Source: an uncultured bacterium (lineage in GTDB: Bacteria; Zixibacteria; MSB-5A5; UBA10806). From it: a DNA stretch of 64,000 nucleotides. Location: contig CBEUCH010000012.1 of NCBI GenBank assembly GCA_965541585.1, positions 1-64,000 on the forward strand. Direction: 5' to 3'. Numbering within the stretch: the first letter of the stretch is position 1; the number at the start of each line of letters is the position of its first letter. Under the pieces are notes generated by a model, which was given only the letters and a program-made list of their open reading frames with translations, was not told the origin of the DNA and searched no databases. Positions 1-64,000 of this stretch are shown here, piece after piece. The position numbers and the translations under genes are program-made.

Positions 1-551
1 ATTCAGTTTTCGCGGTTGACCTCGATGGCGATGGCGACAATGACCTGGCCGTGGCCAATGCTGCCTCCCACAATGTCTCAGTCCTTCTGAATAACGGTGA
101 CGGGACATTTCAGGCGGCCGTTAATTACGGGGCCGGGGATGATCCTCGGTCAGTTTTCGCGGTTGACCTCGATGGCGATGGCGACAATGACCTGGCCGTG
201 GCTAATTATCTCTCTGATGATATCTCAATATTGATAAATCTTTCAATCACGACAGGTGTAGATAATTCTCCCGAAACATCTTTGCCTGAGAGTTTCAGTA
301 TTTCCCAAAACTTCCCCAATCCCTTCAATGCAACTACGATTATCCAATACAGCCTTCCGGAAGTCGCTCACGTTGATGTTGAAATCTACGATATCCTCGG
401 CCGCAGGGTTGAAACGCTTGCACAAGGAGAGCAACTGACGGGCTCTTATCAGGTTACCTGGAATGCCGAGAAAGCTTCTTCCGGAATATATTTCTACAGG
501 ATTCAGGCGGGGGATTATGTTGAGACGAGAAAGATGGTGCTGTTGAAGTAA
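1..551 (+). CDS. FG-GAP/VCBS repeat protein with T9SS type A-like C-terminal sorting domain (5' partial)
   Basis: Frame is open from position 3 (SVFAVDLDGDGDNDLAVAN...). Two FG-GAP units, then SQNFPNPFN...YDILGR...SSGIYFYRIQAG...KMVLLK. Confidence 0.9.
   Translation, partial: SVFAVDLDGDGDNDLAVANAASHNVSVLLNNGDGTFQAAVNYGAGDDPRSVFAVDLDGDGDNDLAVANYLSDDISILINLSITTGVDNSPETSLPESFSISQNFPNPFNATTIIQYSLPEVAHVDVEIYDILGRRVETLAQGEQLTGSYQVTWNAEKASSGIYFYRIQAGDYVETRKMVLLK
3..202 (+). repeat. 147-bp-period coding tandem repeat (FG-GAP unit)
   Basis: TCAGTTTTCGCGGTTGACCTCGATGGCGATGGCGACAATGACCTGGCCGTGGC occurs identically at 3 and 150. Confidence 0.9.
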
Positions 552-689
552 TGTTTGTCAATATCTTTAGTGCAGTCAGGCTACTGCATTTTCAATAATC
601 CAGTTTCGAAACTCGTCTCGCAGCTCCCGGGATTCAGTAAGCATTCACAAGGGTTCTAAAGTTGTCCCAGATTCCCCGCTGTAATTCTT

Positions 690-820
690 CCGTTGTTTTC
701 GATCTATGCCCCGGATCATCTGGCTGATGCGGTGGAAAGCCCGAGTCTGATCAACTAAACCATCCTCTACGTTGAGAATTAATCCTATCTTGTGTTTTGA
801 CCTAATCTGTTAGAAAATTG
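690..820 (+). repeat. Truncated copy A of the ~315-bp dispersed element
   Basis: Aligns by eye with ~20737-20868 and with the reverse complement of ~48899-49029 (TGTTTTCGATCTATGCCCCGGATCATCTGGCTGATGCGGTGG...TATCTTGTGTTTTG). Confidence 0.9.
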
Positions 821-1001
821 CCACAAAAGGGGATTTATCCTTCTATAAAATTAGAGACGAACTAAAAGGACTTGCTAATTGAAAAGGTGTCTCTTAATTT
901 GTGATTTAACTTATCCGAATTCATTTGACGATGCACACCCTCTGGATTGATGTTAACGATGTTGAAGCTGTCGACTACCACTGGATAGTCAGGGCAAAAA
1001 T

Positions 1002-2126
1002 ATGGCCAACCGCACGGTTGAAAAAGTCGTGCCTCCATCCAGCAAAACCATAGTCAGGGGAATACAAGGATTTATTCTCTTTTCGGCGATTGGAATAGCT
1101 TTAGCCATCTGGTGGAAAGCGCCAGCCAATATAGTTATTACATTGCGCCATCTGAAAAGCCCGTTTTTGGTTCTTCTGATTCCGCTGATAGGATTGGATT
1201 ATATATTGGGGGGCATCCGTCATCGGCTTTTTTTTAACGGCAGGATTCTTCCAAAAATATCATTATGGGACTGCATGCGTTCCAACTGGGCCAATATGTT
1301 TATGGGTGTAGTCACCCCTTTCCAGACCGGTGGAGGGCCGGCACAGATTTTTATGTTATGGCGTTGTGGCGCAAAGGTCTCGCAGGCAGTTTTGGTGCCC
1401 CTGATTAATCTCGCTGCCACCCTGATATTGATTCTGGTGGCCTGCATGGTGACAATGCTACTGCTGCCGGCGGATCTGTTCGGTAACAACCTTACTCATA
1501 TTATACGAGGAGGATTATTGATAGTCTCCGGGATCACCGGGCTGGTTCTTTTAGTGATGCTGTTCCCCGATATCGGCTTAATTCTGGTTCGTCTGGCATT
1601 CAGGTTGATCCCGGTCCACCTTTTCAAAATGGAATCTTTTCGCGATCGCTTGATGACAATTCTCGGTACCGAGGTCAGGCAATTCCGCAGGGATTTCAGG
1701 GCAATCCTCCGGCGAAGTAAAATCCTGCTGGTTTTGGCGACCCTTTTTACAATGGCTCTGTTTCTCAATAAATTTCTGATCGGATATGTGATAGTGCTCT
1801 CGTTAGGCCAACATGTAAACTTTGGGAATTTCGTCGGCCTGCAGATAATTCTATATTTCTTGATTTACTTTGCGCCCACGCCGGGGGCGTCGGGGCTTGC
1901 AGAAATATCCTCGGCATGGCTGATGGAGAGAATAATATCCCCCGATATTCTGGTTTTCTTTGTTATAGCCTTGCGGTTATTTACCACAATTGCCGGCGCG
2001 CTGATAGGTGGCTTTGTGCTGATAGCAGAATTGCGCAACTGGACTAAAGATCCGACGCTGAGCGTAAAAGTCAATGACAAGCCGAGGCTCGAAGAGGCCT
2101 CGGATTCGTTAGCGCAAAACGAGTAA
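1002..2126 (+). CDS. Lysylphosphatidylglycerol synthase TM-domain / flippase-like (UPF0104) membrane protein
   Basis: VTPFQTGGGPAQ and PTPGASGLAE motifs; multiple TM segments. Confidence 0.85.
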   Translation: MANRTVEKVVPPSSKTIVRGIQGFILFSAIGIALAIWWKAPANIVITLRHLKSPFLVLLIPLIGLDYILGGIRHRLFFNGRILPKISLWDCMRSNWANMFMGVVTPFQTGGGPAQIFMLWRCGAKVSQAVLVPLINLAATLILILVACMVTMLLLPADLFGNNLTHIIRGGLLIVSGITGLVLLVMLFPDIGLILVRLAFRLIPVHLFKMESFRDRLMTILGTEVRQFRRDFRAILRRSKILLVLATLFTMALFLNKFLIGYVIVLSLGQHVNFGNFVGLQIILYFLIYFAPTPGASGLAEISSAWLMERIISPDILVFFVIALRLFTTIAGALIGGFVLIAELRNWTKDPTLSVKVNDKPRLEEASDSLAQNE

Positions 2127-2155
2127 TATCCTGCCCCCTCTTATTTGCAGGCATT

Positions 2156-2203
2156 TTAAGTTAGTCCGGGCATAGCTAAAGTCGAGTTTGATTGTGGTTG
2201 GAT
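2156..2203 (+). repeat. 48-bp direct repeat, copy 1, flanking the HEAT-repeat gene
   Basis: 40/48 identical to 3084-3131 by manual alignment. Confidence 0.8.
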
Positions 2204-2250
2204 AGCCTTAGTGTAGGGCAATCGATATTCGGGGGTCAGGTCATTGCTTT

Positions 2251-3036
2251 CTATGTATATTTGAGAGCCTCTTCGGCTTCTTTGCGGACAATGTAGGCTT
2301 TATCCCAATCGTAATTTCCATCTGTGCCCGAGATAAGCCTGCACGATGCCTTAAGTTTTTCTCGCTCCATTGTGTCGAGATGTCCATGCTTGGCAAGTTT
2401 CCCCAAACTGCGGAGCGCTTTAGCGCGAATCCCCGGGTAAGGATCAGCCAGATTGTTTCGCAATCTCTCAAAGAAAGCTTTCCGTAGATCCTCAGGCAAA
2501 TCCGACGGTCGAATGGACTCTACAAATTTACCGATAGCCCGCGTCGCCGTATCCCGCAACTCAGAATCCGAGGATTGAGCCGCTTCAAGCGCCAGGTGAG
2601 CAGCCTGCACGATCTTAGGCGACTTAATCTTCCCCAGCGCAAACAGGATAAACATACGATGGGCTGGCTCAGTCGAAGCCTGGTATTCGTTCACAAGCGT
2701 CTTAATCGCATCGATGCCAATGCGACCTAAGGCGTGACCAATAGCCATTTGTGCTTTGAGATCACCTGCATCCAGTTGCTCCAACAGAATGGGGATAATC
2801 CGTTCTCCAAAACCTGCCGTGAGACTTACCGCTTCATCAAGTACGGGCACCAGCTCTGGATGATCTAGCGGATCAATGTAGAAAATAGCCGAAACCATTT
2901 CAAAAAGCGACCGCGCTTCGCTGGAACCTACTCGGGAGATTTCTTGCCTTACCAGTTTCAACCCCCGGTGTAATTCATCTGGTTTTGTACTTGCTAAAAG
3001 GATTTTGATCGTCTCATATGAATTCTTAGACGTCAC
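2251..3036 (-). CDS. HEAT-repeat protein
   Basis: Repeated R..A..ALG.I helices; GAGGAG SD before the GTG start. Confidence 0.8.
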   Translation of the reverse strand: MTSKNSYETIKILLASTKPDELHRGLKLVRQEISRVGSSEARSLFEMVSAIFYIDPLDHPELVPVLDEAVSLTAGFGERIIPILLEQLDAGDLKAQMAIGHALGRIGIDAIKTLVNEYQASTEPAHRMFILFALGKIKSPKIVQAAHLALEAAQSSDSELRDTATRAIGKFVESIRPSDLPEDLRKAFFERLRNNLADPYPGIRAKALRSLGKLAKHGHLDTMEREKLKASCRLISGTDGNYDWDKAYIVRKEAEEALKYT

Positions 3037-3083
3037 TCTATCTCCTCGTATCTAGTGATCTGCCTTGCTCATTATACCACATC

Positions 3084-3131
3084 TTAAGTTAGTCCAGCCA
3101 AAGAGAAAGTCAAGTTTGTTTGTGGGTGGAT
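3084..3131 (+). repeat. 48-bp direct repeat, copy 2
   Basis: TTAAGTTAGTCCAGCCAAAGAGAAAGTCAAGTTTGTTTGTGGGTGGAT matches 2156-2203. Confidence 0.8.
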
Positions 3132-3164
3132 GCCAAGCAATTATCGGAATCGCGATGATCTGTT

Positions 3165-3195
3165 CATTTCCGCTAATAGGGGACTAGTGGAAATG
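3165..3195. repeat. 31-bp palindrome family, copy 1
   Basis: CATTTCCGCTAA-TAGGGGA-CTAGTGGAAATG; related to 35323-35353 and 39624-39654. Confidence 0.75.
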
Positions 3196-3358
3196 GGTCA
3201 TCGATGTATGCGCAAATCTCGGTCTAAAGTCTCAGCGTGGTTCCATCCATTTTAGCGGCATGTATGGCATGAGTTTGCTTTTTTGATTTTTCGCTGAAGG
3301 CCAAGGCACTACTAAATGGCTTGCAAAACTACAGAGAGTATCTTAGTTTCTTACATGA

Positions 3359-4291
3359 ATGAGTCGAAAGTTTTTGACAACAATCACTTTGCCGTTAGCA
3401 GCATCATGCACTTTAGTATTATTATTGGTATTTTGCCAGGCTGACCGGAAAAGGGCGCTGATAGATATGGATGAATTCATACCTGAAAAAGTTTTCGACT
3501 GGACTGCGGCAGAGAAGCCCGATGCGTACGACCGGGAGACGATTTTCGACTATATCAACGGAGCAGGTGAGGTCTATCGGCAATATGGTTTTCGTCAGCT
3601 TCTCGTTAAGCGATTCAAAAGAACGAACCATCCTTCTTTAACGGTAGAATTGTTTGATATGGGAGATTCGCGGGATGCTTTTGGCATATTCAGTCATTCT
3701 CGGGAAGGGAAAACCGCAAACATAGGGCAGGGTTCGGAATTCAGGGGTGGCCTGCTGTGTTTCTGGAAAAACAATTTTTTCGCCTGTATCTATGCTGAAA
3801 AAAGAACCGATGATACGGATACTGCGGTTCTAGAGCTCGCCAGCGGCATAGAGAAGAGGATCGGGGAATCCGGCCCCCTGCCGGAGCTGTTAGATTATCT
3901 GCCGGAAGAGGGCTTGATGCACTCAAGCATCATCTATTTTCATAATCAGGCCTCGCTAAACTACCACTATTATCTTGCAGAGAATAATATTCTCAACCTA
4001 TCCGAAGATACCGAGGCGGTGATCGCCCGATATGAACCTCATAAGGCTTTTCTCTTGTGCATCATGTATAATAATGAAGATCAGGCGGAAAAATCACTAC
4101 AGGATTTTATTGCAGGCTACATACCGGAAGCTGAAACGACTGGCCTTGCGCAGATCGAAGAGGATCAGTGGGTGAAGGTTAGGGCAGTTGCCAATTTCCT
4201 GGTGATCGCTCTGGAAGCACCCGCTGAAGTAATAGCAGGAAATCTGACGGGCGCCGCCGCGGACAAGATAATGGAGTTAAAAGATGAGTAA
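3359..4291 (+). CDS. Exported protein, DUF6599-like
   Basis: N-terminal hydrophobic segment; Y...TIFDYINGAGEVY..YGF and ELFDMGDSRDAFGIFS motifs. Confidence 0.7.
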   Translation: MSRKFLTTITLPLAASCTLVLLLVFCQADRKRALIDMDEFIPEKVFDWTAAEKPDAYDRETIFDYINGAGEVYRQYGFRQLLVKRFKRTNHPSLTVELFDMGDSRDAFGIFSHSREGKTANIGQGSEFRGGLLCFWKNNFFACIYAEKRTDDTDTAVLELASGIEKRIGESGPLPELLDYLPEEGLMHSSIIYFHNQASLNYHYYLAENNILNLSEDTEAVIARYEPHKAFLLCIMYNNEDQAEKSLQDFIAGYIPEAETTGLAQIEEDQWVKVRAVANFLVIALEAPAEVIAGNLTGAAADKIMELKDE

Positions 4292-5198
4292 AGAGGGGAA
4301 AGCCGCCCTGGAGGGCAACGTAACACGACGTGACTTCCTGAGGGGTGCAGCCTATGCAGGTTTAGCCGCCACCGTTGGCATACCTCTCAAGATAGGCTGG
4401 GCTGACGAAGAGGTAGCCAGGACGAGAGTCGTATTGATTCGAAATGAAAAAGCGTTGGACGCCGCCGGGAATCCGGATGCAGAGATCATCAAAACGATGA
4501 TCGACCAGGCGATAGCTGCTCTCCTGGATGAGGAGAAACCTCATGATGCATGGAAGAGGCTGGTTAGCCCCGATGACATTGTCGGTATAAAGACCAATAA
4601 TTGGGGCCCGCTTCCAACGCCACAGGAAGTAGAGAATGCTATCCAGACGGCAGTGGTTGGCGCCGGCGTTAAGGAGGAGAACATAAGCATTGATGACCAG
4701 GGCGTACGTTTCGATCCCGTATTCCAGAAAGCAACCGCTCTGATCAATGTCAGGCCGCTCAGAACGCATCACTGGTCCGGAGTGGGGGGGCTTCTAAAGA
4801 ACTATATAATGTTCGTGCCGGAGCCAAGCGAATATCATGGCAACTCGTGCGCCGATCTGGCGGCCATCTGGAAACTGCCGATAGTAAAAGACAAAACCAG
4901 GCTGAATATTCTCCTTCTTCTTCAGCCACTGTTCCACGGGATCGGGCCACACCATTATGATGAGACTTATATCTGGCAATATAACGGTATTCTGGTGGGA
5001 ACCGATCCTGTCGCCGTAGACGCTGTCGGTCTGCAGATCTTCGAGGCCAAGCGGCAAGCCCATTTTGGTGAGAAAAGGCGCCTCAAACCGCCGGCCCATC
5101 ACATAGCCTATGCTGACATAAGGCATAAGCTGGGAACGAGCGACCTCGGCAAGATCCAGCTTCTAAAACTCGGCTGGCAGGAGGATGTCCTTATATAA
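4284..5198 (+). CDS. Tat-exported DUF362 domain protein
   Basis: TRRDFL Tat motif; DIVGIKTN, LKNYI and GTDPVAVD motifs; overlaps the upstream gene. Confidence 0.85.
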   Translation: MSKEGKAALEGNVTRRDFLRGAAYAGLAATVGIPLKIGWADEEVARTRVVLIRNEKALDAAGNPDAEIIKTMIDQAIAALLDEEKPHDAWKRLVSPDDIVGIKTNNWGPLPTPQEVENAIQTAVVGAGVKEENISIDDQGVRFDPVFQKATALINVRPLRTHHWSGVGGLLKNYIMFVPEPSEYHGNSCADLAAIWKLPIVKDKTRLNILLLLQPLFHGIGPHHYDETYIWQYNGILVGTDPVAVDAVGLQIFEAKRQAHFGEKRRLKPPAHHIAYADIRHKLGTSDLGKIQLLKLGWQEDVLI

Positions 5199-5349
5199 AT
5201 GACTCTGCTGGAGAGATTAAATTCAATCCGAGTCAGGATCTCTAAAGGCTGCTTAGTTTTTTAATCATTCCTAGGCGTCCCGGTGCGTGAACAGGATTTG
5301 GGATATTCGTCAGCCCGGATCGACTATGTGAGAACTGATCGACGCGGCC

Positions 5350-6390
5350 TTAATTTATCAACTCTGTATCGGGGAAAAAGCTGATCCACGCAAACCAGTA
5401 GGCCGATATTGCGGGTATCTGATCGAGCTGGTCCGCATCTCCCGATTTTGCCCTGCCGGTACGCGAGTCCCAGACAGCATTATCGCCCGGCAGAAAAAGA
5501 GCGTTGTCTTCTATCCTGATGTTTTCCAGATCAGCTTGAGAATGGTCGCGCAGGGCGAATGCTGCCACCGTCCTGCCTTCGTGGTCATACGTTACAATAA
5601 CGGGAGGTTCCGTCCCGGAGACGACTGCAAGCCCATTTCGAATCAGGTAATCCTCTGACACGGCAATTTGACGTTTTCCAAGATTTAAACCGACAACTTT
5701 ATCCTTGCCGTCCAGTTTCTGGAAGTTATTGGCTCTTCCAAAGATGCCCAGCTTATCGGGATCAGCGAAATAGGAATCATACTGAGATCCGGATTCCCCT
5801 TTCTCCGGCTTTCTGAGCAACAATCCCTCGGGATAGAGCTCTCTAAATTGACTATAGCTTGTATGCAGGGCTGGAAGGGAAGAGAGCTTTTTGCCTTTGA
5901 GCTCGCCGGAGATACATTCTCCGTCAATCTGTGACCACAGCGAGCCGGTTTCGAGATCCTGCATGACCAGCGCATCCTGCCAGAGAGAGCCGGAAGCCTG
6001 AAAAGTCAGAGATAGAGTATCGACTTTTGCGGCATAGACTATGCCGCTGAAACAGAGCGGTCACCAGGTTACGGCAACGGGTCGGCCGTTAAGTCGATCG
6101 TTGACAATCTCGTGCCTGTCCAGATGCCAGGTGCTATAAGCCCTGGCGGAATCGCCAGTCACCAAAACCATCAATGGCTCTTCCGGGTGATAATACTCGT
6201 CGCCTTCGGATATGGGAATAAATTCGGGATCAAAAATAGCGGGTATGTCACCCGGCTTGAGAACCGTGTACATTAGATGGCCTTTGACCATGGTCTTTTT
6301 TGGTTCAGGGCGCTGCGCGAAGGAGTCAACGCCGATAATGAATATGGCGATAAAGATCAATCTTAAAGCGTTTCTAAACCTTTTTGACAT
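5350..6390 (-). CDS. DUF3179 family selenoprotein (346 aa, Sec at TGA 6061-6063)
   Basis: ORFs 6061-6390 and 5350-5964 are in the same frame and the gap is open. Read-through gives HEIVND...AVTW-U-PLCFSGIVY...FQASGSLWQDALVMQDLETGSLWSQ, the DUF3179 CxxC region with U in place of the first Cys. Confidence 0.88.
6029..6047 (-). promoter_or_regulatory. Candidate bacterial SECIS hairpin
   Basis: GCGGCATA-GTC-TATGCCGC perfect stem starting 13 nt downstream of the in-frame UGA. Confidence 0.6.
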
Positions 6391-6621
6391 CGTCCGGAAC
6401 TCCCAATGTGAAGTTGTTTTCTAATCCGTTCATCCGCCAATTACGACAGAAAACCTGAAATCCTATACCCTACAACGATGAATTGTCAATTATTGTTTCT
6501 ATAGCAACTATATTTGCCCCACCAGCATCTATTTTCAGAGATCTTCCGGGCAGTTTGATCTTATCTCATATCATGCAGCTAAATAGCATATCCAATAGTC
6601 TGAAATCACTATCACGTCAAT

Positions 6622-8919
6622 TTAAGTCCTGAACATGTACTGCAGTTTCATGAAAAATTGACGTTTGGTAAGTTCCCAATTTGGTCGATCTTCGGGAACT
6701 ATCGTAAGCTTATCATAATCGTAGGTTGAGCCGACATAGAATACCGAGAATGAACCGATGCGGTAAGTCAATAAAGGATCAAACTCCCACCTTTCGCTGA
6801 AGTCGTTATACTGGATCACAAACCTTATTGATAATTCTCTATTGGCCTGGAATTGGAATCTTGTCCTTGTTATGTATCCACTATACAATTCCTCCCCGGT
6901 ACTGACATCGGTGCTTTTTGAATAGCTGATATTTGGTTCGATCACCAGCCTGTCTAAGGGTTTAAGGTTAAGTCCTGCATATAGTTCGGTTTCCTCACCT
7001 TTTGCGAGCACCCAGCGGGCGACATTTCGTTCCCGGCTGAAGGATAAATCATAGCCTAATCTATCGCTCGGGCGGCCGCCCATATCTATACCAAATTCCC
7101 AGAGGTCGTCGTAATCAGTGCCGGCCCAGAATTCCGATCCGGTCCCGAATGAACCCCAAAAATATGTCTGGGCAAACCTCAGGCGATTGAAGATACTAAA
7201 ATTGATCCGTTTCCACTTATTGACGCTATCAAAATTCCATCTTCCATCCGTATAAACCTGGGGGACTATTCTCTCAAACGGGCCGTCATCCATATAAAAA
7301 GTGTAAGATGAGTAAATTGATAAATTCCGGTAGTCGTTCCACGGGTCATAGCCGGTTTCGGTTCTGTAGGATGGTGCTACCTGATTATAGTCTATAGTGA
7401 AATCCCAATCTCGCGCACGTCTTCTAAACTGTGTAATGAAAGCGCCTCCGGAATACGATTCGCCGTCGAATGCTGCGGTGTATTTCCCGTCGTCAAATAA
7501 TACGTCCTCAAGCCCTGCTGTCAGGGTGCTGTCATCCGGTTCCTTTGTGTGGCTGGTGAGTAACTGCCCGACTATGCTGTAGTTTTGAGACAATCTGATG
7601 TCGCCATCGATACCGGCCACAAATCCATATCCTCCGTCGCCGGAGAAATCATCCTCGAACCTCCGGTCGCTCAATATGATTCCGAGGTGATTGTCGCCGC
7701 TAAAGGTTCTGGAAATCCTCAGTACATTCACATAACTCTTTCCGGAATTGACGATAATGCTTCTGTCATCAAGAGGGATCATGTAAGGTGTGTTTTCATC
7801 GAGAGCCGATAAAAAGCCGATACTCATTCGATTCGCCCTGCCGGTCAACTTGGCGGCGAATTGGGGATCGTTGACAGTTCGTGTGTAGAATGAATTGAAT
7901 ATCGTGCGAAATATATCGGCGCCCTCCTGGAAGAACGGTCGCCGTTCCGGATAGAACAGGGCAATAGTGCTGTTAACGTCGATCTGGGCGGCATCGGACT
8001 CAATCTGGCTGAAATCCGGATTGTAGGTGGCCTCGAGGGTAACGTCCGATGAGAGGGAATATTTTCCGCCTATCGATAATTCTCTCTTCACACGGCCGTC
8101 AACCAGAGGTGAATCGCCGTCGCCGTAATCGGAAAGCTCGCTTGTCTGGTGTGCTACGATAGTGGGCAGGATTTCAAGCCCTTTCCCCGGATGGACATTT
8201 TCTATTCCGCTCACCGTCCCCCACTGACACGGCCAGCACTGTTCATCTCGATCATAGGCTGCCCACGAGTATTGGTTATTGCTTTCCCTGGGGCGATTTC
8301 TCCAGAAATCCATCTTCCATGTCTGAACGTCCTTATTGGGGAAACGGATACTCGCAAAGGGTATCGCGATCTCGACCTGATATCCCGTTTCCGTAATTCG
8401 GGCGGCGGATTTCCAGATCATATCATATCCGCGGTCCTCGCCGTGGACTCTCGACCAGAGATAATCTTTCTGCACTCCGTAGGGATTAACGAAAAATTCA
8501 TAAGCCCAGGCGGCATCGCCATAGGTATCGATGAGCAGAGAGACATTGTCATCCCCATAGAATTGATCGCGCTGGCACATTGTGGCCCTGATGGTGGAGG
8601 GATCGTCGTAGCAAATGAAGGCTACATACAGATTATTCTCATCATAAGCAATATAGGCCTTAGTTTCCACCTCCGGCTCGGTCATCTCCCCGGGCCATCG
8701 TTCGACAAAGTTTTTGACCTGGCTGGCATTTTTCCATCCGGGATCATCCAAATCGCCGTCGATCTCGATCTTTTTCTCGATTCTCATGACTTCAAGAGTT
8801 GGATTGAATACGGGCTGGAAAGACTTTGTGGCAAATACTTCTGAGCAATAGAGAAGCGCAACGACCAATAGAAAAAGCTCGATATATCTGCCCTGAATAA
8901 ATTTGTAGAACTTCTTCAT
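6622..8919 (-). CDS. CBM9-like plus DUF5916 outer-membrane protein
   Basis: IDGDLDD..W, EIAIPFASIRF, NPDFSQIESD, ERRPFF motifs; aromatic C-terminus. Start moved to ATG 8919 after GGAGG. Confidence 0.85.
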   Translation of the reverse strand: MKKFYKFIQGRYIELFLLVVALLYCSEVFATKSFQPVFNPTLEVMRIEKKIEIDGDLDDPGWKNASQVKNFVERWPGEMTEPEVETKAYIAYDENNLYVAFICYDDPSTIRATMCQRDQFYGDDNVSLLIDTYGDAAWAYEFFVNPYGVQKDYLWSRVHGEDRGYDMIWKSAARITETGYQVEIAIPFASIRFPNKDVQTWKMDFWRNRPRESNNQYSWAAYDRDEQCWPCQWGTVSGIENVHPGKGLEILPTIVAHQTSELSDYGDGDSPLVDGRVKRELSIGGKYSLSSDVTLEATYNPDFSQIESDAAQIDVNSTIALFYPERRPFFQEGADIFRTIFNSFYTRTVNDPQFAAKLTGRANRMSIGFLSALDENTPYMIPLDDRSIIVNSGKSYVNVLRISRTFSGDNHLGIILSDRRFEDDFSGDGGYGFVAGIDGDIRLSQNYSIVGQLLTSHTKEPDDSTLTAGLEDVLFDDGKYTAAFDGESYSGGAFITQFRRRARDWDFTIDYNQVAPSYRTETGYDPWNDYRNLSIYSSYTFYMDDGPFERIVPQVYTDGRWNFDSVNKWKRINFSIFNRLRFAQTYFWGSFGTGSEFWAGTDYDDLWEFGIDMGGRPSDRLGYDLSFSRERNVARWVLAKGEETELYAGLNLKPLDRLVIEPNISYSKSTDVSTGEELYSGYITRTRFQFQANRELSIRFVIQYNDFSERWEFDPLLTYRIGSFSVFYVGSTYDYDKLTIVPEDRPNWELTKRQFFMKLQYMFRT

Positions 8920-9488
8920 CTCAATTCCTCCTAAACATAATCGAGCCCATAGCGCCAAAACTACTGCTATAAGCTATAGACTATGAAAAATTAGAGTTCT
9001 TTCAGGCAATGGCGACCAACCTTTCAGGGCCAATAGACCCCTATCTCCCAATTTCTGATACGGGAAAACCTCGTAGATGTTTAGGGCAAAATGGGAAAAT
9101 ACCAGTTTTTTTGTTTTATTATTTCCAGGGGAAAAAAGGGGAGTGGGGCTTAACGTTGTCTGCCAATTCATCGCGTGCGAAAAATGACGATCTTCTGGTA
9201 TCTCGGAGCATGAAAAGCGGGCGTTCCTGAGATGGGCGGTATCTGAATACTATAATAACTGGAGACTTAAATAGCTTGCGGAACAAAAAAGAGTAAATTA
9301 GATTCTAATTCAGATGGTCCTGGAGTTTCTAATGTTCCACAGTCAGTTTCCTGGCCGCAGGTGGCAGTGCTGATAGGCCGGTGCGGTTTTGAACGGCAGC
9401 AGGGAAAACAAGCCTTGTTCTCGATAGTAGCTGCGAGGGTGCGATCAACAATTACTCCATGGGGATCTGAACGCAGGCAGAGCATAAG

Positions 9489-9983
9489 ATGGAATTTTTT
9501 GTGCAAGAGATGAAGAAAACTGATCTGAAGGATGTGCTCAAAATATACTCGGAGGGGATTGCGAGCGGCAACGCGACCTTCGAAACCTCAGAGCCGGGCG
9601 AGGAGGAATGGGATAAAATGCATCTGTCTAATTGCAGGTTGGTTGCCCGGTCCGGCGATGAGATTATCGGCTGGGCGGCGCTCAGCCCCGTTTCCGGCCG
9701 ATGTGTATATTCGGGTGTAGCCGAGGTGAGCGTCTACGTAGGTTCTCGTGCAAGGGGAGAAGGCGTGGGCAAGACCTTGCTTTTAAAACTGGTCGAGGAA
9801 TCCGAAAAGGCCGGAATCTGGACTCTGGATGCCGGAGTATTTCCGGAAAATAAGGCCAGCATTTCCCTTCATAAGTCCTGTGGTTTCAGGGAGGTCGGAT
9901 ACAGAGAGAAACTGGGCAGCGCAAACGGTATCTGGCGGGATGTTATATTGCTGGAAAGACGAAGCAGAAATGTCGGCGTATGA
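9489..9983 (+). CDS. GNAT N-acetyltransferase (phosphinothricin/YncA-like)
   Basis: ATFET, AEVSVYV...RGEGVG and N.ASISLHKSCGFREVG motifs. Confidence 0.9.
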   Translation: MEFFVQEMKKTDLKDVLKIYSEGIASGNATFETSEPGEEEWDKMHLSNCRLVARSGDEIIGWAALSPVSGRCVYSGVAEVSVYVGSRARGEGVGKTLLLKLVEESEKAGIWTLDAGVFPENKASISLHKSCGFREVGYREKLGSANGIWRDVILLERRSRNVGV

Positions 9984-10036
9984 AATATCCCGAGCCTGCT
10001 TTGGCGGGGGCGAGATTAAACTAAAAGGAGTTACGA

Positions 10037-11497
10037 TTGAGACCGAAGATTAGATTTCTGGATGACGACCTGATCGAGAAGATAGTTTCCGAGGCTGTCG
10101 ACTTGATCTGCAATCTCGGCGTTGAAATAAATAACGATAAAGTCCTTTCCATACTGGGTGATCACGGAGCCAGGATCGACGGGGAGAAAAAGCGCGCCTA
10201 TTACAAGCAAGAGATGATTGATCAGAGCTTAAAAGCAGCACCAAAGTCGTTTAAGCTATATGATTCTCTCGGCAAAGAGGCAGTCAATCTATCGGGTTAT
10301 AATGTCAATTTTACACCGGGGTCGGCCGCAATCAATATTCTTGATGGGAAATCCGGCGAAATCAGGAGGCCGGTGACATCGGACTATCTTGCATACTCGA
10401 AACTTGTCAGCAGAATGAACAATCTTGCATCCCAGTCCACCGCCATGATCCCGTCGGACGTGCACGAGCTGATATCCGATAGTTACAGGCTGTATCTGAG
10501 TTTTATATTCTGTGAAAAGCCCGTTGTTACAGGCACCTTTACGATCGAAGCGTTTGAGATAATGAAGGATCTTCAGCTGGCAATTCGCGGTTCAAAGGAT
10601 AAACTGGCGGAAAAACCGTTAACCGTTTTCTCATGTTGCCCGACCGCTCCTATCAAGTGGAGCGATGTGACATCCCAGAATCTGCTGGATTGCGCAGAAT
10701 ATTCGATACCGGTCGAATACATCTCGATGCCTCTTTCCGGTTTTATGTCTCCCGTAACGCTCGTCGGGACTCTGGTACAACATACGGCGGAGACTTTGAG
10801 TGGCCTGGTCATAAGCCAGCTTGCCAATCCGGGAACACCGGTTTTATACGGGGGTTCGCCTGCTGTATTCGATATCAGGTATGAGACGACGCCTATGGGA
10901 GCGATAGGCACAATGATGATCGATTGCGCTGCCAACGAGATCGGAAAATACCTCGGCCTGCCGACTCAGGCTTACATAGGATTAAGCGACTCCAAGATGC
11001 TGGATGCCCAGGCCGGTCTGGAATCGTCCATGGGAGCAACTCTGGCGGCCCTCGCGGGCATAAATAACATTTCGGGACCCGGTATGCTTGATTTCGAAAG
11101 CTGTTTCAGCCTCGAAAAGCTGGTTGTCGATAACGAGATATGCGGTATGACGCTCCGAATGCTTAGAGGAATTGAACCGAAAGAAGATTTTCCGTCGCTG
11201 CCGATATTCAAGGAGCTGATGAAAGAACAGCACCTGCTTATCTCGGATCATACGAGACGATATCTCAAAGAGGAGATATATTTCCCCTCTCCGGTAATCG
11301 ATAGGGCAAACAGGTCCAGGTGGAAGGAGGAGGGAGGATTTACTCTGGGAGAGAGAGCGCGGAAAGAAGTGGGAAAACATATCGGGGAGTATGAACCGGT
11401 GGGGTTGAACGACGATATCATAAAAGAATTGACGAGATTGATGGGAATCGAGGCCCGCCGCGTGGGAATGGCAAAGCTGCCTGAAATATCTGGATGA
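10037..11497 (+). CDS. MttB-superfamily (non-pyrrolysine) corrinoid methyltransferase
   Basis: PVTLVGTLVQHTAETLSG...PGTPVLYGG and SDSKMLDAQAGLES motifs; no in-frame TAG; TTG start after AAGGAG. Confidence 0.9.
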   Translation: MRPKIRFLDDDLIEKIVSEAVDLICNLGVEINNDKVLSILGDHGARIDGEKKRAYYKQEMIDQSLKAAPKSFKLYDSLGKEAVNLSGYNVNFTPGSAAINILDGKSGEIRRPVTSDYLAYSKLVSRMNNLASQSTAMIPSDVHELISDSYRLYLSFIFCEKPVVTGTFTIEAFEIMKDLQLAIRGSKDKLAEKPLTVFSCCPTAPIKWSDVTSQNLLDCAEYSIPVEYISMPLSGFMSPVTLVGTLVQHTAETLSGLVISQLANPGTPVLYGGSPAVFDIRYETTPMGAIGTMMIDCAANEIGKYLGLPTQAYIGLSDSKMLDAQAGLESSMGATLAALAGINNISGPGMLDFESCFSLEKLVVDNEICGMTLRMLRGIEPKEDFPSLPIFKELMKEQHLLISDHTRRYLKEEIYFPSPVIDRANRSRWKEEGGFTLGERARKEVGKHIGEYEPVGLNDDIIKELTRLMGIEARRVGMAKLPEISG

Positions 11498-12216
11498 AAA
11501 AGGTGCTGAAATTTTCGGTTGAGAAGGTAACTCCGTCGGTGGAGGCCGTCCTCAAAGCTCAGGGAATATCCGATAGTTCTACTGTCGATGACCGAATACT
11601 CCGGCTGGCGGAAAAAGCTCTATCGGTATATGAAGAACGGGCAAAACCTGTCGGAATTATCGTGGATATCTCAAAGAGAGATTTCGAAGATGTATTTTAC
11701 GGGGAAGGCAACAACCAGAGTGAGGCTCCGCTCGGATCAATATGCAAATCATTGCAAGATTTGACACTCTTTGCCGTGACGATCGGGAATCAAATCTGTC
11801 GTGAGATTTCTGCTCTTTTCGGGGCCAATGATTTCGCGGCGGGATCGATGCTTGATTCTGCCGCCTCAGAGGGGGCGGAAAAGACGGCAGAGGCCCTGGA
11901 ATTATCTCACGGGCAGAGTTTATCGGGGAAGAATGGATATGATTCGTCGATGGGTATTATGAGATTCAGTCCCGGCTATTGTGGATGGCATGTAAGCGCT
12001 CAAAAAAAGATATTCAAAATCCTTCAGCCCGGGGAAATCGGGATTGAATTAAACGATAGTTGCCTGATGATACCCCTAAAATCGGTAAGCGGTGTCATAG
12101 TCACCGGCAAGAAGGAGACATTTGTTTTCGATGATATTTTTGATTTCTGTGCCGATTGCGATGATCGATCCTGTCAGGACAGGATAAAGACATTAATGGA
12201 ATCCAATTCATTTTGA
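11494..12216 (+). CDS. Stand-alone methionine synthase B12 activation-domain-like protein
   Basis: LFAVTIG, RFSPGYCGW and MIPLKSVSGVI motifs; C-terminal CxxCxxxxC. Confidence 0.85.
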   Translation: MKKVLKFSVEKVTPSVEAVLKAQGISDSSTVDDRILRLAEKALSVYEERAKPVGIIVDISKRDFEDVFYGEGNNQSEAPLGSICKSLQDLTLFAVTIGNQICREISALFGANDFAAGSMLDSAASEGAEKTAEALELSHGQSLSGKNGYDSSMGIMRFSPGYCGWHVSAQKKIFKILQPGEIGIELNDSCLMIPLKSVSGVIVTGKKETFVFDDIFDFCADCDDRSCQDRIKTLMESNSF

Positions 12217-12227
12217 GGTGATATATA

Positions 12228-12866
12228 ATGGACACACTACAGTTGTTGAATGAGCGTCTGCAAAAAGGTGATGTTGAAAAGGTAGAGGAGCTGACTAAAC
12301 AGGCGATAGCGGAAAATTGCGGAGCCAAGAAAATCCTCGATGATGGATTGATTGCCGGAATGTCCATCGTGGGCGAAAAATTCAAAGCCCACGAGATATT
12401 TCTTCCGGACGTGCTCCTGGCGGCAAAGGCTATGTATGCGGGGATGGATCTTCTGAAGCCGCTCCTGGTTAAAAACCATATTTCGATGATGGGTAAAGTA
12501 GTTATCGGTACGGTGCAGGGGGATCTGCATGATATCGGAAAGAGCCTTGTCGGTATAATGCTGAAGGGGGCGGGATTCGAGGTTATAGATCTCGGCAGAG
12601 ATGTTTCCCCTGAGAAATTCGTTAATACGGCAAAGGAATCGGGTGCGGACATTATCGGCATGTCAGCGCTCTTAACTACAACGATGCCGGTAATGAAAAA
12701 GGTGATAAATCTGGCAAAGGAGCAGAAAATACGTGAAAAGTTTAAGATAATTATCGGCGGCGCTCCACTATCGGATGATTACGCAAATGAAATCGGCGCG
12801 GATGCCTACTGTTACGACGGTATCAATACTGTCGACTGTGTAAAACGCCTTCTGGGAGTCAATTAG
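12228..12866 (+). CDS. Corrinoid (B12-binding) protein
   Basis: Cap domain plus GDLHDIGK, MSALLTTT and IIGGAP motifs. Confidence 0.93.
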   Translation: MDTLQLLNERLQKGDVEKVEELTKQAIAENCGAKKILDDGLIAGMSIVGEKFKAHEIFLPDVLLAAKAMYAGMDLLKPLLVKNHISMMGKVVIGTVQGDLHDIGKSLVGIMLKGAGFEVIDLGRDVSPEKFVNTAKESGADIIGMSALLTTTMPVMKKVINLAKEQKIREKFKIIIGGAPLSDDYANEIGADAYCYDGINTVDCVKRLLGVN

Positions 12867-12867
12867 A

Positions 12868-13755
12868 TTGCGCAATCCTCTCGATCGAATAAAGGATGGC
12901 GAGGTTCTGGTCGGCGACGGCGCCATGGGGACAATGCTCATGAGCGAAGGATTGAAAGCCGGTGAATGTCCGGAGATGATAAATATTGAGAAGCCTCAGA
13001 TCCTGGAAAAGATAGCCAGACTCTATCTTGAGGCCGGCGCCGATATTATTCAGACAAATACATTCGGAGGATCGCCGCTCAAGCTTGCACAGTATTCTCT
13101 CGAGGACAGATCGGATGAGATAAATACTGCCGCAGTCAATGCCGCTCGCCGCGGAGCGGGCGACCGAGCTTACATTTCAGCATCCTGCGGGCCGTGCGAC
13201 CGTCTGTTAAAACCATACGGTGATACGGATCCGGAGGAAATATACAGAGGCTTCGAAATACAGATTCGGGCTCTGGTTGCTGCGGGAATCGATATGATAT
13301 GCATCGAAACCATGACTGACCTCAATGAAGCCGTCCTGGCAGTAAAAGCGGCAAAATCGGTTTCGCAGACAATACCTGTAGCCGCGACGATGACATTTGA
13401 TCTCACGCCGAATGGATTTTTCACAATCATGGGAACCGGTATCGAACAGGCAGCGACAGGTCTTGCCGATGCGGGCGCCGATATCATCGGATCAAATTGC
13501 GGCAACGGGATCGAAAATATGATAAAGATCGCAGAGGAGTTCAAGAAAAGAACGTCATTGCCCGTGATGATCCAATCGAACGCCGGTCTGCCCGTTATGA
13601 AAGGCGAGAATACCGTATACCCCGAGACCCCCGAGTTTATGGCAGAAGGATGCGAGAAACTTCTGAAAATCGGCGTTAATATTATCGGAGGATGTTGCGG
13701 AACCGCGCCGGATCACATTGCCGCATTCAGAAAAGTAATCGATGATTTCAAATAA
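12868..13755 (+). CDS. Homocysteine S-methyltransferase domain protein
   Basis: DGAMGT, TNTFG, GSNC and GGCCGT Zn-binding motifs. Confidence 0.93.
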   Translation: MRNPLDRIKDGEVLVGDGAMGTMLMSEGLKAGECPEMINIEKPQILEKIARLYLEAGADIIQTNTFGGSPLKLAQYSLEDRSDEINTAAVNAARRGAGDRAYISASCGPCDRLLKPYGDTDPEEIYRGFEIQIRALVAAGIDMICIETMTDLNEAVLAVKAAKSVSQTIPVAATMTFDLTPNGFFTIMGTGIEQAATGLADAGADIIGSNCGNGIENMIKIAEEFKKRTSLPVMIQSNAGLPVMKGENTVYPETPEFMAEGCEKLLKIGVNIIGGCCGTAPDHIAAFRKVIDDFK

Positions 13756-13994
13756 TCCTGAGTGATCTGCCTTCAGTATTTGTAATACACTTTACGTAAA
13801 GTCAGTATAGCGTGTGGACGAGAATCTCTTTACTATCTGGAATTTCGCGCTTTGAGCCATGATATGCCTTGACCTTATCAAAAGCGCAGATAACGCTATT
13901 TACTTTCAGCCTCCGAAAAATATATATTATCCTTAAATAATATTTTTATGGGACAGGATAAGTCCCGTCCCCTGAGCAGGAGGAGTGTGATCAA

Positions 13995-15965
13995 ATGCCA
14001 GGCCAGAACCTGATCGAAAAAATCGCCGGGAAATTTGTTGTCGGGCTTGCCGAGGGACAGGTCGTCAGAAGCGGGGACTATATTTCCATAAAACCCGCTC
14101 ATGTCATGACCCACGACAACACCGGTGCAGTGATACCGAAGTTCAAATCGATCGGCGCCGCCGGGATCAACGATCCTCGCCAGCCGGTATACGCGCTTGA
14201 TCACGATATCCAGAACAAAGATCCGAAGAACCTGGATAAATACGCCAGAATAGAGGCTTTCGCTAAAGAGCACGGAGTCGATTTTTACCCCGCCGGACGC
14301 GGTATCGGCCATCAGATAATGTGCGAGGAGGGTTACGCCTGGCCCGGCACCATGGTAGTCGCCTCCGATTCCCACTCCAATATGTATGGCGGGCTGGGAT
14401 GTCTCGGAACGCCCATTGTCCGTACCGACGCCGCCGCCATCTGGGCTACCGGCCGTACCTGGTGGCAGGTGCCGCCCGTGGCAAAGGTCGAACTGAAAGG
14501 TAAGCTCAATCCGGGCGTCACCGGCAAGGATGTCATTATCGCTCTTTGCGGATTCTTCAACAACGATGAGGTTCTGAATCATGCTATAGAGTTTGCGGGC
14601 GACGGGATTGCCTCGCTGTCCATAGATCAGCGGCTGACAATCGCCAACATGACCACCGAATGGGGGGCGTTAGCCGGCGTATTTCCTTTCGATAATGTCA
14701 CAATCGAGTGGTTGAGGAAGAGGGCGGATTATATATCTCTTCGCGGACCTGCCGGCGTGCCTTCAGATGACGATGTGTCAAGCGGCCATCCGCGGATGAA
14801 CCATAAAAGAATAGATAAACTCGCAGAATCTACTCCGGTCGCCGATCCCGACGCTTTCTATGCCGGAGAACTAACTATCGCTTTAGGTTCTATCCAGCCG
14901 CACGTCTCCGGCCCCAATACGGTCAAGGATATGACTTCGATCGCCGAGATCGGCAAGAAGAATATCAAAATCGATAAAGCCTATCTCGTCTCCTGTGTCA
15001 ACAGCAGGGTGGAGGATCTGGCGCAAGCCGCTGAGGTAGTCCGTGGCAAGAAAGTCGCCGATGGTGTGGAATTTTATGTTGCCGCCGCCTCCAGCGAGGT
15101 ACAGGCCGAAAGCGAAAGACGAGGGGATTGGAAGGTATTACTCGATGCGGGAGCCAGACCATTGCCTCCCGGATGCGGTCCCTGTATTGGTCTCGGCACC
15201 GGGCTTTTGGAGGACGGCGAGGTTGGCATATCGGCTACCAACCGCAATTTCAAGGGGAGAATGGGTTCCAAAAACGCCGATGTATATCTGGCGTCGCCGG
15301 CGGTTGTGGCCGCCTCCGCTATCGCAGGTGAGTTGGCCGCCCCGGCTCAATTCGGCGATACGCCCCCGAGAGGCGAGATCCTAATAAACGAGAAGAAAGC
15401 TGTATCAACCGCCGAAGTTGAGATCCTCGATGGTTTCCCGGAAACTATAACCGGCGAGATTGTCTTTTGCCATCAGGACAATCTCAACACCGATGGTATA
15501 TTCCCCGGCAAGTATACCTATATCGACGATTTCACGCCGGAACAGCAGGCCGGGGTTGTCATGGAGAATTACGATCCCGAATTCGGCAAGCTGGTGGAGA
15601 AGGGTGATATACTTGTAGGCGGATATAATTTCGGTACCGGTAGCTCCCGGGAGCAGGCGGCTACCGCTCTGAAATACAGGGGCATCCGGATTGTGATCAG
15701 TGGTTCTTTTTCGGAGACATACAAACGAAACGCGTTAAACAACGGCTACCTGGTCATAGAATCGCCTGAGATTGTCGATGATCTGAAATCGTATTTCGGA
15801 AAGGACAGGTTGACCGTTAAAACCGGGGCGAAGGCAGTAGTTGATTTCAGAAAATCGTTGATATTCGCCGACGAAAGGTCCTTTCCGTTCAGCCCGGTAG
15901 GAGCCGCCGCCCAGGAGTTAGTAATCGTCGGTGGATTAGAAAACTGGGTGAAGGAGAATTTGTAG
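13995..15965 (+). CDS. lysF: Homoaconitase, single-chain fungal-type
   Basis: MTHDN, DSHSN, RTDAAAIWATGRTWWQVPP, SCVNSR and CGPCIG motifs; fused swivel domain GSSREQAA. Confidence 0.85.
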   Translation: MPGQNLIEKIAGKFVVGLAEGQVVRSGDYISIKPAHVMTHDNTGAVIPKFKSIGAAGINDPRQPVYALDHDIQNKDPKNLDKYARIEAFAKEHGVDFYPAGRGIGHQIMCEEGYAWPGTMVVASDSHSNMYGGLGCLGTPIVRTDAAAIWATGRTWWQVPPVAKVELKGKLNPGVTGKDVIIALCGFFNNDEVLNHAIEFAGDGIASLSIDQRLTIANMTTEWGALAGVFPFDNVTIEWLRKRADYISLRGPAGVPSDDDVSSGHPRMNHKRIDKLAESTPVADPDAFYAGELTIALGSIQPHVSGPNTVKDMTSIAEIGKKNIKIDKAYLVSCVNSRVEDLAQAAEVVRGKKVADGVEFYVAAASSEVQAESERRGDWKVLLDAGARPLPPGCGPCIGLGTGLLEDGEVGISATNRNFKGRMGSKNADVYLASPAVVAASAIAGELAAPAQFGDTPPRGEILINEKKAVSTAEVEILDGFPETITGEIVFCHQDNLNTDGIFPGKYTYIDDFTPEQQAGVVMENYDPEFGKLVEKGDILVGGYNFGTGSSREQAATALKYRGIRIVISGSFSETYKRNALNNGYLVIESPEIVDDLKSYFGKDRLTVKTGAKAVVDFRKSLIFADERSFPFSPVGAAAQELVIVGGLENWVKENL

Positions 15966-15996
15966 GTCGGGTTCCGAGCTTAGCGAGAAACCCGAC
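15962..15996 (+). repeat. GTAG-type REP-like hairpin
   Basis: GTAG-GTCGGGTT...AACCCGAC; contains the lysF stop codon. Confidence 0.7.
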
Positions 15997-16018
15997 GCCT
16001 TGTCTGGCAAGGCTGCTG

Positions 16019-17173
16019 ATGAGGAATGAAATTATGAAAATAAAAATGCTGATATATATTGTCTTAATTAATGTGATTATATGTTCCGTTTCTTTTGGCC
16101 TTCCACCATCATTAATAACCCTGAACAATATCGCGGATATCGTTAATTATCGTATAGGCGTCGATGATATTTATCTCGACGGAAATAACAATCTGGTCGG
16201 ATATTTCACAAATTATGATACCGTGCTGGTAATGAATATCTACCGTTTCCGAATCAATATCGATGGAGAAATAATAGAAGATCCGCATTCTATATATTCT
16301 GTAATGGGAAGATATGATGATTTCAAGGTCCGAAGTGAAAAGACAGGTCGTTCTCATCTTCTTGTAGGTATTTTCGGCGATACAAGTTGCGATTGGGACG
16401 CCTATTATACTGTGGATAGCTCGGGAAAGCATGTTGCTGAAATTGCATCAATACCCCCGGGCGATCTTTCCGTCAGCAATATTATGTCCGATTCGATATT
16501 TATCGCCGCGCGAATAGGCGATATGATGGGGTGCTGGCGGGAAATGGATGATGACTTTGGCGAGGAATATTTCCAGATATTCCGGAGAGCCCCCGAGGAT
16601 ACCAACACAAATTTGATAAATCTACCGATTATTAGTCCGGGATTTTATCCGACCGCTCTGCAAATCACATCCGAAAATAAAATTCTGGTGATTGCCGATG
16701 ATTCATGGCGAACCCGGTATAGTTATTATGGCAAGACGAAAGCTGAAACATTTTCCACCTTTATGATCGATCTGGATGATAAGACTATTATAAATTCTGA
16801 TTCCGGTAATATTATGGATCGAGCAAATTACATTATCCCGAATTTCAATGAGAGTATCTTTATCTATGGGCCATCGACAATATGGATAGGTGATTCCCTG
16901 CTGTATTATTTTCGGATGACACCGCTCGATTATTATAAGGATAATGTGAGTGATAAGCTTTGTATATTGATCTTCGATAAAAATGGCAATAATTTAAAAA
17001 CTGGCAAAGGAAAAATCGCTAAAATAATTTATAAGAATATTAATATGTTTGGGCCGACGGAAAACATTATTCCCTGGATCGAAAAATCGGGGCCCAAAAT
17101 AACGAAAGTAAAATTTGGGGTTATTTCTTTCAAAGATTTTCCCAATATATACATAGACCTCGGCGTTGAGTAG
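16019..17173 (+). CDS. AT-rich hypothetical exported protein
   Basis: 384-aa ORF with signal-like N-terminus; visibly more AT-rich than its neighbours. Confidence 0.7.
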   Translation: MRNEIMKIKMLIYIVLINVIICSVSFGLPPSLITLNNIADIVNYRIGVDDIYLDGNNNLVGYFTNYDTVLVMNIYRFRINIDGEIIEDPHSIYSVMGRYDDFKVRSEKTGRSHLLVGIFGDTSCDWDAYYTVDSSGKHVAEIASIPPGDLSVSNIMSDSIFIAARIGDMMGCWREMDDDFGEEYFQIFRRAPEDTNTNLINLPIISPGFYPTALQITSENKILVIADDSWRTRYSYYGKTKAETFSTFMIDLDDKTIINSDSGNIMDRANYIIPNFNESIFIYGPSTIWIGDSLLYYFRMTPLDYYKDNVSDKLCILIFDKNGNNLKTGKGKIAKIIYKNINMFGPTENIIPWIEKSGPKITKVKFGVISFKDFPNIYIDLGVE

Positions 17174-17284
17174 GTCGGATTTAAAATGAGCAAAGCAAAT
17201 GAGAAAGCTGCCGCCCGAGCCTCCATTACAATCCATTTCCTCCTTGCCTTCCGCGTAAAAAATGGCTAACTATAAATCGAAATC

Positions 17285-17353
17285 GTAGGGGCGTATTGCA
17301 ATACGCCCTCACAAAAAGACGAGAAAAATGTAGGTCGGGAGCTTGCTCCCGAC
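17285..17353 (+). repeat. Two GTAG-type REP-like hairpins
   Basis: GTAG-GGGCGTATTGCAATACGCCC and GTAG-GTCGGGAGCTTGCTCCCGAC. Confidence 0.75.
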
Positions 17354-17408
17354 AATGTTGCGGGCAGCAAGCTACCTGCCTGCAAAGGATAGAAAAGGAT
17401 CAAAACTA

Positions 17409-18776
17409 ATGCCAAAACCAATCTCCCAGACAATCTCAGAATTCGCGGTTAACTTAAAATACGAAGATCTGCCGGAAAACGTGGTCAACGAGGTCAAACG
17501 TTATCTCTATGACTCAATAGGCTGCGCCTACGGCGGCTACCACACGAATGACGTCAACATCCTGCGGGATATCTACAAGGGAATGGGCGGCAAGGAGGAG
17601 GCCACACTGATAGGTTTCGGGGATAAGATGCCGGCGGTTAACGCCACCCTGGTCAACTCCCTGATGATCCGCGCCCTCGATTTCAACGATATCTACTGGA
17701 AAGAGGACCCCTCGCACCCGTCGGATCTGATATCCGCCGCCCTGAACGTGGGGGAGATGGTCGGCGCATCGATGAAGGAAATTATCGTTGCCATTGCTCT
17801 GGCCTATGAGTTCGAGCAAAGGCTCTGCGAATTTGCCAAGCCCGGCGTCCGCGAGCGGAAATGGCATCATGCCACACTAACCCAGTTCGTATCGCCAATA
17901 GTGGCAGGCAAACTGCTGGGGCTGACTGTCGATCAGATGGTCAACGCTATCGGCATCAACGGTTCCCACAACCACACTATCGGCTGCCCCACCGCCGGCA
18001 AGCTGACTATGATGAAAAACACGGTCGATCCTATGGCCGTTCAGACCGGCGTATTTGCCGCCCTGATGGCACAGAAGGGATACACCGGCACCATCGAGGT
18101 TTTCGAGGGCAAAGAGGGATTCATGGACGTTTTCGGGCCGGACTGGGATATCGATAAGATGACCGGCGGCCTCGGCGACGATTACCGAATCCTGCAATGC
18201 AGCATGAAGGCATTTCCCACCGAGGCCCTGACTCATACTCATATCACCACCACGTTGAAAGTCGTCACCGGCAATGATATCAAGCATGATGATATCGAAT
18301 CAGTCACGGTAACTACAATCGCCCGCGCCTGCGATATTCTCTTCGATCCCCATAAATACCGCCCCGAATCGAGGGAGACGGCGGATCATTCGCTGCCATA
18401 TTGTATTGCCGCAGCTATAGTGGACAGACAAATCACCACCAACACCTTCTCCGAGGAGAAAATGAAAGACCCGCGTATCCGGGAGGTAATCGATAAGATA
18501 AAAGGGGATGCATCGGTTGAGTTCGAGAAGATGTTCCCGGCCAAACAGCCGTCGAAAGTGGTCGTGAAGACAAAGGACGGCAAGGAATATTCCGAATATT
18601 TGGAATATCCCAAGGGCGATCCGCGCGAGCCGATGACGACGGACGATCTCGATGCGAAATTCAATGCTCTCTCGGAGAAGCTATTATCTCCGGAACGGCA
18701 AAACGAGATCAGAAAGTTGATTTTTGAATGCGAAAATATCTCCGCCGTCGATTTCATGAATGGATTGATCGCATAG
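17409..18776 (+). CDS. prpD: MmgE/PrpD family dehydratase
   Basis: RALDFND, HPSD, TADHSLPY and YPKGDPREP motifs. Start at ATG 17409 after AAAGGA. Confidence 0.88.
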   Translation: MPKPISQTISEFAVNLKYEDLPENVVNEVKRYLYDSIGCAYGGYHTNDVNILRDIYKGMGGKEEATLIGFGDKMPAVNATLVNSLMIRALDFNDIYWKEDPSHPSDLISAALNVGEMVGASMKEIIVAIALAYEFEQRLCEFAKPGVRERKWHHATLTQFVSPIVAGKLLGLTVDQMVNAIGINGSHNHTIGCPTAGKLTMMKNTVDPMAVQTGVFAALMAQKGYTGTIEVFEGKEGFMDVFGPDWDIDKMTGGLGDDYRILQCSMKAFPTEALTHTHITTTLKVVTGNDIKHDDIESVTVTTIARACDILFDPHKYRPESRETADHSLPYCIAAAIVDRQITTNTFSEEKMKDPRIREVIDKIKGDASVEFEKMFPAKQPSKVVVKTKDGKEYSEYLEYPKGDPREPMTTDDLDAKFNALSEKLLSPERQNEIRKLIFECENISAVDFMNGLIA

Positions 18777-18792
18777 GGAAATCCATTTTAAG

Positions 18793-19536
18793 ATGCCCAG
18801 GAAAAAACTAAAACGATTCGCTGCCCTCTCGACTTTCGATAATGTGTATGAAGATCCGCTCGATTGGAGAGGCAGATGGAGCCGGGCATGTTTCGGCAAT
18901 GATAATCCCGTAACCCTGGAGCTCGCCTGTGGCAAGGGTGAATATACAATTGAGTTGGCCCGGAGATTTCCGGATAGGAATTTTATCGGTATCGATAGAA
19001 AAGGAGAGCGGATCTGGAGAGGCGCCAGTACAGCCCTCGAACAAAATCTCAAAAACGTGATCTTTTTGAGAACCGATATCGAAAAGATCATCGATCTGTT
19101 CGGCGAAAATGAAATATCTGAAATCTGGATAACATTTCCCGATCCTTATCCCGGGCAAAGCAAAGCCTCAAAACGCCTCACCTCACCCCGCCTCCTGAAT
19201 ATCTACAGAAATGCCCTGACGCTGGACGGCATCATACATTTAAAGACCGATGATACAGACTTATTCGATTATACTTTGAGGACTCTGGAAACCGAAGATT
19301 GTATTGTCCATAGCATCACTCGCGATCTTTACAAACGGCCTGTCTCGGATGAGCTTCTTGCTTTAAAAACAACCTACGAAAAAATGCATCTCGAAAAGGG
19401 GAAGACGATCAAGTATTTGTGTTTCGGGTTCAAGAAACGTCTGGTTGATGCCCGTAAATATGGAGACGGAAATCCCGGCAAAAGGATGGCTAATGACGCC
19501 CTTATCGACCGAGCCGGGCCGTCAAAAAAGAGGTAA
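18793..19536 (+). CDS. trmB: tRNA (guanine-N7)-methyltransferase
   Basis: LELACGKG, ITFPDP, LKTD and TTYE motifs. Confidence 0.92.
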   Translation: MPRKKLKRFAALSTFDNVYEDPLDWRGRWSRACFGNDNPVTLELACGKGEYTIELARRFPDRNFIGIDRKGERIWRGASTALEQNLKNVIFLRTDIEKIIDLFGENEISEIWITFPDPYPGQSKASKRLTSPRLLNIYRNALTLDGIIHLKTDDTDLFDYTLRTLETEDCIVHSITRDLYKRPVSDELLALKTTYEKMHLEKGKTIKYLCFGFKKRLVDARKYGDGNPGKRMANDALIDRAGPSKKR

Positions 19537-19714
19537 TAATCGCTTTTAACTCATTGAAGATTGGTCTGTTGTCGGAGAAGGCCGTATGAACGCTAATGGT
19601 AAAATTCTGCAAAATATTGCGATGATGTGGTTGTAGCTCATCAAAGATGATTGATGAATTTCGTTAATCGCTTGAAAGATAACACATTACAACATGAAAG
19701 ATAAATATCGGTTT

Positions 19715-19729
19715 TGGCATGGATTTTGA
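19715..19729 (+). promoter_or_regulatory. Possible sigma54 promoter upstream of the PEP-CTERM gene
   Basis: TGGCAT-GGATT-TTGA: correct GG-N10 spacing, but GA instead of GC at -12. Confidence 0.35.
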
Positions 19730-19780
19730 GAAAGTAAGCATGTGATATAGTATAATATTTTGGAAAGGTTTAGGAAAAAA

Positions 19781-20476
19781 ATGAAGAAAATAATCCTTGT
19801 TCTGACAATCGGGCTCTTGATGGCTCCTGCGGCCTATGCTGTTCCCCATCTACAGCTGTTCATCGACGGAGCGACCTATGATGACGTTACCGAGACCTGG
19901 GTCCTCGCGACCGCCGGAAGCTTTGATCTTTACGTCTTAAGCGCGAACGAGCCACATCAAAATGTTTTGGTCAGTATGGCGCTTGGGGGATTTGGCGAAT
20001 TTGAAAATCCTGATGGTATTGTCTCCCTATCAGGTTTTGGTGGACCGGCTATTGATGATTGGACATGGGGTTATTCTCCTTTGGGCTCTGCGCCAGGTTG
20101 GGACAGTAATGAGGATCTACCCCCACATGGAATATATCCGACATGGTTTGCTGAGGCGAATACGGGCAATTATAATATGTCACAGAATGTGGGCGACGTT
20201 AACCCCGGGCCTGATTTCTGGGATCCGACCATAAACGGCCCTGGCCCTGCGAATGCCAGTGGGCAATATAAAGTATTCAGTTTGTCAGTAAGCGCTCCAT
20301 TCGGGACATCAGTGCATTTCGACGCGTACACACTGGATGGCGATGTATTAGACGAATTTGCTCCATTTTCCCATGACGCCTCAACCACTATCATCCCGGA
20401 GCCCGGCACGATACTGCTCATGAGCACCGGCCTTTTTGGCGTGGGGCTTGCAGCTATCAGGCGCAGAAAAAGTTAA
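19781..20476 (+). CDS. PEP-CTERM sorted surface protein (choice-of-anchor N-like)
   Basis: Signal peptide; VPHLQLFIDGATYD; C-terminal IPEPGT-TM-RRRK. Confidence 0.9.
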   Translation: MKKIILVLTIGLLMAPAAYAVPHLQLFIDGATYDDVTETWVLATAGSFDLYVLSANEPHQNVLVSMALGGFGEFENPDGIVSLSGFGGPAIDDWTWGYSPLGSAPGWDSNEDLPPHGIYPTWFAEANTGNYNMSQNVGDVNPGPDFWDPTINGPGPANASGQYKVFSLSVSAPFGTSVHFDAYTLDGDVLDEFAPFSHDASTTIIPEPGTILLMSTGLFGVGLAAIRRRKS

Positions 20477-20501
20477 AAAAAGATAATTCTGATTTTCTTC
20501 C

Positions 20502-20533
20502 AGGCCGCTTCCCGACGAAGCGGCCTTTTTTTT
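20502..20533 (+). terminator. Rho-independent terminator
   Basis: AGGCCGCTTC-CCGAC-GAAGCGGCCT followed by a T-run. Confidence 0.9.
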
Positions 20534-20590
20534 GCCATCTTGCACTTTCCAGGTGTCGATAAATAGAGGAACGTATGAGGGGGAATTATC

Positions 20591-20619
20591 TTGTATAGAC
20601 AGGCAGAGAATATTATAAT
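20591..20619 (+). promoter_or_regulatory. sigma70 promoter of tRNA-Ser
   Basis: TTGTAT-17 nt-TATAAT. Confidence 0.6.
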
Positions 20620-20637
20620 TTTATAACTGACTGTCCG

Positions 20638-20725
20638 GGAGAGGTGGCCGAGTTGGCTGAAGGCAGCTGCCTGCTAAGCAGTTATGGGGGAAACTCCATC
20701 CAGGGTTCGAATCCCTGCCTCTCCG
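20638..20725 (+). tRNA. tRNA-Ser(GCT), CCA not encoded
   Basis: Acceptor stem GGAGAGG/CCTCTCC, anticodon loop CTGCTAA, long variable arm, GGTTCGAATCC T-arm, discriminator G. Confidence 0.97.
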
Positions 20726-20736
20726 TTGTGGTTTTT

Positions 20737-21052
20737 CCACTGTTTTCAATCTATATCCCGGATCATCTTGCGGATGCGGTGAAAAGCTCGAGTCTGATCA
20801 ACTAAACTATCCTCTACGTTGAGAATTCCTCCTATCTTGTGTTTTGGATAGTTCTCTTAGAAAATTGTTGGAAAGCAACTGTCTCGAATATCGATTTCAC
20901 CTATCCATCATATTGATTGGAAAGTCTAGCACGAATTTCAACAATCCCTTTTCTTAATCCAAGATTTTGTTTTCTTAATTGATTGTTGTTGACATTAACT
21001 ATTCAGTAGGCTACACTACCATGAAGAAGCATTGTATAATATTATTTTAGCC
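20737..21052 (+). mobile_element. Full copy B of the ~315-bp dispersed element (recombinase-tail remnant, promoter, attI-like junction)
   Basis: Colinear by eye with the reverse complement of 48713-49029; begins 11 nt after tRNA-Ser. Confidence 0.75.
20989..21017 (+). promoter_or_regulatory. Near-consensus sigma70 promoter within element B
   Basis: TTGACA-17 nt-TACACT, conserved in copy C. Confidence 0.8.
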
Positions 21053-21077
21053 AGATTTACGTGAATAGGGGGAAGAT

Positions 21078-21584
21078 ATGGACAATAGCCTTACACTTAG
21101 GGTCTATCGACGGATTGATAATCGATTTGAAGGCCTGAGCGACGATTCGCCGCGGGCACTGGAGCTGCATAATCGACGCAAGGACGCTCTACATGCGGTC
21201 CTCGACAGTGATCCTGTTATCAGGGTTAGCAAATGGGGAAAAACTGATGACTCTGGTCCGCACGAGTTTGTTGAAGTCGCACTGGGTGCGGCAGCGTCGG
21301 CGGTATTCAAGTACGCAATCGTACCTGGCATCAAGTGGCTGGGCAGTAAGCTTGCGGAGAAAGCAGTTGATACTGCTCTCGGCGAGTTGGCCAAGGCGAT
21401 CGTCGCAAAGCTCCGTCCCAAGCAAGAAGCGAAAGAACTGCTGGATTTCATTCTCAATCTACCGGACGGAACGCAGATCGCTGTGAATCCACCGGGCCGA
21501 TATGCCACGATTACAATCAACTTTGCGGATGGATCGGTGCAGTCACTGGAGTATTCGAAGGCCAGTGATCAGGCTGCCGGCTAA
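21078..21584 (+). CDS. Hypothetical protein, probable integron-type gene cassette
   Basis: GGGGGA SD; its stop codon lies in the R'' box of the downstream attC. Confidence 0.8.
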   Translation: MDNSLTLRVYRRIDNRFEGLSDDSPRALELHNRRKDALHAVLDSDPVIRVSKWGKTDDSGPHEFVEVALGAAASAVFKYAIVPGIKWLGSKLAEKAVDTALGELAKAIVAKLRPKQEAKELLDFILNLPDGTQIAVNPPGRYATITINFADGSVQSLEYSKASDQAAG

Positions 21585-21638
21585 CACCGGCATGCAGCGG
21601 CCGTGGCTCCCCTGCGCCGCTGAAGAGAAACGTTATGT
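21579..21638 (+). mobile_element. attC recombination site (60 bp)
   Basis: GGCTAAC-ACCGG-CATGCAGC...GCTGAAG-AGAAAC-GTTATGT; L boxes pair with one extrahelical base and one mismatch. Confidence 0.8.
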
Positions 21639-21759
21639 GTCTTTTCGAATGAAAGACGCCATGAGGAGACGTAGCGAGGACCCGATGTTATGAGTAACTA
21701 TGTTCTTGAGCTCATAGTATCAATGTAAGATATGAGCAATAGTATAGGCATCTGATTAG

Positions 21760-22554
21760 ATGGAAGAAATCATCAAAACAATGCTAGTCTACGCTGCGGC
21801 AGCGGGCGTTATCTATGCCGCATTTGACCGTTTGGAGAGCCTGGCGGGAGACCAAATCAGAGAAAGGGTCTTACTATTTCTTAAAGGGCAGTTACAAGAC
21901 CAACCAAGTCAACAGTTCTCGAGTCTCTTCGATAGACTCTTTGGGCATAGGCACTTTTCTTGGCGCTGTTTCCTCATAAGCGGTGTTGTTTCGTTAATAG
22001 CTGTCTTCGCTGCCTATATAGGTTTGAACCTTTGGGAAATTGGCGCGCGTCCCCCGGGTACTGCTTTTTATTATATATTGGTGGGCGCTCTGCTAGCTAA
22101 TCTAGTGCCCGATTATCTTTCATTGTTAGAGAGTAGAGTGATCATTCGTTGGTTACCTCGGTTCCGGGTATTAGGCAAGGGATTTTTGCTTCTGTTAGAT
22201 CTCATTATTACTTTTGTGATCTATACATCTTTCTTGCTAACATACGTTTATTTGGGCGAAGGGTATTCTGAGACTTCCTTTGGTAGTTTTCTAGACTCAC
22301 TGTTTGGCGGGAGTGAAGTTCCTAGGATTGTAGTGGCGACCTTTCTTTCAACTTTTTCGACATCGTTATGGATTTATTTCTACATGTTTGGTGTGGGGGC
22401 AACGAAAATGACTCGAAAATGGTATCTCGGAGTAAATCTACTGGAAATTCTGAAGTGGCAGATTCAGCCTGTGCGAGCGGTCGGGTCAATCGCGGCAATT
22501 TATCTATTTGGGCTGCTGTGTGTTATCCGTACGGCTTTTTGGCTGTTCAACTAG
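21760..22554 (+). CDS. Hypothetical integral membrane protein
   Basis: About 6-7 hydrophobic segments; AT-rich. Confidence 0.75.
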   Translation: MEEIIKTMLVYAAAAGVIYAAFDRLESLAGDQIRERVLLFLKGQLQDQPSQQFSSLFDRLFGHRHFSWRCFLISGVVSLIAVFAAYIGLNLWEIGARPPGTAFYYILVGALLANLVPDYLSLLESRVIIRWLPRFRVLGKGFLLLLDLIITFVIYTSFLLTYVYLGEGYSETSFGSFLDSLFGGSEVPRIVVATFLSTFSTSLWIYFYMFGVGATKMTRKWYLGVNLLEILKWQIQPVRAVGSIAAIYLFGLLCVIRTAFWLFN

Positions 22555-22861
22555 TTCATTTACAAAGGCTTTTGGCAGCCGCCAGTCATGATTATTGGGC
22601 CATTATCAAAGATAGCTCTTCGGATATCTGTGCGGATGGTATCGCCCTGGCTAAGGAACAGGATTGCGTGATGAAAGAAGACTGGACAGGGGATTTCATA
22701 TCCTGGGTCTTTCGCCTTGAATAAAGGAACAAGGGGAAAATCTCAAGGGTTGGTGAAGCCTGACCGGGAAGCCGCGGACGACACACGAGATCCGCCGGGA
22801 TGATCTTGCCGATTGGAGATCTGCGCCGCCCGCCCACCCTTGAAAAAAGGAGGCAATTCCG

Positions 22862-24115
22862 ATGGCAACCTGTATAGTAGGTGTTTCTTTCAATAAAGAG
22901 AAATTCACCATGTTGGAAGATGCCTTGAAGACGGCGAATTTCCGCGGTGTTCTGGAATCCAGGTTCTCAGAATCTGGGAAGCCCAAAGATTCGTTCTCGA
23001 TCGTTATCAAGCCGAATCTCATGATGTTTACCCACAGCGAAGACCCGCCCGCTACTTACACCGATCCACAACTCGTCGAACATCTGGTCAAAATACTTCA
23101 GGACGTGGGGTACAAAAACATCAAGTTGGTCGAGGCGCAGAACATCTACGGTAACTGGTACGACAACAGAACTGTGGCTAATGTTTCCGCTGCGGCCGGA
23201 TTCTCTCCAGGAAATCTTGGCTATCAATTCTGTGATCTTACGGAGGAGGCGGAGGGACATGATTACGGTGGGAAATTGCAAAAACATCTTGTAGGCAAGT
23301 CATGGAGAGACGCGGATTTTCGGATCTCGTTTGCCAAGAACAAGACCCATGTGTCCAATCTGTATACGCTGACGTTGAAGAATGTCTACGGCACGCTGCC
23401 TGCTCAGGACAAGGCCTTAGAATATCATGCAAAGAGAGAATGGGACGAGTCGACTCTGGATAACCTCAAGAATTTCCTTGTCCATTTTGGGATTATAGAC
23501 GCAGTTTACAGCGCGGACGGACTACTGGGATTCAAAGGCACTGCCTTCCCCAAGCATACGAAGATGATCCTCGCCAGCTGCAACCTCATCGCCGTGGATA
23601 TCGTGGCAGGTCGGATGATGGGGGTACGTCCTAAGAGAAGCAAACTGACAGCTCTTGCCATCAAGCAATGGGGAATGCCGGAGATAACTCTGAAGGGGAT
23701 AGAAGAAGATTACCGCCATCCGGGGTGGGACAACGTGTCCATTAAAGGGAGAATCTCCAGGTGTTTGTTCAATCTTGTCACTCGAATATGGGGACGACGG
23801 CCGGAGGTTCCGGCCATGTTGGGGAAGAGTTACCTCTATCATCTTCTCCAGGAGAAGATGCCTGAGTTTATGCAGAAAGCCACCGATTTGCTCGAAGAAA
23901 GCTACTTGGGCTTCAATCTTGGGGGGATCATTAGCAATGGTCTGGTGGGAGACAAGATCGACACCGAGCTTTTCCCTCGTAAGAAACATCTTTCTGAGAG
24001 CCTCATTGTGAAGGCCAAAGAGAATCTCAAAGACATCATTTACAACAAGAAAAGAAGGAGGGCGATATTCAGGGACCTATTCGCAAACCTTTTCGGCGAG
24101 AGTGATCAATCATGA
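22862..24115 (+). CDS. DUF362 domain protein (cytoplasmic, C-terminally extended)
   Basis: IVIKPN, YTDP.LV, KNKTH...TLTLKNVYG and IAVD motifs; AAGGAGG SD. Confidence 0.85.
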   Translation: MATCIVGVSFNKEKFTMLEDALKTANFRGVLESRFSESGKPKDSFSIVIKPNLMMFTHSEDPPATYTDPQLVEHLVKILQDVGYKNIKLVEAQNIYGNWYDNRTVANVSAAAGFSPGNLGYQFCDLTEEAEGHDYGGKLQKHLVGKSWRDADFRISFAKNKTHVSNLYTLTLKNVYGTLPAQDKALEYHAKREWDESTLDNLKNFLVHFGIIDAVYSADGLLGFKGTAFPKHTKMILASCNLIAVDIVAGRMMGVRPKRSKLTALAIKQWGMPEITLKGIEEDYRHPGWDNVSIKGRISRCLFNLVTRIWGRRPEVPAMLGKSYLYHLLQEKMPEFMQKATDLLEESYLGFNLGGIISNGLVGDKIDTELFPRKKHLSESLIVKAKENLKDIIYNKKRRRAIFRDLFANLFGESDQS

Positions 24116-24339
24116 AGGTGCTGATTGATTCAGTCGTCACTCAGCCTGGCAACGATATAGTCCTTCCAAAGCTCTGCCTGTTGATTCCGGTCAGGGGCAC
24201 GCTCATTCTTGCGGACATTGAAAAGGAAGGTGGACTCAATTGGGAAGAGAAAAGCAATGTAGACATCAGCAATGATTTTAATGTGGTTGTTACCGTTAAC
24301 GTAACTCGGGTTCGCAAGGAGGTACAGCGAAATGATTAA
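24112..24339 (+). CDS. Small hypothetical protein, coupled to both neighbours
   Basis: ATGA overlap with the DUF362 stop; overlaps the next start. Confidence 0.55.
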   Translation: MKVLIDSVVTQPGNDIVLPKLCLLIPVRGTLILADIEKEGGLNWEEKSNVDISNDFNVVVTVNVTRVRKEVQRND

Positions 24340-26359
24340 TCAAGAAGCGATCATTCAGGAAGCGGAAACACGTATCAAAGATCAAAAAGCGAGGCGCGAC
24401 GAGAACCTCAAGCAGCTTGACAACTTGAGGACAGGCAAAAGATTTGACTGGACCAAGGTCGAGGTACCCACGCGGCTCGCCGAACGAGCACGACGCCTGG
24501 GACTGTTCGAGGCTGCCGGTGCCATATTACGAGATCCTAAGGACATAGAGATCGGGAGACGAGTCTACGAGCAGATCATTGACGTCAACAATATGCTCAG
24601 CGTGACGTTTCTCTCTGAAGGCTCGCGGATGGCACGCGGCGTCGGCCGGGTAACCCTGGAGGTGCCCGGCGGTAAAAGACTGGGAACCGGTTTTATGGTC
24701 TCGCCGCGTATCATGATGACCAACAACCACGTTCTCGGAGATAGTATCGAGGCTGGGAACGCAAATCTGGAGTTCGATTTCTACCGGCGCGAGGAAGGCA
24801 CCACCGGTCCGATCACCAGCTTCCGCTTGCAGCCAGTTCAGTTCTTCGTTACCGATGCACCGCTGGACTTCACGCTGGTCGCTGTCGAGGCGACCAATGC
24901 CGATGGCGTTGACGTGAATGACCGCGGTTGGTTCCCGTTAGTCGGGCCGTCTGGTAAGGCCGTGGTCGGCGAACGCGTGTCCATCATCCACCACCCCAAC
25001 GGCGACCCGCAGATGGTCACGGTGCATGATAACAAGATCGTCGGTGTCGACTTCAATAACGATTTCCTGCATTACGAGACCGACACTATGGGCGGCTCTT
25101 CCGGATCGCCGGTGCTCAACATCAACTGGGATCTGGTCGCACTGCATCATGCGGCGGTGGACCTCAAAAACGAGGGTATTCGGATTAGTTCGATTGTCAC
25201 ACGACTACGGGAAATCTTCGAAAATGAGTCCGGAATGGAACATTCAGATGTAGACACCGCGTTGCTCGCCGAACTGATGGCCGCCAAAAGGCCGCTGAGC
25301 CCCGCCCCGGATCGATTCGATCGCACAATTCCATCAAGTTATAGTCGCGGGCAGATGAACGCTGACGGTACGGCGAGTTGGATCGTGCCGGTCACTCTGA
25401 CCCTTGGAGTCGGCCAGCCCAGTTTACCTGGCGGAGTTGCCGTTCATATCGACTCGCCGGTCACGCCGGGGGGAATCTCAGATCGGGAGCCACCGGTCGA
25501 GGATTCGAATCTGCGCGACGCACTCCAGGCCCTGAAAGACACCGCGGGGCGAGTCTACTATAGCAAAGTAGATGACAAACAGGCGCGGGACGACTACTAT
25601 CCGGACCTAAGAGGTCTCAGTAAAAACCAACGGTACAGAATACTGTCAGAGTTGCTCTCTGAGACCCATACGAAAACGTTGAGCTACAAGAAGGCGCGGT
25701 TGATCCATCTTTATCCCTGGATCGATCGTCGTGAAGGCAGTAGCCAGAGGCTTCGCGGGATCTACTCCAACGAGATCTTCGACGCGCGGGAGGTCATTCG
25801 TCAAGAAGCTACTATGGAACGTCAGCGGGAAAAGGTGATTCGCGAGCGGATGACGCGCGAGTCCTTCGAGACCGTAGATGAGACGTTCCTTGAAGAATTA
25901 GAAGCCGCCTACCCCTTCAACTGCGAGCATGTAGTGCCACAGTCCTGGTTCAACAAGAGAAAGCAGCCTAGAACGGACATGCATCACCTTTTCACCTGTG
26001 AGTGGGGCTGCAATAGTTTCCGGGGGAACCGGGCCTACTTCGACTTTCAGACCGAGGCCTACCGTGATAACTGCGGTGAAAGTAAAAAAGGCAAGTTCGA
26101 GCCGAAAAATGGCAAGGGCGCCGTGGCCAGGGCAACGCTGTACTTCCTACTGCGTTATCCCGAGGACGTTGCCAATAGTAGCAAGGAGATGCCTAAGGAG
26201 CGGCTGAAGACTATAATTAAATGGGCTAGGGAAGACAAGGTCGACCTCTGGGAGCGGCACCGCAACGCCGAAATCCAGAAAGTGCAGGGCAATCGCAACC
26301 CGCTGATCGACTTCCCCGATCTCGTCGATAAGATCAATTTCGAGCTGGGTTGGGCTTAA
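24332..26359 (+). CDS. Trypsin-like (V8-type) serine protease fused to an Endonuclease I (His-Me finger) domain
   Basis: TNNHV, LDFTLV, GSSGSP triad; NCEHVVPQSWF, DMHHLF, CNSFRGN, KGAVARA and QGNRNPLID motifs; no signal peptide. Confidence 0.9.
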   Translation: MINQEAIIQEAETRIKDQKARRDENLKQLDNLRTGKRFDWTKVEVPTRLAERARRLGLFEAAGAILRDPKDIEIGRRVYEQIIDVNNMLSVTFLSEGSRMARGVGRVTLEVPGGKRLGTGFMVSPRIMMTNNHVLGDSIEAGNANLEFDFYRREEGTTGPITSFRLQPVQFFVTDAPLDFTLVAVEATNADGVDVNDRGWFPLVGPSGKAVVGERVSIIHHPNGDPQMVTVHDNKIVGVDFNNDFLHYETDTMGGSSGSPVLNINWDLVALHHAAVDLKNEGIRISSIVTRLREIFENESGMEHSDVDTALLAELMAAKRPLSPAPDRFDRTIPSSYSRGQMNADGTASWIVPVTLTLGVGQPSLPGGVAVHIDSPVTPGGISDREPPVEDSNLRDALQALKDTAGRVYYSKVDDKQARDDYYPDLRGLSKNQRYRILSELLSETHTKTLSYKKARLIHLYPWIDRREGSSQRLRGIYSNEIFDAREVIRQEATMERQREKVIRERMTRESFETVDETFLEELEAAYPFNCEHVVPQSWFNKRKQPRTDMHHLFTCEWGCNSFRGNRAYFDFQTEAYRDNCGESKKGKFEPKNGKGAVARATLYFLLRYPEDVANSSKEMPKERLKTIIKWAREDKVDLWERHRNAEIQKVQGNRNPLIDFPDLVDKINFELGWA

Positions 26360-26416
26360 GATGAGTTAAGCAAGCGCTCTGACGGGCTACAGGGAGCAGT
26401 ATATAATAATACAGCG

Positions 26417-27115
26417 TTATTTGTTGTCTTTGACTCCTCTGGTATACACCTCCTCCCATATTTCAGTCTCTACAAGGTATTCCAGATTCAACTTTTGGGC
26501 TTCTTCCTTCCTTGTGAACACAATATCTTCGACTTCTTTCAATAGTGTTTCCAAATCGCTTTTTTCAGATAGTTCCTCAGATACGGTATTTCCGAGCAGG
26601 TTCATTACCTTGATTGTTACCGGTAGAACGTACTCAAAGCTGTCTTGGATTCCTGTCATCAACTCCTTGTCAAATCTCTCTTCATCCCAGTGGGAATATT
26701 GTGTCCCCGGACCATAATCCGTCTCTGCAGACATATGCTGGAGTTCGGGAATACTTTTTATGTATTCGTCTTTGAATAGCCCGGTATCCTTATAAAACAA
26801 CTGCATCCACTTGTCCCAACCAATACCGGCAGTATGTCCGATTTCATGAACGACGGTTCCTGCGATCTCATAGTCAGTGAATTGGTCAAGATATTTCGTA
26901 TTGAATTCAATCCTGCCATATACAGTGCCGTTGTTGGTGTATGGCCTATATGCTCGTGCGATCGTAAATCCACTGCTTGTGAATATTCCAAGTCTGATGA
27001 CAATCGGTGAGCTTGGAACAATAAATCGATTCCAGAAGTTACAAGCCAGCCTTGCTGTTTTTTTCAGCTTGTCATCTCTATCATCAACAATGTTATAAGT
27101 TATCAGGGCGCTCAT
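26417..27115 (-). CDS. Leishmanolysin-like (M8) zinc metallopeptidase
   Basis: HEIGH, SHWDEE and ELMTG Met-turn motifs. Confidence 0.8.
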   Translation of the reverse strand: MSALITYNIVDDRDDKLKKTARLACNFWNRFIVPSSPIVIRLGIFTSSGFTIARAYRPYTNNGTVYGRIEFNTKYLDQFTDYEIAGTVVHEIGHTAGIGWDKWMQLFYKDTGLFKDEYIKSIPELQHMSAETDYGPGTQYSHWDEERFDKELMTGIQDSFEYVLPVTIKVMNLLGNTVSEELSEKSDLETLLKEVEDIVFTRKEEAQKLNLEYLVETEIWEEVYTRGVKDNK

Positions 27116-27563
27116 TTTTCCTCCTTCAGTGTTTTTGGAATGTTTGACTAATCATTTAATTATTTACTTGTAACAGAGTTTAATCTGCATAGCGCTTTTT
27201 GCTTCCGCTGAATTTGTGTGATGGGCGGCACCTACAAACAGATGGAGAACGTTTGTCATCGCGGCGGTTGCCCTGTAGCCATTTTGTAATTCCAATTAAG
27301 GCAAAACCCTCAGGCGCTTTTTAAAAGGCTCCCAGCATTATCTCCTTGTTTATCCTTGAGCAATCCTCGCAGGTTTCACAAGAACAACTAACTACATTCC
27401 ACATGGCTAACCCAGCAAAGGTTAGCATTTGAAAAAACATTCCCGGGGGGATGGGAAACTCGTTCTATAAAAAGAGATTCTCGCCGAGGTATGTCAAGGA
27501 TTTTTTCGAACTTTAGTCATACTCGTCTTGAATCCCCGACCGGAGCTACATCAGGTAGTATTG

Positions 27564-27590
27564 AAAAGCGGGCTGCCGCAGGACAGCCCC
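27564..27590 (-). terminator. Rho-independent terminator after the C25 gene
   Basis: GGGCTG-TCCTGCGG-CAGCCC hairpin followed by GCTTTT on the minus strand. Confidence 0.6.
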
Positions 27591-27621
27591 TCATCCTATT
27601 TTTGAGATCACGACCTTTGCC

Positions 27622-30600
27622 TTATTCCGCCGTTTTTCCCTTACTAATCTTAGACTTCAGGGACGGTTTCACCAAAGGCTCGTCTCCACCAGGCAACGAT
27701 CTACGCTGACCCGGACAGTCCACACAGCCAGAGAGCGGTACGGGGCCTCTGTAGGCCGCGATCGACATGACGACGTCGGTAAGCTCAAAGCTCACGCAGT
27801 TTCCGTCCACGTCGGCCGAAGGCTTGTACTCAGGTCTCGCCTCCGTACAATTGCAGACGTAGCCGGGTTGATCAAAGCCTCTGTAGAAGGCGATCATCTT
27901 GACAACGTCCGTAAGCTCACGCGCGGCGCCGTTTTCGTCGCTGTCACCGGGAATATAGGCGCAGCCACTGGTCACATCCAGAGTAACAGGTATCGTGCCG
28001 GTGGGAGTATCGGGATCGTTGGAGGTTAGATTCACCTCCCCTAAGTACATACCCACCCCCAGGCTTGTTGCGTCGAAGGTTACTTGAGCCACAAAGCTGT
28101 CGTCCGCAGGAATGTTCACGGAGCCTGGCGAAACGAACAGCCAGATATTCAAAACCTCCGGAGGTTCATTCAGGCCACTCGATTCAGATTGGGTGACTGG
28201 AACTGAAATCAGTTCTTTATCATCATCTCCCTTACCATTTATGAGCGAGAATTCGACGGCCTCGAGATCCACAGTCAATTCTGCCGTGCCGTTGTTCCAG
28301 ATTGTCAGATCCAGAACGATACTGTTCCCTTCCTGTAGAGTTTCCTCATAGGAGAGCGGGCTGAACTGCATATCGGGTGTGCCCTGACCGCCAACATCGA
28401 AAGTTACCGGAATGTTGATGAACGATTCTCCGGGATCGTTGCAGGTTATCTCGATGGCCCCGGTGTAAACGCCCTCCTCGAGTTCCGTCGCGTCAAACGT
28501 TATGACGGCAACAATATCCTCACCGGACTCCAAGACTCCGCTATGGGTATCTGAATTCAGCCAGCCAACAGGAGAGTAAATCTTTACTGCCAGAAAGTCA
28601 TGAACATATGCACTGTTATAGGCTACCTGTAAGCCAACGGTCCCTGCAGCGTTCTCGATTCCAATCGTCTCCTGATTTACACTGGGTCCCGTTGCTTCCT
28701 GATATTGGTAGACTATATTCCCGGTCCCCAGCATGATGACCTCAAATGTATATGAACCTTCACTATAGTAATGCGGAACATCGACGTAAGCTACTATGCA
28801 GCTGTCGACATTGTTCGTGTAGAAATAGGCGGACCCTCCTGTCTCGAAGTTAAGATCATCCCAGTAAACTGCCAGAAGGTTATTCGGCTGTGCCGCGTCC
28901 GGTATTGGACCATTATTATACTGCGTCGCAGTACTCGTAAAGGAAGCAAAACCGTTTGTGCATACGTTGATGGTGCTGTAGGAATTACCATAGAATGGAA
29001 AGTCAAAACCGATAGGTAAGTCTGTGATTATTCCGTCATCCGCGTTCCCCGGCCAATTTAGCGGTGTGCCGACAAGCGAAATATCGATCCAATTGTATGC
29101 CGGCCCCCCGGGCTCATCCGAATCGATCCACTCATAGCCGAACGCATCCGGGCCTCCGCGATCAGCAACGACCGGAGGATATATTGCCTGCCTGCGATCT
29201 CCCTTCTTGTTCCCGGTCGTTTCGATGAAAGCTATCGGTGCCTGAGAGGTAGCTTTTTCCTCCGGGTAAACCTCAACCAGGAGCGGTTCATTAGCAACCT
29301 CCACCAGGCTGAAAATCAGGGTGCCTTCACCCACATTGGAAATATGAAGATTGTCTGTTGTAATCTGGCCAACTTCCGCCGAGGCGAAAAAGGATGACGG
29401 GTCATACTCGATATCCGGCGGTGGAGCCATGCCAGTCGCCGTAGTGACCTTTATGGCGCGTCCGGCTTCAAGAATGGCGGCACCCGGATGGTAGATATTA
29501 TCAAAGGTGTATTGCAGTCCGTCATTGTTCTCAAGATTCTGGAATCCCACGGTACTGTAAAGACCGGGTCGGTCGAAATCCCAGTAGTCGTCGTCATCGT
29601 TGTAAACGGTCTGATACTGAAATAATATCTCGGAATCGCCGGTAGGGGTCGGATAATAATCAGGATCGTAAATTATCATCTGGAAAGTTTCCGGAGAGTG
29701 GGGATTACCCGGATTGGGGTGCTTGCAATTCTTCCACTCGATTATTAACCGATGCGCGGAAGCATCATAATATTTAAAGACGCCGTCATTTCCGGAATAG
29801 ATTAGATCATCCCAGAAGGGAGCAATCAAACCACTTGGGGCAGCCGGGTCTGGAATCGGTTTGTTATGGAAATTCGACCAGCGGCTTCCTCCCATATCGT
29901 AGGTAGAGGTATCTAAAGCCACGAATCCATTTATGCAGACCAGCATATAGTCAAAACTCTGACCATAATAGATGAAATCGAACGGCAATGAAACAACCGT
30001 GGCGTCGTCGTCAGTGTTGTCAGGAAAATTGACCCTGGTGCCGGGGCCACCGGCATAAGGGCTGATTTCCACCCAGTCGTATAACGGAGCGGGATCATAG
30101 CCGGCATCGATGTCCTCATACATATAATAGCCATAGTTGTCTGGTCCAACCGGATCGAAAATCGAAACGCTTCCGACAACTACAGAGATCAACCTGGATG
30201 CCACCGAACCGTTACTCGACGTCAATTCCAGGCTGAAGTTCACATTATGGCCGTTATAAACGTCGGCGGCGACTTCGACGGTAAACGGAGATGAGTTGTT
30301 GGAACCGGTTTCACCGATGCCTATGTCGCCAAAATCGGCCGATCCGTCAGTAATATTTATACCCGGGTCTGAGGTTGTCAAGACACCCGTCAAAGAGGTT
30401 CCCGCCAACTCGCCTATATTTTGTATTTGCACTGCGAACCATGATGTTTCTCCGGGATCAAGCCTGTTGTTGGGATTATCAGGGAAGGCCGATTGAAGGT
30501 GCAGAAAATACATAGACTTGATGTCAATTGGTACTGCAGCCGTCCAGCTTCCCTGATCGGATGCGATTTCCAGTTCCAGAATAATGTGATCGCCATGGGG

Positions 30601-32949
30601 GATATTATCCGCAAAACTGGCAGCGAATTTTCCTGAACCGGCCGTATTACCCGGAGAGATATCGCCGTAGTTCTGGTTCGGAACGGTGATATTCACCTGC
30701 TGGCTCGGAGAAGTCAGTGTAGCCTGAACGTTTGTGGCTGTGGTCAAATCCCCGAAGTTCCGGAGGGTAATATCGAATTCGACCGTCTCTGCCGGGTTGA
30801 CGTTGCCGTCATTGTTGCCGGATGAGTTGCCGGAGTTATCATCATCGAGAGTTATGGCGCTGATTCCAACTGCTACCGGCTCTGTCTCAACAAGAGAATA
30901 GCCGGTATGAGGAATGTAATTTCTGGCGGTTACGGTTACGAACAGGGTATCCTCTGTAGAGGTGCCGAAATCAAGCGTAAGATCGCCATTGCTGTCGGTA
31001 CGGCCGCCGACGAAGACCTCCTCGCTAATTCCGTAGCCTTTAAGGAGATTCACATATGCTCCCTCGAGCGGGGAACCGCCACTTCCGGTCACATGAATCT
31101 CCAACATATTGGTGCCGACAGGGATAATTGATGGATATGTGACAGTTAGATTTTGAGGTATGGCAGTTCTTAACTCCAACTCGGGATCGCCCAGCGTATT
31201 ATATGTATGAAAATATTGTTCCACCCAGGTACCCTCGCCAGTGAAAAGGGGAAATGTATTGTAGAGTTGAATCTTCCCTCTATAAGCCGCCGATGCGAAA
31301 TTATAAATCCCCTCTTCGAGTATTCCCCAGTAATAACCTATCATTATCGGGTTATTCCACTTCGTATGCGTGTCCCAATCCGTTGCCCCATAGAATGCCG
31401 GGCCGCCTTTAAAACTTGTCGGCGATGCCCCCATCCGTATCCATTTTTCGCCAAAGCACGGGTCGTTTGAATACCCATAATCGCCCGTTCCGCAGACGAT
31501 CGAGGCCATGGGGCCGATCTTGTTATTGTTCTGCACCTGAGCCAGATTCGAAGTGCTGAAACTGGGATTATACCACCCCGACGGCCCTGCCCAGCCCCGA
31601 TAACTTACAATCGAAACCCCATTGTTCATGGAATTCAGTATCGGTGTTGGCCCGGGATTTTCATTGGGATGCCCCGGGATACCGGACCACGAGAATACCG
31701 TATCTACCTGATAGAAGCCGTGATTCAAAAGTTGAGAGCGAGCCCACAATACCGTAATCCGTGGCGTTGTTGCGAGGACGTTGCCAGCCACCGATAAGCC
31801 TCTGAGCCAGTAATTCGGATCTCCCATATAGGGCTCTCTCTCGTATTTGATTGCCTTATACATGGCCACCCTCAGGTTCGTCCAGTTGGTAATCGACATG
31901 CGGGTAACCATAATGTCCGACAGATAATCGCTCCCGTCGACAAGTGAATATTTATGATCCGAGGTGTATCCGCTGTAAGAGTAATGGGGAATTCCGCTGC
32001 CTATATCCCCCACTATACAAACGAATTCGGGGGGCATATCCCAGGTATCATAAGCATTCTGAATATAGCTTTTTACTTCTTCTCTTGAGGGTGAACTGCC
32101 GTTGGGATCGATATCGGAGGCGGAGGCGATAACAACATCGTAACCTTTCAGATGTTTCCAACGCCCCAGAACGGCCGCCGTATCTTCAAAAACATCAGGC
32201 GTCAGAATGAGATAACCGCCCCTGACCGGTTCATAGGCGGCCAGAAGCTCATCGGCGTTCGGGGCCATGGCTCGATACAATGGCAAAAATGATTCGGAGA
32301 TTCTATTTGATCGGCGGGTCTTCGCATTGCGTTCATCGAAACCTTCGTAAACCAGGTTATAGTCGATGCTGGTATAAACCTTAAGCTGCCTGGTGACCGG
32401 ATTGTACTGAATGGGACTTATCACTACTTGAATCATTCTGAGATCCCGGCAAACGAGGGGCTCTCCGAGATCTACAACCTGAGATGGATAGAATTGATCT
32501 CTCTGGTAAAAATCCTCATCTATAACAAAGGGTAGCATTTCATCGGAGCCCTCGAGAGTCGGAGTTTGTGTCGGCATGATGTCGTAATCCTCGATAATCT
32601 CAAAGGACGACGATACAATTTCCACCCTCACGCCGGATTGGTCGGGGATTCCTACCAGATGAGCATATAACGGAAGATCCGGTAGTCCTTCCTCGGCTGT
32701 CTCTCCATACTTCTCGATATCGGGCGCAATCGGCGTTACCGTCTGATACGTTTTCCCATCAAGCTCCGCGTCATTGATCCCGACACCGGCCAGCCTGAAA
32801 CCCAGATCGGTTCCGGACTGACTGGAATTAAACATCTGCATGGATGGCACATCGAGGTTCGCCGGTTCCAGAATATGATTGTCCGTGCCCGCGGATACCA
32901 TCGCCAGCGGCAAGCAAAGAAACGCCGATAGATAAAGCGCCATTTTCAT
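27622..32949 (-). CDS. Gingipain-like C25 family protein with propeptide, Ig-like/accessory domains and a C-terminal Cys-rich dockerin-like domain
   Basis: Signal peptide; G.PDLP, WKHLKGY, CIVGD, SDHKY, C.TG and YNTLGDP motifs; GPD.YGY repeats; GDSDENG..ELTDVV duplicated. Confidence 0.88.
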   Translation of the reverse strand: MKMALYLSAFLCLPLAMVSAGTDNHILEPANLDVPSMQMFNSSQSGTDLGFRLAGVGINDAELDGKTYQTVTPIAPDIEKYGETAEEGLPDLPLYAHLVGIPDQSGVRVEIVSSSFEIIEDYDIMPTQTPTLEGSDEMLPFVIDEDFYQRDQFYPSQVVDLGEPLVCRDLRMIQVVISPIQYNPVTRQLKVYTSIDYNLVYEGFDERNAKTRRSNRISESFLPLYRAMAPNADELLAAYEPVRGGYLILTPDVFEDTAAVLGRWKHLKGYDVVIASASDIDPNGSSPSREEVKSYIQNAYDTWDMPPEFVCIVGDIGSGIPHYSYSGYTSDHKYSLVDGSDYLSDIMVTRMSITNWTNLRVAMYKAIKYEREPYMGDPNYWLRGLSVAGNVLATTPRITVLWARSQLLNHGFYQVDTVFSWSGIPGHPNENPGPTPILNSMNNGVSIVSYRGWAGPSGWYNPSFSTSNLAQVQNNNKIGPMASIVCGTGDYGYSNDPCFGEKWIRMGASPTSFKGGPAFYGATDWDTHTKWNNPIMIGYYWGILEEGIYNFASAAYRGKIQLYNTFPLFTGEGTWVEQYFHTYNTLGDPELELRTAIPQNLTVTYPSIIPVGTNMLEIHVTGSGGSPLEGAYVNLLKGYGISEEVFVGGRTDSNGDLTLDFGTSTEDTLFVTVTARNYIPHTGYSLVETEPVAVGISAITLDDDNSGNSSGNNDGNVNPAETVEFDITLRNFGDLTTATNVQATLTSPSQQVNITVPNQNYGDISPGNTAGSGKFAASFADNIPHGDHIILELEIASDQGSWTAAVPIDIKSMYFLHLQSAFPDNPNNRLDPGETSWFAVQIQNIGELAGTSLTGVLTTSDPGINITDGSADFGDIGIGETGSNNSSPFTVEVAADVYNGHNVNFSLELTSSNGSVASRLISVVVGSVSIFDPVGPDNYGYYMYEDIDAGYDPAPLYDWVEISPYAGGPGTRVNFPDNTDDDATVVSLPFDFIYYGQSFDYMLVCINGFVALDTSTYDMGGSRWSNFHNKPIPDPAAPSGLIAPFWDDLIYSGNDGVFKYYDASAHRLIIEWKNCKHPNPGNPHSPETFQMIIYDPDYYPTPTGDSEILFQYQTVYNDDDDYWDFDRPGLYSTVGFQNLENNDGLQYTFDNIYHPGAAILEAGRAIKVTTATGMAPPPDIEYDPSSFFASAEVGQITTDNLHISNVGEGTLIFSLVEVANEPLLVEVYPEEKATSQAPIAFIETTGNKKGDRRQAIYPPVVADRGGPDAFGYEWIDSDEPGGPAYNWIDISLVGTPLNWPGNADDGIITDLPIGFDFPFYGNSYSTINVCTNGFASFTSTATQYNNGPIPDAAQPNNLLAVYWDDLNFETGGSAYFYTNNVDSCIVAYVDVPHYYSEGSYTFEVIMLGTGNIVYQYQEATGPSVNQETIGIENAAGTVGLQVAYNSAYVHDFLAVKIYSPVGWLNSDTHSGVLESGEDIVAVITFDATELEEGVYTGAIEITCNDPGESFINIPVTFDVGGQGTPDMQFSPLSYEETLQEGNSIVLDLTIWNNGTAELTVDLEAVEFSLINGKGDDDKELISVPVTQSESSGLNEPPEVLNIWLFVSPGSVNIPADDSFVAQVTFDATSLGVGMYLGEVNLTSNDPDTPTGTIPVTLDVTSGCAYIPGDSDENGAARELTDVVKMIAFYRGFDQPGYVCNCTEARPEYKPSADVDGNCVSFELTDVVMSIAAYRGPVPLSGCVDCPGQRRSLPGGDEPLVKPSLKSKISKGKTAE

Positions 32950-33068
32950 GATACTCTCCTGTCCATCAAACCTTGTTTTTCAAGATACCGTCAACTTCAT
33001 GGGCTGAGATCCTTCTTAAGTTGCCCGTAGAATAAACAACATGGGTGCATTCATAATTCCACTTATCG

Positions 33069-34490
33069 TCAGCATCGTCCTCCCGTATAGGCAGCCCCTC
33101 GCCTTTTGATAATAGCGACCGTGCCGAAAGCCAACAATATCAGCACCATAATAATCATGCCCCATTCCGAGAGAGTTGGTACCAACTGCGGATTTGTGGG
33201 GACTAAAAGAACGTCGACCTCCGTGGGGCCGCCGCCTGTGACAACGACATTTCCTATAGTCTGGGTGAAGTAATCGTCTTTGAGAAACTTCAGTGTATAG
33301 CTTCCCGGCGCCAGCAGCCGGCGATAACGTCCGTAATCCGGCCTGGATAATCGGGGATTGATATCGGCGTTAATATGCTCGAGAACCTGCACCTCCGCCT
33401 CGATCGGCAGCAACGTGAAAGAATCACGGATGATCCCGGTTATGCCGGGGCCCAGAGCCCTCTGGAGAAGATAATACTGCCCCGGAAGATGAGCGGTAAT
33501 TATGGCGTCCACCAGCGCAGGATCCTGAATCGTGGTGTCGGAAACCTCCACCGAAAAGGCTGCGGTTCCGAAGTTGCCGTAGAAATATGTCTTGAAATCG
33601 CCTTTGTTGACCAGAGCCCTCCTGGCCGTGTAGGTGCCCGTGGCGGAATCATCTGGTATGGCTTCTATTAAAGACGTAAACGATTGACAGATAGATTGCA
33701 TCAGGGTTTCATCGGGGCCGAAACCGTGACCGCCTTCATTGGCATACCAGTACCATGGATAATACGCTACATTGGGTCTGCCGTAGGTTGGTGAATGATA
33801 ATCCAGCGCCACCAGCGGCCTATACGTCCAAGCGAACTCCGCCATGGCGATATTCTCTGCCTGTGTGAAGGGGGCTTCCCCCTTATAAGTGAGTGATTCC
33901 GGGGTGGTGGCGTTGAGGCCATCGTCTATCCACCAGCCAAAGTTGTAGTTGCGGTTGTTGTCGACGCCGTCGTGAAAATCGAATATCCCGTTGTTGTCGT
34001 TGTCACATTTGTTTTTGCGCCATTCGGTATCTCCCTCCTCCACCACTATATGCCCCTCAGGATTGATGAAGGGGATGCAGAATATTTCGAGGCTGGTGAC
34101 GTACGCCACCACATCGGGATCTCCCTCATCGTACCGAGTTATTATATCCTGAATAAAATTCATGACGACTTCCACGCCCAATACCTCGTCGGCGTGAACT
34201 CCGCTGCAATAGAAGATCGCCGGTTCGTCCTCGTCAATCTCAACGTTGTCTGAAATCTTGACTCTCAGCATGGGGATGGCGTCACGCGTGGAATAACCCA
34301 TGGTATCCAGCTTGCAGATTTCCGGATGACCTTCCTGAAGATCTGTCAGAGTCTGCAGAGCATCGCTGTACCTGGTATATATTTCAGGAAGTTGAGCGCC
34401 TGAATCAGATGACACTGATATGGAAACCGAGACGATTAGAATTAATCGGCAAAGTTTCTTTACGGCTTCCTGCCCTTCTTTTCCCATCAT
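33069..34490 (-). CDS. M14 zinc carboxypeptidase with IPTL-CTERM
   Basis: HADE, WRKN, DNNRN and DYHS motifs; C-terminal VPTLSEWG-TM-KRR. Confidence 0.9.
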   Translation of the reverse strand: MMGKEGQEAVKKLCRLILIVSVSISVSSDSGAQLPEIYTRYSDALQTLTDLQEGHPEICKLDTMGYSTRDAIPMLRVKISDNVEIDEDEPAIFYCSGVHADEVLGVEVVMNFIQDIITRYDEGDPDVVAYVTSLEIFCIPFINPEGHIVVEEGDTEWRKNKCDNDNNGIFDFHDGVDNNRNYNFGWWIDDGLNATTPESLTYKGEAPFTQAENIAMAEFAWTYRPLVALDYHSPTYGRPNVAYYPWYWYANEGGHGFGPDETLMQSICQSFTSLIEAIPDDSATGTYTARRALVNKGDFKTYFYGNFGTAAFSVEVSDTTIQDPALVDAIITAHLPGQYYLLQRALGPGITGIIRDSFTLLPIEAEVQVLEHINADINPRLSRPDYGRYRRLLAPGSYTLKFLKDDYFTQTIGNVVVTGGGPTEVDVLLVPTNPQLVPTLSEWGMIIMVLILLAFGTVAIIKRRGAAYTGGRC

Positions 34491-34551
34491 CTGTAAGAAG
34501 GCTTTGAGTTCATTTTTTCTACTTGAGAAAGAAACAAAAACCCATCAATAA

Positions 34552-34574
34552 GGATGCCTGAGGCACGTCCCTAC
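34552..34574 (-). repeat. GTAG-type REP-like hairpin
   Basis: Reverse complement reads GTAG-GGACGTGCCTCAGGCATCC. Confidence 0.55.
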
Positions 34575-34733
34575 CACTAAGTTATATATTCTCGCTATAT
34601 TGTCAAGCGTTTAGCCATGTTGGCCTTTTCGGCTCGCTATGGCGCCACTAACCCCGTGAGATTATTAGCGTTATCAGATTTCGATCGAATTAAATCGGAC
34701 AGGTTTCGGGGGAAGGCAAATCTCAGAGCTTGA

Positions 34734-35141
34734 TTACAGAATTCCCAGAGCTGATGAGGCTTTCTCAACATCGGAGGCATCCACCCAGATGAAGGAGCCG
34801 AATTGCCCGCCAACTGCAACAGCATTAATAGAGTTGATATTGATACCGAGGCCAGCGAGAGCTTCCAGACTATCAATTAATGCACCGGTGCGATCCTCTC
34901 CTGCCATAAAAAAACCGGTACCTTCTCCAGCTTGAAGTCCGGCAGCCGTCCATACATCTTTCAGCTCTTCCGACTTTTCAGAGAAGACATATAGTTTTGC
35001 CTTACCTTCCCGGGTGCCGAATCCCCAGAGCCAGGTCAGGCCGATGCTGTTGGCTTTAAGGTCTTGCATTATCTTTAGAAGTGCCCCCGGCTTATCCTCA
35101 AGATCCGCCACATAATAAGTCGCTCGCCTAACCTTGGCCAT
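34734..35141 (-). CDS. Tandem ACT-domain protein
   Basis: EDKPGAL and EDRTGAL...LAGLGININ motifs; GAGGAGG SD. Confidence 0.8.
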   Translation of the reverse strand: MAKVRRATYYVADLEDKPGALLKIMQDLKANSIGLTWLWGFGTREGKAKLYVFSEKSEELKDVWTAAGLQAGEGTGFFMAGEDRTGALIDSLEALAGLGININSINAVAVGGQFGSFIWVDASDVEKASSALGIL

Positions 35142-35322
35142 CCGCTCCTCCTCTTAAGATGTAATTGTCCGCCCAAGACTGTCCAACCCAGAGTTAGTAG
35201 GATATTATATGATGCGGTCGTAAATCAAGGAAAAACATCGCAATGGATACTGCATATGCCTAAATATGGTTCTGTCATTTGCAGCCGGCGTGTTTCCGAG
35301 CCGTTTTTTTCGCGGGCTCGTC

Positions 35323-35353
35323 TATTTCCGCTGATCCCCCGTTAGTGGAAACG
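35323..35353. repeat. 31-bp palindrome family, copy 2
   Basis: TATTTCCGCTGA-TCCCCCG-TTAGTGGAAACG. Confidence 0.7.
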
Positions 35354-35380
35354 AAAAAGCCCCGACCGAAGCCGGGGCTT
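35354..35380 (-). terminator. Rho-independent terminator
   Basis: AAGCCCCGGC-TTCG-GTCGGGGCTTTTT on the minus strand. Confidence 0.8.
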
Positions 35381-35417
35381 GATGCAATCAATTTTGGCCT
35401 TCAACTTGAGGAAAGGA

Positions 35418-35555
35418 TCACCTCAGCTACACCATCCTCTTCGTCTCAGCATATTTCCCGCCTGAATCCTGTAGAAATACAGGCCGGAGGATTCATCTTT
35501 AGCATCCCACACAACCTGATGACAACCAGCCGCCTGATTTCCGTGAATCATCATA
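35418..35555 (-). pseudogene. Orphan remnant of a T9SS-like C-terminal domain
   Basis: HQVVWDAKDESSGLYFYRIQAG, then a frameshift to YAETKRMV*; shares ATTTCTACAGGATTCAGGCGGG with ~490-511. Confidence 0.8.
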
Positions 35556-35756
35556 CAAGTTTGAAAATAAATGAGTTGACAATATGAGACATTTCTGTAA
35601 ATTAATGATGGATTAAATGGGTAGATAAAGTCCTCATTCATTGGGCTTCTTGGGATACGTTGAAAATATGGACAAGCCGTGTTTTTGAAACCTTTATATG
35701 GGAAATCTCGGGCAAACCCGAATACCAAACAAACACTTATTAAGGAGGCTTCTTCC

Positions 35757-37613
35757 ATGAAACACTTTAATCGCGCAATGCTAACTCTGGCATTCGCTCT
35801 TCTAGCGCTGACGTCGATAGGTATTCCGGTTTCGGCTACCGAGATTCCGCGAATGATCAGCTACCAGGGGATGATAACGGACAGCGAAGGCGACCCTGTG
35901 ACGCAGCCAGGGCTTAGTTTCCGATTTCTGATCTTTGATGACCCCATCGCTGGTGATCCAGGATCAGCCCTTTGGATTGAAGTCACTGAGAAAGACGTAG
36001 TGGATGGTCTCGTGACCCACAATATGGGTTCACTAATCCCCATGCCGGATAACCTGTTTACCGAGTTTGACGAACTCTGGCTTGAAGTATGGGTGGACGG
36101 AGAGGCGATTGAGCCGCGCACACGCATCGTGTCGTCCGCATATGCCTTCCGCGTGTCTACAATTGACTCGGCTACGGGAGGAGCCATCACTGGTGATGTG
36201 AGCATCGATGGTCGCCTTAATGTCGAACAAAGCGGAACGGGGGGTGATGCCGGGTATTTCTGGATCTCCGACGCCGGTAACAACTCTAATGCGGTAACAG
36301 GTTTTACCATGGGTACGGGAGCGGGCGGTTATTTCGCTAATAATTTGGGGGGTACTGGCCTGATCGCTTATGGCGATGCACAGGCTATTCAGTGCTTAAG
36401 CATTCTCGGCACCGGCGTCTATGCCGTGAGCGCCAGTCTCGCTGATCTCGCCAAGGCCGTTCACGGGGAGATTTCGAATTCGAATCCGGGGGCCTATTCT
36501 GCAGCTGTACGAGGTGAGAACAAGGGAACCGGCGGTTTAGGAATCGGCGTCTGGGGTTCCCACGACGGCAGCGGATACGGGGTCTATGGCACCGCCACCA
36601 CCGGTGTCGCAGGGTACTTTGTGACCTCAGGCGGGGGCGCACCGTCGCTCTACGCTCGAACCGAGGGCACTGGCGATGCCGGCCAGTTCCAAGGAGGTGA
36701 TATTTCGGTTAAAGATGCCACTGGCGCGGAGACGGTGGAGATTGCCCCCAGCGAGGGAAGTACCGGCGCTCAGATTGTTCTGCGCGAGGCTGACGGAACT
36801 ACTAATGGTATCGTCATGGACGCGGAATGGGTAGACGGGCCCGACAGATATGGCCGGATTGATTTGTACCAGGCAGGCAACAATACCGTCGTGATTCGAG
36901 CAGGCGAATCTCCTTTCACCGGCGGCGAGATCAGGCTCCGCGAGGCTGACGGAACTACTAATGGCGTCATCATAGATGGGGAAAAAGTAGACGACGTCAA
37001 CCATGGCCAGATTGATCTGTACATGGGCGGCACCAGAACCATCTCAATCGAAGGGGGCGAAGAGTCCACCGGCGGCCAGATCAGGCTGCGCAAGGCTGAT
37101 GGAACCCCCACTATTACACTGGATGCAGAGTTAGGGCTCGGCGGCGATGGGAGAATAACAACCGATGAGCTTCAGATCACCGGCGGCTCTGACCTCTCGG
37201 AACAATTCGATATACACAGTCTTGTTGGAAATGAACCTCCCTCTGCAGGAATGGTTGTTTGTATTGATCCGCAGAAAACGGGCGAACTGGTGGTCAGCAG
37301 TAGAGCTTATGATCCGACAGTCGCCGGAATCATCAGTGGCGCCGGCGGTATCAAGCCGGGCATGCTGATGGGTCAGCGGGGAACCGCAGGCGATGGTCAG
37401 TTTGCTGTGGCGCTGACGGGTCGGGTCTACTGCCGGGCTGATGCCTCCCATGGAACAATCAAACCAGGCGACCTGCTGACGACATCTTATACTCCGGGCC
37501 ACGCCATGAAAGTCACTGACTTCTCCAGCTCTCAGGGCGCAATAATCGGCAAAGCCATGTCCTCACTTCAAGAGGGCAAAGGTCTGGTCCTGGTCTTGGT
37601 GAGCTTGCAGTGA
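35757..37613 (+). CDS. Secreted Gly-rich fibre-like protein with C-terminal peptidase G2 / intramolecular-chaperone-like domain
   Basis: AAGGAGG SD and signal peptide; IPRMISYQG; GGSDLSEQF, VAGIIS, VALTGRV, IKPGDLLTTS..PGHAMK motifs; internal ~53-aa repeats. Confidence 0.7.
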   Translation: MKHFNRAMLTLAFALLALTSIGIPVSATEIPRMISYQGMITDSEGDPVTQPGLSFRFLIFDDPIAGDPGSALWIEVTEKDVVDGLVTHNMGSLIPMPDNLFTEFDELWLEVWVDGEAIEPRTRIVSSAYAFRVSTIDSATGGAITGDVSIDGRLNVEQSGTGGDAGYFWISDAGNNSNAVTGFTMGTGAGGYFANNLGGTGLIAYGDAQAIQCLSILGTGVYAVSASLADLAKAVHGEISNSNPGAYSAAVRGENKGTGGLGIGVWGSHDGSGYGVYGTATTGVAGYFVTSGGGAPSLYARTEGTGDAGQFQGGDISVKDATGAETVEIAPSEGSTGAQIVLREADGTTNGIVMDAEWVDGPDRYGRIDLYQAGNNTVVIRAGESPFTGGEIRLREADGTTNGVIIDGEKVDDVNHGQIDLYMGGTRTISIEGGEESTGGQIRLRKADGTPTITLDAELGLGGDGRITTDELQITGGSDLSEQFDIHSLVGNEPPSAGMVVCIDPQKTGELVVSSRAYDPTVAGIISGAGGIKPGMLMGQRGTAGDGQFAVALTGRVYCRADASHGTIKPGDLLTTSYTPGHAMKVTDFSSSQGAIIGKAMSSLQEGKGLVLVLVSLQ

Positions 37614-37635
37614 GCCGGTGAGAGGAGTTTTAAGG

Positions 37636-39498
37636 ATGAAAACAACCAACAAAATGAAAAGTTTTTTCGCACTGAGTGTAGTCCTGTGCTCGGCTGTAAT
37701 TGCGCTATTGGCGAGTCAGGCTTGGGCGCAACAGATACCTCAAGCCCCGCCTCCTCGCCATCCGGCCAAGGACCTGCCCATGCCTGCCGGTCTCTACGAC
37801 CTGGACTATGGGGTGAGGGTAGAGGGCGCTGATGCCGCCAGCATAATCCTTAAGAAGGGATTTATCGCTCGTGCAGATGGCAAAATAAACGTCGAGATTA
37901 TCAACCAAAAAGGACCGGAGCACGTTGATCCGGAACTTGTCACCCGGTCTGGAGGTGAGGTTGACGCCACCTGGCATAATCGAGTCAGCGCCTGGATTCC
38001 TCCTGACCAGATGATCGCTCTAGCCAGAAGGCTGCCGGCAGGGTTTTACATGGAAGATGTGTGCGCGGGGGGATTGGATGACGAGGGCCCGGGAGTGATC
38101 GGCTCGGATGCCTACCGGGACGCTGGAGCAGATGGCTCTGGAATAAAGATTGCCGTCATAGATAGCGGCTTTGACAGTTTGATACAAGCACAAAACGCGG
38201 GAGCTGCACCGCCGACTTTTGGCGATACGGATACAGTGGATTTCGCAGGTGGGGGAATCATTTCGGGGAGCCGTCATGGCTGCGGTTGCCTTGAGATGGT
38301 ATATGATCATGCGCCCGGAGCTACCTACTACCTTTACCGGGTTAACGGTGGAAACATAACGCATCTGGGCAATGCCGTGGACAGCGCAATTGCCAAGGGT
38401 GTTAATATTATCACGCTCTCGCAAAGTTATTACAATCAGGGGTGGGAGGACAACTCAGGTGGGGCCTGTGACGCCGCTGCCGCTGCCACGGCCGCCGGGA
38501 TGCTGTTCTTCACTTCGGCGGGCAATCGCGCCAAAGACCACTGGCAGGGTGATCTCAGCCCAACCGTAACTGGCTGGCACAAGTGGGCGGCAAGTGGTGA
38601 TGTTACCATAGATATTGTCATGGACTCCGGCGACACTGACAATTTTCGCTTATCCTGGGATACTACCGGTGATGTTTACGATTACAATTTATACCTGTAT
38701 AACTCGACTCTTGACTCTGTGTTGGCCAGTGATCTCGAGCCTGGCAACAACTTCGAGGAATTCAGTTGGACGAATAACATAGGTGACGATCTGACGGTTA
38801 AACTCATGGTCTGGCGGGCGAGAGGAGGTATTACCGAGATGGAGGTTTTCGAGAGCAAGAGTGGGACCTGGCAGGAGGAGCATAGAGTTTCCGAGGGCTC
38901 CACGACGTCACCCAGCAACAGCACCGAACCCAACTGCATATCGGTCGGCGCCGTTGATTGGGATGTTTTCACCTCCCCACCGGGTACGGATAATATCATT
39001 AAGTCTTATAGCAGCCAGGGGCCAACCAATGAAGGCGGCACCCGACCCAAATTGTGTGGACCAACGAATTGCTCATCCGTGTCCTACCCGGGCAGTAGCG
39101 GCTTCACAGGTACCAGTGCCGCCACACCCAACGCCGCCGGAGCGGCGGCGGCCTTTTGGTCCAGCGCACCATTTCTCAGCGCTTCGTCCGTCAGGTATCT
39201 GCTGTTTGAAAAGGGAGAGATCTTCAAAGATTGGGGTTCCGGGGGTAATGACAATATATACGGCCGTGGAGGTGTCGCACTACACACCTACCACGACAAT
39301 ACCGTCTGGGTTGACCGACGATATGGAAACACCTTCGGGTTTGCCGATCAACCTTTCTATTATGTATCTGATGCCGAGTCATGGGCCACAACCGGAGGGA
39401 GAATCGTTTTCCTGGGACAGAGCTATCCGGAGGTGATCACTCTAACCAAGGAGTTGCTCTATGAGACCATTGGCTGGCCGGCGCTGCTGGGAGATTAG
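37636..39498 (+). CDS. Secreted S8 (subtilisin-like) serine peptidase
   Basis: IDSG, HG.G, SAGN and GTSAATP motifs. Confidence 0.9.
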   Translation: MKTTNKMKSFFALSVVLCSAVIALLASQAWAQQIPQAPPPRHPAKDLPMPAGLYDLDYGVRVEGADAASIILKKGFIARADGKINVEIINQKGPEHVDPELVTRSGGEVDATWHNRVSAWIPPDQMIALARRLPAGFYMEDVCAGGLDDEGPGVIGSDAYRDAGADGSGIKIAVIDSGFDSLIQAQNAGAAPPTFGDTDTVDFAGGGIISGSRHGCGCLEMVYDHAPGATYYLYRVNGGNITHLGNAVDSAIAKGVNIITLSQSYYNQGWEDNSGGACDAAAAATAAGMLFFTSAGNRAKDHWQGDLSPTVTGWHKWAASGDVTIDIVMDSGDTDNFRLSWDTTGDVYDYNLYLYNSTLDSVLASDLEPGNNFEEFSWTNNIGDDLTVKLMVWRARGGITEMEVFESKSGTWQEEHRVSEGSTTSPSNSTEPNCISVGAVDWDVFTSPPGTDNIIKSYSSQGPTNEGGTRPKLCGPTNCSSVSYPGSSGFTGTSAATPNAAGAAAAFWSSAPFLSASSVRYLLFEKGEIFKDWGSGGNDNIYGRGGVALHTYHDNTVWVDRRYGNTFGFADQPFYYVSDAESWATTGGRIVFLGQSYPEVITLTKELLYETIGWPALLGD

Positions 39499-39623
39499 GC
39501 CGAAATGCATATGTATCCCACCTCTTTGGGATGCGATAAGTATGCTAAGATAGATTACCAAATATCGAGTTCGTCTTTGATGCGGTGGGTTACCATTTCA
39601 TATTCAGGCAGCATCGTATGTGT

Positions 39624-39654
39624 CGTTTCCACTAATATCCGGTTAGTGGAAACG
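39624..39654. repeat. 31-bp palindrome family, copy 3 (perfect arms)
   Basis: CGTTTCCACTAA-TATCCGG-TTAGTGGAAACG. Confidence 0.8.
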
Positions 39655-39672
39655 GTACGGCTGATTTCAACT

Positions 39673-42048
39673 CTATGGCGAACCGGGGCAGTCAGGGCAA
39701 CCGGAGGCGGTCATGGTTCCCCGATAGGCCGCAATCTCGGTAACTACGTCGCTGAGCTCGTTAACGACGCAGTTTCCGTTCGGATCGGCCGTAGCCGGGA
39801 AATCGTCGCCATGGGGTGGGCAGGGGCATGTGAACGGGTTGGCGGTTGTGCCTCTGTAGGTGCCGATCATGGTGACTACATCGCTGAGCTCCAGTGGAAT
39901 GGTGTTGGTGTTGCAGTCGCCGGGTATGTAATTGCAAGGTACCGGCCCTGAATTGCCAAGATTTATGAGAATCGAGACGTTATTAAGCATACCATGTGGC
40001 ACGGCCAGGTCCCTATTCCCATCACCATCAAGATCGGAGGCAAACACTGAGCGGGGATAGTCCCCAACCCCGTAATTGATCGCATCATGGAATGTCCCGT
40101 CGCCGTTGTTCATCAATATCGAGACGTTATGAGAAGCGTAGTTTACTACAGCCAAATCCTCGTCTCCATCTCCGTCAAGGTCGGAAGCAAACACCGACCA
40201 AGGATATAGCCCTGCTCTATAATTGACAGCTTCCTGGAATGTTCCGTCGCCGTTGTTAATCAATATGGAGACGTTATGAGAACCGTCATTTGCTACAGCC
40301 AGATCCTCATTCCCATCACCGTCAAGGTCGGAGGCAAACACTGAGCGGGGATAATTCCCAACCCTGTAATCGACCGGCCCCTGGAATGTACCGTCTCCAT
40401 TGTTCATCAATATCGAGATGTCACGCCCGATATCTGCCACGGCCAGATCCTCATCATCGTCACGGTCAAGATCAGAACCAAACACGAAGTGGGCGCCGTT
40501 ACCTGCCCCATAATTGACCGCCTCTTGGAATGTCCCGTCGCCGTTATTTATCAATATTGAGACGTTACTAGAACCGTAGTTTGCGGTGGCAAGATCCTTA
40601 TCCCCATCACCGTCGAGGTCAGAAATAAACACCGAGCGGGGATTTCTCCCCACTCCGTAATTTACCTTATCCTGGAATGTGCCGTCGCCGTTGTTCATCA
40701 ATATAGAAACGTCATAGGAACCGTAGTTTGCCACAGCCAGATCCTCATCCCCATCGCCGTCGAGGTCGGAAGCAAACACTGAATGAGGAAGATGCCCTGC
40801 TCCGTAGTTGATTGGGCCCTGGAATGTCCCGTCGCCGTTGTTCATCAATATCGAAACGTTACCCCCGATATTTGCTACGGCCAGATCCTTATCTCCGTCA
40901 CCGTCAAGGTCCGATGCAAACACAGAACGTGGATAGCCCCCCGCCTCGTAATTAATTTCCCTCTGGAAAGTGCCGTCGCCGTTGTTCTTTAATATCGACA
41001 CGTTGTTAGAAACACACTTCGCGACAGCCAGATCTTCATCGCCATCACTGTCAAGGTCGGATGCAAACACCGACTGTGGATAGCTCCCTGCCCAGTAATT
41101 GACCGCTTCCTGAAAGGTCCCGTCGCCATTGTTCGTCAATATCGAAACATTATAAGGACCGTAGCTCCCTGCGGCCAAGTCAGCATACCCATCACCGTTA
41201 AAGTCTGAAGCAAACAATGAGTAAGTAGCGTTCCCTGCGGAGTAAATGACAGGATCCTGAAATGTGCCGTCGCCGTTATTCATCAATATGGAGATGTAGC
41301 TATCTTCGCCAACGGCTAGATCCTCATCGCCATCTCCGTCAAAATCGGAGCCATACACTGAGCGACCCCCTGCCGCGCAATAGACCGGCGTCTGGAAAGT
41401 TCCATTGCCATTGTTCATCAATATAGAGATATAGCCAAAGCCAGTCCCTACGGCTAGGTCCCTGTCCCCATCTCCGTCGAGGTCGGAAGCAAAAACTGAA
41501 TTCGGATAATCCCCCGCCCAGTAACTGACCGCTTCCTGAAATGTCCCATCACCATAATTCATTAATATCGAGACATCATGAAGGTAATTTGCTACGATCA
41601 CGTCGCCATCTCCATCCCCATCAAGGTCGGAGATAATTACCGAGCTGGGCGAGTCGCCTGCCTCGTAATCTACACCTTCCTGAAAAATGCCATCGCCGTT
41701 ATTCATCAATATTGTAATACCGCTATTTGCGACGGCCAAGTCCTCGTCTCCATCTCCGTCAAGGTCGGAGGCATAGACCGAATTGGCACCGTTCACTACC
41801 CCATAATTGATCGGTCTCTGGAATGTACCATCCCCATTGTTCATCAGTACCGAGACGTCACTAGAACCAATATTCGCCACGGCCAGGTCTTCATCGCCAT
41901 CATCGTCAAGGTCGGAAGCAAAAACTGAATTGGGGCGGCTCCCTACGTCGTAGTCAATCCGGGTATCGAAAAGCGGTTCAAAAGCGAGAACATTTCCGGC
42001 TAATATGAAAAAAAATGTGTACATCAGAATTGCTATTATTCTATTCAT
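39673..42048 (-). CDS. FG-GAP repeat protein (14 repeats) with a C-terminal Cys-rich dockerin-like domain
   Basis: Signal peptide; 14 DxDGDGDxDL units; YIPGDCN..ELSDVV / ADPNGNC..ELSDVV. Confidence 0.92.
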   Translation of the reverse strand: MNRIIAILMYTFFFILAGNVLAFEPLFDTRIDYDVGSRPNSVFASDLDDDGDEDLAVANIGSSDVSVLMNNGDGTFQRPINYGVVNGANSVYASDLDGDGDEDLAVANSGITILMNNGDGIFQEGVDYEAGDSPSSVIISDLDGDGDGDVIVANYLHDVSILMNYGDGTFQEAVSYWAGDYPNSVFASDLDGDGDRDLAVGTGFGYISILMNNGNGTFQTPVYCAAGGRSVYGSDFDGDGDEDLAVGEDSYISILMNNGDGTFQDPVIYSAGNATYSLFASDFNGDGYADLAAGSYGPYNVSILTNNGDGTFQEAVNYWAGSYPQSVFASDLDSDGDEDLAVAKCVSNNVSILKNNGDGTFQREINYEAGGYPRSVFASDLDGDGDKDLAVANIGGNVSILMNNGDGTFQGPINYGAGHLPHSVFASDLDGDGDEDLAVANYGSYDVSILMNNGDGTFQDKVNYGVGRNPRSVFISDLDGDGDKDLATANYGSSNVSILINNGDGTFQEAVNYGAGNGAHFVFGSDLDRDDDEDLAVADIGRDISILMNNGDGTFQGPVDYRVGNYPRSVFASDLDGDGNEDLAVANDGSHNVSILINNGDGTFQEAVNYRAGLYPWSVFASDLDGDGDEDLAVVNYASHNVSILMNNGDGTFHDAINYGVGDYPRSVFASDLDGDGNRDLAVPHGMLNNVSILINLGNSGPVPCNYIPGDCNTNTIPLELSDVVTMIGTYRGTTANPFTCPCPPHGDDFPATADPNGNCVVNELSDVVTEIAAYRGTMTASGCPDCPGSP

Positions 42049-42367
42049 CTTTTCCTCCTAAAACGTCTTTGAGTAAATGATCGACATATTAAGAAAGTAA
42101 ATCTAGTAAGGTCAACACGTACAGCCTCCTGAATTTATAGTTAATAAAAATATGGTTAGTCAAGGCTAATTTATCCTGCAAAGAGCAAAAGTCGTGCTCA
42201 GAAAAGCTTACAGATCAGCCACAGACGACTCAGTCCGGGGGATCGGATATGGTTCAAGAATAAGCCATTTCAGACTAAATGCGATATGCCCCGCTCGGCC
42301 CGATTGAACCATAGCGAGACCTCTGCCTGAATCTCGATCCTGCAGATTCCAGCTATATTATTGAATA

Positions 42368-42577
42368 TCAGTTGGTGAAGAAATCAAAGATGTTCCCGAG
42401 CATGCTGCTGTCGGCTTTGAAGATTTCGGTATATCTGCATCGGGAGCAGGTTACCGTTGTGAATCTCCTGCTCTGCACGTCGAAGATCTTGCTCCAAAAA
42501 CCACCGGCAGCGCGTAGCTCGCCAGTCTCATACTGGCCGTTCGAGCATTTCGGGCATCTGTAATTGAGATTATTCAT
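42368..42577 (-). CDS. Zinc-ribbon small protein (DUF2082-like)
   Basis: CPKC...SKIFDVQ...CSRCRYTE motif. Confidence 0.85.
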   Translation of the reverse strand: MNNLNYRCPKCSNGQYETGELRAAGGFWSKIFDVQSRRFTTVTCSRCRYTEIFKADSSMLGNIFDFFTN

Positions 42578-42743
42578 TTCATTTGCTCCCATCCATTTAC
42601 TTACTCATCCGGTATCATCCAGATATATATACACCTATTCCCCTGCACAATTCAAGGATGTCCGACTGCCGAAAATGATAACTTATTCACGGTATAGAAA
42701 AAGGTACGAGGATTTCATGACCGGCCTCAAAGCATGATCGAGC

Positions 42744-44573
42744 TTACTTTTCCTTTTGAAGAGCCACCCATTTATTCATGCGTTCTTCGAGCAGATCCAG
42801 CGGCAAGGAGCCGTTTCCCAGTAACTCGTCGTGGAAGGCCCGTATATCGAAAGCGTCGTCAAGTGCGCCGGCCGCAAATGCCCGCAATTCCTTAATCTTG
42901 AGTTCTCCTATTTTATATGCCAGCGCTTGGCCGGGCCATACAATATACCGGTCAACCTCGACGACAACATCGTGTTCTGTCTTGCTCGAATTTTCTATGA
43001 AAAGATCAATGGCCTCTTGACGGCTCCAACCCAATGCGTGAATCCCTGTGTCCACTACCAGGCGGATCGCACGCCACATTTCATAAGTAAGCTGACCAAA
43101 CTTGGAATAGGGACTCTCATAGAAACCCATTTCTTCTCCCAGGCTCTCCGCATAGAGACCCCAGCCCTCGGTATAAGCCGTATATCCACCATGCTGACGG
43201 AATTCCGGCAGGTCGCCGAGTTCCAGCGCCAATGATATCTGAAGATGGTGCCCTGGGACCGCCTCGTGCAGGGTCAAAGCCTCCATCTCCCATTTGGGCC
43301 GCATCTTGAGGTTGTAGGTGTTTGCGTAGAAATATCCAGGTCGGCCTGCAGTTAGAGATCCTCCCTGGTAATAGGCGGTGGTCTGCGACTTTTCAGCATA
43401 AGATGGAATGGGTATCACTCCATATGGGAGTGTGGGAAGCCTGCCGAATAATTTGATCAACTCAGGATCGGCACGCTTTGAGATATCGCGATACTCACGA
43501 ATCAAGTCTTCCGCATCGTCAAAGTAAAACTTCGGATCGGTGCGTAGAAATTCGGTGAACTCTTGGAAAGTACCTTCAAATCCAACCTGAGCTATGATAT
43601 CTTCCATTTTCTTGCGTATCCTTTTCACCTCTGAGAGACCGATCTCATGGATCTCTTCAGGAGACAGGTAAGTGGTTGTATAGCGATGAATCCTGTAGGC
43701 ATACCATTCACTGCCGTCGGGCAGATCGCTCAATGCTATGGATTCCCGTGCCCCCGGGATGTAGGTCTCCGCCAGATATTTATGGAGCCTCCTGAGTGCC
43801 GGAACAACGTTTTCAGCAAATGCGTCCATGGCCCTCTTCACCAACCGTTCACGCTCCTGCTCCGGAATCGTGACCGGAAATTCCCCGAAGGGTTTCATCA
43901 GAGGATTCTCCATCGGATCGCCGGCTATCAGGTTTTCCACTTGCTCGGGCACATCTCTTAGAGTGATTCTCGGTGGTGTAATCCCGGATTCACGCCCTTT
44001 GCCCAATAGGGTAATAGCCTGATCGAACATCGCGGGAATTCCTTCCAGGCGTTCTATGATATCATTATAATCCTCTATAGTGAAAGTGGGCATTACCGAT
44101 ATGACCTGGGCAGCTTCCTGATGGACACCACCAAGCTGGCTGATCTGCAGATATTCGCTCTTGAATCGCGTACCCTCTATTTTAATCTCAATATTCCTCT
44201 TGAACAGGTCGTAGTTTAACTGATCCGCCTCGCTCAGCTCCGAACGGTCGATGGTTTCCAGTACCCTCAAAGGATCGCGTAACTCCCGCTTGCGTCTCTC
44301 GATAGCCTCCGGGGAATTATCCGTCCAGCGGTGGTTCTGGCCGGGGTAGCCGACATATGTGGCGTACTCGGGATTTTCAATCATGCTGTATTCCCAGTTG
44401 ATTTCGAATAGCTTGTGCAGGCGCTCGCTATGGCTCATGTTTTCCCTGTTTTCAATCAGGTCGTTATACATTTGCTGAAAATTCATCTCGTTTACTCCCC
44501 CGTCGGCGCTCGACATAACAGCAAAGACCCAGAAGCCCGTAACCAAAATAAGTATCTTCGTTTGCATCATCAT
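42744..44573 (-). CDS. DUF885 family secreted protein
   Basis: HEAVPGHHLQ, EGWGLYAE, RAIRLVVDTGIH and PGQALAYKIG motifs. Confidence 0.93.
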   Translation of the reverse strand: MMMQTKILILVTGFWVFAVMSSADGGVNEMNFQQMYNDLIENRENMSHSERLHKLFEINWEYSMIENPEYATYVGYPGQNHRWTDNSPEAIERRKRELRDPLRVLETIDRSELSEADQLNYDLFKRNIEIKIEGTRFKSEYLQISQLGGVHQEAAQVISVMPTFTIEDYNDIIERLEGIPAMFDQAITLLGKGRESGITPPRITLRDVPEQVENLIAGDPMENPLMKPFGEFPVTIPEQERERLVKRAMDAFAENVVPALRRLHKYLAETYIPGARESIALSDLPDGSEWYAYRIHRYTTTYLSPEEIHEIGLSEVKRIRKKMEDIIAQVGFEGTFQEFTEFLRTDPKFYFDDAEDLIREYRDISKRADPELIKLFGRLPTLPYGVIPIPSYAEKSQTTAYYQGGSLTAGRPGYFYANTYNLKMRPKWEMEALTLHEAVPGHHLQISLALELGDLPEFRQHGGYTAYTEGWGLYAESLGEEMGFYESPYSKFGQLTYEMWRAIRLVVDTGIHALGWSRQEAIDLFIENSSKTEHDVVVEVDRYIVWPGQALAYKIGELKIKELRAFAAGALDDAFDIRAFHDELLGNGSLPLDLLEERMNKWVALQKEK

Positions 44574-44727
44574 GGCTCCACCGGTTTGATCATATTCTCA
44601 TCAGCTGAATTCTATTTTGATCATTCAGAAACATCAAGCTATCAATAAGGAAACCTTCGGAATCTTTCGGCCGACAGATGGCGACACATTGATGTAAATT
44701 CACCAGGAGAAATGCGTTTCACTGTGA

Positions 44728-46836
44728 TCACCTCGGGGTTGCATCCGGAAGGCCACCGTCCACCGGCATGGTTGCACCCGTTGTCGGGGTCTGACGAGTT
44801 GCAAAATATAATACCGCCCTGGCAACGTGTGTTGCGGTTATCTTTGCCTTCAGCAGATTCCGCGTTCGATAATATTCCTCAAGACCCTTCTCATCTAGGT
44901 CTCTTGCGCGCATACGGTCAGGTCCGACCTCGGCCCATAGTCCGGATTTGCGCTTTCCATGAGCAAACACCGCATCAGGCGACACCATGTTGACGCGCAC
45001 ATCGATCTCTGCAAGTTCCAGGCTGGCGATCCGAGCCAGTTGGTGTGATGCTGCCTTTGTAGCGCTATATGCCCCGAATTTTGCACCCGGTGCAAAAACA
45101 TTCTTAGTCGATATCAGGATAATATCCCCTCCTGTTCCCTGGATCTTGAAATGCCGTGAAATTTCGGAAAGGATGTGAAGTGTCCCTTCAACGTTTACCT
45201 GCTCCAGTTTCCGAAAAGCACTCGGATCCATATCCGAAAGTGATGAGGCATGTGCAATGCCGGCATTCATCACCACCAGATCAATGCCGCCCCAGGTATG
45301 AATAACCAAGTCAAAACCTTCAGCAACTGACGTCGGATCTGTTACATCAAGGGGGATACCAATAATTCGTTCTCCATACCTCGGTTTCAACTCATCTACA
45401 AATGTATTCAGGTTATCACCCGATAGATCCGTAGCAGCCACATGACATCCTTTTTCAAGGAGCTCCTGGCAAATCCCGGTCCCGATCGCCCCTGCTGCAC
45501 CGGTAATTAGTGCTATTGAGTTTTGCAGAGGAAGTCCCTCTTGCCGGCCAAGCTTTGCATGTTGAAGGCTGAAATATTCCATATCGAAAAGATGTTTTTC
45601 ACTTAATCCTTCATACCTTCCCATTGCAGCAATCTTTGTCTTGGCAGCCAGAGTCCGGGCAGTGATATCTTTGATTATTCCGGCTTCTACAACGTCCTTA
45701 CCTGCGCATATTGCTCCTAATCCCGGCATGAGAATTGTCCGTGGCATGGAGTCAAAACGATTGAGGCCGGCTTTTATACTTTGGGAATGACGCTCGAAAT
45801 ACGCGTCATATTTCTTCGCATATTCAGTTATTGCAGTGGAGATTTGGTCCCTCATCTTGTTATCATCATCATATTGTGGAGCGTCTACCCACAGCGGAAG
45901 AGCCTTGGTTCTGATCAGGTGATCAGTGGTCAGGGGTGGTGTCAATGCGATTTCTTTTCCACGGTCTGAATCAACCAGGTTGAGAACTTCCTTTGTTATT
46001 AGAGATCGAATGATAAAACGCCGGTATGGCCAGTCGGCATTTCTCGTGGGGACAGCCAGCAACCCTCTAAGGATTGGTGCGACCTTCAGATATCTTTCCC
46101 TTGCTGCCGCGGGAGACGTGGTGATCCTTACTTTTAGCGCACCTGTCCCTTTTCTGGCCAGATACTCTTCTGCCTTTATCACAAGTTCAATAGTCCTCTC
46201 ATAAGATTCACGGGCCGTCTCGCCCCAGGTAAGCAATCCATGTTTCATCAAGATCATGCCCCTGCTATCAGGAGATGATTCAAATGCCTCGGCAGCAGCT
46301 TTGGCCAGCGTAAATCCGGGCTTAACATATTCCAGGACGATTACATCGTTCCCCAACGCATCCCGGACGGTTTTTTCTCCGTCAGGCCGATTGGTCAGGG
46401 CCAATATGGCGTCCGCATGAGTGTGATCAACGTATTTTGGGGGAATAAAGGCGTGAAGCAATGTTTCGATTGACGGTGACATCACTTGAGCATTGAAACG
46501 GTGTGTTAGCAATTCATTAACCATGGTCTCGTCGGAAAGCTCCGACAGAGTTCGTAACTGCTGCAGGTAATCAAGGTCCAGTCCGGAATGTCCTTCCGGC
46601 TCGATATTTGCAAGATCATGTCCCGATACTTTAACAAAGATCGCAGGGATACGTTTGCCAAGGATGTTGGTGAATGTTCCCTTGACAGATGTATTTCCCC
46701 CACCGTGAAGCACGAGTTCCTTATCCGCTCCGATCAGCCTGCTTGCATAGGTCCGGAGAGCCAGGTCCTCTCCCCATTTTTTCCCGTATTTTGCGATGAA
46801 TTCAGATGCCTTATCTTGCGACCATCTGTTCTCCAT
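44728..46836 (-). CDS. Bifunctional class II aldolase / short-chain dehydrogenase (rhamnulose-1-P aldolase/ADH-like)
   Basis: GGGNTSVK, PSIETLLH, HTHAD; TGAAGAIG, YSATKAA, VDGG motifs. Confidence 0.9.
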   Translation of the reverse strand: MENRWSQDKASEFIAKYGKKWGEDLALRTYASRLIGADKELVLHGGGNTSVKGTFTNILGKRIPAIFVKVSGHDLANIEPEGHSGLDLDYLQQLRTLSELSDETMVNELLTHRFNAQVMSPSIETLLHAFIPPKYVDHTHADAILALTNRPDGEKTVRDALGNDVIVLEYVKPGFTLAKAAAEAFESSPDSRGMILMKHGLLTWGETARESYERTIELVIKAEEYLARKGTGALKVRITTSPAAARERYLKVAPILRGLLAVPTRNADWPYRRFIIRSLITKEVLNLVDSDRGKEIALTPPLTTDHLIRTKALPLWVDAPQYDDDNKMRDQISTAITEYAKKYDAYFERHSQSIKAGLNRFDSMPRTILMPGLGAICAGKDVVEAGIIKDITARTLAAKTKIAAMGRYEGLSEKHLFDMEYFSLQHAKLGRQEGLPLQNSIALITGAAGAIGTGICQELLEKGCHVAATDLSGDNLNTFVDELKPRYGERIIGIPLDVTDPTSVAEGFDLVIHTWGGIDLVVMNAGIAHASSLSDMDPSAFRKLEQVNVEGTLHILSEISRHFKIQGTGGDIILISTKNVFAPGAKFGAYSATKAASHQLARIASLELAEIDVRVNMVSPDAVFAHGKRKSGLWAEVGPDRMRARDLDEKGLEEYYRTRNLLKAKITATHVARAVLYFATRQTPTTGATMPVDGGLPDATPR

Positions 46837-46924
46837 AGCATCTCCTAACCGGTTTGGGATCTTACTGCGTTCGACATGATTTGAGCAGATTATATGCCTT
46901 GTTGGCCGGCACAGATTGTCTCTT

Positions 46925-47803
46925 TTATTTCTTCTTCAGGGTCTGATATACTTGATACGCTTCTTCAGGTGGCATGTTTTCATGAACGACTTTTCGCACC
47001 GCCTGGATCATTGCCCCGGGGGCATCGGATTGAAATATATTTCGTCCCATATCAACGCCACAAGCGCCCTGCTTGATTGCATTGTAAGCCATCTTCAGAG
47101 CATTGAGTTCCGAAACCTTCTTTCCGCCGGCGATAACTATGGGGACAGGGCAGGATGCCGTTACGGTTTCGAATCCCTCGGGGACATAATAAGTCTTGAC
47201 GTATGACGCTCCCAGTTCGGCACAGATTCTGGTTGCTAAACGCATATATTTGGCGTCCCGGGCCATCTGCTTGCCTACTGCCGTAACGCAGAGGACAGGG
47301 ATACCATACCGGTTACCCATATCCACCAGCCGTGTCATATTATGTATCGATTTGGTTTCGTATTCGCCTCCAACAAACACCTGAACTGCAAGTGCGGCAA
47401 CGTTCAAACGGATGGCATCTTCGATATCAACAGCAATCTCTTCATTCGAGAGCTCTTTGAGTATGCTTGGACCACCGCTTGCTCTGAGGACGATTCCTTT
47501 TGTAAAGGTCGGGGGGATGGTTGAGCGCAATATTCCACGCGTGCACATGAGGGTGTCGGCGTAAGGGAGCAGTGGTACGATGGTCACATCAATCCGTTCC
47601 AACCCTGCAGTCGGACCGAGAAAATACCCGTGGTCGATGGCAAGCATCACAGTACGCCCGGTCTCTGGATGAAATATATTCGATAACCGGTTTTTCATCC
47701 CCCAATCCAGTGAGTTCGAGCCTCGCAACGTGAACGGCTGGTTCTTCATGGGGACATCCGGGTGATAATTGTGCGTTTCTTGATTGCTGGCCTTATCTGC
47801 CAT
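46925..47803 (-). CDS. lsrF: LsrF-like class I aldolase/thiolase
   Basis: [30 protein letters not shown] and DMGRNIFQ motifs. Confidence 0.88.
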
Positions 47804-47906
47804 CGTTGGTCTCCTTTCTCGGTTTATGGCAACGTGCCCAATCTACTCTCACACATGTACTTCGCCAAGTGAATTCGGACAACCAGTATCTTAAATTAGG
47901 CGATAA

Positions 47907-48059
47907 TTATTGATTTCGCAAATCATTCTTCTGCAAGCCAGCTAAAAACGTATCCCTGATGCGCGGGTCAAGTTCGATTCCATGTTCCTCCAAAACCGGT
48001 AAGAGGAGCCCAGCATGCTTTTCCCAGTTTAACCTGGTTGCTTTATCCATAGAGTGCAT
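47907..48059 (-). pseudogene. Short or truncated ORF (50 aa) starting just after attC; possible second cassette
   Basis: MHSMDKATRLNWEKHAGLLLPVLEEHGIELDPRIRDTFLAGLQKNDLRNQ; ATG lies 6 nt after the R' box. Confidence 0.4.
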
Positions 48060-48065
48060 TGTTAC

Positions 48066-48126
48066 ACCTAACGATTTAACTCACGGGCGCGATGTTTTTC
48101 GCATCCTGTGGAGCGATTTGTCAGGC
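48066..48126 (-). mobile_element. attC recombination site (61 bp, R'' variant GAC)
   Basis: Minus strand: GCCTGAC-AAATC-GCTCCACA...CGTGAGT-TAAATC-GTTAGGT with an internal GCGA/TCGC stem. Confidence 0.75.
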
Positions 48127-48142
48127 CCATTCTTCTTGTTTT

Positions 48143-48667
48143 TTATCTTCTTACTGTCGGTTTGGCAGGATCTGTTTCAAAAACGGTATTTTCGGTCACA
48201 GTCTGGCGTAAGCCTCCAGGTATTTCAGGCGGAAAGTGAACGGCAACAGTTAATGAGCCACCACCTAAAGCACTGGCCCCCAAAGTATACCCCGCTTTCC
48301 CGGCCGTATCTGTTCTATAGTCTGGAGATCCCCATGAAAAAACATCTCCGCTATGATTCCAAGTTACTGGAAGTCCATCCCAGGGATATAACTGAGTTCC
48401 ATTCGTAGTTCCGAGAGCGTAAACTTTGGTACCTGCTGGAACATATCGAACTTGATAGAAAAATCGACCGTTAGGGGTACCCAGGAGTGAATAGTCTGTT
48501 GTCCACCAACCATACACATCTACTCGCGTTGCGCCTCTGCGAACATCTGTCTTAAGTGGTGATTTGACAATTTTGGGGGGACCGAAAATCCAACTACAGC
48601 CGGTATTTATACTTGCAATTGACGTTAAGAATAGTATCATTACTAATGTTTTACTTAAATGTTTCAT
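48143..48667 (-). CDS. Hypothetical lipoprotein-like protein, probable gene cassette
   Basis: MKHLSK-hydrophobic-NTGC signal; lies between element C and attC. Confidence 0.75.
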   Translation of the reverse strand: MKHLSKTLVMILFLTSIASINTGCSWIFGPPKIVKSPLKTDVRRGATRVDVYGWWTTDYSLLGTPNGRFFYQVRYVPAGTKVYALGTTNGTQLYPWDGLPVTWNHSGDVFSWGSPDYRTDTAGKAGYTLGASALGGGSLTVAVHFPPEIPGGLRQTVTENTVFETDPAKPTVRR

Positions 48668-48712
48668 ATTGAATCCTTTCCCAGTAAATCATTGAATTCT
48701 ATCAAGTCAACA

Positions 48713-49029
48713 GCCCAAAATAACATTAAACAACACTTATTCATAGTAGTGTAACCTACTGAATAATTAATGTCAACAAGAATCAATTAAGAAAACAAGA
48801 TCTTGGATTAAGAAAGAGGATTGGTAAGATTCGTGTTAGATCTTCCAATCAATATAATGGAAAGGTGAAATCTATATTCGAGACAGTTGCTTTCCAACAA
48901 TTTTATAGGGAACTCTCCAAAACACAAGATAAGAAGAATTCTCAGCTTAAGAGGATCGTATGAACAGTCTAATTCCAGTTTCTCCACCGCATCAGCCAGA
49001 TGATCCGGAGCATAGATCGAAAACAGCGG
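48713..49029 (-). mobile_element. Full copy C of the ~315-bp dispersed element
   Basis: Reverse complement is colinear with 20737-21052; its 5' part translates as IYAPDHLADAVEKL. Confidence 0.75.
48748..48776 (-). promoter_or_regulatory. Near-consensus sigma70 promoter within element C
   Basis: TTGACA-17 nt-TACACT on the minus strand. Confidence 0.8.
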
Positions 49030-49184
49030 CAAACCTGGTTTGCGTTGAGCTTTCTTGTCAAGCTGGTTTAGTTTGGCAATCAGCTTGCGCTTTTCGCTGG
49101 TCCGGGCATTCTCAGGTCATTGTAGGTTCTGGGTATATTACCCGAAATTATCGGTTGGGTTTTGAGCAGGATACATTATATTTA

Positions 49185-51635
49185 ATGATGAATATGCATT
49201 ATCGGAGTCAGCTTTTTTCCCGGACACAATGCGTGCTGCTATCGACGCTCGGCGTGCTTTATTTCGCGGCGCCGATGGTTCTTGGCCAGGCCCCTGATAT
49301 CCTGCCATCGGATCCACATACACTTTCTATAGACAGGAGTCAACCGGTGCTCAGCACCAGATTGATGGACGTAATTCAAAGTGCTCGCGAGGATACGGTG
49401 ATTCCGATCTGGGTCTTTCTTACTGATAAAGGCATTTTTGATGAGACAGAATATCAACAAGAGCTTTCCAAAGCTCGCGCAAGGTTAGTCCCTGCCGCTC
49501 ATCAAAGACGTTTGAAGGCCAGGGGCTCGGGAGATATAGTCGATTTTCGTGATATCCCGGTCCGTTCGGAATATCTGCAGGAAATTCTGTCCACTGGCGT
49601 TGAGCTTCGTCATACGCTCAAATGGTTTAACGCTATCACAGTCAATGCTTCGCCTTCAGATATAGAAAAGCTGGCGCGGCTTTCTTTCGTTCGTCATATC
49701 AAGAGTGTATTATTCTCCACTACTAATATTGATATTGACCTGACTCCATTACCGCCGGACTTGACTCTCGTTTCTTTGGATTACGGGCCCAGTTACGCGC
49801 AACTGGAACAGATTAATGTTATTGCCGCCCACGAGCTTGGATTTAAAGGCCAGGGTGTGATAGTCTGCATGATGGATACCGGCTACCGGCAGGGGCACGA
49901 GGCTTTTCAGAATATTATCGGGAGCGGCCGGTTGATCGCCCAGTACGATTTTATCAACGGTGACGATAATACCGATTACGATCCGGATCAGGATCTGGGC
50001 TGGCAACCTGATCACGGGACCATGACATGGTCGACGCTCGGCGGAGAGTCGGAGGGAAATCTCTATGGGCCTGCTTACCTGGCCAGTTTCGTTCTCTCCA
50101 AAAGCGAGGATATATCATCTGAACGGCACATAGAGGAGGACAATTGGGCCGCAGGTGCCGAATGGGCCGAATCGATGGGGGCTTCGGTTATATCGGCCTC
50201 ACTTGGATACCGGTGGTTTGATTCGGGAGAGGGGGATTACGGTTACGAGGATCTGGATGGCAATTCCACAATTGTCACAATTGCTGCTGATCTGGCAGCT
50301 TATAACGGGATTGCGGTGGCGACGGCGCAGGGCAATAATGGCTCGCTAGGGCCGGGCTCTCTTCTTGCTCCTGCTGACGGTGATTCTGTTATAGCGTGTG
50401 GAGCCGTCAATGTGGAAGGAGAGCTTGCCGGATTCTCTGCCTTGGGCCCCACATACGATGGCAGGACAAAACCCGAGGTTTGTGCTCAAGGCGTCCAAAC
50501 GGTATGTGTCGATCCCTATAACAATACCGGATATACGACAGCGAGCGGAACATCACTCTCCACCCCCTTAATAGGGGGTGTCTGCGCGGTGCTTTTTTCG
50601 GCACATCCAAACTGGACATTGATGATGGTTCGAGAAGCGCTTATGATGACGGCCGATCGATTTGATGTTCCTGATAACGCTTATGGGTGGGGAATAGTCG
50701 ATGTGGGCCGGGCGTTGTATTATAATCCCGGCGGAGACATATTATTTCAACATAGTCCGGTATTAATTTCAGGGGAAAATCAAGCGATTCCGATTTCCGT
50801 CGCTGTTACCGGAGGAACTGATATTCAGTCGGTCTACCTCTATTATAGGTTGGGAGAAAACGGAGAGTTCTCAGAAATCTTGCTGGATTCTCCCAATGGG
50901 CAGGATTTTTCCGGCGAGATTCCGGGGCTGTCGGGAGACGTTGTTCAGTACTACCTGAAAGCCGATGATGTTGATGGCTCTTTTGCGTTTCATCCGATAG
51001 GAGGGGAGATGCATCCGGTGACGGTTGATCTCAACGGTATGGCGATCTTCGACTCATTCGAGGACGGCCCGCAACTCTGGAGATCCGGCGGCATCAACAA
51101 CTTCTGGGGTATCAGCACCAGATATGTTAATTCCGGTCATTTGAGCATTACAGATTCCCCCACAACTCTATACCGCGAGGATACGGACAGCTGGATAGAA
51201 ACGGCATTCAAGCTGGACCTCTCCGGAGCATCTAACGCGGAACTCTCGTTTTATTATCGAAGCGATTTGCAGATAGGTCATGATACCTTATTTGTTGAAG
51301 CCTCATCAGATGGTGGGAATAATTGGAACAGATTCTCACAGTCCATCACCGGCGAATCAGGTTCGTTCGTTCAATATTCTGCCGATCTGGCTGAATACAT
51401 CGGGCAACCAGACCTGAAGCTTCGATTTCATTTTGTCTCAGACGAAGCGGGCAGCGACGACGGAATATATATAGATGAAGTTCTCATATCATGGGAGGCA
51501 TATGAGGTCATCCCCACCCTCTCCGAATGGGGGATGATTATCCTGGCTTTGCTTCTGCTGGCGGTTGGGACAATTGCAGTTATCCACGATGGGAAGCGAA
51601 TTAAAGCGACCACTAATTATCAGGTAACGTCTTAA
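49185..51635 (+). CDS. S8 serine peptidase with C-terminal beta domains and IPTL-CTERM
   Basis: MDTG, DHGT and GTSLSTP motifs; [10 protein letters not shown]. Start moved downstream of element C (approximate). Confidence 0.9.
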   Translation: MMNMHYRSQLFSRTQCVLLSTLGVLYFAAPMVLGQAPDILPSDPHTLSIDRSQPVLSTRLMDVIQSAREDTVIPIWVFLTDKGIFDETEYQQELSKARARLVPAAHQRRLKARGSGDIVDFRDIPVRSEYLQEILSTGVELRHTLKWFNAITVNASPSDIEKLARLSFVRHIKSVLFSTTNIDIDLTPLPPDLTLVSLDYGPSYAQLEQINVIAAHELGFKGQGVIVCMMDTGYRQGHEAFQNIIGSGRLIAQYDFINGDDNTDYDPDQDLGWQPDHGTMTWSTLGGESEGNLYGPAYLASFVLSKSEDISSERHIEEDNWAAGAEWAESMGASVISASLGYRWFDSGEGDYGYEDLDGNSTIVTIAADLAAYNGIAVATAQGNNGSLGPGSLLAPADGDSVIACGAVNVEGELAGFSALGPTYDGRTKPEVCAQGVQTVCVDPYNNTGYTTASGTSLSTPLIGGVCAVLFSAHPNWTLMMVREALMMTADRFDVPDNAYGWGIVDVGRALYYNPGGDILFQHSPVLISGENQAIPISVAVTGGTDIQSVYLYYRLGENGEFSEILLDSPNGQDFSGEIPGLSGDVVQYYLKADDVDGSFAFHPIGGEMHPVTVDLNGMAIFDSFEDGPQLWRSGGINNFWGISTRYVNSGHLSITDSPTTLYREDTDSWIETAFKLDLSGASNAELSFYYRSDLQIGHDTLFVEASSDGGNNWNRFSQSITGESGSFVQYSADLAEYIGQPDLKLRFHFVSDEAGSDDGIYIDEVLISWEAYEVIPTLSEWGMIILALLLLAVGTIAVIHDGKRIKATTNYQVTS

Positions 51636-51891
51636 GCCAAACTGGCCGATCAGAGCAGGATGTCATCTGAGTTCAGAAGTAAATCCGCCGAAAATTAGTG
51701 TCAATCTCCTGATGTAAATAGATTCTTATAAGCGATTAGCGGCCACGAATGCTAATTTTCCTTGCCGAATCGGCGGATTCTGCCTACATTAGTAACAACG
51801 CCGGTAAGGCTGGCAGATAGAAGTCTTCTTGTTAGCGATCCTGGGAGTCGATCAATCGCCGAACAAATTTCCGGGGAATGCGGAGGTCCAG

Positions 51892-54549
51892 ATGAAATCC
51901 TCAACCGTAGCGTTGGTGGTGGCATTATCATTTTATTTCGCCGGTAAGGCTCCGGCACAGGTTGCCGAAGATGGGGTGCCTTACAGCTTTTCGTTTCAGG
52001 TAGACGATGATATCCCTGCAGTCATAATGCCCGGAATCGATTTAATGGCTCTTCTTGCGGAGGATGAAATCGAGGAAGCAGAAGGTATGCCGTTTCGGTT
52101 TGGCGCTCCTTTTGACGTTGATCTCGGCTTGGATAATTCCGGGAAATGGGATACTTTATCGAACGGTGATCGCTTATGGCGTATCAAGATCGTATGCCCC
52201 GGGGCCTATTCCACGAACCTCATCTATAGCCGCTACCGGTTACCTGAGAATGCCAGGTTCTATATCTACAACGAGGATAAAAGCACTGTTCTGGGGGCTT
52301 TTACGGCGAAGAATAACAAAGAGCACGGTAAATTCGCTACAGGTCTTTTAAGGGGCGAAACCTGTATTCTCGAATATAATGAACCCGCTTCGGTCGATCA
52401 ACCCGGCCGGATAGATGTTTCGAGAGTGGTGCATGGCTATAAGGATATTCTCGCGGACTTCGGCGATTCCGGGTCATGCAATAACAACGTCAATTGTCCG
52501 GTCGGCGTGCCATGGGCGGACCAGATTCGATCGGCGGCTATGATATTAACAGGCGGGGGATTCAGGCTTTGTTCAGGCGTACTTTTGAATAATGTTAACC
52601 AGGATCTCACGCCGTTCTTCCTGACAGCCAATCATTGTCTCGGGGGGGAAGAAACCTGGATCTTTATGTTTAATTATGAAAGCCCTAATTGCTCCAACAT
52701 CGACGGGCCCACGAATCAAACGGTATCGGGATCAACTCGCCTGGCAAGCAGATCCACCTCTGATTTCGGTCTTTTATTACTCGATGAGACAATTCCGGAT
52801 GAGTACGATGTTTACTATTCCGGCTGGTCCAGGTTGAATACTCCGGCTCAATCGGCCGTCGGAATACATCATCCCAGAGGGGATATCAAGAAAATCTCCT
52901 TTGATTACGATCCCGTGACGTCGACCAACTATCTGGAAAATACAGGGACGACCCATTGGCGTGTCGGGGATTGGGAGGATGGCACGACGGAACCCGGCTC
53001 GTCCGGCTCGCCGCTGTTCGATCCCAATCACAGGATCGTGGGTCAGCTACATGGCGGCTATGCCTCCTGCTCCAGCATAACCTCGGATTGGTATGGAAAA
53101 TTCTCGCTTTCCTGGGATGGTGGCAGTAGTCCTTCGAGCCGCCTGAGAGATTGGCTTGATCCCGACAATACGGGAGTTACGACGTTGGATGGACTGGATG
53201 AAAGGTTTATAGTGTTCAACTATCCGGATGGTCGCCCTGATATTATTGATCCCTCGGGAGGAACCACCGTCCGCGTGGAGGTATCCGCAGGAAGCCAGAA
53301 TCCCGTCCCCGGAACAGGGATGTTGTACTATAACGGTGGCTCGGGCTGGATAAGTACATCTATGCAAGTCGTTTCACCCAATGTCTATGATGCCGTATTT
53401 CCTGCCTTTGACTGCGGGATCGAGATTTTGTACTACTTCAGCGCCGAAACCGACCAGAGTATTATACTCTATGATCCTCCCGGCGCACCGGGAGTCAGCT
53501 TCTCGGCGCCCAGCGCCTCGGGCATGACAGAAATCTGGGCGGATGATTTCTCCACCCATACGGGCTGGACAGGTTACGGAGGCCCGGCAGAATGGACGAG
53601 AGGTCCCGCTGTAGGAGGTTCGGGGAACGATGGGTATGGAGGCCCCGATCCGTCCACAGACCATAGCCCCGGTTTCGACGACAACGTATTGGGCAATGAC
53701 CTTACCTCCGGCAGTGGAGGTGATTACAACCCCGGTATTAGCTCAATCTACTGGATAACGTCGCCTGCTATCGATTGCTCCGGCAAGTTTAACGTAACAC
53801 TGACATTCTATCGCTGGTTAGGCATCGAACGCGACCTGTACGATCACGCTTATCTCCAGGTCTACGGTAACGGTGGATGGCAAACGGTATTCGCGAACGG
53901 TTCATCCACCATCGACGAGTCCTCCTGGAATCTGCAGACGTACGATGTCTCTTCAATTGCAGACGACTACCCCGGTTTCCGTGTTCGTTTCGGGCTTGGT
54001 AATACCGATGGATCATGGCAGTACTGTGGCTGGAATATCGATGATTTGAGCGTAACCGGATTTGGTTGCGACCTGGAGGTATTAGGCGCATGCTGTGATC
54101 CGGACGGTTCCTGCACTCTTCTTAGCGAACCGGATTGCCAATCGGCCGGCGGGATATTCATGGGTGGCGGCACGGAATGCCTCGGCGATGTCGACGGTGA
54201 TGATATCGATGGTATGTGCGATAACTGTCCGGACGACCCCAACCCCGGCCAGGAGAATTCGGATACCGATAGCTTGGGTGATGCCTGCGATAATTGCCCC
54301 GATGAGGATAACGAGGATCAGGCCGACAGTGACGTTGACGGCGTAGGCGACGTTTGCGACAACTGCCCGGACGTCTATAATCCGGATCAGGAAGATTCCG
54401 ACGGCGATGGAATCGGCGATGCCTGCGATGTTCAGGAAATCCCCACGCTCTCCGAATGGGGCATGATAGTTCTGATTCTGTTGCTATTGACAGCCGGGAC
54501 GGTGGCCGTTATAAGAAGGCGTAAGCTTGTCGCTCCAGCCGGTCAGTAA
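51892..54549 (+). CDS. Lysyl-endopeptidase-like S1 protease with thrombospondin type 3 repeats and IPTL-CTERM
   Basis: [27 protein letters not shown] motifs; CDNCP..NPDQ.DSD repeats; [21 protein letters not shown]. Confidence 0.92.
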
Positions 54550-54844
54550 TTCCAAACGGCGGCTTTACAGCTAAGTAAGATATTGCCGATGAGAGATCTG
54601 TCTTAGAAGGGCTCCACCAGCCTGTTTCTGCGCATATTATGTTCACCGGCTTTCAAGATAAACGATAACTATGTAGAACCTTTTCATTTGAGAACCCCGG
54701 GATCAAGCCGACTTTTCACTATTCCGATCATCTACGCTTTATTGACCGATAGTCTATAATGGAAATTATCCGGTATAGATTCAATTGACATTGGCCTCCT
54801 GTAGACATATTTGTAGCTCAAAACGTCAGGCAGGAGAGGAAGAT

Positions 54845-55750
54845 ATGTCGTCCACGCGGCGCCTTGTGATAGATATCGGTACGAATTCCGTTCTGGCCCT
54901 TCTGGCCGATGTTTCGGCGGACGGCCTGGCGGTTGTCTCAGACCGAAGGATGATCACGAAACTGGGTGAGGGATTAACCGGCTCCGGTCGCCTTTCTCGG
55001 GAGGCGATGGTAAGGACGGCGGATGCTATCACCGGGTTCATTGAAGATATCGATTGCGAATCGGTCGTGCTTGTCGGCACGGAAGCCCTGCGAACAGCCT
55101 CCAATGCATCGGAATTTGCCGACCTTCTGCCCGGACGACTAAAGCGGGAACTGGCGACCCTGACCGGCCACAAAGAGGCTGAGCTGACTTACCTCGGGGC
55201 CTTATATGGATTGAAACGAATAAGCGAGAAGATCCTCGTCGTGGATGTTGGTGGAGGGTCGTGCGAGTTTATCCTTGGCAAAGGTAAGAAGATAATAGAT
55301 GCGCGCAGCATTCCTTTAGGCGCTCTCGGATTGAAAGAGTCGACGGCGAACGATAGTTTATCGTCTTATTACGACCGGGCCTTAGAAATAATTTCCAGTG
55401 AATTGACTTTCGTCAGGGACCTGGATAGGGGAGAGCTTATTGCCACCGGCGGCACTATCACCTCCGTTGCAGCTATAGCCTCGGAGCAGAATAAATATGA
55501 TCCACGTTCGATCCATGGGTACCAATTGAGCGTAAAATCCTTAAATGAGATCGCCTCTAAGTTTGAAAACCGCTGCCTCGAAGAGCGCAGGATGCTGATC
55601 CCTTTCGATCAGGAAAGAGCCGATTTAATCCTGCCGGGGGTGGGAATATTCCTTGCAGTCCTCGGTATCTTAAAAGTGGATGAGATTACGGTCTCCGTGG
55701 GAGGCTTGAGGTTTGGCGCTGCATTGTATCCGGAGAGGCTCATAAAATGA
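54845..55750 (+). CDS. Ppx/GppA family phosphatase
   Basis: IDIGTNS, TEALR, EAELT, DVGGGS.E and TGGT motifs. Confidence 0.9.
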   Translation: MSSTRRLVIDIGTNSVLALLADVSADGLAVVSDRRMITKLGEGLTGSGRLSREAMVRTADAITGFIEDIDCESVVLVGTEALRTASNASEFADLLPGRLKRELATLTGHKEAELTYLGALYGLKRISEKILVVDVGGGSCEFILGKGKKIIDARSIPLGALGLKESTANDSLSSYYDRALEIISSELTFVRDLDRGELIATGGTITSVAAIASEQNKYDPRSIHGYQLSVKSLNEIASKFENRCLEERRMLIPFDQERADLILPGVGIFLAVLGILKVDEITVSVGGLRFGAALYPERLIK

Positions 55751-55850
55751 AATTTTGCTGGATTTTTAGCTTTACCTTGAAGCACAGGAAACCTATTATT
55801 CGTCGCTAAAGACTGTTGGGCAACTGGAAAGAAGAAAGAAAGGCGGCCCT

Positions 55851-56288
55851 ATGCTTAAAACAATTGTCGTCCCGACTATTTTCATTGCTATATTTTTAAT
55901 GTGTTCTTGCGGAAGCGAGAAGAAAATCGTCGAAGTGCAATACGCTCCTGTCCTTTATGATGTAATCGCGCCCGATTCCTTGCAAAAGGGCTCGAGTCAG
56001 ATTTCGTATATATTCGTTAGCGCTTTTGATCCTGATGGTATAGATAATGTAGACTCGGTTTATTTTATCTCCACAAGACCTGATAGTTCATCAAACGGTA
56101 ATCATCTTTATATGTTTGATGATGGTTCAACTTACGAGGATTCTGTTGCTGGAGACGGGCGATATACCATTGGAATCCAACCGCCCGATACATCCAGCCA
56201 GACAGGAGATTATACTTTCACATTTTATGCTATTGACACGCAGGGCAATATGTCTAATAATCCGCGCAAAATAGTAACAGCATATTAG
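55851..56288 (+). CDS. Lipoprotein with an Ig-like (choice-of-anchor X-like) domain
   Basis: Lipobox-like MCSC; MFDDG...D.VAGDGRYT motif. Confidence 0.7.
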   Translation: MLKTIVVPTIFIAIFLMCSCGSEKKIVEVQYAPVLYDVIAPDSLQKGSSQISYIFVSAFDPDGIDNVDSVYFISTRPDSSSNGNHLYMFDDGSTYEDSVAGDGRYTIGIQPPDTSSQTGDYTFTFYAIDTQGNMSNNPRKIVTAY

Positions 56289-56294
56289 CGAGGT

Positions 56295-57788
56295 TTGATG
56301 AAAAAGCTGACAACCGTGTTGATCCTGATATTTACGGCAGCCATAGCCGAAGGCTCTGTATCCATCAGCCTCCAGGACGGCATATCGGGATTGACATCCA
56401 ACTCCGTAATCGATATCGCTCATGATTCGTCATCCGTCTGGCTGGGCAGTGGTGGCGGAGCCGGGGTTACCTTTGATGACGGTGAAACCTGGACCACATA
56501 CGGTGAGGACCATGGTTTGCCGAGAGACGAGGTTTCGGCGCTGGCTGCCAACGACAGAGGTGTCTGGGTGGCTAGTTCTCATTCGGAAACCATCAGCGGT
56601 GACCGTGTGCCGTTCGGTGATGGCATATCTTTGACCACTGACAGTGGTACAAGCTGGGAGACCTTTACACCGAAGCAGGTTACCTGGCCGGGGATGCTCT
56701 CCTATGATGTGGCTATTTACGATTCTATTGTTTTCTCGGCTTGCTTCTACGGGGGGCTGATACGCTCCACCGATTACGGTGTAACCTGGGAAAACCTCTA
56801 TCCATCCCAGCTTGATACCATTAATTCCGATTCGATCGATTTCAACGGCGAAATCTTCAACCGGCTCACCAATAGATTTTTCTCGGTGCAGGTCGATACC
56901 ACCGCATTTCCGGATACCTTCTCTGTCTGGGGCGGAAGTGCGGCTGGAATTACGCACTTCTATTTTCTCAAAGATTCTACTACCCAGACCTTCAATACCT
57001 ACCCCGATTCTATTTACCATGTTACTCATAACGACACCACGGTAACCGATTCGTTAAGGCTTCCGGGGAATTTCGTGGTTGCTCTGGGAGTTCAGAAGGA
57101 GCCTTACAGTGAGAGAATCTGGGCGGCTTGCAGACCCGCATTCTCCGGTTTCTTGAGAGTTGCATTCTCCGACGATGAGGGAATAACCTGGCACGAAGCT
57201 CCTTTAGGCGGTTTGTCGAATAGCGTCGAAGCCTGGGATTTCTCTTTTGCCGATGACACAGTATATGTCGCTACCGGAAACGGCCTTTATATGTCCTTCG
57301 GTGACTATACATCCTGGACTCTTCTTTCCGGATTTGTGGATCTGGACGATCAGACATTCTACCAGGATAACGCGCCATTTTTTGCGGTTGACGTCGTGGA
57401 TGGTATTATCTGGGGAGGTGGCTCCGATGGCATCGTAATGGGCCTTCCGGAAGCCGGTTGGGACGTATTCCGCTCCGGTCGCGACCCGGAGGATCATTAT
57501 GCGTATCCATCGCCATTCTCGCCGATTCAATCCACTCGACAGGGGACCACGATTCATTTTAAACCGCAGACCGACACCCGGGCTACAATCGGCATCTATG
57601 ATATTAACCTCGATCCGGTTAGAACGGTCGTCTCCCGGATCTTCCGGCGCGGGGGCGTGGAATCGGATGATATCGTCTGGAACGGCACCAACGACGATGG
57701 TGAATTGGTTGTCAACGGCGTATATTTCTATAGAATAGAGCTCGATTCGGGAGATGATCTCTGGGGAAAGGTGGTGGTGATAAAATGA
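56295..57788 (+). CDS. Secreted beta-propeller (BNR/Asp-box repeats) with FlgD/T9SS-like C-terminal domain
   Basis: TFDDGETW, TTDSGTSW, STDYGVTW repeats; YAYPSPFSP...WNGTNDDG..V.NGVYFY...KVVVIK. Confidence 0.8.
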   Translation: MMKKLTTVLILIFTAAIAEGSVSISLQDGISGLTSNSVIDIAHDSSSVWLGSGGGAGVTFDDGETWTTYGEDHGLPRDEVSALAANDRGVWVASSHSETISGDRVPFGDGISLTTDSGTSWETFTPKQVTWPGMLSYDVAIYDSIVFSACFYGGLIRSTDYGVTWENLYPSQLDTINSDSIDFNGEIFNRLTNRFFSVQVDTTAFPDTFSVWGGSAAGITHFYFLKDSTTQTFNTYPDSIYHVTHNDTTVTDSLRLPGNFVVALGVQKEPYSERIWAACRPAFSGFLRVAFSDDEGITWHEAPLGGLSNSVEAWDFSFADDTVYVATGNGLYMSFGDYTSWTLLSGFVDLDDQTFYQDNAPFFAVDVVDGIIWGGGSDGIVMGLPEAGWDVFRSGRDPEDHYAYPSPFSPIQSTRQGTTIHFKPQTDTRATIGIYDINLDPVRTVVSRIFRRGGVESDDIVWNGTNDDGELVVNGVYFYRIELDSGDDLWGKVVVIK

Positions 57789-58771
57789 GAAAAGTCTTTT
57801 TATCACTATTGACGCTATTGTTTTTTGCCCACCCCGTCTTTGCGTCCGGGGCCGGCGGATATGCCGGCGCTTTCCTGAGAAACGGGATCGGGGCGCGTCC
57901 CCTGGGGATGGGTGGCGCCTATACGGCGGTCGCTGAAGGGGCAGAGGCGGTGTATTATAATCCTGCCGGTCTGGGTTTCTTACCGAAAATCATGTTCACA
58001 TCCAGCTACAAAACCCTTTCTCTGGATCGGCATTTCGGATATGTCGCAATTTCATTCCCTATCAGGGGCGAAGCCGCCATGGCCGCCAGCTGGGTTAACG
58101 CCGGCGTATCGGATGTAATCGGCAGAGGAGAATCGCGCCAGATCTTCGGAGAGATCGGTAACAGCAGTAACGCTTTCGCCCTCTCTTTCGCCAAAGCCCT
58201 TCACCCCCGATTCTCATTCGGGGCCAACCTTCAGTATATTCAAGAAAAATTGGATGACCTCGAAACCTTTGCGATCGGCTTGAACGCAGGCATCATCGGG
58301 AAGCCGTATGAGAACATCTCGATCGGCGCGGCATTCAAGAATCTCGGCTCAAATTATCGCTGGGAATCGAGCAAGTATTGGAGCGAAGGAGGGACCTACG
58401 ACGAGGAGTTTCCGATAGTGCTGAATTTCGGACTTGCCGGAAACTTTCTCTCCGGACGATTGATTCCCGCAATAGACATTGAAACCAGCGATAAAAGCGA
58501 GTTTAAATTCAGGGCCGGCGGCGAATACTGGTTTACCAAAAAAGTCATTCGAGTAGTCGAAGACGAATATGAAGAGGATGTCTTTCTGGAGATCGAGGAA
58601 GATTTCCGCCTGGCGGGATTGAGATTCGGTATCGACAGGGGATCCCCGACGTTCGGGGCCTCTGTTTTTCAGGAATTCAAAGAAATAACTTTCGGTCTTG
58701 AATACGCATTTCTTATGGGCAGGCACGGAACCTCCGGAGGACATTTATTCACGCTGAATTTAGGTTTTTAA
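57785..58771 (+). CDS. PorV/PorQ-like outer-membrane beta-barrel
   Basis: FL..GIGARPLGMGGAY.A......YYNPAGL motif; C-terminal F. Confidence 0.85.
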   Translation: MRKVFLSLLTLLFFAHPVFASGAGGYAGAFLRNGIGARPLGMGGAYTAVAEGAEAVYYNPAGLGFLPKIMFTSSYKTLSLDRHFGYVAISFPIRGEAAMAASWVNAGVSDVIGRGESRQIFGEIGNSSNAFALSFAKALHPRFSFGANLQYIQEKLDDLETFAIGLNAGIIGKPYENISIGAAFKNLGSNYRWESSKYWSEGGTYDEEFPIVLNFGLAGNFLSGRLIPAIDIETSDKSEFKFRAGGEYWFTKKVIRVVEDEYEEDVFLEIEEDFRLAGLRFGIDRGSPTFGASVFQEFKEITFGLEYAFLMGRHGTSGGHLFTLNLGF

Positions 58772-58775
58772 TAGC

Positions 58776-59687
58776 ATGAAATTCTCGAGATTCGCAGTTC
58801 CTCTGGCAGTAATTGCCTTAAGCGGTACTTCGCAGGCTGTCGTTGGGGAAAGCTCTTTTGAATTTATGCTTATGGGAATGGGCGCCAGGGCATCCGCTAT
58901 GGGGGAGGCTTTTACAGCTGTCAGCGGCGATGTCGGCGCGCCGTTTTTCAATCCTGCATCGGCCGCCTTGATGAACGGTACCGAGCTCTCATTTGCGCAT
59001 ATATCATACCTTGAGGATGTCAGTATAGAGCAATTCGCACTTTTGACTCGTTCCAATAAAATTCGTTATGGTCTCAGCATCAATATTGGCACTGTCGCCG
59101 ATATCGAACGACGGGGAGACTCGCCGACCGCCGAACCCCTGGGCACGTTCGATGAGCACAACGTGACAGCTTCGCTATTCGTTGCCGTTCCCGTTACCGA
59201 AAGGCTCTCGATTGGCAATTCCGCTAAGATCGCCTATGAAAAGCTCGATCTTGAGGATGCCACCGCACTGGCGCTGGATATCGGTGCCTTCTATACCCTC
59301 ACTCCCGAGATAGCTATCGGCGGGTCAATCCGGAATCTCGGCACGAAACCCAAATTTATCAGTGAGGCGTTTGATCTTCCCCGGGAATACCGGGTCGGCG
59401 CATCTTATCGAACTCCAAAAGGGTCCCGCTATGAAGGCATCCTGCTATCCGCAGATCTATTCAAGCCGGAATGGGGTAACAAAAGTTCCAAGTTAAATGT
59501 CGGCGGGGAGTACAATTACCAGGATATCGTTTTCTCGAGGGCCGGGTACTATTTTGGATATGACTCGAGATCGATCTCCGTAGGAGGCGGCCTTGCCTAT
59601 CGTAATTATCTTTTCGATTATGCATATGTTCCCCTGAAGAATAATCTCGGTAACACCCATCGCTTCACACTGCGGATCAGAATGTAA
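58776..59687 (+). CDS. PorV/PorQ-like outer-membrane beta-barrel
   Basis: GARASAMGEAF.A......FFNPA and DYAY...LGNTHRFTL motifs. Confidence 0.85.
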   Translation: MKFSRFAVPLAVIALSGTSQAVVGESSFEFMLMGMGARASAMGEAFTAVSGDVGAPFFNPASAALMNGTELSFAHISYLEDVSIEQFALLTRSNKIRYGLSINIGTVADIERRGDSPTAEPLGTFDEHNVTASLFVAVPVTERLSIGNSAKIAYEKLDLEDATALALDIGAFYTLTPEIAIGGSIRNLGTKPKFISEAFDLPREYRVGASYRTPKGSRYEGILLSADLFKPEWGNKSSKLNVGGEYNYQDIVFSRAGYYFGYDSRSISVGGGLAYRNYLFDYAYVPLKNNLGNTHRFTLRIRM

Positions 59688-59814
59688 AGGAATTTTGAAA
59701 TTCATCGATAACTATAGCTGTCAGGCTTTCTGTTGCATTTTTCCGTTGACCGCAGTCATTAACTCCATAAATTAAGTCGGCGAATGCTGGTGTAATTGAA
59801 AAGAGGAGTCTGAC

Positions 59815-60933
59815 GTGGCAAAATACAAAATCGCATGGATGCCGGGCGACGGGGTCGGTAATGACGTTATGGAGGCTGCCCGGATCGTACTGGACAGGAT
59901 CATCCTGGATGCCGAGTATATCCCCGCCGATATTGGCTGGGAATTCTGGCGGACGGAGGCAAATCCGCTTCCCGACAGGACAATTGAAATACTGAAAAAC
60001 ACAGATTGCGCCCTGTTCGGCGCCATCACCTCCAAACCCAAGGAGGAAGCGGAAAACGAACTCGTCCCGGAACTCCAGGGGAAGGGTCACGTCTATTCGT
60101 CGCCCATCGTGGGTTTGAGACAGCGATTGAATCTCAGGACGAACCTCAGACCCTGCAAAGCCTATCCCGGCAACCCGCTGAATTACAGGGACAATATTGA
60201 TATCACCGTATTTCGCGAAAACACCGAGGACCTGTACTCCGGCGTTGAGTTTTTCCCCCTACCGGATGAACTTCGCGCAACCTTAATGAAATATAATAAG
60301 AAAATGGCGCGATTCGACTGGTCTCCCGCCGAGAAAACCGCCCTCTCATGTCGCATTGTCACCGAGAAGGCCAGCGAGAACATCGTAAGGGCGGCTTTTG
60401 AATATGCCAAAAAGCATGACAAAAGCTCGGTTACAGTAGTGGAGAAACCCAATGTCATCCGCGAGACTTCCGGGCTGATGGTTCGCACGGCACGTAAGGT
60501 GGCGAAGGAATTTCCTGAAATTCCTCTCTGGGAAACCAATATCGATGCTATGTGCATGTGGCTGGTGAAAAATCCGCAGGACTACTCGATCCTGGTAACA
60601 TCGAATATGTTTGGCGACATCGTCTCCGATCTCTCGGCTCAACTTGTCGGTGGATTGGGATTCGCATGTTCCGGCAATATCGGCGATGATTACGCCGTCT
60701 TCGAACCGACTCATGGCTCGGCCCCGAAATATTCCGGCCAGTATAAGGTGAATCCCCTGGCGACACTCCTTACTGTCAAGTTGATGCTCGATTGGCTGGG
60801 TGAATTAGATAAGGCAACTGCTCTTGAAAACGCTATCGCTAGTGTGATAAAAGAGGGAAAGGTTCGCACCTACGATATGGGCGGTAAAAACACCACACTC
60901 GAGGTGGCGGAAGCTGTAGCGGCACGGCTTTAA
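59815..60933 (+). CDS. Isocitrate/isopropylmalate dehydrogenase family, homoisocitrate-dehydrogenase-like
   Basis: PGDGVG, LFGAITS, YSSPIV.LR, RENTE, NMFGDI.SD and FEPTHGSAP motifs; GTG start after GAGGAG. Confidence 0.88.
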   Translation: MAKYKIAWMPGDGVGNDVMEAARIVLDRIILDAEYIPADIGWEFWRTEANPLPDRTIEILKNTDCALFGAITSKPKEEAENELVPELQGKGHVYSSPIVGLRQRLNLRTNLRPCKAYPGNPLNYRDNIDITVFRENTEDLYSGVEFFPLPDELRATLMKYNKKMARFDWSPAEKTALSCRIVTEKASENIVRAAFEYAKKHDKSSVTVVEKPNVIRETSGLMVRTARKVAKEFPEIPLWETNIDAMCMWLVKNPQDYSILVTSNMFGDIVSDLSAQLVGGLGFACSGNIGDDYAVFEPTHGSAPKYSGQYKVNPLATLLTVKLMLDWLGELDKATALENAIASVIKEGKVRTYDMGGKNTTLEVAEAVAARL

Positions 60934-60958
60934 GAAAACCGCTGAATAAAAACGTTTT

Positions 60959-61048
60959 GTAGGGGTCAGGTTACCTGACCCCTACGGGATTACATTGCCA
61001 TAAGGCGCCCGTGCTATTTGTAGAGACAGAACACTGTTCTGTCTCTAC
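60959..61048. repeat. Two GTAG...CTAC REP-like palindromes
   Basis: GTAGGGGTCAGGTTACCTGACCCCTAC and GTAGAGACAGAACACTGTTCTGTCTCTAC. Confidence 0.85.
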
Positions 61049-61083
61049 ATTAGCTTGATCGGGAATTCCATACGGATCCGTAG

Positions 61084-63303
<2,220 letters not shown>

Positions 63304-63346
63304 CAGATGATGAAATTGTAAACCATCTAAATCAGGGGGAATAATC

Positions 63347-64000
63347 ATGCCTGAAGGCAGAGACATAGACATACAATCTATTATGATGCCGATACTGGCG
63401 TTGGCTGCGGGGACGGCATTTTTCTATTACGCCAGCCCGATCCTGATACCTATCGTGGTGGCATCGGCTCTGACATATCTTTTATTACCGCTGGTCGATC
63501 AATTGAAGCGATTCAAACTGCCCCATACTTTAGCTGTAGTTATTGTAATGCTTATCGTACTCGCTGTTTTTGTTTTAATAGTGACCTTACTTATCGGGCA
63601 GATTGCGGATTTCGCTTCAGCCTTTCCCGATTATAAGGATAAGGTTGAAATGACCCTGAACAGCTGGAGGACTTCACTGGAGGGCTATCTCGGATACCTT
63701 CCGGGGGATCTCGGAAAACCGGAAGACCTCACACTTGATATCGGGCAGGTTCAGCAGGCCGGCAAATACTTCTTCAAGGGGTTGGGATCACTCACCAGTT
63801 TCACATTCGGGTCGCTTCTGATGTTTTTCCTAACGCTCTTCATGCTTCTGGATTCGGAGATGTTTCAAAAGAAACTCAAATCCATTTTCGGCAGTGGGCA
63901 AACGGAGGCCACCGAGGGGATCATGCACGAAATCAGCCGCCAGCTCAAGGGTTTCATACAGGTGAAATTCACAGTTGCCCTGGGGCTGGCGATCGTGGTC
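63347..64000 (+). CDS. AI-2E family transporter (3' partial)
   Basis: Read manually: MPEGRDID...PILIPIVVASALTYLLLPLVDQLKRFKLPHTLAVVIV...; GGGGGA SD; runs off the window end. Confidence 0.8.
   Translation, partial: MPEGRDIDIQSIMMPILALAAGTAFFYYASPILIPIVVASALTYLLLPLVDQLKRFKLPHTLAVVIVMLIVLAVFVLIVTLLIGQIADFASAFPDYKDKVEMTLNSWRTSLEGYLGYLPGDLGKPEDLTLDIGQVQQAGKYFFKGLGSLTSFTFGSLLMFFLTLFMLLDSEMFQKKLKSIFGSGQTEATEGIMHEISRQLKGFIQVKFTVALGLAIVV

Follow-up and report, generated by a model that had tools for sequence, protein, structure and literature searches.

CALINs and SALINs are more common than complete integrons, and both their origin and their expression are an open question. The attI sequences of most integrons are, to our knowledge, not known, so standard tools miss them. 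In the available parts of the literature, CALIN and SALIN loci carry one or a few cassettes with attC sites and no integrase nearby, are defined by attC only, and are explained by intI loss, rearrangement or insertion at attG sites (PMC4889954; bioRxiv 10.1101/2022.09.11.507474); mobilisation of CALIN cassettes in trans is accepted (PMC4889954; bioRxiv 10.1101/2025.06.18.660453, available portions). One attI is given per integron in the accessible text of PMC3607928. Since IntegronFinder matches attI and Pc for classes 1-3 only (PMC4889954, in part), a conserved promoter-attI head would go unseen.

The window analysed here, a stretch of 64,000 nt from an uncultured bacterium of the Zixibacteria, contains two long copies (A and B) and one shorter copy (C) of a repeat. 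Copies A (20733-21048, plus strand) and B (48717-49033, minus strand) are 83% identical over 322 nt (E 1e-89), which bears out the multicopy non-coding repeat claimed in the original prediction; copy C (665-820) matches only the distal part of the long copies (83% over 156 nt). The similarity of A and B stops at the TT (21047-21048 and 48718-48717), 31 nt past the -10. The features of the window are the following:

665-820, plus strand: copy C, a tRNA-end-like remnant with integrase relic and arm-type repeat, carrying no promoter and no attI
20638-20725, plus strand: tRNA-Ser(GCT), an island hot spot directly upstream of copy A (ARAGORN and Rfam)
20749-20806, plus strand: integrase relic common to copies A, B and C, namely the final ~20 codons of a phage-type tyrosine integrase of tRNA-Ser (not IntI)
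20855-20874, plus strand: imperfect direct repeat of the arm-site type, as at island ends (from recurrence of the motif)
20986-21017, plus strand: putative promoter of module A, -35 TTGACA (20989-20994), 17 nt, -10 TACACT (21012-21017) (from conservation across copies)
21034-21052, plus strand: attI-type simple site of module A, L box GTATAAT (21034-21040), 5-nt spacer, R box T|TTAGCC, crossover before 21047
21078-21584, plus strand: cassette gene A, 168 aa, function unassigned, GC 54% against 29-37% in the element
21579-21638, plus strand: attC A, R'' GGCTAAC, L'' 21591-21598, L' 21619-21625, R' GTTATGT (from attC models)
21633-22614, plus strand: probable second cassette beginning at R' of attC A, with a 264-aa ORF (21760-22554) and no scorable attC
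48066-48126, minus strand: attC B, decayed, R'' GCCTGAC, R' GTTAGGT (from attC models)
48143-48667, minus strand: cassette gene B, 174 aa, lipoprotein-type N-terminus, near-orphan (one homologue at 57%)
48717-48779, minus strand: module B, -35 48776-48771, -10 48753-48748, L box 48731-48725, R box T|TTGGGC (from sequence)
48780-49033, minus strand: leader of copy B, which duplicates 20733-20985 and includes both integrase relic and arm-type repeat (from sequence match)

Copy A starts 8 nt 3' of the tRNA-Ser(GCT), and after the orthologous tRNA-Ser two genomes of the same genus (G001 and G002) hold different DNA. The integrase relic is 82-88% identical to the 3' end of a 381-aa integrase on another contig of the source genome (G000:C18:37316-38461) and to its homologues in G003 and G010. 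The full C18 copy adjoins a tRNA-Ser fragment, and in G003 the homologue comes after tRNA-Ser. The C18 locus (L017, G000:C18:37316-38560) looks intact and lies behind a 3' fragment of tRNA-Ser, distant from the tRNA itself. The repeat at 20855-20874, which we infer to be an arm-type site, recurs upstream of modules in G011, G018, G023 and G028, and stands in reversed orientation before the integrase gene at the tRNA-Ser island of G011. Two further arm-type repeats, 1.2 kb apart at G000:C2:276066 and 277228, are possibly the ends of another island relic. Judged by its letters, the leader of A and B is tRNA-Ser island debris duplicated inside the contig, and the wider unit is the last ~63 bp only, because the distal ~250 bp are integrase and arm debris shared only by the window copies. 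Thus, what had been proposed as an element of ~315 bp, for which Rfam gave no family, stands as a repeat and not as a functional unit. The truncated copy reported at 690-820 exists as a match and has neither promoter nor junction, copy C having no match to the module model R1 (built from 13 copies by sequence only, and ending at TT) and terminating right after the arm-type repeat.

The module is composed of a putative sigma-70 promoter, 29 nt and an attI-type simple site ending in G|TTRRRY, ~63 bp in total. The predicted TTGACA-17-TACACT is present in both long copies (20989-21017; 48776-48748). A lone match to it is at the level of chance (2 found against 2.1 expected), so the promoter call rests on conservation across copies: among the first 47, TTGA is invariant, 40 have the 17-nt spacer and with it, by sequence, a Pc-type -35/-10 pair directed towards the cassettes, and the T, A and T of the -10 are kept at 96-98% around a variable middle. 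Such conservation would be expected of a working sigma-70 promoter.

The consensus of the family, GTATAAT-ATTAT-G|TT, stands 16 bases past the -10, has L and R boxes that are inverted relative to each other and 5 bp apart, and shows the 7+5+7 layout of attI1, the latter read from class 1 loci. Conservation of the 16 nt ahead of the crossover is about equal to that of the promoter hexamers. The 34 copies that were not used for training have an information content of 1.2-1.7 bits at the TT and immediately ahead of it, but of only about 0.1-0.3 bits from +6 onwards, and the common junction that had been predicted across genome-wide and related copies was found as this fixed boundary at G|TT. Bases not seen by the model follow the consensus of the attC R' box, with a purine at +2 in 36/44 (p 0.008) and a pyrimidine at +5 in 32/44 (p 8e-7); the purine bias at +3 and +4 was not significant (p 0.23 and 0.08). 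The region from -12 to -63 is conserved but overlaps the promoter, and no clear DR1/DR2-like repeats could be assigned in it.

The core of the junction reads GTT in 47, TTT in 4 and ATT in 4 of the 67 copies, the share of GTT being partly inherent in the search patterns and models; the junction of one locus (L121) was moved by one base manually. The R box, GTTRRRY with a sequence change right of G|TT, was thus found in the family, and the window copies carry TTT. The junction letters of A and B are as originally read, and the caveat raised about the T before TT is resolved for the family and still bears on both window copies, where a T at 21046 and 48719 replaces the bottom-strand AAC that most other copies have at the crossover. 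In attI1 a change from AAC to AAA abolishes bottom-strand recombination (PMC4792948, available part), and since the T of A and B equals this change, these two copies may be locked or inactive. Both share the T yet carry different cassettes, which requires that the mutation occurred twice or that recombination took place at an unfavourable site.

As predicted, each long copy is followed by an unrelated orphan ORF and an attC-like site of ~60 bp. Neither ORF (21078-21584, 48143-48667) had a Pfam or NCBIfam match. For gene A there are 206 homologues, with 60-94% identity among the 120 matches listed, some of them from Bacteroidota, Pseudomonas and Acidobacteria; the gene is present in 1/285 genomes of the host phylum, no homologue being found in viral contigs, in plasmids or in the other 284 genomes. 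Homologues across phyla together with such rarity in the host phylum fit the habit of cassette genes. Gene B gave a weak Ig-like lead only.

The attC sites were scored with an Infernal model and a two-arm weight matrix, both trained on 24 attC sites of unrelated integrons and distinct from the model of IntegronFinder. The original prediction had staked itself on such a model scoring the two sites, and with Infernal attC A obtained 30 bits (E 4e-5) and attC B 19 bits (E 0.02), the top two of 10 matches in the window. Genome-wide, three matches were found at E 10, all below modules, with scores computed for 150 of 442 candidates. When 19 loci were searched directly, further sites appeared below modules at C7:36386 and in G051, G016, G063, G190 and L047, and one, C24:20895, below an intI relic and without module; the attC of C2 was left unscored there. 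By the weight matrix the window sites are second and third in the genome (40.1 and 33.7), against a maximum of 27.6 in six shuffled genomes, and each of the four best distinct sites (40.7, 40.1, 33.7 and 27.5) has a module on the same strand 530-850 nt above it. The first three are beyond chance and the C2 site (27.5), which was equalled by 2 of the 6 shuffles, is borderline. Pure pairing heuristics were discarded as non-discriminating, both window sites scoring 11, below about 75 genome sites at 12 or more. The sites show the order R''-L''...L'-R', bottom-strand pairing and one extrahelical L base; attC B is decayed (AAC to GAC, fold z -0.03 against -2.8 for attC A, genome-wide E 1.2). Two matches to the left arm of attC at 47090 and 46907 (minus strand; 20.2 and 13.3), in and just after the aldolase gene below cassette B, are without a right arm and probably due to chance.

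Over the whole family, a full attC was found within 1.6 kb downstream of 9/61 copies and a full or left-half site below 16/61; the same counts without the source genome are 5/55 and 12/55. Controls gave 2/61 on the other strand, 4/63 upstream and 0.5-0.75% of 400 random windows of the source genome, so the downstream enrichment of attC that had been foreseen was observed. Copies with less than 600 nt downstream (6/67; 6/47 in the earlier set) were left out of the counts, as were, in some of them, matches below 24 bits. No recognisable attC lies below 45/61 copies, and most downstream attC sites are decayed. An ORF of at least 80 aa starts within 200 nt on the same strand in 55/63 copies, compared with 18/64 on the divergent side; promoterless ORFs followed by attC in one orientation, the cassette arrangement of complete integrons, were found.

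The R'' box GGCTAAC of attC A is the complement of the junction bases TTAGCC of module A, as had been noticed for the copy at 20737. This complementarity of R'' and junction exceeds permutation among 14 pairs (p 0.0065) and among the 8 non-training pairs (p 0.03), and in G016 the match is perfect including a non-consensus base; the number of perfect 4/4 complements was not significant outside the training set (p 0.21). On C24, the intI fragment is followed by half an attC and by a block whose closing attC (20895-21023) has an R'' box of perfect complementarity.

We consider it probable that the ~63-bp module is an integron platform cut down to a cassette promoter and an attI simple site, free of intI and spread to many chromosomal places. 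It is supported by sequence constraint on the promoter, by a G|TT boundary that keeps its place 29 nt past the -10, by unrelated same-strand genes beyond this boundary and by an R'' that is often complementary. The proposed multicopy Pc/attI-like landing pad gains support accordingly from the scored attC sites, the common junction and the attC enrichment. In common with the class 1 platform, as given in the available parts of PMC12901181 and PMC4792948, the module has a 7-nt L box, a 5-nt spacer and a G|TTRRRY R box, ~60 bp conserved upstream of the crossover, a promoter facing the cassettes, and a promoterless ORF with attC downstream. It differs from it in having no adjacent intI, many copies per genome, a promoter ending only 29 nt before the crossover and a patchy, horizontal spread. 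By their sequences, the modules would act like the Pc-attI half of an integron and not like a complete one. In terms of attC without nearby intI both window loci class as SALIN and C7 as CALIN, and unlike the loci by which those classes are described in the accessible text of PMC4889954 and bioRxiv 10.1101/2022.09.11.507474, they possess a promoter-attI head.

According to this model of a reduced platform, an IntI once resident (the relic on C24) or visiting on mobile DNA would have recombined attI with the attC of circular cassettes and so placed them at G|TT. Transcription of the first cassette would come from the module promoter and start about 20 nt before the crossover. The module may move between genomes as a passenger of larger pieces (module with first cassette, island ends, attI-ended cassettes), a step that is less supported. 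The window copies could have arisen by one old duplication of island debris with module, followed by the gain of different cassettes and then, probably, by the lock from G to T.

Further copies were found on C2, C4 and C7 of the source genome by a fuzzy search, and R1 gave 8 matches there, 6 at 59-68 bits and 2 weak, hence 6-8 copies. Matches to R1 occur in 26/150 genomes of the class, the source genome included, and a fixed pattern was positive in 22/285 genomes of the phylum (0 in the reversed control); four metagenome contigs also carry the module. The loci examined and the source genome gave 75 matches at E 1e-3. After 8 had been dropped as partial (C7:37106 and C7:36309 are not among the 67), 67 full-length copies remained, from 30 genomes belonging to 11 families and from the four metagenome contigs, with up to 10 copies per genome. 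The 67 copies are followed by 59 distinct downstream sequences, and the mean identity between copies is 65% in the module against 40% beyond it.

The nearest neighbour of a module lies in its own genome for only 5/47, copy A is 92% identical to a copy from another family, and a module with the same first cassette recurs across families with different upstream flanks; because of these observations, repeated horizontal arrival appears to outweigh local amplification. Exceptions, attributable to local amplification, are A and B in the window and copies in G190 with a common 170-nt leader. Upstream similarity between copies mostly stops within 0-170 nt. One arrangement recurs in four families (L015:3380 onward at G000:C4:26383, L097, L080, L101) and resembles a travelling defence-type unit: behind the module stands a shared gene for a small membrane protein, together with a long trypsin-like/NTPase gene that encodes 1029 aa in the source genome.

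Three candidate vehicles can be named. Island ends are suggested by arm-type repeats flagged within 500 nt upstream of 5/47 copies, plus copy B; composite cassettes by four copies that have an attC or half site a short distance upstream; and attI-ended cassettes by four module tandems within 5 kb. Module-ORF-module tandems were seen in G051, G234 and the metagenome locus L046, and can be compared with Delta-attI-type cassettes, in which, as described for classes 1 and 2 in the available part of PMC12901181, attI pieces after an ORF form cassette ends and attI-ORF-attI can be excised; those differ in having a truncated attI without promoter inside mobile arrays beside intI. REP-type hairpins as carriers found no support (11/66 upstream windows, 52/509 controls). 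Three pattern scans of viral contigs and a search of plasmids gave no module, two short phage matches being taken as chance, and a pattern match at L043 was discarded as chance AT-rich sequence.

The site after the NSS transporter is plastic, since at this orthologous position G002 holds a module with one cassette, and the source genome a truncated leader, a second attI type and another cassette. Between the NSS transporter and ACR3 the source genome has a decayed cassette array with three module copies (L013, G000:C7:33300-45700). This array additionally contains, at about C7:43860 and 37960, orphan copies of another promoter-attI type, which belongs to the attI family of the same-orientation integrons of the phylum. 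In metagenomes, a contig of run X1 with ~92% similarity carries leader, module and gene A, after which it joins 21598 to 22615 through 54 other letters; contigs of three runs carry the module alone, the match ending at 21045-21050; and in a contig of run X4 gene A continues into another attC-like sequence. These contigs are evidence that variants are present, not of activity.

The original prediction had noted that the window is without integrase and that intI should be sought elsewhere. The source genome (98% complete) encodes XerC, XerD, island integrases and a single 99-aa C-terminal relic of IntI on C24, with no TIGR02249 match over the cut-off and no intact intI. No intact IntI was found within about 4-5 kb of any copy examined; G013 has a relic of 34 aa downstream, and the other candidates were phage-type or Xer-like genes, so that the intact intI beside attI of a complete integron was found at no module. 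Ten module-rich genomes, one of them a single contig, gave no IntI at E 1e-24, and five IntI genomes contained no credible module (one partial match of 17 bits). A full IntI is present in 7/285 genomes of the phylum, none pattern-positive; since only about 0.5 overlap is expected by chance, this is absence of association, and exclusion cannot be inferred. The readable IntI genes of the phylum point to an attI of a different sequence family, in complete integrons with the same-orientation, Treponema-type layout (PMC3607928, available part), and the module model had no match in 30 IntI loci.

These data bear on the strongest alternative, in which every copy is what remains of an ordinary integron platform whose intI was lost in place, leaving a CALIN or SALIN, with no dispersed unit and none active. 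It is favoured by the C-terminal intI relic on C24, which recurs with the same upstream DNA ~1 kb below a module in G013; by the decay of most downstream attC sites; and by the arrays of G000:C7 and G013 ending at the same ACR3 gene. The two relics (L016:4450-5200, that is G000:C24:24450-25200, and L092:2850-3150 in G013) are the same truncated 3' fragment of intI with the same upstream DNA in two genera. Nevertheless, neither intI nor a relic of it lies upstream of any copy examined, and in-place loss does not agree with up to ten copies in a genome, with upstream similarity that breaks off so early, with the different attI family linked to the IntI of the phylum, or with a module and first cassette shared by families whose upstream flanks differ. 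We regard this alternative as unlikely.

Insertion at secondary sites offers another explanation, in which the module is a small mobile promoter ending in an attG-type IntI target, where cassettes land by chance and are kept if expressed. According to the available part of bioRxiv 10.1101/2022.09.11.507474, IntI inserts at GWT sites genome-wide, away from the integron, and up to 10% of the insertions are expressed near resident promoters. For the attG site described there, the core consensus is 3 nt long and about 18 nt are required, whereas the module is a homologous 63-bp unit with its own promoter across 11 families. Additionally, promoter-level conservation of the 16 nt before the crossover, arranged as L box, 5 nt and R box, argues against it, and random secondary insertion would not strike one position in dozens of copies; this makes the attG explanation distinctly improbable.

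A site served by the host XerC/D, or by the tRNA-island integrase whose relic is upstream in the window copies, has very little probability. The junction resembles the XerD arm of dif, and arm-type repeats occur upstream of A and B, together with the integrase relic, and of four other copies. On the other hand, the bases right of the TT vary as RRRY, after the attC R' pattern instead of a fixed arm, no XerC-like second arm exists at 6-bp spacing, the C18 integrase reaches 86 bits for the IntI family, where the cut-off is 265, and the arm motif was flagged near so few copies; no dif site was found with a simple pattern. Hardly any weight can be given to a promoter and repressor operator of a regulon with an incidental GTT: the 10-bp palindrome ATAATATTAT just past the start site lies where repressors often bind, but the genes downstream are not related to one another, the module is patchily distributed, homology includes the -35/-10 spacer, and the attC enrichment and R'' complementarity are left unexplained.

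Returning to the reduced promoter-attI platform, a wider proposal can be put forward tentatively, at somewhat less than an even chance: the module would be a portable, selected promoter-attI unit spreading horizontally in the phylum and never with an integrase, a distributed integron with many landing pads per cell, where IntI appears only transiently and G-to-T changes or attC decay fix useful cassettes. A literature search, with subscription journals largely outside its coverage, found no published description of such orphan promoter-attI modules. It should be emphasized that Pc-attI function and the SALIN and CALIN classes are known; what differs is a conserved, multi-copy, horizontally spread promoter-attI head without integrase. 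Such a head would constitute a third route to integrase-less cassettes, besides integrase loss and attG insertion, and would account for the expression of isolated cassettes. Furthermore, dozens of natural variants of one attI become available for direct assay, together with a compact 63-bp expression-and-landing site.

Some minor features of the window were also recorded. A 52-nt direct repeat (83%; 2152-2203 and 3080-3131) surrounds a minus-strand HEAT-repeat gene and could be an insertion mark. A short intergenic palindromic repeat, unrelated to the module, is present in three copies (3167-3195, 35325-35354 and 39623-39654), and Rfam reported a PYLIS_3 match at 10984-11081 (40.4, gathering score 38) within a 486-aa ORF.
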